Shown here piece after piece: positions 1 to 64,000 of a DNA stretch of 64,000 bases (positions are counted from its first letter, which is position 1; each line of letters opens with the position of its first letter). Origin of the DNA: Cladosporium halotolerans (taxonomy: Eukaryota); assembly GCF_011745625.1 (NCBI RefSeq), contig NW_027191477.1:124001-188000 (forward strand), read 5' to 3'. The notes beneath the pieces were generated by a model. It saw nothing but the letters and a program-made list of their open reading frames with translations. It had not been told where the DNA came from and made no database searches. A program made the translations under genes and the position numbers.

Positions 1-226
1 TCATCATCAGACCGTGAAGACGGCACAAGAGTTCCTCCGTCGAAGCTGATCCGTGCCGGAGGACGACGGATACATAAGATCTCAGGTCGGCGCATAACAC
101 GGCTGAGCATTGGAGCAATCTTCCACAGTTCGTATCTTGAGTAATACTACCCTGCTGTACGAGTCAACATCTCAATTACGCTACGCTTCCCATCCCATCA
201 ACAATCCTTCATATCCCATCTCCAAG

Positions 227-1159
227 ATGTGCACCACCTTCGACAGCACCACAATCCCCTCCCTGGAAGGCAAAGTAATTCTCATAACAGGCGGCACTGC
301 TGGCCTTGGACGCGAAACCATCTTTAGCCTCGCCGCCCATAACCCAGCACACATCTACTTCTCCGGCCGCTCAGAGTCCTCCGCAACAGCCCTCAGCGCA
401 GAACTCTCCAAGCTCCACCCTCAGGTCCCCTGCACCTTCATCCGCGCTGATCTCGCCTCTCTGGCCTCTGTCAAAGCCGCGACAGCAGCCTTCCTCGCGC
501 AGGAATCACGCCTTGATCTCTTCTTCGCGAACGCGGGCGTGATGGCGCTGCCGCCGGGATTGACGAAAGACGGGTACGAGGTGCAGTTCGGCACGAACCA
601 TCTCGGCCACGCAGCACTGGTCAAACTGCTTCTCCCCATCATGGAAGCGACCGCTCAGCGGGGACACGACGTGCGAATCATCTGGAACAGCTCGCTGGGC
701 TACAAGGGCGCGTCCGGAATCGCTTTCGCAAGCCTGAAGACGCCACAAGCCTATCTTTCGCCGTTTTACGTTCTCAGTGACTGGTTTCGCTATGGGCAGA
801 GCAAGCTGGCGAATATCTTGTACGCGCGAGAGTTTGCAGCGAGACATCCTACCATCACGTCTGTGTCGATCCACCCCGGAGTGGCCGAGACAGGCTTGGT
901 ATCGGGATTGGGGACTTTCAATCGGTGGTTTGTGTGGGCTACCACGCTGAAGATTAAAGTTCCGATTGAGCAATGCGCTTGGAACCAGCAATGGGCTGCC
1001 GTGGCGCCAAAAGGGGCCGGCGAGAGAGAAGTGGTTAGTGGTAGATTCTATGAGCCTGTCGGCGTCAAGGGCGACCTGACCAAAGCTGGTGGAGATGATG
1101 TCTTGGCGAAGGAGTTGTGGGAGTGGACGCAGAAAGAGCTGGAGGCGTTCGGAATCTGA
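227..1159 (+). CDS. Short-chain dehydrogenase/reductase (retinol-dehydrogenase/WWOX-like classical SDR)
   Basis: TGGTAGLG nucleotide-binding motif, NAG, FGTNHLGH and catalytic YGQSK (YxxxK). First ATG is at 227; the ORF-track start at 110 is a TTG. No intron needed. Confidence 0.92.
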   Translation: MCTTFDSTTIPSLEGKVILITGGTAGLGRETIFSLAAHNPAHIYFSGRSESSATALSAELSKLHPQVPCTFIRADLASLASVKAATAAFLAQESRLDLFFANAGVMALPPGLTKDGYEVQFGTNHLGHAALVKLLLPIMEATAQRGHDVRIIWNSSLGYKGASGIAFASLKTPQAYLSPFYVLSDWFRYGQSKLANILYAREFAARHPTITSVSIHPGVAETGLVSGLGTFNRWFVWATTLKIKVPIEQCAWNQQWAAVAPKGAGEREVVSGRFYEPVGVKGDLTKAGGDDVLAKELWEWTQKELEAFGI

Positions 1160-1613
1160 GGGGATTGTACCTAAGCGTAATTTGCGGCAATGTCGGCGTC
1201 AGTATTTGATGACTCTGATAGAATTCCTTTGGAAACTGGTATGAGTCTGACGGATTTCACTTTGGATATCCTTATCTGCTCAGTCAATACGATGAGGACT
1301 CATTCTTGCTTTCCATACAACTTCCGTGCGGTATATCCAGTGTACAGGAGTGACGGCCTTCCCTGGCCGTGGCAACTCGTGATCTTACTGTTACGCGTCG
1401 CCCACGCAATACTGCCGTTCTCATATCCCCTCGCTTCAAGATTGTTCGCTTTTCCACACATCTTTCGCTTAATCATCGTAGCCTTGGGATATCACGTACA
1501 GCGCGCTAGCCGCTCGCCGCGCGCGTCACCTACAGACTCCGGCCAAGCTCAGGCTGGAGAAGGGATCTGCCGAGCAATAGCCGTTTCGCGAGTAGCGCTA
1601 TCAGATCACCGCT

Positions 1614-1708
1614 TGACTCAACCTCACCTTGGTCGATCGCAGGCATTGAGTGACTCTATCGGCGTCGCCCTCTGCTCCAGGACGCTGCAACGGGCTCAAA
1701 TTGAGTCA
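1614..1708 (+). promoter_or_regulatory. Cluster of Gcn4/CpcA (cross-pathway control) response elements upstream of ARG7
   Basis: TGACTCA at 1614-1620, TGACTCT at 1651-1657 and TGAGTCA at 1702-1708, about 155-250 nt upstream of an arginine biosynthesis gene, a classic Gcn4/CpcA target class. Confidence 0.8.
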
Positions 1709-1862
1709 ATTGACCTGTTTGCCTACACAGCATCCCCTCGTGGGCTGCCAGCGTTCGCTTGCTTGTATCCACGCTCGCCACGGCAATCTTTCCGGCGCGC
1801 ATTGAGACCATTGAGGGTCACTACAGACATTCTTTGAAGCCCTACTGGCCAATATCACCAAC

Positions 1863-3350
1863 ATGGCGCCCAGAACTTCCGCAGCAAAGCGTGCCTTCTC
1901 TGCCGTTTTCCAACTGCGTCAATACTCAGCACCCGCGGACCGCTCTATTCCCCCGGCAAAGCAGAAGTATGTCCCTAGCACCGGCACTTATCCCAAGGGT
2001 TTCCTGGCCGGAAGCGCCCACGCTGGTGTGAAAGCAAGTAACACCAAGTACGACGACCTAGCATTAGTCACCTCGGAGACGCCTTGCGTGGCGGCAGCCG
2101 TTTTCACGAAGAACATCTTCCAGGCCGCGCCAGTGACTGTCTCTAAGGATACACTTGCCAACAGGAGGGGCGTTGGCATCAGGGGTGTGGTTGTGAACTC
2201 CGGATGTGCCAATGCTGTTACTGGTATCGGTGGAATTGAGGATGCTAAGGCAATGTCCAACAAAGCCGACGAATTGCTTGGCGCCGCCGCGAATGACAAC
2301 CCTTCGACATTGGTCATGAGCACTGGAGTCATTGGCCAGAGACTTCCCATCAACAAAATCACGGATGCGATTCCCTCCCTCCACGCGTCCCTCGGAAACA
2401 CCCACGAGCATTGGATGAGAGCTGCCCAGGCAATTTGTACGACCGACACATTCCCCAAACTCATCTCCAGGACCTTCACCCTCCCATCTCATCCGGAGAC
2501 GACCTACACTATCTCAGGAATGACCAAAGGCGCCGGCATGATCCATCCCAATATGGCAACCCTTCTGGGTATCGTCTGCACTGACGCGGCCATTGGTCCC
2601 AGCGTGATTCGTGCGGCTCTCCGAAGGGCAGCCAACCGCAGCTTCAACAGCATCTCGATCGACGGAGACACCAGCACCAACGACACAGTGTGTCTTTTCG
2701 CTAATGGAGCCGCCGCACCACCAGGTACCAAACCGCTCTGGCGCTCCGCCGAATTGCAGGAACAGCACCCTGATCTCGAGGCATTCCTTCAGGTCCTTGA
2801 TGAGTTCATGATCGACCTGGCGAAGCTCGTCGTCCGCGATGGTGAAGGCGCCACCAAATTTGTGACGGTCCGTGTGCAAACAGATAAAAGCTTCTTGATT
2901 GCGAGGCGCGCCGCTGTCAGCATAGCGACAAGCTCTCTGGTCAAAACTGCACTCTACGGGAAGGATGCCAACTGGGGCCGCATCCTGTGCGCCATCGGTT
3001 ATGCGCCCGGCATCATGTCATCTCGCGAAGTGCCCTTGCATCACGCTATTGCATCCACGCCTACCGAGAGACTGCCGATTAAGCAAATGAACGAATACCA
3101 CTCCGTCAAGTCAGAGAAGACGAGCGTATCTTTCGTACCTGCCGATGGTAGCGAGGAACTCAAACTGCTGGTCAAGGGCGAGCCACAGGAGGTGGACGAG
3201 GAGCGGGCCAAGCAGATCTTGGAAATGGAAGATCTCGAGATTTTCGTCAAGCTAAACGATTATCCCGGCGCACGTTCCACTGAGGTGGTTTATTGGACGT
3301 GCGACTTCAGCCACGAATACGTCACCATCAACGGTGATTACAGAACTTGA
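1863..3350 (+). CDS. ARG7: Mitochondrial ornithine acetyltransferase / arginine biosynthesis protein ArgJ
   Basis: [32 protein letters not shown] (autocleavage Thr), [21 protein letters not shown] and the NGDYRT C-terminus; Arg/Ser-rich presequence. Confidence 0.97.
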
Positions 3351-4165
3351 GGACGTTGGCGACAAAAGCGGCTTTCATGGAAATGGCGAGTGGATGTCTA
3401 TCCGTCAGAACAATACGTTTTTTAGAATCCCAAAAAGGAGGAAGCCACCTTGTATAGCTGTAGCCATAGTTTCCTTGTTATTCAAACGCTTGTATTACCT
3501 TCCATCAGATCCGGCACGCTCGTACCGACCTGTGACCATACTGTCCTCATGACAGAAACTTCAGGTGCACTAGCAGCCAGGACCAGAGTGTCATTACGGC
3601 ATTTGTCCACTACCTGTTCCCCTTTAGCAGCAAACAACAGAAGCGTTAGCGATGCCGTCGTTTTGCTTATGCACGTAGCGAGGAAGGGCAACACCCGATA
3701 ATTCAATCGGCTGAATGGCGCCAACACGTGCCTCTGAATACGTTGTGCGCGTTGTTTGTGTTCATAGCAGGCCGAAACGCTTCGGGCTGCTGGAGCATCC
3801 GGCTGAAGGTATTGGGGTGTCAATTGATGTTTCGTGACGGCCTGTACGGTGACGGTAGGTCCGCAGATCTCGTCCGGACGACTGTAAGAAAAGCGCTCGC
3901 GTCTCGTGCAGATATGACCGGCTCTTCCTCGCGCTTTAGGGACAGCATTCATGCGCTGCAGACTTATATTGAGCTGACTCTTGTTGCTTGGGTTTTCCAT
4001 GAAGAAGGCAACCAACTGGGTGAGCTATGCAAGCGTACTTCCGGCATTCCGATTACTTCAATAACCCGCAGCGATTCGCCATTGGCAGAGCTCATACGTT
4101 CTCTACCTCTCACGGGATCCTCCGAAGTGGCCATCGCAGGGAACAGCGGATTTGAGGCGTAAGAC

Positions 4166-5376
4166 TTATTTCGTGCCGTTAGCAGAGCCTATGCTCGGTC
4201 CAAACAGATCTTCGCCTTCTTTCAGGCTCTGTTCGCGTTGCAGCTTCTTCTTCGCCGCCTTCGCCTCGTCGTTCGCGCCCTCCCCACGTTGCTTCGCCAG
4301 ATGAGACTTGACCAAGTCTCTCGTGCTAGGGTCTCTGCACCTCTCAAGCTTCGTCTCCAGCGCCGCTCGCTCGTCTTTAGTCAAGACGCTGTCAGCAGAA
4401 AAGCTCGACAGCATCTCAGCGCAAGATCGCACCGTGACGAGTACTTTCGGTCGTATAGGCGAAGCAGCCGGCACTTTCTTCGAAAGGTACCACTCTGCAA
4501 GCGGCGGATCCGCAATCTGCAGCGCTGCGAACACAATCTGCGAAGGCGTGTAGAGAAAATACGCGTCCGTCAGCAGCGCAGGCGAATCCAGCACTCCTCT
4601 TGCAGCCGAATACGCCAGCTGCACTCGCTCCCTCACACTCGAGCCCGGCACCCACGAAGTCTTCGCACCATCCTCGGGCGGCGCCAAACTCTCCACCTCC
4701 GCCTTCAACTGCGTGTCCGGTCGGCCTTCCACGAGATTGTCCAGCTCCATCATGACGCCTTTCAGTCCGCGGTTCGGCTGCCGTACGTCCAGCGTGAAGC
4801 GCAGGGCTTGCATGACTTTGTATTCACATGCGAGGATCTCTTCTGGCTTGGCGGAGATGCGATGCGCGTAGGCGGAAACAGCCCAGCCATTTGACTCGGC
4901 TTTGTTGGCGAGGTAGAGGGCTGTTTTGTAGATTTCTTTAGGTGGGTATGTGAGGGGCGAGTTGGAGAGGTAGAACCGGCGAAGGTACTGGATTGCGGTC
5001 GCCTGGTATTTTCTGTCAGCGATTGAAGCATCGAGCGGTGACAAGCCTGTTATACCTTCACATTCGCCGGCCAGTTGAGGTGGTCGTTCGTCGCGCGGAT
5101 CATGTCGCAATACCGCTGTACCAGGCGCAACTCCTCTTCTTCGGTCAGGTACTCCGGCTTTTCTCCATCCTGTCGTCCATCCTCTTGTCCCTGGATTGCG
5201 CCATTGGTCCCTTGTGTGCGCTGGCGTTCTATCCGCTCGACTGCAATTTGGTGTGTTTTTGCGCGGAGCTCGGCGAGTCTTTCTGGCGAAAACGACCAGA
5301 CTCGGAATTGCGATGAGGTGCGGTAGATATCGTCCTCCGTCAGTGCCCGCACCTCGGGCGGTGGTTGTTGTGTCAT
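4166..5376 (-). CDS. CCL1: Cyclin H / Ccl1 (TFIIK/CAK cyclin); exons 5376-5056 and 5002-4166
   Basis: EDDIYRTSSQFRVWSFS N-terminus, YLTEEEE, ATAIQYLRRFYLSNS cyclin box, TDAYFLYTPSQI. A 53-nt intron 5003-5055 (GTATAA..GCTGAC..CAG) joins the two ORF-track pieces in frame. Confidence 0.92.
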
Positions 5377-5531
5377 TCTCGGCGGTGTCGTAGTCTGGAG
5401 TTGAGGTGGAGAATGTTGTCCGGCGACGACGTGGTGTTGGTTGCTTGTTTGGTGGGGAAGTTCACATGGCTTCAAGACGTCGGACTTTCATGTGATCGTC
5501 AACCTCAGCGCTGACCTGCTTCATTAACATC

Positions 5532-7106
5532 ATGTCCACGACAATATTAGATTTACCGTCAGAATTGATAGCGAGCATCTTCCATTTCCTCAACGATGGA
5601 GACATCTTCGCGGCTAGATCTGCGAACAGGGTTCTGGAACGAGCGTCCTTCTCTTTCTTTGCGAAGCGCTTCTTCCGCAAGAAGGGATACATGATCACGA
5701 CTCCCAGCTTGCAGGTCTTACAATCGGTTGCAGCACACGAAGAATTAAGGCCATACGTGCAGCATGTATGGTTCAACCCAGATTGCTTTACTTTTGGTTC
5801 TCTCAACCCAATCACCCCAACGGATCATGCTTGTCCAAGTGCCGGCACAGAAAGTGGAATAGACGGTCGTCTGCCGGACTTCACTCAATCCGAACAAAGT
5901 CGTTACGAGGCATATTCTGAATGCATCGAAGACTATCATCAACTTATATTCTCAGAAACAAAGCTGGCGGAAATGCTCACAGCTGCGTTCGCCACGCTTC
6001 CAAACCTCAAGGCCGTGGGCATGCGAAGATCAGACCAACATAGTCCATGGGGTTGGCAGCGTCTCAAAGATGCCATCGGTCAAGATCCACGCGAGCTTGG
6101 AGAGATCCCTGAAGGCCAATCGTTCCTATTGTCCGGTCCCACACAGCTATACATTCCTTTGATGAAAGCTCTAGCCGCCAGCGGTGCCATAATCCAACGC
6201 CTATACACGGATGCGATAGAGATAGACGATATATCGCCCGAAGCGCTACCTCAAGAGGCGTTGGCTGAAGCCTCCTGCTCTGTGCTGTATTTGGAGATCA
6301 ACGCCACCAAGGGTAACCTCATCAAACTAGATCTGCCCGGAGCCGGAAATGCTCAGTCCACTTCAGTACAAAACCCCTCAGGCCTGTCCAAGCTCTTGTC
6401 TGCAACTCCAAATCTTCGCGAACTAGGCCTGATGATCTTTCCGGACCGTAAACAATCTCATCTTATACCACCTCAACCGTATAGACCCGAGAGTTGGCGT
6501 ACCAGCTACCCTTACAAAGCGCTGGAGCGACTATCCGCCAGCATAAAACTGCAGAACCTCCGACGCATCAAGCTTGAGAAATTCACCGTGTCGCCTTCGA
6601 TTCTTATCTCCCTCCTTCAACCCTCTGCTCAGCACCTGACAAGCATCAAATTGCGTGACATCCGCCTCCTCCCCGACCTCCAAGATTCAGCCACTTCAAC
6701 CTTCAATCCAAACGCGGACAGAACATGGGAGCCTATCTTCAACTTCCTTGCCACCTTCTGCCCAAAACTAAGCTACCTCCTTCTCTACCACCTTTCTCAC
6801 CCTAGCGGCGGGATCCGCTTCGTCGCGAACGCTTCCCACACCCAGCCCGAAGACCAAATAGTGACGCATCTGGAAGGTGCGGGTGAGTTCATGGATTATG
6901 AGAACATTTCCGTGGAAGCAGGGATACCGCATAGTGATCCTGACCTGCAGGGGCCAGAAAAGAGAGAAGAAATCATGAGAGCGCGGCGCGTGGTGGGGGA
7001 TCGCGTGAGGGCTTTGGTTGAGGGGCATTGGTATGGCAGGAATACATACAGTTATGAGATGGACGATCTGCTATGGCATACAGACACGAGCGACGAGGAG
7101 TGGTAG
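5532..7106 (+). CDS. F-box-like domain protein with degenerate LRR-like region
   Basis: N-terminal ILDLPSELIASIFHFL..DIFAARSANR F-box pattern; LPNLKAV, TPNLRELGL and LQNLRRIKL repeats; 524-aa uninterrupted ORF. Confidence 0.72.
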   Translation: MSTTILDLPSELIASIFHFLNDGDIFAARSANRVLERASFSFFAKRFFRKKGYMITTPSLQVLQSVAAHEELRPYVQHVWFNPDCFTFGSLNPITPTDHACPSAGTESGIDGRLPDFTQSEQSRYEAYSECIEDYHQLIFSETKLAEMLTAAFATLPNLKAVGMRRSDQHSPWGWQRLKDAIGQDPRELGEIPEGQSFLLSGPTQLYIPLMKALAASGAIIQRLYTDAIEIDDISPEALPQEALAEASCSVLYLEINATKGNLIKLDLPGAGNAQSTSVQNPSGLSKLLSATPNLRELGLMIFPDRKQSHLIPPQPYRPESWRTSYPYKALERLSASIKLQNLRRIKLEKFTVSPSILISLLQPSAQHLTSIKLRDIRLLPDLQDSATSTFNPNADRTWEPIFNFLATFCPKLSYLLLYHLSHPSGGIRFVANASHTQPEDQIVTHLEGAGEFMDYENISVEAGIPHSDPDLQGPEKREEIMRARRVVGDRVRALVEGHWYGRNTYSYEMDDLLWHTDTSDEEW

Positions 7107-7375
7107 AGTGAGATCAAAGAAGTGGGAGATAACATAGACGAAGATCAGTTGATGCGCTTCCAATTCGATTCCATTTCTAGCTAAGTCGCCTCCTTCCTGC
7201 AGTTGTGCTCGCTTGTGCCAACCATCATTGTCGTTCATTCGTGCTAATAAGATATGTTCCCAGCGCCTCGCTAACCCTTGATTTGATGCTGTGCCAGCTT
7301 ATGTATGCTTCCCATGACACTACCGAAACCCGCGCCTAGAGCGAAAGGCCGGGCCTCCAGTGTCCGCCAACCACT

Positions 7376-8158
7376 CTACATTTCGTTGAAAAGCCTCGCC
7401 GTCACATCGCCCAAGTACTCTTCTTCAAGCTCGTACTCCTCACCACCAGCCTTGTCGATCCCGACATACTCGAAAGCATCGACCACACGCTCAACCGGAA
7501 AGCCCATTTCCACGAACCTATCGATCATGGCCCGGTTGTACCCGTGGTATGCCTCGCGCTGCCGCTCCTGCTCCCTCTTCTTGCGGTCCTTCTCATCCGC
7601 TTTGTTGCGTGCCTTGAGCGCCGCCTCGTCCAAACCGCCCGACGATCCCGCCCCAGTACGCCCAGATCCCGCCGAGGGCTTAGGAGCTCCTGCAAATCTG
7701 ATTGCCCATTCTCTTGCCACGTGAGCGAACTCTTCCGGTCTTGAGATTAACATGGAAGCAACCTCGGCATCCTGGGGATCCTTGGGCTCGGGGCTGCTGA
7801 GCAGGCTCTGTAGACTGATAAGGGCGCTCTTAAGAGTCAGCACGGGACTCCACTGCTGGCCGAGGGTGTCGAGGCAGATAGCTCCTGTCTGACTGCTGAC
7901 GTTCGGGTGCCAAATGCGTGTGATGAACCGCATCTCCGGTGGCTTGAAGGGGTACTCGGCTGTGATGCGGATGTCGACATCGTATCTCCCGCCTTCATAT
8001 GGCGTATCAGGCGGGCCCGAGAAGTGGCCGTGGAAGTGTGTGAGGTCTGTGAACTCAGTACTGCCCGACGGGGTACTGATCGTAATCCCAGAGTGGGCGT
8101 CCTTGAGGATGTCCTGGATCTCCTTTTGAAGACGGCGATTACGGTTTGAGGCGCCCAT
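7376..8158 (-). CDS. UBC1: Ubiquitin-conjugating enzyme E2, Ubc1/E2-25K type with C-terminal UBA-like tail
   Basis: RRLQKEI, GPPDTPYEGG, YPFKPP, WHPNVSSQTGAICLDTL (HPN and catalytic Cys), PKDPQDAEVA; UBA-like IDRFVEMGF. Confidence 0.93.
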   Translation of the reverse strand: MGASNRNRRLQKEIQDILKDAHSGITISTPSGSTEFTDLTHFHGHFSGPPDTPYEGGRYDVDIRITAEYPFKPPEMRFITRIWHPNVSSQTGAICLDTLGQQWSPVLTLKSALISLQSLLSSPEPKDPQDAEVASMLISRPEEFAHVAREWAIRFAGAPKPSAGSGRTGAGSSGGLDEAALKARNKADEKDRKKREQERQREAYHGYNRAMIDRFVEMGFPVERVVDAFEYVGIDKAGGEEYELEEEYLGDVTARLFNEM

Positions 8159-8757
8159 CGTGGGCTTCGAGGTTGTGGTTCTTCAGTTTCCTAGTAGAAC
8201 CCGGTGCGTTTATCCTATTTTGAATAACAGTAGCTTTACCAGATGATGTAATAGCAGTGTGCTGCCTCTTCTGCAGAAAGGCTCTCGAAAGCTCAAGAAA
8301 GAGCGGCTGCGGCGTAAGGTAGGATCGGCTAGAGCTGCTTTGAGAATGTGTAAGCGGATATCTCGAGGTTCGTGCAGAGGTGTGAGCGTGAAGACAGCAA
8401 GGCCGAAGAACTGAAAACTCCAATCCACGAGAAGAAAGGAGTTCTTCAGGGCTGTGAGATGTGGTGTGGTCTTAAGCGCCAACTTGATGGTCAAAGTGGG
8501 ATGCGAGACATGTGAGTGAGCGGGACCAAGCACGGGCCAAGCGCGTCACGTCAGGCAGCCCGTCAGGCACACGTCGACCTGCTGCTGCTTGCATCACCCA
8601 TCTTGAGCGCTCGCTGTCAACCAGCGAAACACATACACCTCCACCCATCTCATCACAGCAACACCCGCCCTTTGATACCCGGACTTGCAACGCATATAGG
8701 AGCGATCTCATCACTGGAAGGACTGGTCAGCAAACTCGAACATAACAGCCAGCCGCG

Positions 8758-10218
8758 ATGGTATGCGCTTACCAACAACATCACCTGCATCCTTCAACCT
8801 GCTAACAGCTATCGCAGGGCCAAAACCAGTCTGGCCTTGGAGGCGCCGGCGGCCCTCCTGGCGCGCCCGGTGACAACAACAAGAAGGGAGATAAGAAGGA
8901 CAAGCCGAAGTACGAGCCGCCGCCACAGCCTACAACCCGCATCGGCCGCAAGAAGAGAAAGCAGGCCGGCGCTTCTGCAGCGGCGAAGCTACCCACAGTA
9001 TACCCAACGGCGCGATGCAAATTGCGAATGCTGCGGATGCAGCGCGTGCATGACCATCTGCTGCTGGAAGAAGAGTTTGTCGAGAACCAGGAGCGTCTCA
9101 GGAAAGCGAAGGCGGCGAACACCGTGACGCCTGCTTCGGCAGGAGGCGATAGCGATGCTCTGGATCGCAACGCGGACGAAAGAGGCAGAGTTGACGACAT
9201 GAGAGGCTCACCGATGGGTGTTGGCAACCTGGAGGAGCTTATCGATGACGACCACGCGATCGTTTCGTCAGCCACTGGACCGGAGTACTATGTCTCTATC
9301 ATGTCTTTCGTGGACAAGGATCTCTTGGAACCCGGCGCTTCGATTCTTCTGCACCACAAATCTGTTTCCGTGGTCGGTGTGTTGACAGAGGATACCGACC
9401 CGGCTGTGAATGTCATGAAGCTGGACAAGGCGCCCTCGGAGACATATGGAGATATCGGAGGTCTCGAGTCGCAGATTCAAGAAGTGCGCGAGGCGGTCGA
9501 GCTGCCTTTAATGCACCCCGAGCTCTACGAGGAGATGGGTATCAAGCCTCCGAAGGGTGTCATTCTCTACGGTGCACCCGGTACTGGTAAGACGCTTCTT
9601 GCAAAAGCCGTCGCCAACCAAACATCCGCCACCTTCCTCCGTATCGTCGGCTCTGAGCTCATCCAGAAATACCTCGGCGATGGCCCTCGACTCGTACGAC
9701 AACTCTTCCAAACAGCAGCTGAGCACGCGCCTGCCATTGTCTTCATTGACGAAATCGACGCCATTGGTACCAAGCGTTACGAATCAAGCTCCGGCGGTGA
9801 GCGCGAGATCCAGAGAACTATGCTTGAGCTTCTGAACCAGCTCGACGGTTTCGACGACCGTGGTGACGTCAAGGTCATCATGGCAACCAACAAGATTGAC
9901 ACCCTCGACCCTGCGCTCATCCGTCCTGGCCGTATTGACCGCAAGATTCTCTTCGAGAACCCGGATCAAAACACCAAGCGCAAGATCTTCAACCTGCACA
10001 CCTCGAAGATGAGCTTGGCGCCCGACGTCGACATTGACGAGTTTGTGACGCAGAAGGATGACCTCAGTGGTGCAGATGTCAGGGCCATCTGCTCTGAAGC
10101 TGGTTTGCTTGCGCTCAGAGAGAGGAGAATGAGAGTTAACATGACCGACTTCCGCGCCGCAAGGGAGAGCGTGCTGAAGACGAAGACCGAGGGTGAGCCT
10201 GAAGGCTTGTACTTGTAG
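8758..10218 (+). CDS. RPT2: 26S proteasome AAA-ATPase subunit Rpt2 (S4); exons 8758-8760 (ATG only) and 8818-10218
   Basis: GAPGTGKT Walker A, IVFIDEID Walker B, PEGLYL HbYX tail. Intron 8761-8817 (GTATGC..GCTAAC..CAG) gives MGQNQSG.., matching the known myristoylated Gly2 of Rpt2. Confidence 0.97.
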
Positions 10219-10786
10219 ATCTACGTTCTACGTAATGCGTGGATGTTCGGATGGACGAGGATGCTGGAGGAGGTAGAGACGTGTATAACAGCTTTTACGG
10301 TATCGGTAAGATGCTGAATAGGCATTATAAATCCCATTGCTTCAACTTCCTAGACTTCGGTGTATAACCCACGGCACGATTCAGCCTTTTCGACCATTCT
10401 TTCTATGCTACAAGTTCATGACGTTGTATCTCGGCGGTTTACCATAATTGTAGTGCTGTGCTCGCGCCGATGAACATGCCGGCTCATGGGACCCTGGCTC
10501 AGATCTGTCACGTGCCGACGTGTTAGCGCGTGGCGGCGGGGCCTCGCTTGCCGCGCTGTGCTGCCTGACCTTCCGAGTCCCCAACCACCGTCGTCAACCT
10601 CTGGCCTTGCTTCGGCAGTGCCAGCATGCACTGCCCAGCACTGCCGCGGTCAATATGCCTGCACTTGTATTATGCACGAATGAAAAGTTAGGTATCATAT
10701 TTTTCTTATCTTCCACACACTGATTGAACCATTACCCTTCATCTATTACCATCACCACGCAGAAGAATCGCGCCTTGCACGCCTCG

Positions 10787-12214
10787 ATGGCAACGCGCGC
10801 CTTTGCCGGCCGCACCCCAGAAGCACTACTCGGCAGAAACGACTCGAAGAACCCCGCCACAACCTGTAGAGGTATCACTAATTCTGGCCGCCCGTGTCGC
10901 CGCGCCATCGCATCGCCCAAGGCACGAAAGAGCGGCGTCGTCGCTGTAGTTGGCGACGAAGATGAAGGCGTCGAGAGCGCGTCTTTCTACTGTCATGATC
11001 ATAAGGCACAGGCGGTGAATGATGCTTCGAACGGAATTAAGGCTCCCGACAGAAAGAAGACGGAGCTGTACCCTCTACAAGAAAGGAGTAGTATCGACAC
11101 GCTTGTGCAGAGACTCGGTGTGGAGGGTGTAGGGAGTGAGATATCGGCTAAAGTGAGACCTGGAAAGCAGAAGCCTGGGAAGAAGACTGGCAGGACTGAA
11201 GCGCCGTATGCGGAGAAGTACGGACTCGGGCACCCGGAGAGGAGGAAAACTAAGCATGAGAAGAGTTCGTTTTGGTCGATGCTGTGTTGCGGTGGTGGTG
11301 GCGACGATGAGGACTACGTCGAGATAGTCCGACACAAGAAGCGTGTCGGTGAGCCGAGACCATCCAATCAAAGCCCCCGACCATCAGCTCCTGAGCATTC
11401 GAGACCGTCTTCAACCCCTTCACGAATGTCTGGCTCGTCCACCACGCCTCAGAAACAGACCACCGAACTCCCTACACGGCCAGCCAACTACCACACCGCC
11501 TCCACGAACTCCCAAACCGGTCATCTACTCTCATTCATCCCGCAACACCTCTCCCCAACCCTAACCTCCACTCTTCTAACCGAGCTCGGCAAACCACCCA
11601 ACCCAAACGACGAAGAAGGCTACATTTACATCTTCTGGCTCACACCGCAACAAGACAAAGCACCCGATACATCCACAGCGCGCTCTCTCCTCTCTCCACC
11701 AACCTCCACGCGCCGCGAACGCCGAGTCTCCGATGTCGTCAGCGAATTCTCCTCCACGACCGCCTCTTCGCCCCGCGGCGCCAGCACCAATACCAAAGCC
11801 CGCCCAACGATCTTGCTAAAAATCGGCCGCGCAAACAACGTGACCCGGCGCATGAACGAATGGCAGCGCCAATGCGGCTACGCGTTGACGCTCGTGCGCT
11901 GGTACCCCTACGTTTCCTCATCCTCAGCGCCCAGCAGCCCAGCGCACACGCCCGGCGGCCAACAGAGTCCTCGATCGCGGCCTGGTGCAGGGCGCAGGGA
12001 GTCCTCAGGGCTGGTGAGGAAGGTGCCGTGCGTGAAGCGCGTGGAGCGACTGATTCATCTTGAGCTGGCGGAGAGAAGGGTTATGAGGGATTGTGGGGTT
12101 TGTGGGCGGGAGCATAGGGAGTGGTTTGAGGTTGAGGGGAGTGAGAAGGGCGTTAGAGGAGTCGATGAGGTTGTCAGGCGGTGGGTTGGTTGGGGGGAGC
12201 AGCAGGTGGGTTGA
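10787..12214 (+). CDS. DUF1766 / T5orf172 (Mug113, GIY-YIG-like) domain protein
   Basis: N-terminal TCRGITNSGRPCRR..YCHDH; C-terminal GYIYIF..LLKIGRANNVTRRMNEWQRQC..RVERLIHLEL..CGVCGREHREWF. Confidence 0.8.
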   Translation: MATRAFAGRTPEALLGRNDSKNPATTCRGITNSGRPCRRAIASPKARKSGVVAVVGDEDEGVESASFYCHDHKAQAVNDASNGIKAPDRKKTELYPLQERSSIDTLVQRLGVEGVGSEISAKVRPGKQKPGKKTGRTEAPYAEKYGLGHPERRKTKHEKSSFWSMLCCGGGGDDEDYVEIVRHKKRVGEPRPSNQSPRPSAPEHSRPSSTPSRMSGSSTTPQKQTTELPTRPANYHTASTNSQTGHLLSFIPQHLSPTLTSTLLTELGKPPNPNDEEGYIYIFWLTPQQDKAPDTSTARSLLSPPTSTRRERRVSDVVSEFSSTTASSPRGASTNTKARPTILLKIGRANNVTRRMNEWQRQCGYALTLVRWYPYVSSSSAPSSPAHTPGGQQSPRSRPGAGRRESSGLVRKVPCVKRVERLIHLELAERRVMRDCGVCGREHREWFEVEGSEKGVRGVDEVVRRWVGWGEQQVG

Positions 12215-12525
12215 TATCTGGGAACTTCTGAGTGAAATAGCAACTTTCGGAGTCAGCAGGAAATACAGGCCTGCGAAAATCTTGGGACGGGATGTTGCGA
12301 AGCGATATTAGCATCGTACTGGGACATCACAAGACGTGCGGAAATCTACTGTGGGATTCTCACAAGACGGTCATTGTGCAATGGAACAAGCAGTTAAGGT
12401 ATCAATCGTCGTATACGTGGCAATTTGGTTGATCTATGTAAATCATTCCTCGCGCCAGGCTGTGCCTGCAGTGTATCTTTCTTCAAAACAGTCTAATGAA
12501 AACCCAATCGTCAAGTCCCCCACGC

Positions 12526-13561
12526 TCACGCGTATCCCTGACCTCTGCTCATCCTCCTCTGTCCGCTATGACGGCTGTGGCTGGCACGGCGCACATAGCC
12601 CCTCTCAGTCTTATAGTACTCCCTCCTAGGAGCCTCTCTCGGGCTGCTACCCCTACTAGAGCCACCCTCCTTGACCGGCACCTCAGCCCTCGCAGCCGCA
12701 GTCCTGGAGCGCGAACGCTTCCTCTCGCCAACCCAGACGGCAAGAATGTATGCGAGACCCATGACGCCGGCACCAACGGAATAGCCGATGACGGCACCTT
12801 CGCTGGGAGCCATGAAGCCCGTCCTCTTCGCGAGTCCGAGGCCGAGACCGCCGTTGACGATGCCGAGAATGATGGCAATGCGTCCGAACCAGATGTGGCC
12901 GTAGGACCAGATGGTGCGGGCGTTGTAGCGCTTGAAGAAGACGTGGTGCAGGAAGCCGAGGATGGGCTGAAAAGCGAGCAGGGCGAACAAGACGATGCCG
13001 ATGATGGGATGAGCGTCGTTGAGCGTGTAGAAGTTGCGGGTCATCCAGATGCCGATGCCGAAGGCCGCGATGTATAAGATGTAGGCGAAGATCTGGAAGA
13101 GACCGTGGACAATCCAGAGGCCTGGGAATGAGGCCAAGCGAATCATGATGCCGCCGACGGGGAAGAAGAAGCCAAAGGCGAGGGTCGCGAGGACGGCGTG
13201 CGCGGTTATGATCACCTGGCCGCGGTCGGCATATTGGGAGAAATCGCCTCCAGCAAAGCCGTTCTGACTGTTACCGCCATTGCTGCTGCTGGAGCCGCCA
13301 CCGAAGGAGGAAGAGCCAGAGTCGGAGCTTGAGCTGCTCGAGCCGGAATTGGAGCTAGAATCGGAGCTGGAACTGTCGTCGCCGCTGCTGCTGCCTCCCC
13401 AGCTGCCTCCTCCGAATCCACTGGGCGGGCCTTGGGCTAAGATAACCGTCGCTGTTTGAATCGTTAGCAATGATTCCCTAGTACAGATATCGAGGCAAGG
13501 GTGGCCTACCCAACGATAATACGACGGCGGCCCGCTGCAACTGAAGTGTCTGCGAAGTCAT
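12526..13561 (-). CDS. Cytochrome b561 / ferric-reductase-like transmembrane protein with signal peptide; exons 13561-13510 and 13451-12526
   Basis: A 58-nt intron 13452-13509 (GTAGGC..GCTAAC..CAG) gives MTSQTLQLQRAAVVLSLATVILAQ. Five hydrophobic helices with haem-type His residues (AHAVL, VHGLFQ, AHPIIG, GHIWFGR); Ser/Gly-rich ectodomain. Confidence 0.8.
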
Positions 13562-14591
13562 CGTGTATATGAAAAGCGCCAGGCGTTTCTAATCTATTGT
13601 ATGGATTGCGTCCACAAATAATCAGCAATCAACGCAGGGCGTGCAAATGCCAGACACCGCAGCAAAAACAGATGCGCAGCAAATATATGGGAGGGTAGGG
13701 ATGAAAAAAGATACTACCGGGGACGACCTACTGCTATACATACGATACAGAGCACAGCATCGGTGAATGCATGCACCGTCTCCGACCAACAACTCCACCC
13801 AGCCTTCCTGTGGAAGCGAAAGGCTGGCGTGTTTCGCGGGCGAGGCGGATTCGCTGCGCCGGGTGCTATTCCTGCTGAGCAAGGATCATCAAGACCGTCG
13901 TGCATGACGTCCTGCACGGCGCCCCGAGGCTGGCGACGCAACCATCATGCTGTCAGAGTGAGACGCGCGTTTGGATCTTCGTCGCGACTGTCGTGCCGTT
14001 GCTGACGTCGCGCGTCCATGTGGCTGGCGGATGAGTCGTCGAGGCTGGGGGGTCTCACTCGATACTCCGGACTTCCTCTTGGAGACCCGACTTAAGACCC
14101 TGGGGACATCACGTGATGATGGGGAGGCTGAACTTCAGCTTCTCGTCTTCTTACGCCTCGCGCCTGTTATAGCACCAACAAACCTCACATTAGGATGGTT
14201 TGACAGATAAAAGCAGCAATTAGTGTCTTGCTCACGCTTCGCACTCAAGTTCTCAAGTTTATCCCGGGTCAATGATGCGAGTAGCTCCCGATGGCAATCC
14301 TATACGAAAGGCTATTTCTCCTGGAGACGCGAATCCTCGTATTCAGATAAGGAGATCACATACATCAGTCCAGCGCAAAATCCGGCGTTCGCTCCACTGT
14401 AATGGATGCCGCAAGTAACGAATCGACCTGAAAATCAGCTTGAAGGCTTGGTGTGAAAAGATGCGGCGAAGCGTGTTGCTGTAAGTTGCAAGTCCGCAAA
14501 AGCAGGTATTTCGACAAAGTAGACAATAAACGCAGCATTCCCATTCATGTCGCTCTCAAAGGTTTTAAGCAACAATTGCTTTCGATGCAAG

Positions 14592-15197
14592 TCATTTCTT
14601 CTTGCAAGGGTTCGCCCGCTCGAGAATCCATCTCATCGTCCTCAAAACGTTCAGAAAGTCGGCCGCGCTCGCGGTCCCTCTGACGGACAGCACCTGGTTT
14701 GTAAACACGCGACGGAATCCAAAGATGTCTGTGAGATGAAGCATTATTGCAATCAGTGCTGCCAGGAATGCTCCCGTCCATATGTTGGGAATCGGAAAAC
14801 AGGCAGCAAGAGGAGCGGACAAGCTCAATAATAGCTGCTCGACAGCAGCATTCGACTCGCTGGCCAGGACAGCGACTTGAAGGCTCTCTTTGGCCACGCT
14901 CAAGGACGTACGGATAAGCGTGTCGATCAGCTGGAAACGGGTGAGTGGCTCGATAGGCGCAACAACCTCATTGATGCAACCATGCTCAAGCGCCTTACTG
15001 GGAGCAACATCGAGTGCTTTGCTCTGCCGAGTACGCCGTCCAGGCTTCTGTTCGTTGGTGGAGCTAACTTCGACTGCCGGTGGACGATGGTCTGGTCTCG
15101 ATGTGAGTACCTTGGCCGAAGTGTTTTTCATGGCGTGTTCCGCTCCGCTGACTTGGGCCTGAGCCCTTTGTGCTCTAGCTTTGCTTCGTGTGAGCAT
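14592..15197 (-). CDS. Hypothetical protein (basic N-terminus, hydrophobic C-terminal stretch)
   Basis: 201-aa ATG ORF in good context (AAAATG) in an otherwise empty interval; no recognisable domain. Confidence 0.4.
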   Translation of the reverse strand: MLTRSKARAQRAQAQVSGAEHAMKNTSAKVLTSRPDHRPPAVEVSSTNEQKPGRRTRQSKALDVAPSKALEHGCINEVVAPIEPLTRFQLIDTLIRTSLSVAKESLQVAVLASESNAAVEQLLLSLSAPLAACFPIPNIWTGAFLAALIAIMLHLTDIFGFRRVFTNQVLSVRGTASAADFLNVLRTMRWILERANPCKKK

Positions 15198-15751
15198 TTT
15201 CAGGGTGAGTTTGGTGATTTGTTGAATTGACGAGACAGTGGAGTGTACTCTCCACTACTTTGAATCGGATCTAGGAAACGAGACAAGTGTCAACTAGGAC
15301 ACTTGGTTCGGGATTCAGATCATGTACGTTCTGCGACAGGCAAACTAGTGAAAGCATAACAGAATCCGAAAGGTCTTGCAATTCCATATCGGAAACAAAC
15401 TTGTTCGGCGCAGCCTAAGAGATAGGCTGCATGAGACAATCCGCGATGCATGTATCACTTCAATGCTATACACAGTCGCTAGACTTCGTGGTACTGACAA
15501 TAGCTCACTTCACTGCACCTTCTAGGCAGCAGCAAGAGTGCTTCGCGTGTTCGGCCTCGAACGGCTGTGAGAGCCCGGCCAGGCATGTGAATTCCGCAAG
15601 GCAAGTCGAACATTCACATGACGAACACCTGAAGAATAACTTTCCCTTCCTGGCCTTCAATCCTTTCGAACACATCCTCTGCAATTCGTACATCTTCTCC
15701 AAACCTTCCATCCTCCATCCAAATATTATCACCAACTCGCTATCAACCACG

Positions 15752-16310
15752 ATGGCGGACAACTCTTCTCCATCCACTCCGAACAAGGACGTCTCCGCCT
15801 TCAACGCCAACGAAACCAAGATCATCACCGCCATCATGCAGAACTTGACCTCCGAGATCCAGGTGAGCAGCGACGAGCGAATCAAACCGTCGATACAAAC
15901 CCTAGCAAGGCTAACACATCGACTAATCCCAGTTCGATGCCGAGAAGGTCGCCGCCGCTCTCGGCTACAAAGACGCCGGCAGCCTGCGCGCCCGTTGGAA
16001 CGCCATCAAGCGCGCCAAAATCTCCGGCACCTCTACCGGGCCCGCCGGCGGCGTGACCAAGGGGACTCCGACCAAGAAGGGCAAGAGCACGCCGAAGAAG
16101 GTCAAGGCGGGCGCGGACGAGCTTGATGATGATGACGAAGAGATCGGCTCCAAGAAGAAGACCAAGTCCAAGAAGGGAGGGAAGAAGGGCAAGACTAAGG
16201 TGAAGACCGAGGAGGAAGAAGATGCTGTTGAGAGCGTCGAGGACTCCAACGGTATCGCTAAGGATTTCGATGAGGCTGAGGTTGAGGCTGAGGCTGAGGA
16301 CATGTTCTAG
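15752..16310 (+). CDS. Small Myb/SANT-like putative DNA-binding protein with Lys-rich and acidic tail; exons 15752-15862 and 15933-16310
   Basis: A 70-nt intron 15863-15932 (GTGAGC..CTAAC/CTAAT..CAG) yields FNANETKIITAIMQNLTSEIQFDAEKVAAALGYKDAGSLRARWNAIKRAK, a helix-turn-helix Myb-like pattern, followed by TPTKK/TPKK motifs. Confidence 0.75.
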
Positions 16311-16713
16311 ATGTCACTATAGTGGATCTTCATGGGAGAAAAGAAGTGGTGAGAGTAGTGAGATCTGGACCTTTGCCGGTGCCTTTCTCCCATGTCTTAC
16401 GACTGTTCCCGTAACGGTCCTGCGTATGTAAGGCGGTCAGCGGAAATTGTGTGATTCTATCAATAATACAACGAGAGCAATTCCAACATGGATCTCAGAC
16501 TAATACATTCACGGTATTTTGATCGTTCATTTGACATGTTCGGTGGATGGGGACTGTGGGAGACGCGTTCTGAGCTGCAAACGCGTGAAGTGCCGTGATG
16601 TCATGGGTTTTAGAAGCTGACTGGAATCTCACAAACGAAGACGAACGACCACAAGGAGAGTCTTTCACTTCTCCTGTACTCTATTTTTCAAATCGGTATC
16701 GGTGTTGGCTACT

Positions 16714-17367
16714 ATGCCACAGTCTACCTCGGTATTCACCGAGCATGTACCAAAGTCGCCTTCAATCCCAAGAAATACGGCGTTCTTCTCGACTGGCATC
16801 CTAGCTGGAGCAGCATCTCTTCCTGTCGAGGGTGCATTCCTGTCGTTTCGAACTCGACGACCAGACTTCACAGCAAGTCTCAGGCACATTCGGTCCAGTG
16901 CACTTCATGTGCTTCCGCGTACCGGCATTCGCTTTTACACTTTCGATGAGATTCGCTTCTACAGCTCGCAATACCTCAGATTGCCCACTACTTTGTGCGG
17001 AGCATTGGGAGGTGCAGCAGGCGGATTTAACGAAGTTCTGATTGACTCGTTGGTCTCCAAATATCGTTTGCCTCCTTTTCATGCCGCTTCCACTCAAGCC
17101 GGGAAGTTGTTCCTCTGCTTTGGCACATACACGTTTCTCTCAACGAACCTCAGCGATGAACTACCGCCACGGCCGTTCTGGAGGTGCTGGCTCATGGGAG
17201 CTGCCGCTGGAGGCTTCGGTAGTGCAATAACCACAGCAGTCGTTGAAGGGGCAAGAGGATGCGCACTCCAAACTGCTGCTTTGCGAGGGGCGTTGGTCAT
17301 TGGCACGGTGATCTCGGTACAAGTCACGAGTTGCGCCGCAACTTTGCGCGCGTTCGACATTGACTGA
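16714..17367 (+). CDS. Membrane protein resembling a compact, degenerate mitochondrial carrier
   Basis: Gly/Ala-rich helices (GILAGAASLPVE, GALGGAAGG, MGAAAGGFG) alternate with PRTGIRFYTFD and LCFGTYTFL segments; the Px[DE]xx[KR] signatures are incomplete. Confidence 0.5.
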   Translation: MPQSTSVFTEHVPKSPSIPRNTAFFSTGILAGAASLPVEGAFLSFRTRRPDFTASLRHIRSSALHVLPRTGIRFYTFDEIRFYSSQYLRLPTTLCGALGGAAGGFNEVLIDSLVSKYRLPPFHAASTQAGKLFLCFGTYTFLSTNLSDELPPRPFWRCWLMGAAAGGFGSAITTAVVEGARGCALQTAALRGALVIGTVISVQVTSCAATLRAFDID

Positions 17368-17696
17368 GGGATATGCTACAACCATAACGATGGCACCATT
17401 TTGGATAGTACGCTGGATTCCCTGCTGGTTTGCGTTTTCTGATGGCGAGTGGTCGCTTCACCCAACTGATTGCTGAAAGCCAGCTCAACGCAACGTTTCA
17501 TCTGAGCCGAGCCTCGGCAACGTTCCTCGAGCTTTGTCAGCGCAGTCCTTATCATCGCAACTAGCCGTCTACTCCTTGAGTATATCAAAAAGTATACTGC
17601 CGACTGGGTTTTTATGCGAAAAGCATAGATTCGATTCTGAACGGTTTAATTGAGCCTCCCTTGGATTTTTCGTTGCATCAGATCTGGGTCACCAAT

Positions 17697-19085
17697 ATGG
17701 CTCCCTCTACCTACAACCGACCGGTTGAAGACGTTCCATACTTCTCACCTCAGCACGCGACTTCTCCTGGCACAGTAATCGATCGGAAGAATGGACAAAA
17801 AATTCCAACTTTGTTCACACCGCTTACGATCCGCGGTATGACCCTGCGAAACCGGACCATCGTCGCTCCCATGTGCCAATACAGCACTGCCGAGGCCGGG
17901 CCAAACGTCGGTGCTCTGACGCCCTACCATATCAGCACGCTCGGGCACTATGCTCTCAAAGGAGCAGCTCTGACCTTCATCGAAGCAACCGGTGTACAGC
18001 CGAACGGTCGCATCAGTCCAAACTGCCCTGGTCTTTGGTCAGATTCACAAATCCCTGGCGTCAAGGCCGTAGCCGATTTCATCCACAGCCAGCAGGGTCT
18101 TTGCGGTATTCAACTTGCCCATGCTGGAAGAAAAGCCAGTACTGTGCCACCTTTCATTGCTTCCAAGTTCAAGAAGCCCAGCGTGCGGGCCGATAGCTCG
18201 GTCGGAGGATGGCCGAATGATGTTGTCGGGCCGTCAGGAGGTGAGGCTTTCATTTGGGACGGCAAAGCTTCTAGTGATCCTGAAGGAGGATTCTGGGCGC
18301 CTCGCGAGCTAAGCTCGAGAGACATCGATGTTCTGGTGCAGTCTTGGGTTGAGGCAGCAATCCGAGCAGTCAAAGCCGGCGTGGACTGCATAGAGATACA
18401 CGGAGCCCACGGCTATCTGATCGGGCAATTTCTGTCGCCTGTCACAAACCAACGCAGCGACAAATATGGTGGTTCTTTTGAGAACCGGACGCGCCTTCTC
18501 ATCGACATCATTAGAGCACTCCGTAGCGTCATCCCAGAGTCGATGCCACTATTTCTCCGTCTCAGCTCGACGGAGTGGTTAGAAGACACCGAGGTCGGTA
18601 AGAAGTACGGCTCCTGGGATGTCGCAAGCACAATCAAGCTTGCCAAGATCGTATCAGAACTGGGTGTCGACTTCCTAGACGTCTCCAGTGGTGGTAATCA
18701 CCCAGAGCAACGCATCAACATGTTCCGAAGCAAAGACTACCAGACACGGATTGCCGCTCAAATCAGGAAAGAACTTCGCGCCTCAGGCAGTGGAATGCTC
18801 GTTGGCGCAGTCGGGTTGATTACCGAAGCAGAGCAGGCGCGAGGGATCGTCGAAGACCCGACGGGTAACGTTCAGGATGCGAACGGGTCGACTATCAAAC
18901 AAGAAGCAGAGACCGCAAAGGCTATCACGGAAGCCAGTGACAAGCAGGAGCCCATGGCTGACGCCATCCTGGTAGCGAGGCAGTTCATGAGAGAGCCCGA
19001 ATGGGTATTGAGAGTTGCATGGCAATTGGGCGTCAATGTCGCTTGGCCGAGTCAATTTGACCGGGTTAGATTCCCCAAGCTATAG
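17697..19085 (+). CDS. NADH:flavin oxidoreductase / Old Yellow Enzyme (YqjM/NamA-like)
   Basis: LFTPLTIRG, APMCQYS, IQLAHAGRKAS, EIHGAHGYLIGQFLSP, NQRSDKYGGSFENR, ARQFMREP; ends in -PKL. Confidence 0.93.
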   Translation: MAPSTYNRPVEDVPYFSPQHATSPGTVIDRKNGQKIPTLFTPLTIRGMTLRNRTIVAPMCQYSTAEAGPNVGALTPYHISTLGHYALKGAALTFIEATGVQPNGRISPNCPGLWSDSQIPGVKAVADFIHSQQGLCGIQLAHAGRKASTVPPFIASKFKKPSVRADSSVGGWPNDVVGPSGGEAFIWDGKASSDPEGGFWAPRELSSRDIDVLVQSWVEAAIRAVKAGVDCIEIHGAHGYLIGQFLSPVTNQRSDKYGGSFENRTRLLIDIIRALRSVIPESMPLFLRLSSTEWLEDTEVGKKYGSWDVASTIKLAKIVSELGVDFLDVSSGGNHPEQRINMFRSKDYQTRIAAQIRKELRASGSGMLVGAVGLITEAEQARGIVEDPTGNVQDANGSTIKQEAETAKAITEASDKQEPMADAILVARQFMREPEWVLRVAWQLGVNVAWPSQFDRVRFPKL

Positions 19086-19846
19086 ACCAGATAGAGATCC
19101 GATTTACCGCGGTGGCCATACATGAACCGGACACAATATAAATTGCAGGGGGTTGGGAAGACCGTCGTCGAGGTTTGACGTGACGACTTCATGAGGTTTG
19201 GTTCATATCCATGGTCTTTCGGGCTGTGATACCTTATTTCCTATACTTCCTTGACTGAATCAAGTCATATCAGCATCAATGCAGTATCTAATGAGCCGCA
19301 AAAATGCCATCTTCGAAGCACGAAGAGCTGGATCGAAGACTTTGATGCTGAAATTGCTTTCTGATGGGAAGAGTCCATCCACGCAATCGGTTCAATATAC
19401 GGCACGACCCTTCTCAACTTTCATTTCGTGGTTGTGTAATCAGATATCTCTTGACCTCGGTCTTGGCAACTCCTCAACACCTCAATCCGCGGTATACCCG
19501 AAACCACATTGCTGACTCCTCTATGCCAATACCAACCCCGCGTTTCTTGCATACATTAGCTTTCTGGGGCTCTACGAGTCAGTATTCTCGTTAGTGGTTG
19601 AGCCAATGATTGTTGGCAAAGGCATACGAAGATGCAACCATGAACCTTTTGAAGTGCTCAGCTCGTCGTCCCACGCGTTCGCCATGCGATTGGCATGCAT
19701 ACTGCGGCGATCTTGGAAGTATCAGTGTACCTCGTGATGTCGAGTGGTTTCGCAAGATATAAGTGCCGATGTCTACTCTGTAATATTTTATGTAGCCACC
19801 CATCTTTGACTCTTTTTGCAATACTGTCTTTCATCCATCGACCGCA

Positions 19847-21548
19847 ATGGCACGATCTGACCTCGAAGAGAACAAAGAGAGAGAGATTTCTCATTACGAA
19901 CATGCATGTAACGAAGATAAAGAAATACACATCGCGTCAGCTCCTGAAGCACAGGATCCGAGCGGTCCAGCTCCGACACCTGATGAGAGAGAAGACAAGA
20001 CGACACGTAGACTGATCCGCAAGATTGACATTCGACTGCTGCCGGTCCTGGCAGTGATCTATGCCTTCGCTCTCATCGACCGTGTCAATCTGCCCAACGC
20101 TCGTATCGCCGGAATGGGCGAAGACCTCGAACTTTCAGTTGGCGACCGGTACTCGTTGATTGTGATGATATTCTTTGTGAGTCGCCGATGGCTCCAACGA
20201 CCACGATGATCAATGCTGACGATGGGGTTCTCGAGGTTCCATATGTGATCTTTCAGTTTCCAGCTAACATTGTCTGTCGTAAACTTGGGCCGTGCTTATG
20301 GCTTCCTTCTCTTGCGGTCTCCTGGGGGATCGTTACATTGGGTGTTGGCTTCACTACTAGCTGGACTCAAGTGATTGCGTGCCGAATTCTTCTGGGTATC
20401 TTCGAGGTAAAATTTTGCTGCCCATTGAGGATATTGGTCGGCGAAAGCAGCTGAGCTGACATTGAGGATACAGAGTGGCTTTTATCCAGGCTGCATCTTC
20501 CTGCTATCGTGCTGGTATTGCCGTTTCGAAGTGCAGAAGAGATTCAGTGGCTTCTACCTGCTTGCTCTGCTGGCTTCTGGATTCTCTAATATCCTGGCCT
20601 GGGCTCTCAGCTTGATGAAGGGAGTCGGAGGTTTGAATGGCTGGCGCTGGATATTCGTCATGGTAAGTGCGCTGAGATCGACCAAATGACTGTGGAATAT
20701 GGCTGACATTGTGCCCTCAGCAAGGGATAATCACCATCTGTCTTGGTCTGCTCGGCTTCATCTTCATCGTCGACTTTCCCGACCGCGCCACGAACGCTCA
20801 ACTCATCACCCGGCGCCCCTTCCTCACCGTTGAAGAAGCCCACATCGTCAAAGCCAGAATCGACCGTGACCGCGGCGACGCCGTTGTGGACGCTCTGACT
20901 TTCCGCAAGATCTTGCACCACCTGCACGACTGGAAGCTGTGGGAGTGGGCATGGTTGTACCTACTCAACAACGTCGTGACGTACAGCTTCGGCTTTTTCT
21001 TACCCATCATCTTGAGTGGCGACATGGGCTACTCGACGATGATGGCGCAGATCCTGTCCTTCCCTCCCTACGTGGCCGCCGCGCCCTGGATGCTGACGAC
21101 GGCCTGGTTCGCAGACCGGTACAGAAAACGTGGACTCGTCCTGATCCTCAACGCGTCCGCTGCCATAGTCGGCGTCGCAATGACCGGCTTCGCGACCAAC
21201 CCAGCTGCGCGATACGCTGGCGTCTTCCTCGGCGTCTGTGGATGCAACTCAAATGTGCCAACCATCCTGAGCTACATGCACAACAACATCGTTGGACAGA
21301 CGAAGCGGTCAATCGCGAGCGCCCTAATCATCGGCGGCGGCGCGATCGGAGGCATCATAGCGTCGAACATCTTCCGGCAGCAGGATGCGCCCAAGTACAC
21401 GCCGGCGATGATTGCAGCTATCATGACGCAGGCCGTGACGATTCTGCATGTTGCGAAGAACTTTGTCGTCTATCGATTGGCAAACAAGAAGGCTGATCGC
21501 GGAGTCGTTGTGATTGAGGGGCAACAGGGATTCCGGTATACTTTGTAG
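19847..21548 (+). CDS. MFS transporter, anion:cation symporter (Dal5/allantoate-nicotinate-phthalate) family; exons 19847-20176, 20236-20406, 20474-20662, 20721-21548
   Basis: RKIDIRLLP, IDRVNLPNARIAG, FFVPYVIFQFPAN, RILLGIFESGFYPG, GWRWIF and DFPD motifs restored in frame by three introns. Confidence 0.92.
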
Positions 21549-21762
21549 ATGATGCGTGATGTGAGCAGTATAGCAGATACTGGCCGAGTCGACGACGAAA
21601 TAGCCGATTGAATAGTGCTTGTATCACTCGCTTATCCTTCTCCCCCGTCAGAAGCGACTCCTATTGGTATTGAGACGGGTCTGGGAAGGTAATTGTCCGA
21701 GGGAGAGAGCGGCCTCCCAAATCGTCGGCGCCCTTGTTTTGAATTATTCCATACAAGCAACA

Positions 21763-22977
21763 CTACAAATTGAACCTCGTGCGCACCTTCTCCGCGTGCG
21801 CGCTCCATTCCCAGTCCTGTCCACTCGATCTTTGAATTCCCTTGTCGACTCGCCTGAGCTTCATAGTAAAGCGCGGGCCAAGCTCTTGCAGACCCGCTCT
21901 GATTTCTTCCGCACCCTTCATGGGCTTGCCGTCCACGTCCTGAATTACCTTCTCCGTCGCTCGCTTATCCCTGAAGACATATCTGTGTCTCCGGAAGAAG
22001 ATGTAGTCGCGCTGGTTGTGGAGCGTGACCACCTGGCGGCCTTCGATTTCAGGATGTGATGGGAAGAGCGATTTGAACAGATGCGCAGTCACGACACCAA
22101 GTGGTGTGCGGAAGCCGTTGAGAATGAGCTCAGGAAAGTGATTTGTTGCGTTACCGTGGCCAGGGAGTTTCTTGCCAGGCACGAAGTGGGTTATGCTGAA
22201 ATGGAACATGGGTCCGTGGGGAAGAAATACGATATCCAGTCCAGAAGGCTCTTTCTTGTGCAATGCTTGGTTCAAGATGACAAGGTGTGTGAACTCCCGC
22301 GATGAGGCGTATTTTGCGATCTCCCGCACGGAGTATTTGTAGCTGTGCGCATGCGCGGATCGGCGGACGTACTTGCTGTTCGGGAACAGATCCGTGAGCA
22401 TCTCGGCTTCATCGTGTAGCATGCTGTTAATGCTCGTCGTGATCAACACTTTGGGCTCGTATCCTTCAGGCAAGTTGAATAGACCAGGGAATCTTGAGCT
22501 CAGATTCTCTGGTGTCAATGCAACGTCCGTAGCCATTGATGGCGCCTCGCTAGGTGCACGCTCCGCAGGTTCCTGGTCCTTCGGCTCCTCGTCCTCGTCG
22601 CCTTCCTCATCCGAATCTCCAAGCATGCTGTCAACCTCATCCTCCTCTCCGTCAACCTCGTCCTTTGCGACAGCCTCATCTGGCTGGCTCTGCTGCTCCT
22701 CCACCTTTCGTCGCTTCGGGTTGAGCACATCTATGCTCGCCCCAAAAGCGCCGTCTCCTGCCTCCGGATCCACATCATCCCATGTTCGCTTTGAGTCCAG
22801 TGTCTTGGGGACGTTCTTCGCAAGTCGTCGTGCTCGCTCCTCTGGGTTCTTATCTTCATGGCGTCTTCTCTTGTGTCTCAAGTCTCTGCGTTCACTCTCT
22901 TTGGCGCTTCTGTTTTTCCGGTACTGCTCCCCTCGCTTGATTTTGTTCTGAATCTTGAACGCCCCGGAACCGACCAT
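21763..22977 (-). CDS. RPF1: Brix-domain 60S ribosome biogenesis factor Rpf1
   Basis: IQNKIKR, NVPKTLDSKR, PKVLITTS, GHGNATNHFPELILNGFRTPLG, TLHNQRDYIFFRRHRY, LQELGPRFTMKL. Confidence 0.92.
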   Translation of the reverse strand: MVGSGAFKIQNKIKRGEQYRKNRSAKESERRDLRHKRRRHEDKNPEERARRLAKNVPKTLDSKRTWDDVDPEAGDGAFGASIDVLNPKRRKVEEQQSQPDEAVAKDEVDGEEDEVDSMLGDSDEEGDEDEEPKDQEPAERAPSEAPSMATDVALTPENLSSRFPGLFNLPEGYEPKVLITTSINSMLHDEAEMLTDLFPNSKYVRRSAHAHSYKYSVREIAKYASSREFTHLVILNQALHKKEPSGLDIVFLPHGPMFHFSITHFVPGKKLPGHGNATNHFPELILNGFRTPLGVVTAHLFKSLFPSHPEIEGRQVVTLHNQRDYIFFRRHRYVFRDKRATEKVIQDVDGKPMKGAEEIRAGLQELGPRFTMKLRRVDKGIQRSSGQDWEWSAHAEKVRTRFNL

Positions 22978-23228
22978 CTTGACGGTGTTTTAGGCTCCGA
23001 TAATAGGCGACGAAAGGTTTGCTAGCCAATGTCGCAAACTTGCTGATCGTATAACTTCCTGCGGCAGAATTTCTGCCGACCGGGCGGTGTAAGGGTCGAC
23101 TTCAGGGCTTCGGTATGGCTTGGCTCTTCCGTGCCCGCCCGCAGCATCTCAGGCAAGCCAGGCCAGGACAGGCGACGAAAGCGTCCTGAGACGGGGTCTT
23201 ACGACGAGGCCTGTCACATCACACCAAC

Positions 23229-24167
23229 ATGGCGTCGCCAGCGTATTACGAGTCTCTTCTGAGCTCGGCGAAGCGGTTGAGGGTAAGCCACCCAACTATG
23301 GCGCCATCTGCGACTGCGTCGAGGACTAACCAAAGTCAGATATCTACCCCGAAGCCTTCTCTGAGCAATAGCATCCAATGTCGCGCCCTCTCGCAAACAG
23401 CAACTACCCAAGCCCGTCAAGACCGCCCAACACGATCAAGACGAAACAGCTCGCAGTCCTCCATCAAAGATGACCCCCTACGAATGGAGTTGCGCAACAT
23501 CCGCCTACCGAAAGCCGTTCAAGCAACATACCTCGCGCCGCTCAAGCGCACGCCCACACACGGCATCCCCGTCTGCGACCTGCAAATGCGCTCATACTCC
23601 GTGCGCAACCTGGAGATCTTCGCCGACTTCTGCCTGCGCGCCGCCTACTACCTGAACCTGCCGGCGAAAGGCCCCGTGCCTCTGCCGAAAATCACTGAGC
23701 GCTGGACGGTCCCCAAAAGCAATTTCGTGCACAAGAAGAGCCAGGAGAACTTTGAGCGTGTGACGATGCGCCGGTTGGTGCAAATCCAGGACGGACACCC
23801 GGAGACCGTCGCGCTCTGGCTGGCCTACATTCAGAAGAACAGGTACTACGGTGTTGGTTTGAAAGCCAACGTGTTCGAGCACGGCGGCCTGGAGGTCGGC
23901 AGTGAAATGGATGCTGAAGCGACGAAAGTCAAGGATGCGGTCGATGAGAAGTTGAAATTGCTTGGTGGCGGGCCTTCGATGTCGAGAGCTCACCAAAGGG
24001 TGAATACTATGGTTCATGACGAGCCATTCAAGGCGGCTTATGGAGCTTACAGCCCCATGAACCAGGCCGAGAGCGTGCCTAACGCTGCCGAGAGATTGGT
24101 GACGGTGCCATTGGACCCGGAGGTCCCGGAACAAATGAAGGAAGCTGCTAGGGCGCGCAGAGGTTGA
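23229..24167 (+). CDS. RSM10: Mitochondrial small-subunit ribosomal protein uS10m
   Basis: LQMRSYSVRNLEIFADFCLRAAYYL, GPVPLPKITERWTVPKSNFVHKKSQENFER; basic/Ser-rich presequence. Confidence 0.92.
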   Translation: MASPAYYESLLSSAKRLRVSHPTMAPSATASRTNQSQISTPKPSLSNSIQCRALSQTATTQARQDRPTRSRRNSSQSSIKDDPLRMELRNIRLPKAVQATYLAPLKRTPTHGIPVCDLQMRSYSVRNLEIFADFCLRAAYYLNLPAKGPVPLPKITERWTVPKSNFVHKKSQENFERVTMRRLVQIQDGHPETVALWLAYIQKNRYYGVGLKANVFEHGGLEVGSEMDAEATKVKDAVDEKLKLLGGGPSMSRAHQRVNTMVHDEPFKAAYGAYSPMNQAESVPNAAERLVTVPLDPEVPEQMKEAARARRG

Positions 24168-24748
24168 TTATTTTCGAACTCGATTTGAAGGGGTGGGTAT
24201 CTGACCTTTGATCAAGCTTAGTGGCCCCAAGAATGCGATTGCGCGAAATCGAGCAAATTGAAGGGATCTACTACCTTGCATCGATGTGCTTTCTGAGCCA
24301 GGGAGGACGTTAGACGAAAAAGGCTAGCAGCACCTTTCAAATGCTGTCTGTATATTACAACATGCCAAGATACACATTTCATCGAGAGAAACCAGCGTCC
24401 TAAATCAGATTCAGCTTGAAATCGCGCAGCAATTGCTTTTGATCCAACCAATCGTTCTGCGTCTGAAAGCGTTTGAAATGGTCAAAGCAAGATTTCGCCG
24501 CCGCATCAAGTCACGAATCGAGAGCGTTCGATCATGCGAAGGGAGTGAACGAAACAGATGATGGGATAGATCGTTCATGACGCTATGTGGTTTGTCCCGC
24601 GCCCGAGTCTTCCCTGTGATTATCCATTATTTTATCACTAATTTCCTGGCAAGTGTACTGTGCAAGCATGCATGGATCATGGTCAATTTCATCTACATCT
24701 ATTTTCACAGCCTTGACTTTGAGCAACCTCGACCGCCAAGAACTATAT

Positions 24749-25948
24749 CTACTTCAAGAGAGTATTCCCCGCCGTTTCGTCCAAGTTGCGAATCCTAGTT
24801 GGCGGAACGGCTTTCGCAGCTCGTTTACCGACCTTTTCAATAGGCTGACCGCCGTTGCTAGGTATCGACGAAGAGTTCTCGTATATATTCCCGATGCAGC
24901 TGCGGCCAAGCGCAGCTTCGCAAGATTTATCATCCGTTGTCGGCGCCCAAATAGACCCCTCGGTTTTTCCAACGGTCGCTTTGACATGGCTGAACACCGA
25001 GCCTTCGAGAAGCGCGTACGACGACTGACTCTCGATCGCGGGTCCGGTGATGTCGAACCACAAGTTGTTGACTAGGTGCACGACACTATTGCCGCCGAGT
25101 GTGAGGGAACGATCGCCTGCATGATGGATATAGTTATTTCTGAATGTAATTGTGTCATTGGCGCCCGTGAAGGAGAGTGGCCGGTGGTGGTAAGTGTCAC
25201 ACCTGGGAGACCAATTGGTTTGTCCTTCGATGAAGTTGTTGGACATCGTGACGCCGGCATTCGTTCCATTCCTCGTGACGATGTGGTGGCCGCCGATTGA
25301 AGATGTCTGTCGAGAGTGTTAGTTATCACGAGACGCGGAGGACCAGAAGACGTCCTCAAGACGATCCCATACCTTGATATGATCGATCCAGATGTTGGAT
25401 GTGCCGTCCAGAGTAATGGCATCGCCACCCCACTTATATCTAGCATTCAGGTTCTTGATCTCGAGGTTCTGGAGAATCACATTGGTCGTGCCATCTGCCA
25501 TTAGGAACCCCTTGCCTCGAATGATCCCCTTTTTGCTGACTCCCAAAACAGACTTGTCGCTCGACACAACCAGAGGGTATAGCGATGCTTTCTGATACTC
25601 CATTGCCACCATCGGTGCAGCAGGTTGTACGGTCTGGCACCATCCCCTTTTGTTGATCGCTAATTGACACATGGATGCTATTTCGTAAGGAGCACATCCA
25701 CACTCCCATGCGATGCCCTGAAGCTCTCTGAAGTCGAAGGTCTTCTCAACGACAATGTTGAGAGGCCCCTCCTGAACCAGGTATCTCGTCAATTCGACGG
25801 TGTTACTGGGAGTGACAGTGGGACCTGCCACGCCACCAGATGCCTTAGAACCAAAGCCCTCCGATTTACCAATAATAGCGACGGCCTTCACGGTTGACAA
25901 AACCGCTGCCAAGCAATTGCCTAATTTGAAGCTGCCTTTGAGCATCAT
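24749..25948 (-). CDS. Pectin lyase-like protein (polysaccharide lyase family 1), possibly catalytically degenerate; exons 25948-25373 and 25306-24749
   Basis: Signal peptide, EGFG..ASGG, VSSDKSVLG, NVILQNL, WGGDAITL, NIWIDH, HLVNN. A 66-nt intron 25307-25372 (GTATGG..ACTAAC..CAG) joins two ORF-track pieces. Confidence 0.88.
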
Positions 25949-26407
25949 CCTGGGTAACGCGAGGAGTCGCGAGAAGTGAGGTAGGGGGAGGGAAAGAGCA
26001 AGACAAAAATTCTGGCAAATGCTATCTATGATATGAAAATATTCGAGCGAAGTGTGACATCTTCAACATTCTGATTTGGGTTCGTCGCATAAAACCTTAC
26101 CCAATCATCGGCCAACGGCTTTGCATCCAATAAGGGCAACTCAATTACACAAATGGTAGTCTTCATCAATTTTGAGTTGGCAGATGTCAAGTCCTTATCG
26201 AAGGCCCGATGATTCAGAGCGTATCACTCGACTTACCTCGTCTCAGCGTGAGAAATGGAAGAAGTGTTCTCAGACATGAATCAAGCCCTTTACTCCTTCT
26301 ATCCATCTCGTGAGGCGAAAGTAGACGAGCATATCTGACGATGGCCGCCGATACAACGTCTTACACAAGACCTTGGTCCAGCCACCTTCCTTCTCATCAC
26401 CGCTGCC

Positions 26408-27105
26408 TCAACTGTCAGAGAGCTCGCACTTTCTTCTCGCCTCAATCTCCAAAGCCCAATCCGCGCCCCTTTTAATCCCAATCTCCAGCGCTGTAGGCAA
26501 AAGCCCCGCCTTCTGATCGAATGTCGCACCAGCCGCGATCAGCAACCTCGCAGCATCGCCGCGATCTTGCATAGCAGCCTCATGCATGGGCGTCTCACCC
26601 GTGTCGTCCTTGGCATTGACATCCGCGCCCGCGCGAATCAGGAGCTCGACGATGTCTTTCTCCTTGGGGTACAAGGCCGAGTGCAAAGCCGTCCGCCTGC
26701 CGTAAGAGGTCAGCGCGTCGACGTCGGCGCCGGCGGCGAGCAGCATCTCGACCGTCTGTATCTGGCCGTTGTGCGCGGCGATCGAGAGAGCGGGCATTCC
26801 GTTGAAAGGCCAGTTCGCATCAGCGCCAAGTTGGAGGAGGTGCTTCATCCGGTGAGTCTGACCATCGCAGAGAGCTTTGCGGAATTTGTCATACAGATCG
26901 TCTAGGGCCTCTTCTGACAGCTGCGGCTTTGGTGGTGGAGTCGGTTGGTGTCGTTCATTACTTGGGGTTCCACCATAGTAGTGGTTGTGGTCAAAGAGGT
27001 CTCAGCGTCTCACGCATCGCTTGAGAGGGATTGGATCCACTTACAAGCATCGCCGTAGTGATTCTTCGAGTCTCCCGTGGAGATGTTGCCCGTGTAAGTT
27101 GCCAT
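26408..27105 (-). CDS. Ankyrin-repeat protein (about 217 aa) with an N-terminal amyloid-like motif; proposed exons 27105-27045 and 27000-26408
   Basis: About four ANK repeats (ALSIAAHNGQIQTVEMLLAAGADVD, TALHSA..LLIRAGADVNAKD, GETPMHEAA). The frame is open about 50 codons upstream of the track's Met. An upstream ATG exon with a perfect GTAAGT donor splices in frame; the acceptor (GAG at 27001) is non-canonical, so the junction is less certain than the ANK call. Confidence 0.75.
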
Positions 27106-27534
27106 CGTGCGCAACGGCACGATAGACAACCTCAGATGCGTGTCAGACAGAAGGTATTCAGGTTGTCTACTTACTTCCGCCAGTGATGACTTGGTGTGTA
27201 CGACTTTGATTTTGAAGAGGCGAGAGGATGGAGTGAGCTCTCAGCCTGAGAGCAGGCTGAGTGTAAGCCTAAAACGCCAGCGTCTGAAAAGGGCAAGGCG
27301 GTGGCGTTCTTGCGTGTCTCAAGCGAGTTTGGTTACATTACAGCAGCAAATTATGGGGGAGGGGGGAGCATGATATTAAACTCATATGATTTGGTATAAC
27401 TCGTGAAGTCCTTTCTAAGTATGTCATGAAAGCCATTTCGGAGAGTGTCCATGAGCAACAGCACACACGCAATGCGTACATGTCGAGCCCAGAGATCCCA
27501 AGAAGAATGACTCCTCTGCATGCGAAATAGCAAC

Positions 27535-29577
27535 TTACACAGGCGAAGGGCAACCGAAAGCTTCGAGAATAAGTCAGCGAAAGTACCAGACGCATCAGAG
27601 GGCACACAAAACTTACAGGTAGCAACCGTACCACCGGGTCCAAAAACGGAAATCAGACCCTCAATCGCCGCCCAAATACCCATACCGCAGCACGCAAGGC
27701 CAGCAATGACGTAAATCAAGCACGGCACGCTCTGGACCCAGCTCTTCTTGAAGCCACGGATCCATCTCTTGGTACCATTGTCCATACGGGTGGTAACGCG
27801 AGTGTACGGGTTGAAGCCCTCACCGGGCAGGGCGGCGGCCTTCTGCACGATCCAAGCCAGGTAGAGCATGCCGGGGAAGGAGTAGGTGAAGTTGATCATG
27901 AAGAGGGCGCCGACCAGGGAGACGATACCGCCGAGGTTGGGAACGGCGGCGGCAATGACGAAGGCCAGGATCCAGTAGCAGGGGCCCAGGCAGTACCAGG
28001 CGATGCGGCCCTTGCGGGTCGAGATGGGCGGGAAGCCGAAGGCTTGCTGGAAGACTTCGAGGTAGACGGTCTTCATGCCGATGTTGAAGTACATGACTAG
28101 CGGGGTATTAGTTGAGGGCTTCCGGTGAGAGTGATGGTGGTAGCGGTGTGTGACTTACAGACTGCTATGAATCCTGTCAGTAGTGTGAGAACGTTTCCGG
28201 CTGTTTGAATGCCATATGGCCGGATGACGTTAACAATGTTGTTGGCGGAGTACTGGCCCCAGAAGGAATAGACGAAGACGCCGAACAGGAGGTAGACGAT
28301 GCAAATGAAGGCCTGAGCGCAGAAGAGGCCCTTCCAGAAGTCCATAGGGTTGCGCATCTCAGCGAGGAACGCGACAAAGAGGAGAGCACCGGCGTAGGCG
28401 TAGACCATGGTGTTCACGGCGTTGAACTGCGAAGCGAAGCCAGGGACTTGCTGCTGGTACTGGTTCGGAGGCTGGCCGGCAAAGACGACGACGGGCTCGA
28501 TAGTCTTGATCAGAGTGGACTTGAGCACGGCAGGGTAGTACGGCTTGTACAGCGCGGCGGCACACATGATGACGAGGAAGTTGGCGATGTTCATGAAGAC
28601 CGCAGCGTTCGACAGCCAACCAATTTTCTTCAGACTGCGGATGATACCGAAGATCATGCCGATGCCCATAACCAGGACCATGACACCGGAGAAACAGATT
28701 TTGCCTTTGGAGATCTGCGCGATGTTGGTCGATTTGCTCATGATCAGGACGGCGACTGTGAGGAATTGCTGGATAGATTGCGCGACGTTGATGCAGTGGC
28801 GAGACTTCTTGCCGAACAGGCGAAAGAAGGGGTCACCGTAACTGCACATGGGGTAGCGAGAGGAGTCCATGTCGAGGAAGATTTTCCAGATTGCCCACCC
28901 ACTGAAGGCGGCGAAGATACCGAAGATGATGTAGAGCGCGACACCAGTGCCATAGCCGACACTTGAGAAAACGAAGCTGTTGCGAAGTCAGCATGGAAGA
29001 CAGTGACGTGCAGAGCATTGAATACTTACGGAGCACCAGACCAACCAAGAATATCAGTGGTGATCAGGAAGAACATTTGACCCCAGGAGGCAGTCCTCAG
29101 AGCACGTGCGGCAGTACGCCACTCAGCATCAGTGGGCTTCAGAGGATCTTGAGAGGTCTCAGACGAAGCCGTCTGGGTGATGGTACCATCAGGGCCCTTC
29201 GACTCGGTGATAGCGGCGGGAGACTTCTCGATGGAGGACTGCAAGCGCATTGCGCGCTCCTCCTTGTCTCGCCTGTGGCGCGCCCTGCCCTCAGAGGAGA
29301 ACTGGTCCTTGATCATGTCGAAGAGGGGATAGCTGCCGTGGAGGGCTTTGAACCTCTCGTTCTCCTCCGCCTCCATTTCGCGCTCGAGCTTCGCCCAGAA
29401 GGTATATTCCTCGAAGGTGACGGTTTCGTCGACGCGCGCTGCAAACCCCCAGGTGCGCTCTTGGACAGCACCCTTCTCCGAGACGACGGAGGGCTGGCGC
29501 GCCTGCGCATCGATAGCCATCTCCATCTCGGCGGTGGGATGGGTGACTGTAGTGGCGGCGGCTGGGTAGGAGTCCAT
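27535..29577 (-). CDS. Amino-acid permease, AAAP/Aa_trans family (Mtr-like); exons 29577-29030, 28976-28159, 28096-27617, 27560-27535
   Basis: RALRTASWGQMFFLITTDILGWSGAP, MVYAYAGALLFVAFLAEMRNPMDFWK and many TM helices; three canonical GTAAGT introns in frame; ends ATSFGCPSPV*. Confidence 0.92.
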
Positions 29578-31625
29578 GGTGACGGCTTGTCTGCCCGACA
29601 GGCCAAGGGAAGTCAAGAACGGATGAGATGATCACAGATACTCGACGAAGAGGGTCTCGAGGGGACTCTGGACGTCTATATAGCTGCTGCCCATGGGCTG
29701 GGCCATAACGGTAGCGGAAAGCATGGCGTGTCTTAGCCGTGAAGCTCGCAATTGGAAGGCGGAGACCAATCGATATCAGATAGCCAGTGACCACCTGCTG
29801 CATGCGGCCTAGCATGAGATCCGAGGGAAGCACATTTACGAGACCAGATATCAATGCAATGCAAATGCAGAGGCCGTTGCCACCCAGATTCCAGGAGGGG
29901 TTACATCGTGTGCCGTGCACTCCGGGGCACGGCAGCTCACGTGCAAATGACACGGCCGGCGCCTCGCCTAACAAGCATCCCAAGGTTCGACCAGCGATTG
30001 GGGACCGAGGCTTAGTTTAATTAGGAAGGAGAGTCGAGCATGGATTGTGAGGCGAGGTGCAGGCGGTGTTGGTGGTGCACGCCAGGATTCGGACGTTCTT
30101 CTCACTCTGGATTCCCAAGCGAGGAGTGACAGACAACCATCACCAAATCCCGCGGCGCTTGCTATCGCTCTGTCAGCATTGGGTGGCGCTATCATTTGCG
30201 CCGGCCACAACGTCCCTGCGGAAAAGACACTTTGACGCTACCCGCCCCGGACTCCAAATTGAGTACGGCGGACGTTTTGTTTGCCTCGGCCAAGGCACGC
30301 GGCTCAAAGCGGTAGCGCGGAGAGGCACAGATGGCTTGAGAGCTTGCAGGGTCAAGCACGCGCTATGGCGGTATGTGGGATATTGGCATTGTCTTGAGTC
30401 GTGAGGTCGTGAGCTTGGTCTCGCCGCCGTGCCGAACCTCGCGGGCGACTCGTTTCCCCATCGTGGGGAGAAGACGAATAGGCGAATCATGCAAAAGTGG
30501 GCCTTTTAACCGCCGGCACGCTCACCTGCTTGTGGGGCCGCGATAGGGCTTCGCCTTTTTGCCGCTCGAGCCCTCTGCTTGCAGATAATAACGTTACAAT
30601 TATCACCGCTCATGAGCAAACCGCCGGATACCTGACGTGCCACTGGGGCACCGTGAAATCGCGCCAATCACGTGCTGTTGTTCGGATGTTGTACGAGACG
30701 TCTTCGCGCCGGGCACTTCGCGGTTGCTTGTTGAACCCACACATGGTGTAGGATTACAGTAGTACTGTAGCAATAATCTGCAGTGTGCCTGTACCCTAGC
30801 GCACCTTCTACCACGTGGCTTGGCAGCGACGTGGATGCTTATCAGACAACCTCAATCTACCACGACTCAAGCTGTTCTGGAATTCTAATGGTTCAGCCGA
30901 CTGCCGAGGGTCTGGTATCTCCCAGCCAGACTTGTGCACGATCGACGAACCGATCCGTCGGAAACGACCCGATTGCTGCAAAGTCCTGCAGAACGCTGAA
31001 CAGGGGAGTGTAAAGCACCTTTTTCCATGAATGCAGATCAAAAGCCGCAGACACGAGGCTATAGAAGCGTTGTGGATTTACGCTCGAGGTCCTCAATTCT
31101 GAGGCCCCCGAAGCGCGGAGGCCGTCGGGTGGGTGGGATCTTATTTGGGTTAGCGTCTTCTCGGGACGTTCTACAAGTCGCGGGAACTGCCCTGCCCTAC
31201 CTTACATAGGTACCTCAGGAGCTATATCACTGGTTGTTTACTATATGGAGTAGATTCATTGCTATGGTTTCTTCAATGCTGCTGGGAGCCTTTGCTTATC
31301 TGATGCCCGCACTTCGGGCTCCTCCCAAAGATGAACTGTCCGATCGAGCAATTGATGCCGAGGCGACCAATCAGCTTCGTAGCCAGCAAAGTCACACGCA
31401 AGACGCACCTTGGCTGCCGAGGCTGCGTACATGGAGGTAGGCTCAACTTCACCGCCTGTCTGCGAGACACCTCTACAACGCGTATCTGTCTGATAGTAGC
31501 ACTGACGACGCAAGCATACGCGACCATGGAAGACTAGCATGACAATGAATCCCACTCCCGGGCATGACTGCCCCCAAACATGCTACTGGCTCACATAAGC
31601 GCCCTGCTGTATTCGGTCAAACAAC

Positions 31626-33923
31626 ATGGATCATGAACATAAACGACGCAAGATAGGACATTCCTATTCGAATATCCACGCGAATGATCATACCAAGTTA
31701 CATCTTGGCGATGTTTACGAAGGTCACACAAACAACTTTTTCGGCGCAAACGAATTGACGGAGAAGGCTGAAGCCATACTTGAGAGCCTGAAGTCAAAGT
31801 GGGACAATATGGACGGCCGCAGAGAGAACTTATCGGAGCCGGCTCGAGACACCTTCCAGTGGTTGTTCGCCCCGTACTCCACATTTGACCACTGGCTCCG
31901 TGTTTCACACGATGAGGACTTGTTCTGGGTCACCGGAAAGCCTGGCTCTGGCAAATCGACTTTGATGAAATTCGTAACGGAAAGCGAAAGCACTGTCGAG
32001 TCTCTTCAGGCCTGGGGTGGTACTGACAGGGTCTTGACAGCCCATCATTTTTTCTGGCACCCCGGCACTGCGGAAGAGAAGTCGATCAGTGGGCTCTTGC
32101 GAAATTTGCTTTACCAACTTTGTCGAGCTGATCTTGATTTGATGCGCGTTGTATTCGAGCCACGATGGGAGCGCTCGAAACAGTACTGGGCCAAAATTTG
32201 GACGGTGCAAGAACTTTGGGAGAGTCTGCACCGATTGCGCTCAGCTTCCTCCACAAAAATATGTCTCTTCATCGACGCACTGGATGAATCGCAGCCGCAA
32301 GACCGCCACACGGAGCTTTGCAAAAAGCTTTTGGAGTTTTCCACCATTCCAAATGTCAAGGTTTGCGTTTCCAGCCGGCCTTGGCAAGTCTTTCACGGAT
32401 CTTTTGAGCGACTCAATCTCAACTTCAAAATGGACATCATGATAGGCAGAGACACTAACGTTTTCGCATACCATCGATTCTTGGCGGCTAAGGATGTCAC
32501 TGCAGATGATGATTCTATCCTCGAATGCCAACTAGAGGAGCTCGCAGACTCTGTAAGCTCTCGTGCCGAAGGCGTCTTCCTCTGGGTACGTTTGATAGTG
32601 GACGCTTTGTGTCAGCATATAGTGACAGGAGCTACTCATGAGCAGCTCTCTGCCAAATTGTTGGAATTCCCCGCGGAGCTCGAAGATTTCTACCGAAAGA
32701 TGATCTACGATAGAGTGCATAGTACATGGCGTGTGCTATGTGCCGCGTTCCTCAGACTGGCTTTGGTGTTGTCTAAGGACAAAGCTAAAGGCATACGTTC
32801 CATGGACTGGCGGGCGTACTGGGCTGCTGAGAGGATCTACGAAGAAAGCCTTACGAACAGTGTCGGGCAACGACCCCATCAGCTCCTAACAGCTCTTCAG
32901 CTGAGACAGAGAAGGCTCACCATCGAGAAGACACTCGGCGCAGCTTGTGGAGGGTTTCTCACAATGTTTTCGCAAGATTGCACTCGTGGACCTCGATATA
33001 AAGTCGATTTCGCACACACCTCTGTGATCAACTTTCTAGAAACGCCGCACATGCAGGAACTGCTCGCTCAACATGCTCCCTCCTACCTCATAGGAGAAGA
33101 CCCCTTAGCACTGATCTGGCTGGAAGTATCTAAAATTGGCCCTTCTGAGGCGGATTTGACAGAAAATACCTGCGACGATCTTCATCAAATAATTTGGGAG
33201 TCGTTTCTCTCAGTTGGTATCAAGCAACCCCCTGCTAAATTTGATACCCAGCTCGAGCGAAGCGCTATCTTTTTCCACGATAAATTTTGCGTTCCCAGAA
33301 AGACACACTTCCACCATGATTGTGAGCTTGGAGATTTTGACAACGAAGTCGTTTTGATCATAAAGGGTCTAATGCTCTGGGCTCACTTCCAATATGCCCG
33401 CCGGGCGATCCGCAGTTGGCCCGGCATCTTGGCTTTGCACTCACTGGCATCCAGAGCTTTAGAACTAGCTCTTGCTCCAGCCGACCGGATCGATTACGAT
33501 TTTGTTGAACTCTTGTTCGAGCATGGTGCCGATATTCGCTGCTGCACATCAGCATGGATCGATCTCGTGGCGAAATGGGCTACATGTCGTACGACCTCGG
33601 CTCTCGATCATTCCATGTGGGCAATAGCTAAGCTCCTAATACAACACGGTGCATGCCTCACCTCTCAAGTGCCACTTGAGCAATGTTCACAGGCCCCGGA
33701 GGTTCAAGTAGTTCTTGCTGCTTGTGTCCCCGAAGAAAAGTTGGAGGAGCTCTACGCCCTGTTGGAGGATGTCTCCTCACCAGAAACAAGAGCTCGGATA
33801 GGTGCAAGGGTCACAGAGATCAGGCGAACGGTGTGGCCCAACACCTTGGCTCGGCAAGACAAAACTGCTGTTGAGACCTTCGATCTCGATGCAAAGGCCA
33901 TGCCCACCGTCGAATCGGCATGA
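31626..33923 (+). CDS. NACHT-domain NLR-like (STAND) protein with N-terminal HET-s-like motif and degenerate ankyrin C-terminus
   Basis: TFQWLF..FDHWL, FWVTGKPGSGKSTLMKF (Walker A), HFFW, LFIDALDE (Walker B), KVCVSSRPW, RAEGVFLWVRL; C-terminal VELLFEHGAD and KLLIQHGA. Confidence 0.9.
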   Translation: MDHEHKRRKIGHSYSNIHANDHTKLHLGDVYEGHTNNFFGANELTEKAEAILESLKSKWDNMDGRRENLSEPARDTFQWLFAPYSTFDHWLRVSHDEDLFWVTGKPGSGKSTLMKFVTESESTVESLQAWGGTDRVLTAHHFFWHPGTAEEKSISGLLRNLLYQLCRADLDLMRVVFEPRWERSKQYWAKIWTVQELWESLHRLRSASSTKICLFIDALDESQPQDRHTELCKKLLEFSTIPNVKVCVSSRPWQVFHGSFERLNLNFKMDIMIGRDTNVFAYHRFLAAKDVTADDDSILECQLEELADSVSSRAEGVFLWVRLIVDALCQHIVTGATHEQLSAKLLEFPAELEDFYRKMIYDRVHSTWRVLCAAFLRLALVLSKDKAKGIRSMDWRAYWAAERIYEESLTNSVGQRPHQLLTALQLRQRRLTIEKTLGAACGGFLTMFSQDCTRGPRYKVDFAHTSVINFLETPHMQELLAQHAPSYLIGEDPLALIWLEVSKIGPSEADLTENTCDDLHQIIWESFLSVGIKQPPAKFDTQLERSAIFFHDKFCVPRKTHFHHDCELGDFDNEVVLIIKGLMLWAHFQYARRAIRSWPGILALHSLASRALELALAPADRIDYDFVELLFEHGADIRCCTSAWIDLVAKWATCRTTSALDHSMWAIAKLLIQHGACLTSQVPLEQCSQAPEVQVVLAACVPEEKLEELYALLEDVSSPETRARIGARVTEIRRTVWPNTLARQDKTAVETFDLDAKAMPTVESA

Positions 33924-34450
33924 TCAATCTGCTGCTTGTCTCTTACTAGGAGTTTACCGTTGCTACTAGAATCCTACCACATGAGAAACGCTCTGTCGCT
34001 GCAAACACAAAATATCACGCAATGGTATTGCCTGTACGTAAGCCGTAAAAGGCTCCGTCTCCCATGTTTACAGAGCGAGTGTACGGGGCTCTGGTCGACA
34101 ATCCCGCAGAGCAGCCTCCACGATTGAAGACAATACCAAGCATGACCTCACGGCGCAATTTATTATCAGTAATTCTGCGCGCATCCTTGAAGATGATCTC
34201 AGTTCTGACATCTTCAGGAGATTGTTTCCAGATCAAATAGTGATCTCAAGCGGAACAGGTTTGGTTTCTAATGTCCTTCTCCAACTCTAACCTAGTCTTA
34301 GAATTGTTGAAATGCTAATCTTGTGAATTATCATCTACTGTTGAAGTAGACCCACGGTAAGGAATTGGGAGAATGGCCTTGCTTCAGCAATCCTTTCGAA
34401 GCTCTCCCTGTTGCGACTGCAACATATGCGAAGCCCAGCTTGTCTCATCT

Positions 34451-35377
34451 TTAACCACAAGCCACGGCAATGCTCTGGAAGCTGTCAGTATCGTAGCACC
34501 CCGCAGCGCCGACCCCTCGAATGCCTTGAATGGCAGTGAAAGTATTCTCTGTGCAGCCAAAGTCGGTGTAAGTAACGACCTTGCAGTTGCTCGCCAGGCT
34601 AGTGACAAAGAGGCTTGCCCCGTTACCACTTTGGTAGCACTTGTCTGGTTCGGTGATTGTCCCCAAGCGGGCACTGCGGCATTCTCCGCCAGCGTACGTG
34701 GTGATCTCGAGGCCTTCATCCTCTTGTCTTGACTCTGTGAGAGAAGTATCATCCTCAGGGATAAAAGGAGCGCCGTTTGCATCTACCCATTCGACTTGTT
34801 TCCAGTATTTATCCTCGGAGATGGACCTTTCGAAAGTGTCGTTAAAGCCGGGTGGAAGGTGATCTGGGTCTTCTGGTCTCTCCAGCTTAGCGAGACTGGA
34901 ATCAACATCCTTATGTGGCAAGCTGGAGTCATCTTCGTTTGGAGTCGTATGGTCCCCAATGCTTCTTCTCTTCTTCCTATAGCTGAAGCAATTCTGATTG
35001 TATTGGGAGTTTGCGTATTGCCTGGCGCACGACAGCTACGCACTAGTACCGAGAGATCGAGTGGTGAAACAGCTGACGGGGGAACCGAGGAAGACACTGT
35101 CCTGAACAGAGCATTGTGCGTTGAAATTGCCTCTATAGACAATGCTAATCTCCCCAACAGAGCCCTGAACGCCCGTGATGCGAAGCGATCCGCTCTTTTT
35201 AGCCCCTTTGCTGCAACAAGAGGCTTGCGGCCAGTTCTCTGTTGCACCGACGTCAGCTCTTACAGAGCATACTGCTAGAACTCCCTGACAGCCTCTGTTG
35301 TTGTATTTTCTCAGTGTCTGAGCGGAAGAAAGCCCGACGAGCAGCATGAAAGAAACATAGATGAAGGCATTGACCAT
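34451..35377 (-). pseudogene. Secreted two-domain Cys-rich precursor (308 codons) interrupted by one in-frame TAG at 35036-35038; pseudogene or recoded gene
   Basis: ORF-track pieces 35377-35036 and 34921-34451 are in the same frame and the 38 intervening codons are open (LSCARQYANSQYNQNCFSYRKKRRSIG..). Signal peptide MVNAFIYVSFMLLVGLSSA; the C-terminal half is paralogous to 36401-37090. Confidence 0.7.
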
Positions 35378-36400
35378 GTTTTGTGATGTGGTTGCTGTTG
35401 GAAATGAAGTAGTATAGCAGTTGCAGCCGTGTGCAGAGCGTTTCGGGTAGTAAATAGAGACTGAACAATGTGTAGAAGCACCCGCATCATTTATGTCTCC
35501 GAGAGTATTGAAGGTAGCGAGTGCGTCTTGTCATCTCGGATGCTGGCCTTGTCTCATGACGGGTGTCGTGCATTAGCACTGCAACATACATGGGCGAAGA
35601 GAGACTAAATGGTAACTATTGATTGTTTAGTCTTCCGAAAAGCACATGAACGTGAATCGGAGAGCTGGCTGTTGGGCCATTAGAAGAGCTCAGAAATTGC
35701 CAAATGAGCTAAGAATATATAGCAATGATGGAAACCCAAATCATCATACCGTCAAGAAGACAGATGGCAGGGAACGGGGCACAACTTGTAAGTTTTTTTG
35801 TTGTAGACTGAACTCTGTGAAATACCAGCGGGCAAACGATACTGCAAACCATGCTACGGGCATACAATATGCCCAAGGTTGCGTTGGGCTGCTACTTTTT
35901 GATTAGAAAGCATCGGCAGGATAAGGCCAGAGACCGAACTTAACCAGTCGAAGTCGCGAACATCTCATCAGAGATGTCGCCAGCTCGGAACCCGGGAAGG
36001 AGTCCAACAAGGTACTTGTGATTTAGCATGGGCCTTCAATGATCATGGGAGTTAAATGACGGGAGATTCTTGCATATAGGCACAATCCTCTGCAATCCTT
36101 CTTCGACGTCTCGACGTAACGTAATCATTCTGCTACACCCAAAAGCGATCAATATACAAGCATAAGCAACGTGGTAATCAAGGGCCGCTTGTCGAAGGCC
36201 CCGGCTCTACTCTGCAGTTTTGGCTTCGTATCTCGTAAGGTAGTATTCGAACCGCTCGCCCTGCTTGAAATGAGAGACTTCAGTATGCAAGATGTAATTT
36301 GGAGGTAATAAACGAACTATCATACAAAAGCTCTCACGCAGCTAGGCAAACCCAAGGGTCGGGTGTCTTGATCTGCCGAACCTCAGAATTGTCCCTACGG

Positions 36401-37090
36401 TTAGGCTGGCAAAGGCCTGCAGTCCACACGGACGCTAGAAAAAGTATCTGTAGTATAGCAACCACTTGCATCACTCAGAATTGGTATCATGTCTAACGAG
36501 TCTTCCGTGCAACGTTCATCCTCGAATGATACAACCGCACAATCGCTTGGAAGAGAGTTCACATAGATGCTCGACGCCTGCACACTGTAGCAGATCCCGC
36601 TCTCTACGACTCGCGCGACAATGTCACCATTGCAATCGATCTCTGGGTGCGCTTGCAGGGATAAGGGCTTCCTCGTGTCAGCTTTCTCACGCTCTCTATC
36701 CCGGGCATAAGGAATGCCATGCTTCTGTTCGTAATCGACTTGGTAGAAGTATTCCTTCTCAGATATTGGATTACCCAGTGCGTCGTAATAGCCAGGAGGT
36801 AGGTAATATGGATCGTGCTTCTGTGGTCCAGTCTCGTTCGCGGAATCGGGTTGATTGGCTATCTGGCGAACCTGATCGAGGTTTCCATCACTGTGAGGGA
36901 TGAAGTGATCTGGGGACAGATGGTGCATCCTTTGATCGTTGCGAGACTGCAACGATGATGGGAGGCCAGGAATATCCACAGCTGCTGTTTGATCCTGGCA
37001 GTAGAGAGCCCCACAGTTCGAGCTTTGTAGCGAGCTCGCCTGTGTCGCGAGACGGCAAAATAGCGTGGAAGCAAGCATCGAGACATGCAT
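36401..37090 (-). CDS. Putative secreted protein with C-terminal six-Cys domain, paralogue of 34451-35377
   Basis: AAAATG start and weak signal-like N-terminus. DPYYLPPGYYD..ISEKEYFYQV and the C-terminal domain ending GCYTTDTFSSVRVDC align with the neighbour. Confidence 0.7.
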   Translation of the reverse strand: MHVSMLASTLFCRLATQASSLQSSNCGALYCQDQTAAVDIPGLPSSLQSRNDQRMHHLSPDHFIPHSDGNLDQVRQIANQPDSANETGPQKHDPYYLPPGYYDALGNPISEKEYFYQVDYEQKHGIPYARDREREKADTRKPLSLQAHPEIDCNGDIVARVVESGICYSVQASSIYVNSLPSDCAVVSFEDERCTEDSLDMIPILSDASGCYTTDTFSSVRVDCRPLPA

Positions 37091-37880
37091 TTTTAATAGT
37101 GTTCTGCCGCAAGGTGAGCTTGGTGACGTTAATTGAAGGAAGCGAGGTGTTCGAACCTGGCAGATCGGAGACCAACCCTTTTCTTCTGCAGAGATGATGG
37201 CTCTAAGCCCGTGGTTCATGCTTGGTATGTACTCACGGTGCTCACACAGCATTATCCGACTTCCGCTTCCCTGCGCGCCTAAAAAGTGTTAGTCTCCGCG
37301 GGGCTCAAGACAGATATGTACTGTGACGATTCCCCCGCAATCCACGCTCAATGACTGTCACAATAGATCCGCCAGGATTCGCTGATATCTAAAACTGGAA
37401 AAGACGCCAAGGAAGTGGATGCTACGTACTTCGGAGGCTATGTGCGTTGATAGTAGAGCGGATTCAGCGGAAGGCCCAAAGCCACGATGTAACGAGGTCA
37501 CGCCCCGTGGCCACGCAAGTAAAGCCCGCTGAGGGCCGATTGCTACCTGCACTTGCAATAGCATTGCCAAAAAGGTATGCTTAACTATCGGACAAATGGT
37601 TCTTGTCCTTCATGGCTCCCGCCAAAGTCCGCGCCTGTCAGAGCTAGACACTCAAATTCGGGTATCTCGTCCGTTCTATCATACACAAGCAATAAGCCAG
37701 ACGACGATGTTCTAGATCCCGGCCTTTCGTAAGTGCTTGCAATTTCTTCGATCTTTTATGCATTGCAAGATTGGGTGGTTCCTCCAATGGCCCGTCAGTT
37801 CTCCACGCCGAAGAGTGGTGGGAGGGAAAGACATGAGAGCGATCCTTTTTGGCATTTAGGCACCATCCTAGGTTCACCTC

Positions 37881-40244
37881 TCACTTTCCCCCAACAATCC
37901 CCCTGGCCCTCTTCCTCTCGTCGGCATCCAACTTCCAATTGACGCCCGTAACCCTCTCCAAGTTGACTCCACTCAACCCCTCAATCTCCTCCCACTCGTC
38001 ACTCTCCATGTTCATCACCAAACAAATCTGCACGCACCGCGCGAACAAATCCCTCAAATCGTACCTCCCGCCCTTAACAGCCGCCGCCACAATCCCCGCA
38101 ATATCCCTCTCCAGCCTCACAGCGCCCAAGTCGTTGACACGACCATAATAAGCCCACAACCTCTTCTCGAGCGTGCGAGCCAGCAGCGAGACAGTCGACG
38201 TCAGCAAGCGATCATAGTTCGCGGGTGTCAAGATCCGTTTCAGCGGAAGCGTGAAAGCCTGCCAGCCGCGCTCAAAGCGGCGAGGGACAAGGTCGTCGTT
38301 CGGATCCGCGCGGTCGTCGCCGTCGCTGGCGGAAGAGTCGTCGGCGTAGTCGACGTCGCGGAAGGTGTCGAGCAGGACTGGGCGCAGGCGCGGGCGCATG
38401 ACTTGCTTGAGCATGACTTCGGTTGCTTCGGCGATGAGCTCGGAGGTTTTGGCTTCGAAGCTGGATTCGATGGATCGGAGGGCTTTTTCGGCGAAAACGG
38501 CGTCATGGTTGAACGGGAAAGTGTCGGCTAGGAGGGAGCCGGCGGGGGGTTGAGTGGGAGTGGTTGTAGGTTGACCGAGGCAGGTGCGAACAATCCGGCG
38601 GACGTAGTCGGTCGCAGTATCGAGGTTGTTGAGAAGGACGAGGAAGGAGATGATGAGGTTTTCGGGCGGGAGGGCTCCCTGGATGGCGGCTTTGGGATAG
38701 CTTTCGTCGCGCATCTTGCGCTGGATCATGCCGAAGAAGTCGGAGCCGAGGACTCTCCCGATTGCTGGGAAGACGCTGGCGACGACGGGGCGTTGAGATG
38801 TGGAAAGGGTGCGCTGAAGCACTTGGTTGACGATGTACATCACGTCGTCGACCGCCGAGGTGATGAAGGGAGGGTTGGCGCCAAGTGGCTTGTTTGGGTT
38901 CAGAGACAGGTCTGTAGGTGCTTCGTCCAGTTGGAACGACTTTTCGACAGATCTTCGGAAGAAGAATCCGGCCATGGTATTGAAAGGATGAATGAGGAGA
39001 TCTTGCATCTTCTTCTGTATGTTACTGTTTGCGATGAAAGGCGGGACTGACAGTTTTGTCTCGGTCTCATGTCCCACAGTGACCTTATTCGCGAGGAAGC
39101 GCGTGTATAGCGCCCACCGCCCGAGCATCGTAGCACTTTCGTTGAGTAGAGCATCAATCTCCCGCATGTCGACGCCCTCATCTTCACTCGGTCTCCCAGA
39201 ACCTGGGCCGGGCGATCCAGTTCGGGACTGCACCGAGCTCGGTTTTTGTGAGGGCAGGAAACTTTGAACGAGAAAGTTGAAGGGGTAGCTTTTCACTTCA
39301 GTCAGCTTACGAGCGACCTTCCTTTCTTCCGACCAAGTGTCGAGGATGATGCCGCCTTGCACATCGGCTTCGACCTGGATTCGCTCAATGACTTTCGTCA
39401 TACTGCCCGGGCCGTAGTGTCTTTCCACAAGCGGCTGGTGGCCTTCCACGATCTGTGCGATATGCTCAAACAGCTTAGTAAGCGTGCTGGCGTAGAACAG
39501 GCCACCCTGTCTTTGCGTGGAGCTCATATTGCTGCGTGCCCTAGCTGCAATACCACCGCACACGTATTTGCCATAAGCATCGAGACCAACATCGGAACGT
39601 CCGATCAACGGGAACAGCTTGAAGAAGCGAGTGACGCCGGCTCCGTTGCCAGCCTGCGCGGCCTTTTCGAATTCCCGCAGGAAAAGTCCACACAGACTCT
39701 CCGCAGCAGAATCCAAAGTCTGTCGAGGGAGGTCAGGCACTTCAGCAGTAGGGACAATTTCCTCGGCGAAAGCGCCGTCAATGACAGAGTCGGGGATCAG
39801 TGATGCTCGGTGCAGGTAGCTAGCGGCAGTCTCCCAGTCTTGAAGCGCACCCATCGAGCCCGTCACGCCCAGGACGCATGACTTCAACTCCGCAACCTGC
39901 TCGACGACATCCAGAGTTGCCTTGACGGCGGCCTGCTCCCGATCGAGCTTTTTGACGGCACCGGAAATTCGATGCGCGGTCGCGGCGGCGGAGGAAAGCA
40001 TGCCATTGCTGATAGACCTGGTGGCGACGACCTGTGAGCCCAGCTGGGCGCGTGCGAGATCCAGACGGCCAAGTTGGCGGTTCAAGTCTTTTTGCGATGC
40101 CAGTAGATCGTCCAGACGGGCGGTCACGTTGGCCTCACGTGCTCCAAGTTCCGCGAGAGTAGACCGAATTTCTTCGACGGAGGCGGCATTGTAGATGCTG
40201 CTGTCTGTCAGTGAGGCAGTGTTCGCCAGGCTATCGTTGGCCAT
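37881..40244 (-). CDS. COG4: Conserved oligomeric Golgi complex subunit 4
   Basis: TLDVVEQVAELKSCVLGV, QDWETAA, TRFFKLFPLIG, LFEHIAQIV..HQPLVERHYG, TSAVDDVMYI, LGAVRLERDI, LDADERKRAR. Confidence 0.92.
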   Translation of the reverse strand: MANDSLANTASLTDSSIYNAASVEEIRSTLAELGAREANVTARLDDLLASQKDLNRQLGRLDLARAQLGSQVVATRSISNGMLSSAAATAHRISGAVKKLDREQAAVKATLDVVEQVAELKSCVLGVTGSMGALQDWETAASYLHRASLIPDSVIDGAFAEEIVPTAEVPDLPRQTLDSAAESLCGLFLREFEKAAQAGNGAGVTRFFKLFPLIGRSDVGLDAYGKYVCGGIAARARSNMSSTQRQGGLFYASTLTKLFEHIAQIVEGHQPLVERHYGPGSMTKVIERIQVEADVQGGIILDTWSEERKVARKLTEVKSYPFNFLVQSFLPSQKPSSVQSRTGSPGPGSGRPSEDEGVDMREIDALLNESATMLGRWALYTRFLANKVTVGHETETKLSVPPFIANSNIQKKMQDLLIHPFNTMAGFFFRRSVEKSFQLDEAPTDLSLNPNKPLGANPPFITSAVDDVMYIVNQVLQRTLSTSQRPVVASVFPAIGRVLGSDFFGMIQRKMRDESYPKAAIQGALPPENLIISFLVLLNNLDTATDYVRRIVRTCLGQPTTTPTQPPAGSLLADTFPFNHDAVFAEKALRSIESSFEAKTSELIAEATEVMLKQVMRPRLRPVLLDTFRDVDYADDSSASDGDDRADPNDDLVPRRFERGWQAFTLPLKRILTPANYDRLLTSTVSLLARTLEKRLWAYYGRVNDLGAVRLERDIAGIVAAAVKGGRYDLRDLFARCVQICLVMNMESDEWEEIEGLSGVNLERVTGVNWKLDADERKRARGIVGGK

Positions 40245-40997
40245 GGTGGTAGCGAATACTATTAAACACAGCCTAGCGAGTATTCCAATCTCGAGACGAA
40301 GCGACGTCTGGCTGGCGCTGATGACACGCAGGCGCTACGGCAGACGAAGTTCCACACCTGTCCGGCTTCGTCGCAGCGCGCGGTAGGAGCCGTGTTTCAG
40401 GGCGTGTGGAGTCTGTTTACGTTGCTTGGTAACGCTTCGTCCAATGGCTTGATTATGCCCGTCTTCACACGTCGTCAGCAGTTGGCGCTATCGTATGGCT
40501 GTGCTGAGATCTGGTACTTCTGTACATAGCCGGATCCTGGTCACTGCGAGCTGCGCCCACTGCCAACATCCATGCTGCCGCTGCCCGGAACAACGTGCAG
40601 GCGCCACAATCGCGCGAGCTGAGTGAGATCGTCGCCCGGAAGTCTGGACTCCTCATCCTTGCTTTACGACAAAATATACAGGCACCTCCGACTTGCCTGC
40701 TTTGTCCTACACTTTGGCCAACTCCCGCCTGAGACACCCCACGACCTACGAATGGTCTAGAAAGAGAACCTGGAGAGCTATACCCCACCAAAGCGACATT
40801 CATACCCCGAGCCACCCAACCTAGTCGACAGTGCACTTCTGGACTCCTCCACTGAGGTCTGAAGGATCGCAAACGCGAGTCTGTCGCAGACTCACATCGA
40901 AGGCTTGTTGATAGCGGGACACAAGGAGCCTACACGGATCACATACATGCCGCGTACTGGCCCGTGACGAACGCACGCTCCCCCTCAAACCTCTCTC

Positions 40998-43147
40998 ATG
41001 GACGCTGCCGGCCATGTCGCCCTCGAGACCGCCAACCTCTATGCCCGCGCGGGCGCGAGCAGCGACTCGAGCGAAGACCGTCCGGCGATCTACAAAGTAG
41101 TCGGCATCATCCTGGCGGTCTGCTCCGGCCTGTTCATCGGTGTCAGCTTCGTGGTCAAGAAGATAGGATTGCTCAAGGCCAATGTGAAGTACAATGAGGA
41201 GGCCGGCGAGGGATACGGATACCTTAAGAATGCGTGGTGGTGGACAGGCATGACGCTGATGATCGTGGGCGAGGGCTGCAACTTCGCGGCGTACATGTTT
41301 GTGGATGCGATCATGGTCACACCTCTGGGCGCGCTGTCCGTGGTCGTGACGACGATATTGAGCGCGATCTTCTTGAAAGAGAAGCTGAGCTTCGTCGGCA
41401 AGATGTCTTGTTTTCTGGCCATTCTCGGATCGGTTATCATCGTGCTGAATGCACCGGAGCAGAGCGCCGTCTCTGACATTCAACAGATGCAGAAGTTCGT
41501 CATTTCGCCTGGCTTCCTGACATATACTGGCATCGTGATAGTTGGGTGCGCCTTCACGGCTCTATGGGCTGGACCTCGCTACGGAAAGAAAACCATGATG
41601 GTCTACCTCACCATTTGCAGCATGATTGGAGGCCTCAGTGTCGTTGCGACACAAGGCCTGGGCTCTGCGATTATTGCGCAGATTAACGGCAAAGCACAGT
41701 TCAACCAATGGTTCACTTACGTACTGCTTGTGTTTGTGATACTGACACTGCTCACCGAAATCATCTACCTGAACGTATGTATTCATGACCCAGCGTCGTC
41801 TACAACAGTCAAGCTGACACGTCGCAGAAAGCTCTCAACATCTTCAACGCAGCGCTCGTTACGCCAACGTACTATGTATATTTTACCTCAGCCACCATCG
41901 TTGCATCAGCGGTACTCTTCCAAGGCTTCAAGGGAACAGCGGTCTCAATATCGACCGTGGTCATGGGCTTTTTAGTCATCTGTGTCGGCGTCGTCCTGCT
42001 GCAGCTGGCAAAGTCATCCAAAGACGTCCCCGAAACAGAAGTCTTCAAAGGCGAAATCGACCAGATCCGCACGATAGCCGAGCAAGAAGAGCCAGAGTAC
42101 GAGCCCCGAGCAGACACAATCCGCGGAGGCGCCGCAATCGTCCGCGCCCTGAGTCGCACCCGCACCAAGAGACAAGCAAAGGAAGCTCACAGGATCCACG
42201 AAGAGCGCATGGAAGCCATCGGCGAGAACGAAACGGTAGAATGGGACGGCCTGAAGCGGCGAAAGACTACTAGCACTGCGTCTGGCTCCATCAAGCGCTC
42301 CAACACCGTCCACCCGCCCCTCGGCATGAGCCACATGCCGACCGAAGACTCCGACAGCGAGCCCGAAGAAGACATGCACCCGGGCTTCTTCAGTCGGCTG
42401 GGACGCAAAATGACCACCGCCGCTGGCGGCCACCGCAAAGCCTCCGGCCACAGCCCCGTCCCCATGGCTTCCGTGAATATCCACCCCAAACGCACCTCCT
42501 CCGACGACCACGACACCGCCTACCACTCGCCCGGCCCCTCCGGCGCCGGCGGGCCTCACCTCCGCTGGGCCGGCGCAGAAGAACCAGACCGCTCCTCCTC
42601 GCGCGGCAGCAGTCTCGCCCCGCGCCCGCCACCGCACGTCCTCCCGCCCACTACCTCTTCCTCCTCAGGGCCCGAAGGCAAGCGGCAATTCTCCTTCCAC
42701 AACGTGTTCACGCGCAGCCGGTCCGGCACGGGCGCCACATCCCTCACAGCGCCCGACGAAGAGCACCGGCCCGTAAGCCGGGGTGCACTGAGTTTCGTGC
42801 GCGGCGGGAGAGCGAACGCCAGCACGACGGAAGAAGAGCGGCTGGGACTGGTGCACGGGGACTCCGGCAAGGGGATTCCGGAAGGCGAGGACGAGGACCG
42901 GCGGGACAGCGACGAGTGGCAGATGGCGAGCGGGGCGGAGTCGTCGTCGCCGGAGATGGTGGGGGCGAGTCCGCCGCAGGGGGGCGATCTGGGGTATGCG
43001 TCTGCGTCAGGAGGGATGGGGAGGGGGAGGAGGGATCCGTATGGGGATTATGAGGAGGATGAGTTTGATATGGCGAGGCGGAGTCCGCGGACGAGCTTTG
43101 GGGGAAGGAGTAGGGATAGTGGAGGCGGGGGAGGGGCGTTTGTCTAG
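40998..43147 (+). CDS. NIPA/DUF803 magnesium transporter; exons 40998-41774 and 41828-43147
   Basis: GLFIGVSFVVKKIGL, YLKNAWWWTGM, GEGCNFAAY, VTPLGALSV. A 53-nt intron 41775-41827 gives IIYLNKALNIFN; long disordered C-tail. Confidence 0.93.
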
Positions 43148-43631
43148 GTGACGGTGGCGTGTCTTGGGCGGGGGTGATTCTTCGTGCGTTTCAGCGGTTC
43201 TCCTGCGTTTCGTGTGTCTATCTTGGGGCGTGGGGGTGGACATGAACATGGTCATGGGTGTATCGGAACAGAACATACTTCACGGAGAGCACGGGCGCGC
43301 TGTATATTACTGCTGGTCCAGGCTGGGGTTTCACAGCATTGCAATAAAGTACATCCTCAGGTATAGGGTGGCTCTCGGGTCACACGGATTGCTTACGTCT
43401 TCCCTAGCTCCGTACCATGTAGCACCAACACAGCACTTCAACTTCAGACGCATGTCAGTGAGCTCTTGCGAGCGCTCGATTAGATCTATAACGCGAAGTC
43501 TAATCTAACCATTTTATCCATTTTATCATCAGGCCGATCCAAACCGTCCGGCTGACGTTCCGAAATGCAAACCCAGCAGACGCCCATTTTGTTCACTCGT
43601 AACGCGTTTGATTGCATGCAAAGTCTTTCGC

Positions 43632-44658
43632 TCAGAGCAGCGTATCGCCCAGCGCGCAACGGACAATGCTCACGCCCGACCGCACCGTCTCCGCCGCGCC
43701 AGCCTCCTCAAGGCTAGGGTTGACTTCGACCAAGTCCAGCGCGACGAGACTGCCCGTCTCGTGCACGCACTCAGCGATGAAATCGCCCTCGCGCAGCGTC
43801 AGACCGCCTCGAACCGCAGTGCCCGTGCTAGGAGCGAACCGCGGGTCGAGTGCGTCGATGTCGAACGACAGGTGAATGGGAGTGTCCGACCCGATCCAGC
43901 CGAGCGCCATGTCCATGACCTTGCCAATGCCGTGGCGGTCGATATCGTGCATGCTGAACGCCTTGATGCCGTGCTCGCGCAGGATCTTCTTCTCGCCGCG
44001 GTCGACGTCGCGCAGGCCGATGTAGACGAGCTTCTTGACGCTGACGCGGTGCTCGTCCTTGAGCCAGCCGAAGGGCGCGTCGGGCTTGTCGGACGCGAGG
44101 CCCGTGAGGAAGGCGACGGGCATGCCGTGGATGTTGCCGCTGTCGGAGGTCTCGGGGGTGTTTATGTCGGCGTGGGCGTCTACCCAGATGACGGCCATGT
44201 CACGGCCGAGGCGCTCGCGGATAGCCTTGGCGGTGCCGCTGATGGTGCCGATGGCGATGCTGTGGTCGCCGCCGAGGGTGAGGACGCAGCGGCCCTCCTT
44301 GGCGTGGTCGTAGACTTGCTGGCTGAGGGCCTGGGTGACGGCGGAGACGGCGCGCGGCTTCTTCATGCCGCGATGGTCCGGGTCGGAGGAGGGGAGGAGC
44401 TCGGTGTAGGAGTGGACCTTGTTGTCGAAGTGGATGTTGTACTCGAGGTCGTCTTTCAGCTGGTCGGCCAGGCCTGATTCTATCAGAGCCATTGGCGCGG
44501 CGTCAACGCCTGCTTTGCACTGGTTTTGGAGTCAGGGTCGGCGAGCGAGCTTGATGTGATTAACGCAATCTTACCTGGCCGCCGGAGAAGCCCACGGCGA
44601 CAATACCCAAGTCAGTGCCATTCTTGAGGAACTTGGGCTGGAGGGTCGGCGCGTCCAT
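43632..44658 (-). CDS. CAR1: Arginase; exons 44658-44575 and 44519-43632
   Basis: GFSGGQ/CKAGV joined across a 55-nt intron 44520-44574; GGDHS, DAHADIN, SGNIHGMP, SFDIDALDP, APSTGT, VEVNP. Confidence 0.97.
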
Positions 44659-45363
44659 GGCGCTTGATAAGTAGCGGAATTGAGTGAGAGAAAAGGCCAC
44701 CGCGTCCCTAGGGGATCAATGTATGTGTTTCAAGGAAGACGTCGCAGGTACTTTAGAAAAGTGTCTAGAAGTGAAGTACGCGCGGTATTGGTATGTCACA
44801 CAGGCAAAGAAATGCTTAGAATGAAAGTAGCGAATATGGAGGGAGAAAGAAAACTGCAACGGGGGCGAACCAGTCGCTTTTTACCTTCGTCTGACCACCA
44901 GCGCTATCCGTGAGGCCTTACGAGACAGAAATTGGGCTTCGTGTGGGCGTGGCGCCTCCAGTTGTGTTTAGAGGATGAAATCGCTTGCGCCTGTACTTAG
45001 AGGATGCGCGTCGGTACAGCCTGTACTTAACGGAATGCGACGCTGGGCACGAGCCACGCGCGCCGCGGCTGGCGGTGGAGTCGTGTGCCGGGGCTAGCCG
45101 GCCTATCTCATCATTCATGCCGCCATGACTGTGGGCCGAGATGTGGGAGATAGCGAGCGAGACACGTGATGTTTCTGACGCGTGACAGCTCGCCTGTGTA
45201 AGTGAATGGCTTGACGACGGAGGGGTACTCGAAGATCGCACTGCATGCAGGCCCTTTCCGTGAGAATCGCAGATGCTCTTCCAATTTCTGGCTATCACGG
45301 CTATTCTATACTACAAGCAGGACTTCTGCTGTCGCGCGCTCCATGAAACGCCTTCGAGGACCC

Positions 45364-46713
45364 TCATTCTTGAACCGTCTGACGGGACTCCTCTTCTTCC
45401 TGCTCTCTCGCTGACTTTAGAGCCTGCTCTTGCAACCGGTTGTCGACCCTCCTCTTCCAAACAAAGGCTCTACCCGTAGCATTCCTGAAACGTTCACCAC
45501 TCCACAGAGCACTGCAACCAGGGCCATACATCCCACGCCTCACCGATCGATCTCTGCTGCAGATTACACTCAGCAGCATGTGAGTTTTCTCACTGAAATC
45601 GAACACTTCCTTGTCCATATCTTCGAGAGTGTCGATGATAGATGGCACGTCCAAATACCGTCGGTACAGAATGCGCATGTGGTTGTTGTAGAATGTTGAG
45701 CCTGCGATGAGGGCAAACGTCGCTGGGCCGAGAGACTTCAGGTATGGCATGAGAGACAGGCCCAGCTGCGACGAAGGGAAGGACGAGATGCACTCTTGCT
45801 GAAAAGCAATCAGGTGCCAAGGCGCGTTCTTCCTGATGATAGTACTTTCGCGCACATTACCCGGCCATTGCGGAATCATAGGGTCTGCATCCGCGTTCTT
45901 TTCGTCGTTCTTGTCGCTCTTTGCCTTGGTAGCCCGCTGTGCAGACCGCGCGAGTGGTTCGTCCAGCTTCAATGCAAGCACGCGCGAGAGCACCTTGTCA
46001 TGCAACAACTTCCACAGCTCAACATCGGTCTGCGCTTTCGAAAAAGCTTCCTTGACGTTTTCTCTGTCGGCTTCGATCGCCTCTTGCTCCATAACCGAGC
46101 GAGAATCACGCCTCGACTCGTTGGTCTTCTGCTCCCTCGTCACGCTTTCTGCTGGCGTGCCCTCGAGGTCGGCAGGTTGCCCGGCTGTTTGCTCAAATGC
46201 TTCCTGAAGAATTCCATCAAGCTGCTGTAGAGCTTCACCACCCTCTTTGCCCTCTTTGCCCTCTTTCTGCTGCTTCATGTTGAGCAATTTCTCGAAAGCC
46301 TTCTTTTCTGACGGGGTCATGGTAGAGTTGGAGAGCGTGTCGCGAACGGATCGCTTCTCGTTCCTAGCATCCTCGAACGGAATGTGTTCTTGCCTCTCAT
46401 ACTCAGGCCTCCGAGGTCTTTCCATTTCGGACTCGCCGCCATCTCTATTTTCGTAAGGACCTAGCGTCTTCCGGAAGTATTTCGAGTCCGGCGCCCTGTT
46501 TCTTGCGCCAGAGACGAACAATTTCCGGTCCTTATTAGTACGCTTGGAGCGCCGAAATCCGCGCTCTTGGAGGTCTTCGAAATCGCTCAAAGCGTCTGTA
46601 TACCGTGTTCGGATAGTCTGGGTGTTGTAAAGGAACGGCAGGATTGGCTCCGCCGCAGAGACTCGCCGCACTCCGGCAATACCATGTCGCCGCAGTGCCT
46701 GAGCCACCGGCAT
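45364..46713 (-). CDS. Mitochondrial protein, probably Mtf2-like (C-terminal helical domain)
   Basis: Presequence-like start, ILPFLYNTQTI, STMTPSEKKAFEKL, TDVELWKLL, YLKSLGPATFAL..STFYNNHM; resemblance to fungal Mtf2-like proteins is from memory. Confidence 0.6.
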   Translation of the reverse strand: MPVAQALRRHGIAGVRRVSAAEPILPFLYNTQTIRTRYTDALSDFEDLQERGFRRSKRTNKDRKLFVSGARNRAPDSKYFRKTLGPYENRDGGESEMERPRRPEYERQEHIPFEDARNEKRSVRDTLSNSTMTPSEKKAFEKLLNMKQQKEGKEGKEGGEALQQLDGILQEAFEQTAGQPADLEGTPAESVTREQKTNESRRDSRSVMEQEAIEADRENVKEAFSKAQTDVELWKLLHDKVLSRVLALKLDEPLARSAQRATKAKSDKNDEKNADADPMIPQWPGNVRESTIIRKNAPWHLIAFQQECISSFPSSQLGLSLMPYLKSLGPATFALIAGSTFYNNHMRILYRRYLDVPSIIDTLEDMDKEVFDFSEKTHMLLSVICSRDRSVRRGMYGPGCSALWSGERFRNATGRAFVWKRRVDNRLQEQALKSAREQEEEESRQTVQE

Positions 46714-47099
46714 CGCAAAATACACCGCCTCGATGTCCAGATGTCGTCCGAAGCTCCTGTGCCACCAGCGGAAAAGTACGGCCTGTCAGACACAACCCTG
46801 ATTCCAGAAGCTCTGTGGAACCGACTGCGCACGCGAGATAATCTCGCATCGCAGCCTCCGCGGCTAGATCCGCAGAGCCGCCGGATCTCGAGCTGACCTC
46901 ATCCGGGCCATTTCCCTTCACGAGCCAAAGCCAAATCTGGGGAAACGAAAGAACGCGCACAGACTGCGGCGGCCGGCGGCGAGCTTAGTAATAATCCCAG
47001 AAGAGCGAAACGGAGGGCGCGAGGGCCTTGCGAGATGGAGTGATGCCCATCACCGAAATCGAACTGCCCATCCTTTCGCGGTTCCTGTGCGCTGTCGAG

Positions 47100-47764
47100 A
47101 TGAACACCGGTTTGCCTCCGCAGCCTTTGGACGCTTCGGCTGAGCAGCAGCAGCGGGCTCAGCAGGATGGCGGGGAGGAGCAGAAGAAGCAGTTGCCGAA
47201 GGGTGTTGTGTTAGGTCCGGATGGGAAGCCGTGAGTCCGGTCGTCCTTTGTGAAGAGAGATTGTTGTAGCTCATCATAATACACAGATGCCGCTCTTGCA
47301 CTTCCGTCTCCTCATGGATGGCCATGGCACGCTCCGCGCCCGCTTCGAAAGACAAGCAACCTGGCACAATCCAAACCACTACTCCTCCCGCCGGCGCGAC
47401 CTCCTCTCTCTCCCTCCCCGATGACTGCCCGCCCGATGTGGAGCAGCTCGGCCGCTCAACCTGGACGCTCCTGCACAGCATGACAGCGAACTATCCGGAG
47501 CGACCATCTCTGACCCAACAGATGGAGACGAAGCAGTTCATCTCGCTGTTCGGCAAGATGTATCCTTGCTGGGTGTGCGCTGACGACTTTCGGTCGTGGA
47601 TGAAAGACGGCAACGAGCCCCGCGTGAGCAATCGGGACGAGTTTGGGAAGTGGATGTGCGAGGCGCATAACGCGGTGAATGTCAAGTTGGGCAAGAAAGA
47701 GTTCGACTGCAATAAGTGGGAGGAAAGGTGGCGGACGGGTTGGAAAGATGGTAGATGTGGTTGA
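47100..47764 (+). CDS. ERV1: Mitochondrial IMS FAD-linked sulfhydryl oxidase Erv1/ALR; exons 47100 (or 47043)-47230 and 47287-47764
   Basis: Intron 47231-47286 creates GKPCRSC (shuttle CxxC); CPPDVEQLGRSTWTLLH, YPCWVCA, WMCEAHNAVN, FDC. Confidence 0.94.
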
Positions 47765-47969
47765 TGTGGGAATTGGTTGTTTTGGTTGCATGGTGGGAGG
47801 CGTTTTGGGATATCTGCATGTGCATGGATGGAAGATTCTGGAGATGATACACTCAGCTTTACAGTACGAGGATGGTTTGTACGATAAGAGGACGATTTGA
47901 ACTACCGAGAGATCATGTACAAAAAGGAAGGACATCGCAATCACAATTCCCATCTCACCTCACTAACCT

Positions 47970-48668
47970 CTAAAAGCCCTTATTAACCCCCTCCCACTCC
48001 GGCTCCTCAAGCCTACATCTCAACAAATTCCAAGGCCAACTAACAGCCGGCGCCTTCGCATCCCTCTCCGCCCTTTCTCTCGCCTCAGCCTGCCCCGCGA
48101 CAATATCACCAAGCACCTTTGCCGGATTCCCACGCGGAAACTCCTCCTCCGCCGCCTTCACAAACTCCTCGCCCAGCAAAGCCCGATACCCCTCGTGCCC
48201 AAAGTCCGTCTTCGGCCCCAATCGAATCACCCGAGTCAAAGCACTCATGCGCTCCGCAAGCCCAGGCGACGTATGCAGCGCAATCGCCGTCCAGACCTCG
48301 CGCAAAACCACCTTATCGACCACGCCATGCGCCTGCATGAAATCGACCGCCGCGTCGGCGCCACAAGCCTCGAAGCGCTGCGCGTGATCGTGCGCCGCGC
48401 AGGTGCCCATGTCGTGGAAGATGCTGGCGAGGAAGATGGATTGCTCGTCGAGGAGTTGGGTGTCTGTGGCGAAGATTTCGGAGCCGGTGGTTGGGGTGAA
48501 TTGCGGGAGGGACGAGAGGTCCACTTTGCTGAAGGCGGAGGAGTAAAGGTAGACGCGCAGGCTGTGGGCGAGGATGACGGGGTGCAGTTGGGTTTGGGCG
48601 TGGTGGTATGCGGCTTGGGAGACGGCGTCTTTTGGGACACAAGACGGTATGGAGGAGCCGGTTGCCAT
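47970..48668 (-). CDS. HD-domain metalloprotein (cyanamide-hydratase-related family)
   Basis: AHSLRVYLY, ASIFHDMG, RFEACGADAA, VWTAIALHTSPG; intronless. Confidence 0.8.
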   Translation of the reverse strand: MATGSSIPSCVPKDAVSQAAYHHAQTQLHPVILAHSLRVYLYSSAFSKVDLSSLPQFTPTTGSEIFATDTQLLDEQSIFLASIFHDMGTCAAHDHAQRFEACGADAAVDFMQAHGVVDKVVLREVWTAIALHTSPGLAERMSALTRVIRLGPKTDFGHEGYRALLGEEFVKAAEEEFPRGNPAKVLGDIVAGQAEARERAERDAKAPAVSWPWNLLRCRLEEPEWEGVNKGF

Positions 48669-49187
48669 GACTGCGTTTAGTAGACGAGGACAGACGAGAG
48701 GCGGAAGCTGTAAAATTAGTTGACAGACTGTTCTGTAAGCGAGTGGAGACGTCTTGTATTATTACAAACGAGGGGTTTAAGAAAAAAAAGTGAACAGAGT
48801 CCAAGATCGCATTGATATACCGTCGGCTATGGTTCAATGACCACGGCCGAGGCGCCGCTCGGAGGGGAAGTCGTAGGGCGCATCATTGGTAATCGCCAAA
48901 ACCCAACCCTAACTGTCATGAAGGCCCCAAACGAACATGTCGTGCGCAGTGAGGAGAGTTGCAAAGACTTCCTTCGACAAGAACAATGCAAATGGACATA
49001 TGCAACCGAAACATGAAGTGCCGCGATCGCTCCTCGGAAATTGATGTCTCGTGACCACGCGCCGCGCCCGAGCCGCGCCCGCGCCGCATCATTGACGTCG
49101 GCCGTGCCGTCCGCCTCACATTTGTTTTGACCTCCGTACAGGCAAAGAGCACCACGCACAGCTATTAGGCTGTCTCTTGCTCACGCA

Positions 49188-50168
49188 ATGCCTGCGGCGA
49201 ATTCATCGACGCCGGTTCCCAAAGCGGCCAAGCCGTCGCGGGCGATTTTCGACCCGTTCAACTCGTCCGCCACCGGCCACCAGCGCGCGGAAAACAGACT
49301 CGGCGGCAGCACGTCGTGGCGCGACTCGCGGTCGCTGAAGTTGAGGGAGCAGTTTGCTTCTGGCTCGGGCGGTGGAAAACGCGTGTCGGACACGGTTGGC
49401 GCGGGGAGTCTGGATTTCGGGAACGATGGAAGGACGGAGAATGGTGGGTGGGTTGAGGGCGCGAAGGGGTTGAGGACTGGGGGCCAGACGAGCTTGTGGG
49501 AGTCTATGAGGCTTGAGAAGGATGTTGAGAGGCCGACGAAGAAGGCTAAGGTTGAGGACGGTGTCGATGCGACGAAGGTGGTCAATCCTTTTGCGCCGTT
49601 TCGGAGGCCGGATGGAGAGGTCAGGGAATCGAGCTGGACGAGCCATGAGTCTAGTCCTTCTCATTTACTTTCGCCTTGGGATGCCGATGATGAGAACTGT
49701 ATTCCGCCATCTGGCCAAGTCGAAGAGCGGGACGAGAACGAAGCAACACCTATCGAGAAAGAACCAGAATCACATCCCCAGATTTTCTCAGGTCTCACTT
49801 TCTACGTCAACGGCTCGACTATGCCACACATTTCGGACCACAAGCTCAAGCATCTTCTCAGTCTTCACGGTGGCAACTTGAGCATCGCCCTGGGCCGCAG
49901 ATCAGTCACGCACGTCATTCTAGGCAAGCCAGGCGGTCCAGGCGAAGGTTGCGGCGGAGGCCTAGCAGGAACAAAAATCCAGAAGGAGATCTCTCGCAAG
50001 AGCGGCAAGGCGATCCGATTCGTGACCGCGGAGTGGGTGGTCGAGAGTGTCAAAGCTGGCAAACGACTAGCGGAGTCAAGATTCGAGGGCATGAAGCTTG
50101 CGCCGAAGGGTGTCAATGGTATTGCCGGCATGTTCGCAAAACAGGGCAGCGGGAAGAAGCCTGGATGA
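49188..50168 (+). CDS. Single BRCT-domain protein (Rev1-type BRCT, no polymerase domain)
   Basis: IFSGLTFYVNGST..SDHKLKHLLSLHGG..VTHVIL..FVTAEWVVESVKAGKRL; N-terminal FDPFNSSATGHQRAE. Confidence 0.85.
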   Translation: MPAANSSTPVPKAAKPSRAIFDPFNSSATGHQRAENRLGGSTSWRDSRSLKLREQFASGSGGGKRVSDTVGAGSLDFGNDGRTENGGWVEGAKGLRTGGQTSLWESMRLEKDVERPTKKAKVEDGVDATKVVNPFAPFRRPDGEVRESSWTSHESSPSHLLSPWDADDENCIPPSGQVEERDENEATPIEKEPESHPQIFSGLTFYVNGSTMPHISDHKLKHLLSLHGGNLSIALGRRSVTHVILGKPGGPGEGCGGGLAGTKIQKEISRKSGKAIRFVTAEWVVESVKAGKRLAESRFEGMKLAPKGVNGIAGMFAKQGSGKKPG

Positions 50169-50801
50169 AGAGCTTGGGGTTTCTGTCACTGTGATATGGT
50201 CATGCTGTGGCAGTATCATTGCTACATCCTAAACACTGAAAATCGCGTACAAGCGACACCAGCATCCTAAGACGGCGAAAACTTGGCCGGCCGTTAATTC
50301 TCCAAACATGGAGGAAACACTATACGGAGTCGCCGATTCCAGGGCGTCTGTGACCGAAAAGAGGCACTCAGAGTCCCACAGCGACCAACGAGTCCGCAGG
50401 AGCAACGAGGCTTGCGATGCAAAGTCACCACACCGCACCGCATACTGCGCAGACATCTTTCGCCGGGAAGACCTAGGGTCATACCTTATGCGGAACGTCG
50501 AAAGAGATAGAAGAAAGAGACGATATCACACAACACATGAGAATCGTTGAAACATGTCCCTTATCAACTGCTTTTCTCTATCATGAAACGCCTTTAAGGT
50601 CCTGGCATGGCAAGTCTTTATCTTCGAATCATCTGAGTCCTCGGACTGTCTCAGTCGTCTGAGGTATTAACGCAATTAGAATCGGCGCTCGTAAGTAGTC
50701 ATATCTCCGCGCTTGCAGGTCGGTTGTTGGCTGCTGATCCGTCTGTATTGCACATGATCGACCGAGCTGTGTCGAAACACAATTCGACGAGAATGCAAAC
50801 G

Positions 50802-51566
50802 TCAAGCGATCGCATCGCCAGGCTGCAAGCCACTCTTAGGTCTCGACCGATTACTTGGCAACTCCTTGTCTCCTCTGGTGTTCCCATACCTTTGTCTCCA
50901 CGCCATGGACCCGATGCAACGCTTCTCACAATCACATCCCAATAGGCCAGCATGGTGTCGCTTGCGCCTAGTGTTGTGCAGATACGTTTCCAGGTTGAGG
51001 TGCGCCAAGTTCATGCAATGATTAGGATGACCGAACAGATTGCACCTTGCGCTGCCCTCGAAGACATACCTTTTCACATTATGGCATCGAGTGATGACGG
51101 CTTTCCAGAGGTCTTTGCGTTCGAGCTTCGTGATCGCCAGCAATCTGGATGAAACGAATCGAAACGAAATAGACTTGTTACAGTGATCGCAGCACGCCTT
51201 CAGTAATTTGGTGTAACTTCGTCGCTGTCCGTTGGCAGCGTACCTGTCGAAAGGGCGGCAGCGTTGTAAGCCTGAAGGGATAGTTTGCCACTGATCAATC
51301 CAGCAGCCAAGGGAATTGTAGTTCGCGAGCAATACTGTCAGTCTGTGATTCTGAACAGAACATCGGCCAAAGATTGTCTCGACTGTTGCGTTCGACCAGT
51401 GTTCTAGCTTAGGATATCTTTCTTTCTGGAGAACGATGTCCGTTTCTGCACCGTCTACATCGTGAGCTTTGTGCAGCTGGTTTCTCTTGCGTTTGCGATC
51501 TCTGTCAAGCATTCGGGTCATCTTGTCCCCAAGTGCTGAGCGTTTCGATCCGTTTGTTGTACTCAT
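50802..51566 (-). CDS. Hypothetical orphan protein (NLS-like RKRKR, Cys/His-rich)
   Basis: 254-aa ATG ORF filling an AT-richer interval; no recognised domain. Confidence 0.4.
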   Translation of the reverse strand: MSTTNGSKRSALGDKMTRMLDRDRKRKRNQLHKAHDVDGAETDIVLQKERYPKLEHWSNATVETIFGRCSVQNHRLTVLLANYNSLGCWIDQWQTIPSGLQRCRPFDRYAANGQRRSYTKLLKACCDHCNKSISFRFVSSRLLAITKLERKDLWKAVITRCHNVKRYVFEGSARCNLFGHPNHCMNLAHLNLETYLHNTRRKRHHAGLLGCDCEKRCIGSMAWRQRYGNTRGDKELPSNRSRPKSGLQPGDAIA

Positions 51567-52520
51567 GGTGCGAGGCGTTCACACTCGTTGTACCCTCGTA
51601 GATCAGATATTGAATACTTTAATGTGTGTTCGATTCAGATTTGTAGGTTGTATGACCGGATGTCGAAATTTATCGTCTGAAGCGTCTGAAATGAGATGTA
51701 ATATATTAGGGAGTCAGTCACATGGGAGTTTCACTTCCAATCGTCTCTTGATTCATTTGGCAGCTCTCGAAAGTGAATTGTCAATTGCAAAAGAACAAAG
51801 GCATGACGCTAATACTGCCATCTATCCACGAATCGGCTATCATCCTCCCAATACCCCCAGTAATAGATTATGTGCATCGAACAAGGACGTCCGTTGATGA
51901 TACTCAAAAAGCCCGTGGTAACTTGGTTGAGCCATAGGCATGCGAGCCTTTTATCCAAGACATCTCGTCGGGCTTCACACGAGCATGAGCGACATGAGCT
52001 CCACCGAGACTCGCGAGATCCCTCCATTGTGATGTGCATCAAAGAATAAGTAGATGTTCCTTGGAGGTCTCGCCGAACCTCAAACGACCGGAGCAGCGGC
52101 AGTCCAGGTTCGGCATTCCGCGGAGAGCTGCAGCCGTGAGCAGCCCCACCACCCCTCTCGCTCTCGTGCCCACCTCACCAGGCTCACCACACCGGCACAC
52201 GCGATCGTCAGCAGGTGAGCTCGCCTTTGCCGCACTCGACTCCGGCACTGCGCATCATTGGCCCAACCGTCCGCTGCTCTGCGACAGTCCTTGACCTCTG
52301 TCATGTGCCATCCCCAAGAGTCATGTCGACATGCCCTGTCGGTGAGCACCGCTGCCGTCCAGTAGTCTGCTGCCCGACATCACTCACTGTTGATGGCCTT
52401 ATCTTCTCTGCTGCTCTACCTCAAGAGCACACCGTAGCGCATCGTGTCCGACTCCCACAATCGCTGGCATAGCCAGTACCAAGTGACATCACAACCCTCT
52501 CCATATCAACAAACGCCACC

Positions 52521-53358
52521 ATGCCTCCCTTCCCAATACACGTCCCAGCTCCAACAACGCCTTTCCCAACCTACCTACTCCCTTCCCTACCCTTCCGCCG
52601 GCGTCAGTCCAGCACTTCCTCAGCGGCTAGCACAACGCGCTCAGATAGCATCTCGAGCGCATCGCCTTCAGAAACAGAAACCAGCTTCCTAACCGGCGCA
52701 AACTCCCACCTACGCTGCGGCCGCTGCCTCGCGGACCTCGCGCTCTCCTCACAAATCATAAGCAAAGGCTTCGTGAGCAAAGCTCCACATTACCTTGCAA
52801 ACCACAATCCACTAACAACCCCAGACCGGCCGCCACGGCCGCGCCTACCTCGTCGCGCCCTCCAGCAGCTCGATCAGCCCCAATCCACTAACCCTCCGCA
52901 CGGCAGCGCAGAAGAACGCGGCCCTGCCCAACCTCCCCAACACTTTCACTCACAAACCCGTGCCCCGCCAACTCGTCACGGGCGCGCACACGGTCAGCGA
53001 CATTAGCTGCGCGCAGTGCGGCAGCGTGCTAGGGTGGAAGTACGTGGCGGCTGAGGACGAAGGGCAGAGGTACAAAGTGGGGAAGTTCATTCTCGAGACG
53101 CGCAAGGTGTGCCGGAGCAGTACGTGGGAGAGCGAGAGTGGGGATGGAGAGCGTGTGGTGGAGGTGAGTGGCGGGAGGAGAAAGAGTTCGCTTGCGATGC
53201 CGCCGGAGGGGATTGAGGCTGTGAGGGAGGAGGAAGGGGAGGTGGAGTTTGACAGCCAGGATGAGGACGAGTGCGAGGATCTGTTTATGGGGGTTTGGAC
53301 GCCGCAGTTGGCCACGACGAGGAGGAGGGCGAAGATTGTGGAGAGATTAGAGGAGTAG
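52521..53358 (+). CDS. Yippee/Mis18 zinc-binding protein (Moh1/YPEL-like); exons 52521-52772 and 52825-53358
   Basis: LRCGRC..QIISKGF/TGRHGRAYL across a 52-nt intron 52773-52824; RQLVTGAHTVSDISCAQCGSVLGWKY..QRYKVGKFILE. Confidence 0.92.
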
Positions 53359-53937
53359 GGTTGCTTGGTCTGTTGTTGCTTGATGCGATGGTTTTAATGG
53401 TCCGGACTGCGCAAGAGGATGTGGCGTTTGATCTTCTCGGTTCGTTGAGGCCGTGGTGATATCGGTTTGGCATGGCTTTTGGGAGGCGTCTGGGCTGAGA
53501 ACGTTGTTTCCGAGCGATATTATACCCTTTGCTGTTTCGTTCTAAATTAATGATAATGACTGCGAAGGCCTGCTACAGGCTAAAATACGAGACGCAATTA
53601 CCATCATGGTTGCTTGCCAATGATGCTTGATACTCGTACTTCTCGGGGGCAGGCAACATTTTCTTTCCTGGACTCAGACTGTCTGCATAATCACATGCTT
53701 ATCATTGGGACATGACATTGCAACTACCGTTTGCAAGACCAGCCAAACCATTTCTCTTCCTTGTTGCAGACCCTCACACTTCCACCGACGCCATCACCAA
53801 AGCAAACCCCACCAACTTCGTCACCGAAGCCCGACTGACAAAGCCCGCCGCATCACCTCCAACGCTCACATCCCACCACTCTCACTGTGAGCCAAACACA
53901 AAATACCCAAAACTCCTACACACACGCAACCGCCAAA

Positions 53938-54418
53938 ATGCAGATCAAGTACGCCTCATCTTCTCCTCCTAACCTAGGCTGAATACTAACCCCAACTCCC
54001 AGAGTCCGCACCCTAACCGGCAAAGAGATCGAGCTGGACATCGAGCCCGACTACAAGGTACGGCACACTACCTCACCTCCTGCAGCGCACCGCACCGAAT
54101 TCGTCGAAGCACCAGAGCCCTAACACAACATTGCAACAATAGGTCCAGCGCATCAAGGAGCGCGTCGAAGAGAAAGAGGGCATCCCGCCGCAGCAGCAGC
54201 GTCTGATCTACGGCGGAAAGCAGATGTAAGAACACTTCCAGAACTCGGCTTTGGGACCCATAAGAAGCTCGCAGTGGGAAGGAGCAGGATCACCAGGAGA
54301 ACAACAAGGCGCTGACAAGCTCCCAAACAGGGCCGACGACAAGACCGCCGAGGAGTACAACCTGGAGGGCGGCGCGACGCTGCACTTGGTTCTCGCGCTG
54401 CGCGGTGGGCGTTCGTAA
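53938..54418 (+). CDS. NEDD8: Ubiquitin-like protein NEDD8/Rub1; exons 53938-53948, 54003-54057, 54143-54225, 54331-54418
   Basis: Spliced translation [78 protein letters not shown]; Ala72 and LRGG are diagnostic; three canonical introns. Absent from the ORF track. Confidence 0.96.
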
Positions 54419-54872
54419 GACAAGGGCCTCGGATGCGAGTGACAGGCTGAGAGAATAGCTGTCCCGGACGACGAGTATCGAGCGACAATGCTCACAATTA
54501 CGAAGACACGCAGCTTGGTTTCGAAGGCGGGGCGTTTGCGGGCGTCATGCTTGAAGGAGGACGTCTAGATTTTTCGAGTAGCATGGACGAGCGCGGGTGT
54601 CTTTGACACAGCAGCATGTGATGCTGTTATAGCGGTTCCTGACTTGACCAAATAGGCGAAGGCGCAGCTGAAGAGGAAATTACAATACGAAGAAGCTTGC
54701 ATAAAGGAGCACGCGAACAGTTGCGAAAGATTCAAATTACACTCCCCAAAAACCCACGCATGCACAACCGCTTACAGGTATCTCGAGTTTCGTGACCATC
54801 TCACATATCCAACCTCGTCCAGCACCAACCCACAAAGACGCCAGAACGCCACATCACCGTCCCAGAGATCCG

Positions 54873-57800
54873 CTAAGCAGACCCCGTCACCCGCCTAATG
54901 CTCCTCCTGGCACCCTCACCAAGCACCTGCACCTTACCCTCCTGCTCCAGACTCCTAACCGCATCCGCAAACTCCTGCCCCTCGATAGCAACGGAGCTCT
55001 GCTCGCTCAGCGTCCGAACAACATCACCATACCTCGCGCTCGCGCCGCCAGCCCTAAGCATCTCATCCAACATACTCAGAACACCAGCCTTTAGATCCTC
55101 CTTGCGCTTCCTCTCGCTCGCGCTCGTGCCCTCCGTCAACAAGCCCATATCAATCAAGCCCGTGCGGGCGTCGGTGGCGGCCTGCTTGAGAGCGGACTGG
55201 ATGAGGCGGACGGCCTCGTCGACATCGTGCTCGGTGACGGTGGTGGAGAGGCGCATTTTGGCGTGCGCCTCCGACAGGCGGATCATGCTCTCGAGCTGAC
55301 GGGTGGTCGCGGTGATGCGGCGCTCGGAGGCGCGGATGTCCTCGCCGAGCTTGCGCATGGCAACATAGGCGGCGACGAGGGCTTCGGCGGCGGGCGCGGA
55401 GATGGTGGGTTGGATGTTGGAGCGGGCGTAGGAGATGTAGGAGGTGAGGAATTCGACGGGCTGGGTGGGAGGTGTTAGCGCGTGGATTCGGGTTTGGGAG
55501 GGAGAGGGTGGAGGAGGGCTTACCAGGACCTCATCTTTGCTTGCGTTGTCAGGCGTGTCTTCGAGGTACATGCCGACCAAGTGCCGAGCGAGCTTGCGAT
55601 CCGCTGACTCCTCGATGCGGTCGAGAACAAGGTAGACCAAATCGAATCTGCTGAGAAGGGTGGGCGGCAGATCGATGTTCTGCGGGACTGGCAAGTTCGG
55701 GTTGTACTTGCTGCCGATAGGATTGGCAGATGCAAGGATGGAGGTTCTTGCGTTGAGCGTGGTGATGATGCCGGCCTTTGCGATCGAGACGGTCTGCTGT
55801 TCCATGACTTCGTGAAGCACCGATCTCGTCGATTCAGACATCTTGTCGAACTCATCAATACAGCAGACACCACCGTCACTAAGGACGAGAGCGCCAGACT
55901 CGAGGACGAGAGAGCGTGTCTCTGGGTCTCTTGTCACGTACGCGGTCAAACCCACGGCAGAGGAGCCCTTGCCCGAAGTGTACACTCCGCGAGGCGCAAT
56001 CTTGTGAACGTACTCAAGCATCTTCGACTTCGAAGTAGAGGGGTCACCGCAGAGTAGCACGTTGATGTCTCCACGGTACTTTGGCGAGCCACCTTTCTCG
56101 AAGCTTTTGTTGGTGCCGCCGAAAAGCTGCAGCAAGATACCCTTCTTGACATCGTCCATCTCGTAAATCGATGGAGCCAGCGAGCGAGAGAGCAGCTCGT
56201 AGACATCCGGTCTGGCGGCGATCTCCTTGATCTTCGCTTCCTCCTCCTCACTGACCTTGCGGGTCTCTTCGATGTTTCCAGAAACTTGGTCCGAAAGCTC
56301 CTCTTCGATGGTGGTGGGATCAATTCCCATGCGTTTCTTGTCGACTTTCTGAATGTGGAGGCAGTCGACGTAAGTCTTGAAGATGTTCTTGACAGAGCGC
56401 TGTCGAGGGTTGACGCGGACTTGGTTGCACTTAAAGATACCCGTGATCTCAACTCTGTCACCAGCCTTGCACATATCCACGAGCTCGTCGTAGGCGCAAA
56501 GGGAGACTGAATGCGGTGTCTGACCATCAGGGACCGAATCTGGTGTCTCTTGCAGCTTGATGACCTGCTTGTCCGCGAAACCAGAGCGATTGTGGACGAT
56601 TTGCATGCTGTTCGCGGAATTGCAGATCTCTCTTGGGCACCTTGTAGGCTCGGCGATCTTGCCGCGGTCAATGTCAACCTTCACAGTATGATGACAGACC
56701 GAGCAACGGAAGAATGCATCCTTCATGTCGGGAATGACAGGGGTTGTACGAATCACGAGACCTTTCACAGACACCATCTTGTCCATGTCGCCAGGGTTGA
56801 GGTCACGCAAGTTGATGGTCTTGTCCATGCCGAAAGGCCGCACGCGGTAGATTCTCTGTTCAGCTTCGGTGACAAGATCAGGAATCTCGTCTGCTACCTC
56901 CGCGGGAACAGGCGCCTGGCCGCCGATATTGTTATCAACATCAGAGCTAGGCATAGGGGGAGCAGAGCTAAGGTCGCGTGTTCTGTTCGTTTCGCCGTTC
57001 CTCTGTTGTGACTGCTGGCGCATCATGTCCATCTTTCTTTCTGCAAGCTCAACGACAACGTCCTTGATCACAGTATCCATCAGGGGAATAATTTCGCTAG
57101 GGAAGGACTGCAGTTGGTGCCAGAGCTTCCTAGTCGGAGGATAGGCCTTGAGATTCTTCGCGTCCAGGTACAAGAACCGAACGCCAAGCTCGATCATGGT
57201 CTCCATCATTGACACGTACTCCTTCTCACGGCCTGGGTGGCCAGGCTCCAGTGTTGTTCCTTCGGCAAGCTCTCCGTCTGCGATCATGCGGTATTTCTTT
57301 TCGAAGTTGAGGAGGAAGTCTCTCATGGCTTTGAAGGAGTGCTGGATAGAGACGTTTGTGCCCCAAATGACAGCGCCCGTGTTGCCGCCCAACTGGTCGG
57401 CATCCGAAGTGTTGGGGTTGAGGTTAGAGAACGTCGCTGCGTCTGACGGAGCGTCTGCGACTGGCATACCGCTCTCGTCGACAAACATCCGTCTTCTTCT
57501 GCTACTGCTGGGATCCATGATATCGGAGTCGATGTCGTGGCGTCTATTCATAGCGTTCGTCTGGCTTCTCAGAGGGGATCGGACGAACAAGCCACTTGAG
57601 CTGGTTCTGTCCGGTCGACGAGCGTCACTCATGGGACCGGCAGGATCAGAGCTGGAGGCGTAGTGAATCGGCGACGAATCTGTAGCATGTCAATATTGGC
57701 ATCATTGGCGGAATCAGTGCAGACACACCTCCTGCCATTCCACCGCTTGCTCTAGGCGTCCTGGCTCCATCGCTGCTGGCAGGGCCAGCCTGCCCCTTCA

Positions 57801-58137
57801 AAGGCGAGCTCATGCCGACGCCTCCAGCACCTTGTCGCCCACTCTGGCTCTGACTCTGGCTTCCATTGGGACTCGATCTGAAAAACAGCGGGCTCGAAGT
57901 CGGCGGCGCTTGGCTTTGAGATGTGTGTTGCGAGGAGCGCGCATTCCCTCGAGGAGTCACATCTTGCATGTTGGTATCAGACGCTTCGGAGCGCAATTGT
58001 TCATCGGCGGCGGCGTTCGCATTGCCGTTGTGTGGGAGTGAAGGGCTGGAAGCAGGCGCTTGCGAGGAGCGTGCAGAGCGGCGCGGTGTACCATTGACCG
58101 AGCTGCGATTCGAGCGACGCTGCTCTGGCGAAGACAT
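54873..58137 (-). CDS. MCM4: DNA replication licensing factor Mcm4 (Cdc54); exons 58137-57729, 57679-55524, 55460-54873
   Basis: SP/TP-rich N-tail, IWGTNV, CSVC..CPREIC zinc site, GDPSTSKS Walker A, CCIDEFDKM, LLSRFDL, ATTRQLESMIRL; introns 57680-57728 and 55461-55523. Confidence 0.96.
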
Positions 58138-58255
58138 CTTGAAGGTGGGGTTTTGCGCAGTTGAGGTTAGTTGCGCGGTTGGAAGGGCTTTGGCGGTGTG
58201 TTTGCGCTGGAGGGGCTGTCGCCGTCGCTGTCGATAAGTTAGCCCTGAGCAACGG

Positions 58256-58289
58256 CGCGTGTCACGAACTCGACGCGGCTGAAAACGCG
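58256..58289. promoter_or_regulatory. MCB-like (ACGCG) element cluster in the MCM4/TBCA divergent promoter
   Basis: CGCGT at 58256-58260, ACGCG at 58273-58277 and 58285-58289, 120-150 nt upstream of the MCM4 ATG; MBF sites are typical of fungal G1/S replication genes. Confidence 0.55.
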
Positions 58290-58437
58290 CTAGTAAATTG
58301 CTTGCATTAGCGCGCCGGACCCCTCCATCAGTCAAAGTGGGCGAATTCAGTGGCACAGCGTGAGAGACAGGAGGCTTCCTAGGTATCAGAAGTCGCAATA
58401 TCACCCAATCAACACCGGTAATATCACAATTGTCGAT

Positions 58438-58907
58438 ATGCCTGCGCCTTCTCAGCTCGCTATTGCCACCTCGGCCCTCAACCGCCTGGTGAAGGAGGAG
58501 GCTAGCTACCACAAGGAGCTCGAACAGCAGAGTGCACGCATTGCTAAGCTGGAGGCTGGTGAGGGTGCGGATGACGAGAACGCGGAGTACATACTCAGAC
58601 AACACGTATGCTTGGATGAAATATTTTTGTATTGACTTATATCCATGCTAACCACTTGTGAAGAAACAAGCCCTTGAGCAGACTAAGGCTGTGTTCCCTC
58701 CGCTCAAACAAAAAATCCAGGATGCGTTGAGTAAGCTCGAGCAACAACTTGTAAGTTTGGGACATGGGATATTAAAAGCAACGAAGGTATTGGTTTGCTA
58801 AAACATCAAAACAGGAGCAAGACAAGGCTCAAGCATCGCCTGAGGAGGCTACCAAAGCACAGGAGGCTATTGCAGCTGGCCAAAACGCATTGAAGGAGTC
58901 GGCTTGA
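58438..58907 (+). CDS. RBL2: Tubulin-folding cofactor A; exons 58438-58605, 58664-58750, 58815-58907
   Basis: MPAPSQLAIATSALNRLVKEEASYHKELEQQ..NAEYILRQH/KQALEQTKAVFPPL; two introns in phase 0. Confidence 0.92.
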
Positions 58908-58975
58908 CTGGGAAGCGTTCTCGCTTGATGACTGTACATACATAGATACCCAGTGGAAGCCACGTAATTTCATCT

Positions 58976-60079
58976 TCACGACTCGTCCATCTCGGTCGTC
59001 ATGCCCTCCGCCGGCTCCTTGACCTGTTCATCTTTGGCTTCTAGACCAGTCGAGGCTTTCGGATGTTCTTGAGAATCCGAGGTTGAAGGGGCTGGCGTAA
59101 ATTCTTCGCCCATGTCGACGTCGGCAGAAGCGTGAGGACTCTGAGCCCCTGGGCTTGGAGCACGAGATGTAGGATTCGCACCATCGACCTCCAGAAACTT
59201 ATTCCTTGGTCGTTCTTCACTCTCCTCAAGACCGTCGTGCATCGGTGTCGCTCCACCAGGCAGCGGAGTTGAACCTTCAGGCATAGGCGTCCTGCCACCT
59301 GATTCATGCCTTGGCGTCCGACCATCTTCAATGCCTGGCGTACCCATACGACTGCGATCATCCTTCTCCCCATCGCCATCTTCCATGGCATCATCATCTC
59401 CCTCTTCTCCCTCGCCCTCCCCTGGCTCCTTAATGCCCTTGATCACCCGACGCATAACCTCGCCCTCATGCACAACCCTCTCAAATTGCTCACGACGACC
59501 AGACCACAAGCCCTCGATCTCAACTCCCTCCTGCTCAAGCTCCTCGATTTCTTTCTCCAAGCTCGTGATGTCATTTCGGCACTCGTCGCGAGACTTCAGC
59601 TTCTTGTCCTCAAGAATCTTAGATGCCAGCGCGTCGTAGCCCTTCCTTAGCTCCAGGACCTTCTGCGCCTCCGCCAATTGTTCACGCAAGAGCAAAGTAT
59701 TTTCCCTCACAGCCTGAGCAGTAGCCAGAATCTTCGCCTTCTCCGCCGCATAGCGTTCGCGCTCGCGCGCATTGGAGCTCTGGATCAGCTGTATCCGGGT
59801 GATTGAGCTTTCGAGCGCGGCGAAATCGAGCAGGACTTCCTCCCTAAACTTTTGCCGTGTAGTCGGGTCTGCAGAAGGGTCTTCGGCCTCCGCAGGAACT
59901 TCTTCGCCTTCTGGCGGCGGAGACGGCAGCTGCTTCGGTGTAGAGCGAAGAAGCGAGTCGCGGTCCAGAAGGCGTTTTGTCACGCGCTGAAATGGCCTCT
60001 CTTCGATTCCGAGCAGACGCGCAGAGTGTAGTGCATCCTCAGCGGGCTGCGGGAGGATGCCATACGTTTGAGCAGCCAT
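58976..60079 (-). CDS. THOC7: THO complex subunit 7 (Thoc7/Mft1 family)
   Basis: EDALHSARLLGIEERPFQRVTKRLL, FREEVLLDFAALE, NARERERY, RKGYDALA, WSGRREQF; long acidic tail. ATG at 60079. Confidence 0.85.
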   Translation of the reverse strand: MAAQTYGILPQPAEDALHSARLLGIEERPFQRVTKRLLDRDSLLRSTPKQLPSPPPEGEEVPAEAEDPSADPTTRQKFREEVLLDFAALESSITRIQLIQSSNARERERYAAEKAKILATAQAVRENTLLLREQLAEAQKVLELRKGYDALASKILEDKKLKSRDECRNDITSLEKEIEELEQEGVEIEGLWSGRREQFERVVHEGEVMRRVIKGIKEPGEGEGEEGDDDAMEDGDGEKDDRSRMGTPGIEDGRTPRHESGGRTPMPEGSTPLPGGATPMHDGLEESEERPRNKFLEVDGANPTSRAPSPGAQSPHASADVDMGEEFTPAPSTSDSQEHPKASTGLEAKDEQVKEPAEGMTTEMDES

Positions 60080-60594
60080 GTTGTCGATGGGTTCGTGAAT
60101 GGCAATGCGAAAGGACAAATGCGATTCTTGGGAGATCGCCGGTATGTAGAGTTGTCGCGCTTTGGCTTTGCGGAGCTGCGGTCCGCTGCCGAAGCTTATT
60201 TGGTGGGGCACATGTCCTCAAGCTCTCCCTTCACTGACATTACCTACATTAGACTTCCCCCATGAGGACAGCCTTGTGTCCTCAAAACAGTCAACTCGAA
60301 CTCTATTACTTTTTTTCATCCACCTGGCTTACTTGTGGTGGGCTCCTAAATTCCATAAGTATGCTGCTGCTTGTTTCCCTTCTCGCTTCAAACCCCGACC
60401 CAGTCCCTCAGCCCTAGAGCACTGCTTTGTCTACCGGATAGTCCACCACATTCGAGAACGACCTTTGTTTCACAAGTCGAAGCAGGAACACTCTCCACGC
60501 GTCTTTGTTCCTGCGAGACCTCCTAAAATTACATCCGTCGCATTTGGTCGTCGCAAACATTTCCCAGTCGCCAACGAAGTTCAGCTCAGCAAAC

Positions 60595-61674
60595 ATGCCT
60601 GCAGCCTCACTTTCGTCAATGGCGCAGCACGCCGCGATCCGCAACATCGCAAGCATCACAGACATTGCAGACCTGCCTTATCACGCCGTGGAGCCTATCC
60701 TCCGCCGCATCGACAATCCGCAGCAACTCCGCGAGATCGAGATCAACTGTCCGCACGTCGCCGATCACTCCAAGCTACTCTGGCAGGAATTCATCAAGCG
60801 AGATGTCTCCAACGCAGATCAGAAGATGCTCTACCCTAAAGACCCCAGATCGTGGCATAAGGTGTACAGGAAGATGTTGAAGCAAGAGGAGGCGGAGAAG
60901 GCCGAGGCCGAGGAAGGACTGAAGAGGGCCATGATGGGTCTTCAAGAAGCCAAAGGCTCGAAGGAGACCAGGATCGTCAATAAAGTCATGGAGCACGGCC
61001 AGAAGAAAAGGACTGGCTTCTTCGACGGCGTCATGCACACTGGCGGTGGTGGTGGGAGCAGGGCACCTTTGCTATGGAACGCCAAAACAGGGCGAGACGC
61101 ATTCAGCGCAATGCAGCGGGCCACTGCCAACAAAGCAAGTGCTTTCAAGCCGATGACCAGACGCGCGATTCCGGATCCGAAGAGCCAGATCAAGGTCGCG
61201 CCGAAGAGTATGGTCATGGAATATTCAAACCCTGGCAATGAGGCTGTCCGGAGAGCTGCAGCGGAGGCGAAGAAGTACGCAGAGCCACAGAGCCAGAACG
61301 CAAGGATTTTCACATCGAGAAGCCGAGTGGGTAAGACTGAGCAAGCGTTTAGGAACGAAGACATGAAAGAGCAGTTGGAGAAGGAGAGGCGACTACGTGC
61401 GCTCACAAACCCCGTCGCCAAAGCTGCTATGCATCCTGCGCCAGCATCTTCGAGCGCTGGATCAGGGGCCCGGGCATCTACCACGTCCTCACAGCGTTCA
61501 TCCGTTTCGCCGACCAAAAGCGCACCGAAAGCGACATCCTCACTCGCGCCTTCGAATGGTTCTGTTCAGGCCAAGCAGTCTGTGCAACAGAAGCCAGCGG
61601 CAGCTCCGGCGCCTGTTAAGCGTAAGCGGCCGACGGTGGATCCCTTTCTGTCTGTGAAAAGGAGCAGACCTTGA
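60595..61674 (+). CDS. ELA1: Elongin A (RNA polymerase II elongation factor SIII subunit A)
   Basis: BC-box-like ASLSSMAQHAAIRNI, ITDIADLPYHAVEPILRRIDNPQQLREIEINCPHV, LWQEFIKRD, SWHKVYRK. Confidence 0.85.
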   Translation: MPAASLSSMAQHAAIRNIASITDIADLPYHAVEPILRRIDNPQQLREIEINCPHVADHSKLLWQEFIKRDVSNADQKMLYPKDPRSWHKVYRKMLKQEEAEKAEAEEGLKRAMMGLQEAKGSKETRIVNKVMEHGQKKRTGFFDGVMHTGGGGGSRAPLLWNAKTGRDAFSAMQRATANKASAFKPMTRRAIPDPKSQIKVAPKSMVMEYSNPGNEAVRRAAAEAKKYAEPQSQNARIFTSRSRVGKTEQAFRNEDMKEQLEKERRLRALTNPVAKAAMHPAPASSSAGSGARASTTSSQRSSVSPTKSAPKATSSLAPSNGSVQAKQSVQQKPAAAPAPVKRKRPTVDPFLSVKRSRP

Positions 61675-62718
61675 CCTGGAGCCCCGACTATTAAGAAATT
61701 GATACAAATCGCGAACGACCATACGTCGTGAAATTGACTCGCACGTCGAATCACTATCTCCGCAAAGTAACGACCCAATTGGACATCGCAAAAGCAGCTG
61801 GACGTCTGACAGCGTAGGATATGTGACGAGAGGATGGCCAAAGTACACATGTAGACCTGCATCCGGGAGCATGAGGAACGCACATAGCGTTTTCGGACAT
61901 CACACACGAAGATCAGCCCTTAATGGGTTACCGCGCATAGGTGCAGCCAATCAGTAACGCAGGCCCAGTGCATGCTGCAGCATGCCGGGAATATGGTTAC
62001 CGGACCTGTTCTTCGGGTCACAGTTGAGACATCGGACCTTACCGTAGTCGAGAAATACTTTCAATAGACCCTTCAGAGCAAGCCTCATCATGATATTCTT
62101 TTCCACAAATGATTCTATCACAAGTTCCCCACCTTTTCGTGGGTGGTGAGCGCTTGACGTTGTGATCACGCGGTGCCTCGGCAGCGTTGGTTGGCCCAGC
62201 CGACGACAGCCACGCCTGCTCAAAGTGAGACAACGCCCGTTTCACCGGCCACCAGTCGTTACCCAGCGGTATGATGGCCTCGAGATGTAGCCTCTCGACA
62301 GTGTACTTTTTTCACAGTCATGAGAACACATCATTATCAGAATAGATCATGCAATGAATTTCGATGGGCTAACGTTCGGCCACGGGTCCAACCTTCTCCT
62401 GTCCTGCTGATCATCCAGCTCAAGCCTCGCCGGCTGGGCGATTAATGGCGTGGACGATCGCAGCTCCGCGTTTTCTCCATGTGAGACTCGGAATGCACAT
62501 TCAGTATTGATTCTAGCCTCCTACATCACAATAGATCCGTATACACTTTGGCTGGGATCTGGCATCTCTTTATGTCTGAGACAAAAAGGCTCTCCGCCAC
62601 TCCGAAGGCAAGGGAGGCGGGATGGCATCCGCATGGAAATATAGTAGCCACCAGCAACCCTCTGCGAAAATGGCGGGCCTTGTTACTCTCTATTGCTACT
62701 TTGGCTTTGGTGTATAGC

Positions 62719-64000
62719 ATGTTGTCTCCTCGAACTACAGCAGTGCTAGCCACAACACTTTCCCTCTCCTTCGCCCTACCTAAACCTGCGACCAACGACG
62801 CCGTTCAGCAAGATGAACCGGCTTGGCGGGCTACTGGAACAGACAACAGTGCTGGACACTGGTTCTACGAATTTTACGATTCACTGGCTGTGATGCAAGG
62901 AACTTCGTTCTGGTCCGGTTACGATTGGCCCGAATCAATAGATTGGATAGCAGCAGTCTTGGGCACGTTACTTGGAGCCTCGGATCGTTCTTTCACTGAG
63001 ATCTTAATCGAGTACGACGGTAGTCTTCCTGGCTCATATTTTTCTGGTCCGACGATCGATGGCGAAATTTCCAGATACTACTCTCAAGTCGAATCTTTCT
63101 TCAAGTCCGAGAACGTGGGCGACATCTTCGGACAAGCTTACGACGACGCGCAATGGGTGGTTCTGGAGTGGCTGGAAGTGATCAAATTCATCAACGAATA
63201 CAACTCTTACATCAATGGATCCGATCTTGGCGAAGAGAATCTTTCACGGTACGCCCACAGGGCTCATGTTTTCTACAACATCGTCCAAAACGAGTTCGAG
63301 ACCTCTCTCTGCGACGGAGGCATTACATGGAATCCAACACTGGAGACATACAAGAACGCCATCACCAACGAGCTTTATCTGTCAAGCTCGATAGCTATGT
63401 ACCTCTACTTCCCGGGAGACTACAACACCGACCCTTATCCAACTGCGAATTACTCGTCTGACACGAACACGACTCTGCCGCCTCTTACATTCCTTCAGCC
63501 GCACGATCCGGTCCTTCTGGACAATGCGATCAAGGAATATGATTGGTTCAAGACGCACAACTTCACCAACGAGCAAGGCCTGATCGTGGATGGATTCCAC
63601 ATCTCCAAAGGCCAGACCACGTGCGACAAACGCAACGAGATGGTCTACACCTACAATCAGGGAGTCATCCTTTCCGGCCTCAGAGGCCTGTGGGAGGCTA
63701 CTGGTGACCCTTCGTACCTTTCTGACGGTTACGATCTCGTCAACACTGTGATCGACGCAACCGGCTGGAACGCCCAAGACGCGTCAGAAGCAAGCCAGTG
63801 GTCCGGTCTGGGACGCAACGGCATCATGGAAGACTACTGCGACGCGTCGGCGAACTGCTCGCAGGACGCGCAGATCTTCAAAGGCATCTACTTCCACCAC
63901 CTCGGGATCTTCTGCGAGCCGCTCCCGACCATCACGCCTCTTGTGGCGAACCTCACTGTGCTCGCCGAAGACGACCTCGCCGCTTCCCACTCAGGACACT
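62719..64000 (+). CDS. Secreted glycoside hydrolase family 76 (alpha-1,6-mannanase/Dfg5-like), truncated by the window end
   Basis: ATG 62719, signal peptide MLSPRTTAVLATTLSLSFALP; AYDDAQWVVLEWL (catalytic DD), CDGGITW, YKNAITNELY, YTYNQGVILSGL, QIFKGIY. No stop before 64000, hence missing from the ORF track. Confidence 0.9.
   Translation, partial: MLSPRTTAVLATTLSLSFALPKPATNDAVQQDEPAWRATGTDNSAGHWFYEFYDSLAVMQGTSFWSGYDWPESIDWIAAVLGTLLGASDRSFTEILIEYDGSLPGSYFSGPTIDGEISRYYSQVESFFKSENVGDIFGQAYDDAQWVVLEWLEVIKFINEYNSYINGSDLGEENLSRYAHRAHVFYNIVQNEFETSLCDGGITWNPTLETYKNAITNELYLSSSIAMYLYFPGDYNTDPYPTANYSSDTNTTLPPLTFLQPHDPVLLDNAIKEYDWFKTHNFTNEQGLIVDGFHISKGQTTCDKRNEMVYTYNQGVILSGLRGLWEATGDPSYLSDGYDLVNTVIDATGWNAQDASEASQWSGLGRNGIMEDYCDASANCSQDAQIFKGIYFHHLGIFCEPLPTITPLVANLTVLAEDDLAASHSGH

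What the first reader, a model, noticed from the sequence alone, without database searches (positions are those of the whole stretch)
26408..33923. Candidate amyloid-coupled pair: a NACHT NLR and a NACHT-less ankyrin protein share a matching N-terminal HET-s-like motif
Seen: NLR residues 11-40 GHSYSNIHANDHTKLHLGDVYEGHTNNFFG and ankyrin-protein residues 1-30 MATYTGNISTGDSKNHYGDAYLFDHNHYYG align without gaps. They share 8/30 identities (Y4, K14, H16, G18, D19, Y21, N26, G30) plus three S/T and two F/Y pairs. The genes are divergent and about 4.5 kb apart, with one permease between them. The NLR has only one or two degenerate ANK units, while the small protein has about four good ones. Known: in the NWD2/HET-S paradigm an NLR N-terminal motif templates the C-terminal prion domain of a HeLo-type effector, usually encoded next door. 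Inference: the partner here carries the motif at its N-terminus and a sensor-type domain, so it could be a trans-acting sensor of a split NLR, an adaptor, or a fibril-capping decoy. I found no HeLo/HELL/SesB effector in the window, and I do not know this arrangement from the literature.
Basis: partly seen in the sequence, partly recalled or inferred. Interest (0 to 1): 0.88.

Follow-up and report, generated by a model that had tools for sequence, protein, structure and literature searches.

The report
Amyloid-motif NLR beside motif-tagged ankyrin protein
A fungal immune-receptor-like gene and a small ankyrin-repeat gene 4.5 kb away both begin with a HET-s-type amyloid signalling motif; the receptor is ordinary, but an ankyrin protein carrying such a motif without a receptor core has not been described, and the two motifs do not look like a matched pair.

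Summary
The NLR (31626-33923 +) and the spliced ankyrin gene (27105-26408 -) share 8/30 ungapped N-terminal identities.

This is family membership, not chance. A profile of 52 independent motif copies scores the NLR 45.8 bits and the ankyrin N-terminus 26.6 bits. Nothing else in the window's six frames exceeds 17.7 bits.

The motif is a known kind, a HET-s-related amyloid motif. The NLR copy fits the HRAM3 r0 signature of Daskalov 2015, so the NLR is an ordinary HRAM-NLR.

Ankyrin exon 1 is supported.

The matched-pair reading is not supported:
- The two motifs share 6/24 residues, against a family mean of 9.1.
- They differ at core positions 8, 16 and 18.
- No HeLo, SesA or PNP_UDP effector lies in the window.

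The unusual part is an N-terminal single HRAM on a protein with ankyrin repeats only. It recurs in unrelated proteins (P0263, P0258) and is absent from the four papers I searched.

Verdict: new variant of a known kind, moderate interest. Coupling of this particular pair remains open.

The parts
31626..33923 (+). NLR gene, single ORF of 765 aa including the stop
   Evidence: One search gives the ORF. One search gives NPHP3_N at residues 76-251 (E 2.1e-28), NACHT at 30.3 bits (cut-off 26.7) and DUF7791 at residues 373-484. Orthologues P0121 (88%), P0122 and P0123 (55-56%) have the same start and length.
31653..31745 (+). N-terminal HRAM3-type r0 motif (residues 10-30 are HRAM positions 1-21) with an aromatic/Gly tail to residue 40
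   Evidence: PSSM 45.8 bits and HMM 31.2 bits. Mapped on the Daskalov 2015 numbering it reads H3, Y5, I8, A10, D12, K15, L16, H17, L18, G19, D20. Similar r0 rows are in that paper's supplement.
31851..32414 (+). NPHP3_N / NACHT NTPase core with P-loop (GKPGSGKST)
   Evidence: P-loop read from the translation.
33273..33689 (+). Degenerate ankyrin-like C-terminal region of the NLR
   Evidence: Pfam Ank reaches only 14.3 bits, below the 21.1 cut-off. BLAST to the small ankyrin protein gives 29.6% over 98 aa, E 0.001.
27045..27105 (-). Ankyrin gene exon 1 (61 nt, ATG at 27105); encodes HRAM positions 2-21
   Evidence: It is covered, and joined in frame to the ankyrin ORF, by an 880-nt contig of run X16. 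Unspliced, it still scores 17.7 bits, the third-highest score in the window.
27001..27044 (-). Predicted 44-nt intron (GTAAGT...GAG) in this genome
   Evidence: The relative's contig skips from 27044 to about 26990/26992, with two other letters at the joint. Its acceptor is therefore about 9 nt further on, but still in frame.
26408..27000 (-). Ankyrin gene exon 2: motif tail (YLFDHNHYYGG), a Pro-rich linker, about four ankyrin repeats and the stop
   Evidence: translation; Ank_2 7.9e-25, Ank 2.1e-21. Homologues are P0001 (97%) and P0002 (73%).
27354..29631 (-). Intervening amino-acid transporter gene (Aa_trans); not part of the system, listed for context
   Evidence: PF01490 on ORFs 27354-28154 and 28100-28987.

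Best explanation
Both genes carry a HET-s-related amyloid motif (HRAM).

The NLR is a standard HRAM-NLR. It has a single r0 copy of the HRAM3 kind in front of an NPHP3_N/NACHT NTPase. By analogy with NWD2 (inferred, not shown), ligand-driven oligomerisation would bring the r0 copies together, fold them into a beta-solenoid-type amyloid nucleus, and template any protein with a compatible copy.

The small gene encodes something outside the described repertoire: one r0-like HRAM at the very N-terminus, a Pro-rich linker and four ankyrin repeats, with no NOD and no killing domain. It is a real, spliced gene.

My best reading is that it is an amyloid-recruited accessory. Its single motif would be templated onto a growing HRAM fibril. 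That would carry the ankyrin module into the signalosome, either to bring a bound client or to occupy fibril ends and damp the signal.

The fibril it joins need not be the one seeded by the neighbouring NLR. The ankyrin motif is of the N8/N16/Y18 sub-type and the neighbour's is I8/L16/L18, so its preferred partner may be encoded elsewhere. The death effector of the NLR is also elsewhere.

Shown: family membership of both motifs, the gene model, and recurrence of the architecture. Inferred: amyloid folding, templating and the accessory role.
For: Motif family:
- A profile of 11 NLR N-termini found 46 proteins at E<=0.001 among 1.84 billion representatives. They share G-H-x-Y-x-N-[IV]...[AS]-R-x-H-[LY]-G-[DN]-x-Y.
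- 11 of the 46 have NPHP3_N/NACHT hits.
- The pattern fits the defining HRAM positions: G19, R/K15, hydrophobic 5/8/10/16/18, and H3 for HRAM3 (body text).
- The paper's supplementary table lists r0 copies with the same signature next to HeLo-related effectors, for example rows 75, 81 and 113.

Ankyrin motif membership: 26.6 bits; only the NLR scores as high among 66,606 window 24-mers; 0 of 200,000 shuffles reach it. HMM E is 3.4e-4, and the best of 118 generic ankyrin proteins scores 1.5 bits. By my count it shares 11 of 20 residues with the r0 of supplement row 132.

Gene model: an 880-nt contig at depth 132.9 from a 95-99% identical relative runs from about 89 nt upstream of the ATG, through exon 1, across an intron-sized skip, and in frame to beyond the stop.

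Recurrence of the architecture:
- P0263 (600 aa) has an N-terminal motif followed by ankyrin repeats only.
- P0258 has three motif copies followed by ankyrin repeats.
- Both align collinearly with the window protein.
- Tandem copies spaced 20-39 residues apart in P0257, P0271, P0249 and P0258 (counted by me) recall the r1/r2 pairs of HET-s-type domains.
Against: - Nothing here shows amyloid formation. HRAM membership of the ankyrin copy is partial: three of five core positions are polar (N8, S10, N16) and position 3 is Ala.
- In relatives the first half of exon 1 changes (I8T and D12N in X16; also T10K in X12). These were read by me, where 24 further differences were not shown.
- The pair shows no specific similarity (6/24 against a family mean of 9.08).
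- No effector with the motif lies in the 64-kb window.
- Run X16 is only guessed to be RNA. If it is DNA, the joined form would be an intron-less allele: still support for the reading frame, but not for expression.
- An upstream exon cannot be strictly excluded, because there is no in-frame stop between the contig's start and the ATG. Only about 250 nt separate the ATG from the transporter gene.
- Gene models and organisms of P0263, P0258 and the other library proteins are unknown.
Confidence: 0.4

Rival explanations
1. The two neighbours are a cognate amyloid-coupled pair, a 'split NLR'. The repeat-poor NLR and the ankyrin protein are joined through heterotypic stacking of their N-terminal motifs, and the ankyrin protein acts as a trans-acting sensor, adaptor or cap for this particular NLR.
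For: - The two genes are 4.5 kb apart with one gene between them. This is within the 20-kb neighbourhood that Wojciechowski 2022 used to call co-localisation.
- Both motifs are in the same HRAM family.
- The NLR and its orthologues lack recognisable repeats.
- K15, H17, G19, D20 and Y5/Y22 are shared.
Against: - Identity of 6/24 is lower than 86% of random pairs in the family.
- 19 of 52 unrelated copies are closer to the ankyrin motif, and 45 of 52 are closer to the NLR motif.
- Core positions 8, 16 and 18 differ (I/L/L against N/N/Y). In the published triples I read, r0, r1 and r2 agree there (rows 113 and 132). In that paper r0 falls in the group of its cognate repeats in 82 of 90 cases (Table 2).
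- Lack of repeats is common to the whole NLR clade, not special to this locus.
- Linkage in other genomes could not be tested.
Confidence: 0.2
2. Relic. The ankyrin gene descends from an r0-NACHT-ankyrin NLR (or from exon shuffling with one) that lost its NOD. The motif is inherited baggage with no signalling role, and the adjacency reflects local birth-and-death of NLR-type genes.
For: - The ankyrin motif has the r0-like make-up: few charges, rich in S/T/H/N, a single copy at the extreme N-terminus (r0 properties).
- Its first half varies between close relatives.
- Its closest published look-alike is an NLR r0 (row 132).
Against: - The reading frame is kept at 73% identity in P0002, and a full-length joined contig stands at high depth in a relative.
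- The K-N-H-Y-G-D-A-Y half shows only one listed, synonymous change in three relatives (with the caveat of unlisted differences).
- BLAST found no ankyrin-region match in any of the 120 NLR homologues held.
- There is no DNA similarity between the two 5' ends: score 8.0 against a shuffle mean of 8.1.
- Similar architectures occur independently (P0263, P0258).
Confidence: 0.2
3. The resemblance of the ankyrin N-terminus is not functional. It is an N/H/Y/G-rich start that happens to fit a short, degenerate profile, and the motif in non-NLR proteins has some other role, or none.
For: - The motif is short.
- Three of five core positions in the ankyrin copy are polar.
- The profile was anchored on [HQ]-x-G-[DNHE], which the ankyrin copy also has, so the shuffle control is generous.
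Against: - The six-frame control does not depend on that anchor. It leaves only the NLR above the ankyrin copy among 66,606 positions.
- The best of 118 generic ankyrin proteins scores 1.5 bits against 15.1 for this one.
- The copy sits exactly at the N-terminus and next to an NLR with the same family of motif.
Confidence: 0.1

Closest known systems
HRAM3 NLR / HeLo-related effector pairs (Daskalov, Dyrka, Saupe 2015, PMC4518210)
   Same: The NLR has a single N-terminal r0 copy with H3, Y5, hydrophobic 8/10/16/18, K15 and G19, followed by a NACHT-type NTPase. r0 rows with the same GH-x-Y...H-[LI]-G-D signature are in the paper's supplementary table.
   Different: No HeLo, HeLo-like or SesA protein with two C-terminal repeats is encoded in the 64-kb window. 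The paper found an adjacent NLR for 98 of 155 effectors, so unlinked pairs are known. The neighbour that carries the motif is an ankyrin protein with one N-terminal copy.
NWD2 / HET-S of Podospora anserina
   Same: This is the working model: an r0 copy on an NLR templates a related motif on a partner. The NWD2 r0 row in the supplement (row 3) shares the ...A-R-V-H-V-G-N core with this family.
   Different: HET-S has a HeLo pore-forming domain with two C-terminal repeats. By my count, NWD2 r0 shares 7-8 of 21 residues with r1/r2, against 5 of 20 for the window pair. The partner here has no killing domain, and its motif is N-terminal.
NLR12 (HRAM3-like) / PNP_UDP systems (Wojciechowski et al. 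2022, PMC9815663)
   Same: An HRAM3-like motif present as a single copy on the partner. NLR-side copies outnumber effector-side copies, and the genes are often not adjacent.
   Different: There the partner is a PNP_UDP enzyme with a C-terminal copy, and the motif is reported mainly from Sordariomycetes. Their profile files (.hmm.fa) could not be read here, so assignment to NLR12, NLR13, NLR40 or NLR34 is untested.
RHIM-type amyloid adaptors (RIP1/RIP3; Drosophila IMD pathway), as described in the review PMC7889193
   Same: It works like this: a short amyloid motif used as a docking module in proteins that are neither receptor nor executioner, and in varied positions.
   Different: RHIM is an unrelated motif family. 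The review contrasts RHIM with fungal motifs, which it describes as confined to NLR N-termini and effector C-termini (one passage read).

Membership tests
HRAM (HET-s-related amyloid motif), NLR copy | Gly at position 19 and R/K at position 15 | tested here: met
   G28 and K24 when residues 10-30 are laid on positions 1-21 (sequence; definition).
HRAM, NLR copy | Hydrophobic residues at positions 5, 8, 10, 16 and 18 | tested here: met
   Y14, I17, A19, L25 and L27.
HRAM3 subfamily, NLR copy | His at position 3 | tested here: met
   H12. 26 of the 52 collected copies have H there.
HRAM r0, NLR copy | Single copy at the N-terminus of a NACHT or NB-ARC NLR | tested here: met
   The motif is at residues 10-30, NPHP3_N starts at residue 76 and NACHT reaches 30.3 bits.
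HRAM signalling pair | A HeLo, HeLo-like, SesA or PNP_UDP partner with C-terminal copies, usually encoded next door | tested here: not met
   Pfam on 56 of the 171 ORFs of 110 aa or more, picked by eye, plus 14 ORFs around the NLR at E<=1, found none. The six-frame motif scan found no third copy. The rest of the genome was not available.
HRAM, ankyrin copy | Gly 19, R/K 15, and an aromatic or hydrophobic residue at positions 5 and 18 | tested here: met
   G18, K14, Y4 and Y17.
HRAM, ankyrin copy | Hydrophobic residues at positions 8, 10 and 16 | tested here: inconclusive
   These are N7, S9 and N15. Asn at position 8 and Tyr at 18 occur in accepted copies (supplement rows 35, 42, 98, 107, 132). 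N16 occurs in 3 of the 52 collected copies.
HRAM, ankyrin copy | Context: NLR N-terminus or effector C-terminus | tested here: not met
   It is the N-terminus of a 217-aa protein that contains only ankyrin repeats.
HRAM, both copies | Forms a beta-solenoid amyloid, propagates as a prion, and cross-seeds its partner | not testable with these tools
   This needs peptides or in-vivo fusions.
Pfam HET-s_218-289 (PF11558) | Match to the Pfam model | tested here: not met
   PF11558 is not listed for the NLR or the exon-2 ORF at E<=0.1, nor for 17 motif proteins at E<=0.01. The spliced N-terminus could not be submitted. The paper says only 38 of 155 HRAM proteins match this model.
Fungal NACHT NLR | STAND NTPase with a P-loop, plus C-terminal ANK, TPR or WD repeats | tested here: inconclusive
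   The NTPase feature is met. Repeats are not detected above threshold.
Ankyrin-repeat protein (small gene) | Tandem 33-residue ankyrin repeats | tested here: met
   Ank_2 7.9e-25 and Ank 2.1e-21 with three stretches.

The most novel reading that the evidence does not exclude
HRAM-ankyrin proteins without a NOD are a third class of component of fungal amyloid signalosomes, beside NLRs and executioners. Their r0-like N-terminal motif lets a free-standing repeat module dock on, be clustered by, or cap an NLR-seeded fibril. In effect this delivers a sensor or adaptor domain in trans by amyloid templating. More widely, the HRAM3-like motif would be a general docking module in fungi, also used in internal and tandem positions in zinc-finger/ankyrin, ubiquitin-like-domain and kinase-like proteins. 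This runs against the view that fungal motifs are confined to NLR N-termini and effector C-termini.
Probability: 0.2. Interest if true: 0.8.

Novelty: new variant of a known kind. Interest (0 to 1): 0.55.

Why it matters
Fungal amyloid signalling is understood as a two-part relay: an NLR r0 templates an executioner's C-terminal motif. A real, apparently well-expressed gene that puts the same kind of motif in front of nothing but ankyrin repeats would add a regulatory or adaptor layer to that relay. The motif also turns up in several other architectures. This layer would be comparable to RHIM adaptors in animals. The locus offers a small, easily tested protein with which to look for it. If the motif on the ankyrin protein proves inert, the locus is simply an ordinary HRAM-NLR whose effector lies elsewhere.

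Tried and rejected
- Whole-genome search of the window's own organism: no genome is held. I could therefore not look for the NLR's effector, for a better-matched NLR for the ankyrin motif, or estimate chance adjacency.
- Word-based search for shorter proteins sharing the NLR's first 60 residues: 2 candidates, none scored.
- Metagenome scan with the ankyrin ORF: 115 pattern matches, none a relative.
I then used P0171 alone. This gave 2 loci. L001 (14.4 kb) holds an NLR with the motif but no second copy in its about 9 kb upstream or 2.3 kb downstream. That is one locus and says little.
- RNA evidence: no RNA holder is listed among the 23 runs. I laid 4 of the 23 (X12, X16, X18, X1). X12 holds the stretch unspliced, X18 only in pieces, and X1 is identical and is probably the source.
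- Complex prediction with three copies of NLR residues 1-40 plus the unspliced reading of exon 1: no verdict, score 0.00, controls not run.
- ESM Atlas with NLR residues 1-45: no usable feature hit, and structural rows all had TM <= 0.32.
- Pfam PF11558 and other prion-domain models are not listed for any protein scanned.
- Earlier findings of this scan: none for this genome, and one unrelated note by words.
- Duplication of the NLR's 5' end as the source of ankyrin exon 1: no DNA similarity.
- An upstream HeLo-like exon for the ankyrin gene, as in P0265 where a weak SesA/PigL_N-like domain precedes the motif: unlikely. Only about 250 nt separate the ATG from the transporter gene, and the relative's contig starts about 89 nt upstream.
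- The profile files of Wojciechowski 2022 could not be read, and bioRxiv supplements are closed.


Full report
**What is there**

The window is ascomycete DNA. The best named relatives of its NLR are Dothideomycetes proteins.

At 31626-33923 (+) a single ORF encodes a 765-aa NLR:
- NPHP3_N at residues 76-251 (E 2.1e-28);
- NACHT at 30.3 bits, above the 26.7 cut-off;
- DUF7791 at residues 373-484.

No repeat family reaches threshold in the NLR. The C-terminal 246 aa give only a 14.3-bit Ank match and a weak BLAST match to the small ankyrin protein (29.6% over 98 aa, E 0.001).

On the minus strand an open frame at 26408-27001 encodes about four ankyrin repeats (Ank_2 7.9e-25). It has no ATG before residue 52, so an upstream exon is needed.

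An Aa_trans transporter gene lies between the two genes.

The quoted 30-residue stretches are correct and share 8/30 ungapped identities.

**Is exon 1 real?**

No run is on record as RNA. I laid 4 of the 23 listed runs.

Run X16 is a 95-99% identical relative whose kind is only guessed to be RNA. It holds one 880-nt contig at depth 132.9 that:
- starts about 89 nt upstream of the ATG;
- covers 27188-27045;
- carries two other letters at the joint;
- continues at 26989 down to beyond 26300.

The skipped part begins with GT on the coding strand. The join is in frame: 61 + 2 nt, then the ankyrin frame.

X12 (90-95% identical) holds the stretch unspliced. X1 is identical and is probably the source.

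Whether the X16 contig is cDNA or an intron-less allele, it shows that exon 1 and the ankyrin ORF form one reading frame. Whether the joined form also stands in DNA runs was not reported.

From the listed differences I read:
- in X16, I8T and D12N plus two synonymous changes in exon 1;
- in X12, T10K in addition;
- in the K-N-H-Y-G-D-A-Y half, only one listed change, which is synonymous.

24 further differences were not shown, so these counts are minimum figures.

**Is the resemblance more than chance?**

Among the 120 best NLR homologues listed (of 3088 with E<=0.001 among 8000 scored candidates), 15 have a similar N-terminal stretch and 105 do not.

A 37-position profile of 11 such N-termini (A1) found 46 proteins at E<=0.001 among 1.84 billion representatives, 2 of them at E<=1e-10. 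Their common pattern is G-H-x-Y-x-N-[IV]-x-x-x-[DG]-x-[AS]-R-x-H-[LY]-G-[DN]-x-Y.

I built a PSSM from 52 copies. The window's genes and P0121-P0123 were left out, and seven regex matches were dropped as false or out of register.
- The NLR scores 45.8 bits and the ankyrin N-terminus 26.6 bits.
- Of 66,606 stop-free six-frame 24-mers of the window, only the NLR reaches the ankyrin score.
- The next scores are unspliced exon 1 (17.7 bits) and 10.9 bits.
- 0 of 200,000 shuffles reach it.
- One of 226 decoy proteins scored higher. That call did not name it. One search shows P0256, a true member missed by my regex, as the only such protein.

By HMMER the ankyrin protein scores 15.1 bits (E 3.4e-4). 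The best of the 118 generic ankyrin homologues scores 1.5 bits.

An earlier, smaller profile of 7 copies was weaker. It gave the ankyrin protein 8.2 bits on its best domain, still the top non-NLR domain score among 1546 ORFs.

**What the motif is**

Daskalov et al. 2015 (PMC4518210; I read parts 1-2 of the text, further passages, and two searches of the supplementary table) define HET-s-related amyloid motifs by:
- Gly at position 19;
- hydrophobic residues at 5, 8, 10, 16 and 18;
- R/K at 15;
- Asn, Gln or His at position 3 for HRAM1, HRAM2 and HRAM3.

Laid on that numbering, NLR residues 10-30 give H3, Y5, I8, A10, D12, K15, L16, H17, L18, G19 and D20. This is an HRAM3-type r0.

The supplementary table lists r0 copies of NLRs next to HeLo-related effectors with the same GH-x-Y...H-[LI]-G-D signature (rows 75, 81, 113). 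So the NLR is an ordinary member of a described class.

The ankyrin copy starts at position 2 with its Met and gives Y5, N8, S10, G12, K15, N16, H17, Y18, G19 and D20.
- Asn at position 8 with Tyr at 18 is a recurring sub-type in the same table (rows 35, 42, 98, 107, 132).
- By my count it shares 11 of 20 residues with the r0 of row 132.
- Like published r0 copies, it is poor in charges and rich in S, T, H and N.

Pfam's HET-s model is not listed for any protein scanned. The paper says it matches only 38 of 155 HRAM proteins.

I could not test against the NLR12, NLR13, NLR34 or NLR40 profiles of Wojciechowski et al. 2022, because those files cannot be read here.

**Are the two a matched pair?**

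The evidence is against a specific match.
- Over 24 aligned positions the two share 6 residues. Pairs of copies from different proteins of the family share 9.08 on average (median 9), and only 14% share 6 or fewer.
- 19 of 52 unrelated copies are closer to the ankyrin motif than its neighbour is. 45 of 52 are closer to the NLR motif than the ankyrin copy is.
- The two differ at three of the five core positions (I8/L16/L18 against N8/N16/Y18). In the cognate triples I read, r0, r1 and r2 agree at positions 8 and 18 (rows 113, 132).
- In the paper, r0 groups with its cognate repeats in 82 of 90 cases.
- The two 5' ends have no DNA similarity.
- No effector domain and no third motif copy lies in the window. 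Pfam was run on 56 of 171 long ORFs and on 14 more around the NLR at E<=1.

Adjacency (4.5 kb) remains suggestive, but I could not put a number on it without the genome. Linkage in relatives could not be tested.

**What is unusual**

All 46 profile hits were scanned with Pfam, at E<=0.01 and E<=0.001.

| Pfam result | Number of 46 | Proteins |
|---|---|---|
| NPHP3_N/NACHT | 11 | |
| Ankyrin repeats without NACHT | 3 | P0263, P0258, P0252 |
| ULD_2 domain | 1 | P0274 |
| Sub-threshold PigL_N/SesA match N-terminal to the motif | 1 | P0265 |
| No family (mostly short fragments) | 30 | |

Details of the three ankyrin proteins:
- P0263 has the motif at residues 8-42, followed by ankyrin repeats only (600 aa).
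- P0258 has three copies, followed by ankyrin repeats.
- P0252 has ankyrin repeats and a copy 30 residues from its C-terminus.

P0263 and P0258 align collinearly with the window protein from the motif into the repeats.

Several proteins carry two or three copies spaced 20-39 residues apart, by my count (P0257, P0271, P0249, P0258, P0277). This resembles the r1/r2 pairs of HET-s-type domains.

None of the papers I searched for 'ankyrin'/'ANK' describes an HRAM on a non-NLR ankyrin protein. These were PMC4518210, PMC9815663, PMC5485727 and PMC12261475 (literature search). The review PMC7889193 (one passage read) describes fungal motifs as limited to NLR N-termini and effector C-termini.

The gene models and organisms of the library proteins are unknown.

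**How it most likely works**

Shown:
- two genes 4.5 kb apart each begin with a member of the HRAM family;
- the NLR copy is a textbook r0;
- the ankyrin gene is a real two-exon gene;
- the motif-plus-ankyrin architecture recurs.

Inferred by analogy with NWD2/HET-S: the NLR's r0 copies fold into an amyloid nucleus on oligomerisation and template compatible motifs.

My best reading (0.4) is that the ankyrin protein is an amyloid-recruited accessory, either an adaptor or a damper. It would join HRAM fibrils through its single r0-like copy. Its preferred fibril may be seeded by an N8/Y18-type partner encoded elsewhere rather than by the neighbour.

Rivals:
- an NLR-derived relic with an inert motif (0.2);
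- a non-functional resemblance (0.1).

**Verdict**

The NLR is already-known biology. The ankyrin partner is a new variant of a known kind. The claim of a matched, coupled pair is not supported by the motif comparison and stays open.

Complex prediction gave no verdict.

Noticed in passing
P0258, P0250, P0274, P0277, P0246 (library proteins): The same HRAM3-like motif occurs in internal or tandem positions in other architectures. P0258 has a C2H2-like N-terminus, three copies and ankyrin repeats. P0250 has a C2H2-like N-terminus and two copies. In P0274 a copy lies before a ULD_2 ubiquitin-like domain. In P0277 three copies lie before what looks by eye like a kinase Gly-loop. P0246 has a signal-peptide-like start and two Cys-containing copies.
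   Followed up: partly
P0265 and P0247: The motif sits at residues 162-188 (P0265) and 214-244 (P0247), after an N-terminal helical region. In P0265 that region gives sub-threshold PigL_N (20.7 bits) and SesA (19.4 bits) matches. This would be an effector-type domain followed by one copy, but about 100 (P0247) to 200 (P0265) further residues come after the motif.
   Followed up: partly
window 26989-27045 (-): The relative's joined contig uses a junction 9 nt downstream of the only in-frame AG acceptor I see in this genome, with two differing letters at the joint. The acceptor has either moved between close relatives or the window's own splice differs from the model.
   Followed up: partly
L001 8965-12090 (+): A metagenome contig encodes a 1042-aa ORF that starts with the same motif (35.9 bits). 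No second copy is present anywhere in its 14.4 kb.
   Followed up: yes
window 10724-12211 (+): A 496-aa open frame with a T5orf172/MUG113 domain at its C-terminus (E 6.5e-20), lying among housekeeping genes.
   Followed up: no
window 34000-37300: The lowest-GC stretch of the window (0.486-0.505), just downstream of the NLR. It holds several 110-295-aa ORFs on both strands with no Pfam family, including 36404-37288 (-) at 295 aa.
   Followed up: partly
window 24752-26062 (-): A pectate-lyase / beta-helix gene split over two ORFs (presumably by an intron), immediately downstream of the ankyrin gene.
   Followed up: no
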